64,000 bases of DNA from Eledone cirrhosa (Eukaryota). Position numbers and translations under genes: made by a program. Below, in pieces: positions 1 to 64,000 of the stretch; positions within the stretch are counted from its first letter, which is position 1; the number at the start of each line of letters is the position of its first letter. Below the pieces are notes generated by a model. It saw only the letters and a list, made by a program, of their open reading frames with translations, had not been told where the DNA came from and ran no database searches. Where the stretch lies: the NCBI GenBank assembly GCA_964016885.1, contig CAXHJY010001100.1, positions 62,001 through 126,000 of the forward strand, written 5' to 3'.

Positions 1-62256: not shown

Positions 62257-62806
62257 CACACACACATATATATATATATATACATACACACACACACGTA
62301 TATATATATATATATATATATGGTGGCTGCCAACTCGTTTTCGAGTACGGCCACTACTTTATATCCATGTAGGAGAACCCCTACCGATGCGCTGAACGAA
62401 TGTGACTTTTTAGTCCAGCCAGCGACTTGAAAACTCTGGTACAAAGCCTACACTTGTGACCATTATTGACACATAGTGCAGGGCCCATGATACCATGTGA
62501 TGACAAGTGCAGAGAGATCTCCAGATATAAAGCAATGCCTGTGCTGTGAAGCTTTTATAGTGAGCAAAGGCACTGCACAAAGCCAGTCCCACTCTCTCAA
62601 CCAAGATGATATTTACCAAAAAGAAGAACAAGTCAACATCATTGGATACCATCAGGGTTGCAGGTGTTATATCAGAGTTTTCCTTCTCCTAGAATTCTGC
62701 CTTGGACGAAATAGAAATCATAAAAATATATATGAAGTTAATTTGAGCATAAAATAACATTATTGTAATTTTCAACTTTTTGTCTTGAAAAATATATCAT
62801 GTAGCG

Positions 62807-62870
<64 letters not shown>

Positions 62871-62909
62871 CACACACACATATATATATACATACACACA
62901 CACACACAC

Positions 62910-62979
<70 letters not shown>

Positions 62980-63088
62980 GCTACATGATATATTTTTCAA
63001 GACAAAAAGTTGAAAATTACAATAATGTTATTTTATGCTCAAATTAACTTCATATATATTTTTATGATTTCTATTTCGTCCAATTTTC

Positions 63089-63171
63089 TATTGAGTCGTC
63101 AAGTACGAAATTTGTAGAAATTAGTTTCTTTTCAACAAATTTCTACAAATTTCATACTCGACGACCCAATA
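63089..63171. mobile_element. Tiny TA-flanked inverted-repeat element (Tc1/mariner-like MITE)
   Basis: TA-TTGAGTCGTCAAGTACGAAATTTGTAGAAATT...AATTTCTACAAATTTCATACTCGACGACCCAA-TA. Confidence 0.5.
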
Positions 63172-63342
63172 CAATAAAGAACGTTTTATGATCTCGTTTT
63201 GGATGTAACTTGTACACACTTAATGTTTTCTTATTGCTAGTATGTACTCTGGTTTTACCGTCTACAAAGACATCTACACACACACACATGACACCACGCC
63301 TGTTCTATGTGTATATATATGTATATGTTTGTATATATACAC

Positions 63343-63421
<79 letters not shown>

Positions 63422-63484
63422 TTTATCGGGACTTCGAAGAAAAAATAGGTATATATCTGTGTCTATTATTTCCTCTTATTTTAG

Positions 63485-63524
<40 letters not shown>

Positions 63525-63720
63525 CGGAGGAAATGTGGTAATGAACCAGGTGGACCATAACGCACCAAAGTACTCAATACTTAGGGTAGTAGAGTGGGTA
63601 ATAGGAACGAGTAGGACCCCGACGGCTGAGCTCAAGCCGTTTCGACGGCTAATTCTGGACTCAGAGTCCAGAATTAGCCGTCGAAACGGCTTGAGCTCAG
63701 CCGTCGGGGTCTTACTCGTT

Positions 63721-63807
<87 letters not shown>

Positions 63808-64000
63808 CTCTCTCTCATTATATATATATATAGAGAGAGAGAGAGGGGAGGGGAGAATGAGAGAAGAGGGGGATAAGGTCGGGAGGAGTGGTGGGAAAAT
63901 AGAAAGTAATAAGTATATGAGAATTCGGTATACCCAATAGGAGAGATGCATAGGTATATATATATATATTATATATATATACACACACACATATATGTAT

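What the first reader, a model, noticed from the sequence alone, without database searches (positions are those of the whole stretch)
62702..63083. Same inverted-flank structure at the second, independent insertion (site 2)
Seen: the copy at 62322-62704 is 5'-truncated at a different point and joins via TTG microhomology to a perfect ~112-bp arm (62702-62813) mirrored at 62972-63083. The spacer is a TA/CA unit like those on the other side of the element. The flank is unrelated to site 1, so two of two copies show the same unusual junction. Inference: a recurrent mechanism producing inverted rather than direct target duplications in (TA)n.
Basis: partly seen in the sequence, partly recalled or inferred. 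Interest (0 to 1): 0.7.

Follow-up and report, generated by a model that had tools for sequence, protein, structure and literature searches.

The report
Rare fold-back scar at SINE insertion
A short jumping-gene copy is joined to a perfect 112-base mirror image of the neighbouring DNA; about 1 in 100 copies of this repeat show this, and it is likely a rare repair scar made when a TA-repeat end folded back during insertion, not the element's normal way of inserting.

Summary
The structure is real. 62702-62813 is a 112/112 reverse complement of 62972-63083, found only here, joined through TTG to a 5'-truncated copy of a ~611-bp SINE-like retroposon (22,792 exact 3'-end matches in the genome). 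The inference that this family makes inverted rather than direct target duplications fails: only 2 of 181 other copies sampled by position have it, and 142 of 181 run straight into microsatellite. It does recur, though. Four more cases were found (L053, L294, L340, L362), all at full-length 5' ends, three with 0-1 nt between element and arm; 0 of 182 3' ends have it. The family also shows twin-priming inversions and template jumps. Best reading (0.65): during target-primed insertion the free (TA)n target end folded back, copied its own strand, then joined the cDNA. This matches the 'snap-back' junctions known for R2 and reciprocal-end inversions known for L1. Later break repair at (TA)n remains possible (0.25). 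No reads were available. Earlier scan notes describe Penelope-type hairpins in (TA)n here, a different class. A minor variant of a known by-product.

The parts
62322..62704 (-). 5'-truncated copy (3' 383 of 611 nt) of a high-copy non-coding SINE-like retroposon; 3' end abuts (TA)11 at 62321
   Evidence: 100% identical to L002 over 383 nt; no frame longer than 92 codons in the 611-nt reference copy
62702..62704 (+). 3-nt microhomology shared by element and inverted arm
62702..62813 (+). Inverted copy of the right flank (the inserted, templated arm)
   Evidence: 112/112 complementary to 62972-63083; found only here
62813..62970 (.). Spacer: (TA)26, a CA/TA unit, (TA)30; the two TA runs pair and leave a 44-nt loop (about 62871-62914), the inferred fold-back pivot
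62972..63083 (+). Original right flank, continuing into further genomic DNA; template of the arm (inferred)
62073..62321 (.). Left target array: three CA/TA units like the spacer unit, ending in (TA)11
63089..63171 (.). Separate 83-bp hairpin repeat (MITE-like), 5 nt beyond the arm; not part of the event
   Evidence: the same 83 bp sit in unrelated flanks in 28 of 28 loci examined
37877..38340 (-). Site 1: second copy of the element (3' 464 nt), 2-nt microhomology to its arm
38339..38634 (.). Site 1: perfect inverted duplication (127 nt unique arm) centred on (TA)18; the arm is the end of another high-copy repeat

Best explanation
This is a 5'-truncated SINE-like copy joined to a perfect inverted copy of its own flank, likely made during insertion when the free (TA)n target end folded back and copied its own strand. 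Shown: the element is a high-copy retroposon with a fixed 3' end at (TA)n/(TACA)n, variable 5' ends and twin-priming inversions; the arm is a local copy; the junction has 3 nt of microhomology. Inferred steps: (1) a nick in the TA array primes reverse transcription, which stops at nt 383; (2) the opposite target 3' end, ending in self-complementary (TA)n, pairs with the next (TA)30 run, looping out 44 nt, and is extended 112 nt; (3) the new end anneals to the cDNA end through TTG/CAA and fill-in completes the insertion. An equivalent route, with the cDNA end priming on the flank and copying back to the TA run, gives the same product and cannot be excluded. It is a by-product of about 1% or fewer of insertions and is predicted to have no function.
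For: Four further cases outside the window, all at the element's 5' side and at full-length ends: L053 and L362 (1 untemplated nt), L340 (1 nt shared), L294 (28-nt filler). 0 of 182 3' ends have it. At the exact full-length end 3 of 90 purine-triplet junctions have it, against 0 of 16 at internal position 383. Positional coincidence by chance: P about 2e-10 for 3 of 24 non-microsatellite, non-element junctions. The five events measured have 0 mismatches in the unique arm and a TA-type 3' flank; 2 of 94 copies in pure-TA context against 0 of 87 in other contexts (not significant alone). The same free target end is seen priming on the RNA: 8 of 12 self-inversions have breakpoints within 10 nt. 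An 18S rRNA fragment is joined at one 5' end (L433), so 5' joining is error-prone. Precedent: R2 'snap-back' onto nearby rDNA (PMC11371274, PMC11331408, passages); L1 insertions with inversions of genomic DNA at the reciprocal end (PMC11702581, passages).
Against: Site 2 itself is truncated, so truncation cannot be told from a later deletion at this locus. Both window cases are truncated, yet 0 of 95 truncated copies elsewhere showed the junction. Microsatellite-centred inverted duplications also occur without this element (8 in 1.15 Mb by the script's count, one of which, L294, is in fact element-linked). L340 and L362 were found by a search aimed at the full-length end. 0 of 30 pyrimidine-triplet and 0 of 30 'BB' junctions had it. 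A loose test (any hairpin near the junction) gives 3 of 295 copies against 61 of 3000 random positions, i.e. no excess. No empty allele was found. The partner LINE was not identified.
Confidence: 0.65

Rival explanations
1. Later break repair. A longer copy already sat in the TA array; the array broke, the flank end folded back and copied 112 nt, the other end was resected into the element, and the two joined at TTG. The element is then a bystander that marks the deletion end point.
For: Similar inverted duplications around microsatellites occur without the element, about 1 per 150 kb of fetched DNA. Site 2 has microhomology and a truncated element. L294 shows both ends folded back across TA, which suits a plain break.
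Against: Random resection would rarely stop at the exact 5' end, yet L053 (found without bias), L340 and L362 do. None at 182 3' ends, though intact 3' ends were the anchor, so 3'-deleted copies are under-sampled; 28 of 30 5'-anchored copies had intact 3' ends.
Confidence: 0.25
2. Assembly or read artefact: a fold-back chimera at an AT-rich hairpin on a small unplaced contig.
For: The window lies on a 192-kb contig; both copies in it show a junction that is rare elsewhere; no reads could be checked.
Against: The structure needs two strand switches, returns to unrelated DNA on both sides, has an asymmetric loop and a dinucleotide difference next to the TA run. The same junction occurs on chromosome-scale contigs C1 and C2. 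The one other copy in 92 kb of the same contig has an ordinary junction.
Confidence: 0.06
3. The palindrome is a pre-existing hairpin element (Penelope-type or MITE) that the SINE merely abuts.
For: The window is rich in hairpin repeats. Site 1's arm belongs to a repeat family that often has inverted pieces of itself. L252 and L290 look like such chance neighbours.
Against: Site 2's arm is found only here and the nearby hairpin repeat is separate. At site 1 both arms are identical while the closest other copies spanning the same 211 nt are at most 96% identical.
Confidence: 0.04

Closest known systems
R2 (PRINT) 'snap-back' 5' junctions (PMC11371274, PMC11331408; passages read)
   Same: The cDNA end is followed by reverse-complemented sequence, mostly of the element and less often of nearby target DNA; 'extra template' junctions occur alongside, as here.
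   Different: Engineered insertions at 28S rDNA in human cells; the authors have the cDNA end doing the priming. Here the events are in a genome assembly and pivot on a self-complementary (TA)n target.
L1 insertions with inversion of genomic DNA at the reciprocal end, and twin priming (PMC11702581; passages read)
   Same: Three insertions there carried inversions of genomic DNA at the reciprocal end (among 99 L1 and 235 pseudogene insertions); truncated insertions show more target rearrangement and microhomology.
   Different: L1 in cell clones at T-rich sites with discrete target duplications. Whether those three are inverted duplications like this one is in Fig. S9, which I could not see.
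Penelope-like elements with inverted 5'-truncated pseudo-LTR and (TA)n bias (PMC8557442; passages read)
   Same: Inverted repeats at insertions in (TA)n microsatellites.
   Different: There the inverted part is element sequence and is routine; here it is host flank and rare.
Templated snap-back insertions of polymerase theta end joining (recalled, no call)
   Same: A 3' end folds back, copies its own strand, unwinds and joins by short microhomology.
   Different: As recalled these inserts are usually shorter than 112 nt; no enzyme can be assigned here.

Membership tests
Non-autonomous non-LTR retroposon (SINE-like) | Fixed 3' end at a simple repeat, variable 5' truncation | tested here: met
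   Of 328 alignments 308 have the intact 3' end and 153 of these are 5'-truncated (set largely anchored on the 3' end); 28 of 30 5'-anchored copies have intact 3' ends.
Non-autonomous non-LTR retroposon (SINE-like) | No coding capacity, high copy number | tested here: met
   Longest stop-free frame 92 codons; 22,792 and 8,582 exact end matches.
Non-autonomous non-LTR retroposon (SINE-like) | Signs of target-primed reverse transcription | tested here: met
   Twin-priming geometry in 8 of 12 inversions and 15 of 16 in junction-enriched sets classed as short inverted 5' pieces.
SINE in the strict sense | tRNA/5S/7SL-derived Pol III head | tested here: inconclusive
   Rfam gave only two sub-threshold matches; ARAGORN and promoter boxes were not tested.
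SINE in the strict sense | 3' tail shared with a partner LINE | tested here: inconclusive
   43 tail-like matches in fetched loci belonged to this or related non-coding families; no LINE with this tail was seen. A resemblance of the 5' part to RTE leaders is recalled, not tested.
Snap-back / reciprocal-end inversion junction | Reverse complement of adjacent target DNA joined at the element's 5' end | tested here: met
Snap-back / reciprocal-end inversion junction | Formed in the same event as the insertion | tested here: inconclusive
   Supported for the class by exact full-length junctions; not decidable for site 2 without an empty or intermediate allele.
Penelope-like inverted pLTR | Inverted part consists of element sequence | tested here: not met
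   The arm is host flank found only here.
MITE / TIR element | Arms recur together at many loci as element ends | tested here: not met
   Arm 62972-63083 matched only itself and its mirror at high identity.

The most novel reading that the evidence does not exclude
In this genome self-complementary (TA)n targets let a cut end self-prime, so retroposons that insert into TA arrays steadily manufacture perfect palindromes of host DNA. The element-linked cases would be the traceable part of a general process behind thousands of microsatellite-centred inverted duplications (about 1 per 150 kb in the DNA fetched), with tens to a few hundred datable natural examples in this one family.
Probability: 0.3. 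Interest if true: 0.55.

Novelty: new variant of a known kind. Interest (0 to 1): 0.35.

Why it matters
If coupled to insertion, it shows in a natural genome a junction class known mainly from cell-culture R2 and L1 work, and points to the palindromic (TA)n target as the pivot. That gives a countable test of which end primes and when the second strand is cut, and a source of new perfect palindromes. It is not a new insertion mechanism and has no sign of function.

Tried and rejected
Sequencing runs: none was listed for 62672-62815, so no reads were laid; this is no evidence either way. Empty allele or haplotig: none among the scored candidates. Rfam on the element: nothing at threshold; its 5' 152 nt fold no better than shuffles (z -1.2), so no ribozyme is claimed. 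Partner LINE: neighbouring RT fragments (Pfam RVT_1 in L008) face the opposite way relative to the microsatellite and end differently; not assigned. L252 and L290 passed a loose hairpin test but lack a microsatellite centre and were dropped from the strict count; the ORF beside L252 looked like a Penelope endonuclease by recalled motif but had no Pfam match. Microsatellite polarity flips were few and uninformative (4 C-to-G of 127). 0 of 29 closest relatives of the site-2 copy had the junction by the narrow test. Whole-window repeat finder was swamped by microsatellites. Literature: six searches listed no paper on flank inversions at (TA)n-inserted SINEs; the library is partial. PMC12016303 and PMC2912911 (term look-ups) gave nothing relevant.

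Full report
Observation. The finding is accurate. 62702-62813 is the exact reverse complement of 62972-63083, 112 of 112. Pairing extends inward through two TA runs to 169 nt and leaves a 44-nt loop. The left arm starts within the last 3 nt of a repeat copy at 62322-62704. The spacer unit has the same repeat counts as a unit at 62073-62166 left of the element. A search of the genome with 62972-63260 found the arm only here and at its mirror among 40 scored candidates; the other hits were an 83-bp hairpin repeat just beyond the arm, which sits in unrelated flanks in 28 of 28 loci. So the arm is a local copy of host DNA. The window has two copies of the element and both have the junction.

The element. 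It is a 611-nt non-coding repeat (longest frame 92 codons) in a 3.0-Gb animal genome. The genome looks like an octopod by recalled repeats and by an earlier scan note; I did not test this. One end is fixed and abuts (TA)n or (TACA)n: 22,792 exact 31-mer matches, 2,655 after eleven TA units. The other end varies; 8,582 matches carry the exact full-length end. Self-inversions fix the direction: in 8 of 12 the inverted piece starts within 10 nt of where the direct piece stops, the twin-priming pattern for an RNA read on the minus strand. Some full-length ends are joined to foreign sequence, one to an 18S rRNA fragment. No Rfam family and no partner LINE was found.

How common is the junction? I scored 181 distinct copies taken in positional order on C1 (98 from the 3'-end pattern, 83 more from the TA-context pattern). 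142 run into microsatellite, 5 have self-inversions, 4 internal direct repeats, 3 are followed closely by another copy, 24 were unclassed, and 3 abut some hairpin. With a strict test (20 nt or more of unique arm, 95% identity, microsatellite centre, outer end within 60 nt) 2 of 181 pass, L053 and L294, both in pure-TA context (2 of 94 against 0 of 87); 0 of 182 3' ends pass. L252 and L290 passed only the loose test, which also fires at 2% of random positions, and were dropped. 0 of 29 closest relatives passed the narrow test. So inverted flanks are about 1% of junctions at most, not the rule.

Is it tied to the element? Of 109 full-length ends followed by three purines, 90 were examined and 3 have the junction (L053, L340, L362), with 1 shared or 1 untemplated base; 0 of 30 examined among 109 followed by three pyrimidines, 0 of 30 among 579 'BB' junctions, and 0 of all 16 matches at internal position 383. 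This suggests some tens of cases among 8,582 full-length copies (my extrapolation). Background microsatellite-centred inverted repeats have an outer end at about 4e-5 of positions, so 3 of 24 non-microsatellite junctions is far beyond chance. The five events measured have no mismatch in the unique arm; sites 1 and 2 and L053 have relatives at 99.5-100% identity, so arm and element can be of the same young age.

Mechanism. The product is what results if the target end opposite the cDNA, which ends in self-complementary (TA)n, pairs with the next TA run, copies 112 nt of its own strand and then joins the cDNA end at TTG/CAA (inference). At site 1 and L362 the centre is a single TA run; at site 2 the fold skips one 44-nt unit. 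Twin priming shows that this end is free to prime. The lack of homology at L053 and L362 suits target fold-back followed by blunt joining better than invasion by the cDNA end, but the two routes give one product. Later break repair explains site 2 alone equally well, and similar palindromes exist without the element (about 7 in 1.15 Mb), but it does not predict exact full-length junctions. Against my reading, both window cases are truncated while 0 of 95 truncated copies elsewhere have the junction, so two of two here is lucky; I attribute it to selection among some 47,000 windows. An artefact is unlikely because two switches are needed and C1 and C2 carry the same junction, but no reads were listed.

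Comparison. R2-based insertions show a 'snap-back' class in which the cDNA end primes on the cDNA or, less often, on nearby rDNA, plus 'extra template' junctions (PMC11371274 and PMC11331408, passages). L1 clones gave three insertions with inversions of genomic DNA at the reciprocal end (PMC11702581, passages; its supplementary figure was not seen). Penelope-like elements make inverted repeats of themselves in (TA)n (PMC8557442, passages); that is a different thing, though site 1's arm belongs to a repeat with such habits. Octopus repeat papers (PMC13282606, first third read; PMC9115989, passages) list RTE, Dong-R4, CR1, L1-Tx1 and many unclassified SINEs; the parts I read say nothing on junctions. 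Six searches listed no report of this junction at (TA)n.

Verdict. Real, recurrent but rare, most likely a fold-back scar of insertion (0.65). A natural, TA-pivoted variant of a known by-product. Interest 0.35.

Noticed in passing
L153, L354, L358, L359, L361, L366, L436; L165, L421, L444; L275, L384; L433: Full-length 5' ends joined to the same few GC-rich foreign sequences with 0-2 variable linker bases, and once to 18S rRNA: likely template jumps onto ends of abundant RNAs. The GC-rich donors had no Rfam match in the loci tested.
   Followed up: partly
window 37674-37866, 41041-41232, 59983-60622, 63524-63725: A ~200-bp repeat in (TA)n whose copies each end in their own hairpin; arms are more alike within a copy than between copies. 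Looks Penelope-like.
   Followed up: no
window 25078-25759, 27710-27927, 38505-38715, 58399-58728: A second (TA)n-bound repeat family with frequent inverted pieces of itself (6 of 39 other best hits had an inverted piece).
   Followed up: partly
window 63089-63171: 83-bp MITE-like hairpin repeat, often flanked by TA, high copy.
   Followed up: partly
L030, L070, L105, L130, L160 and others: A related non-coding family shares the 3' stem-loop layout with compensating changes and the same target preference.
   Followed up: no
L008/L208, L029/L209, L135, L168/L210: 5'-truncated RT-bearing LINE fragments in the same (TACA)n arrays, in opposite orientation to the SINE; Dong/R4-like by recalled motifs, RVT_1 by Pfam.
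   Followed up: partly
L011, L202, L215, L249, L264, L390: Young microsatellite-centred inverted duplications with no copy of this element at the outer end.
   Followed up: no
window 2040-3656 and 45035-45279: 29-bp satellite (56 copies) and a 33-bp near-perfect tandem (7 copies) cut from a common repeat.
   Followed up: no
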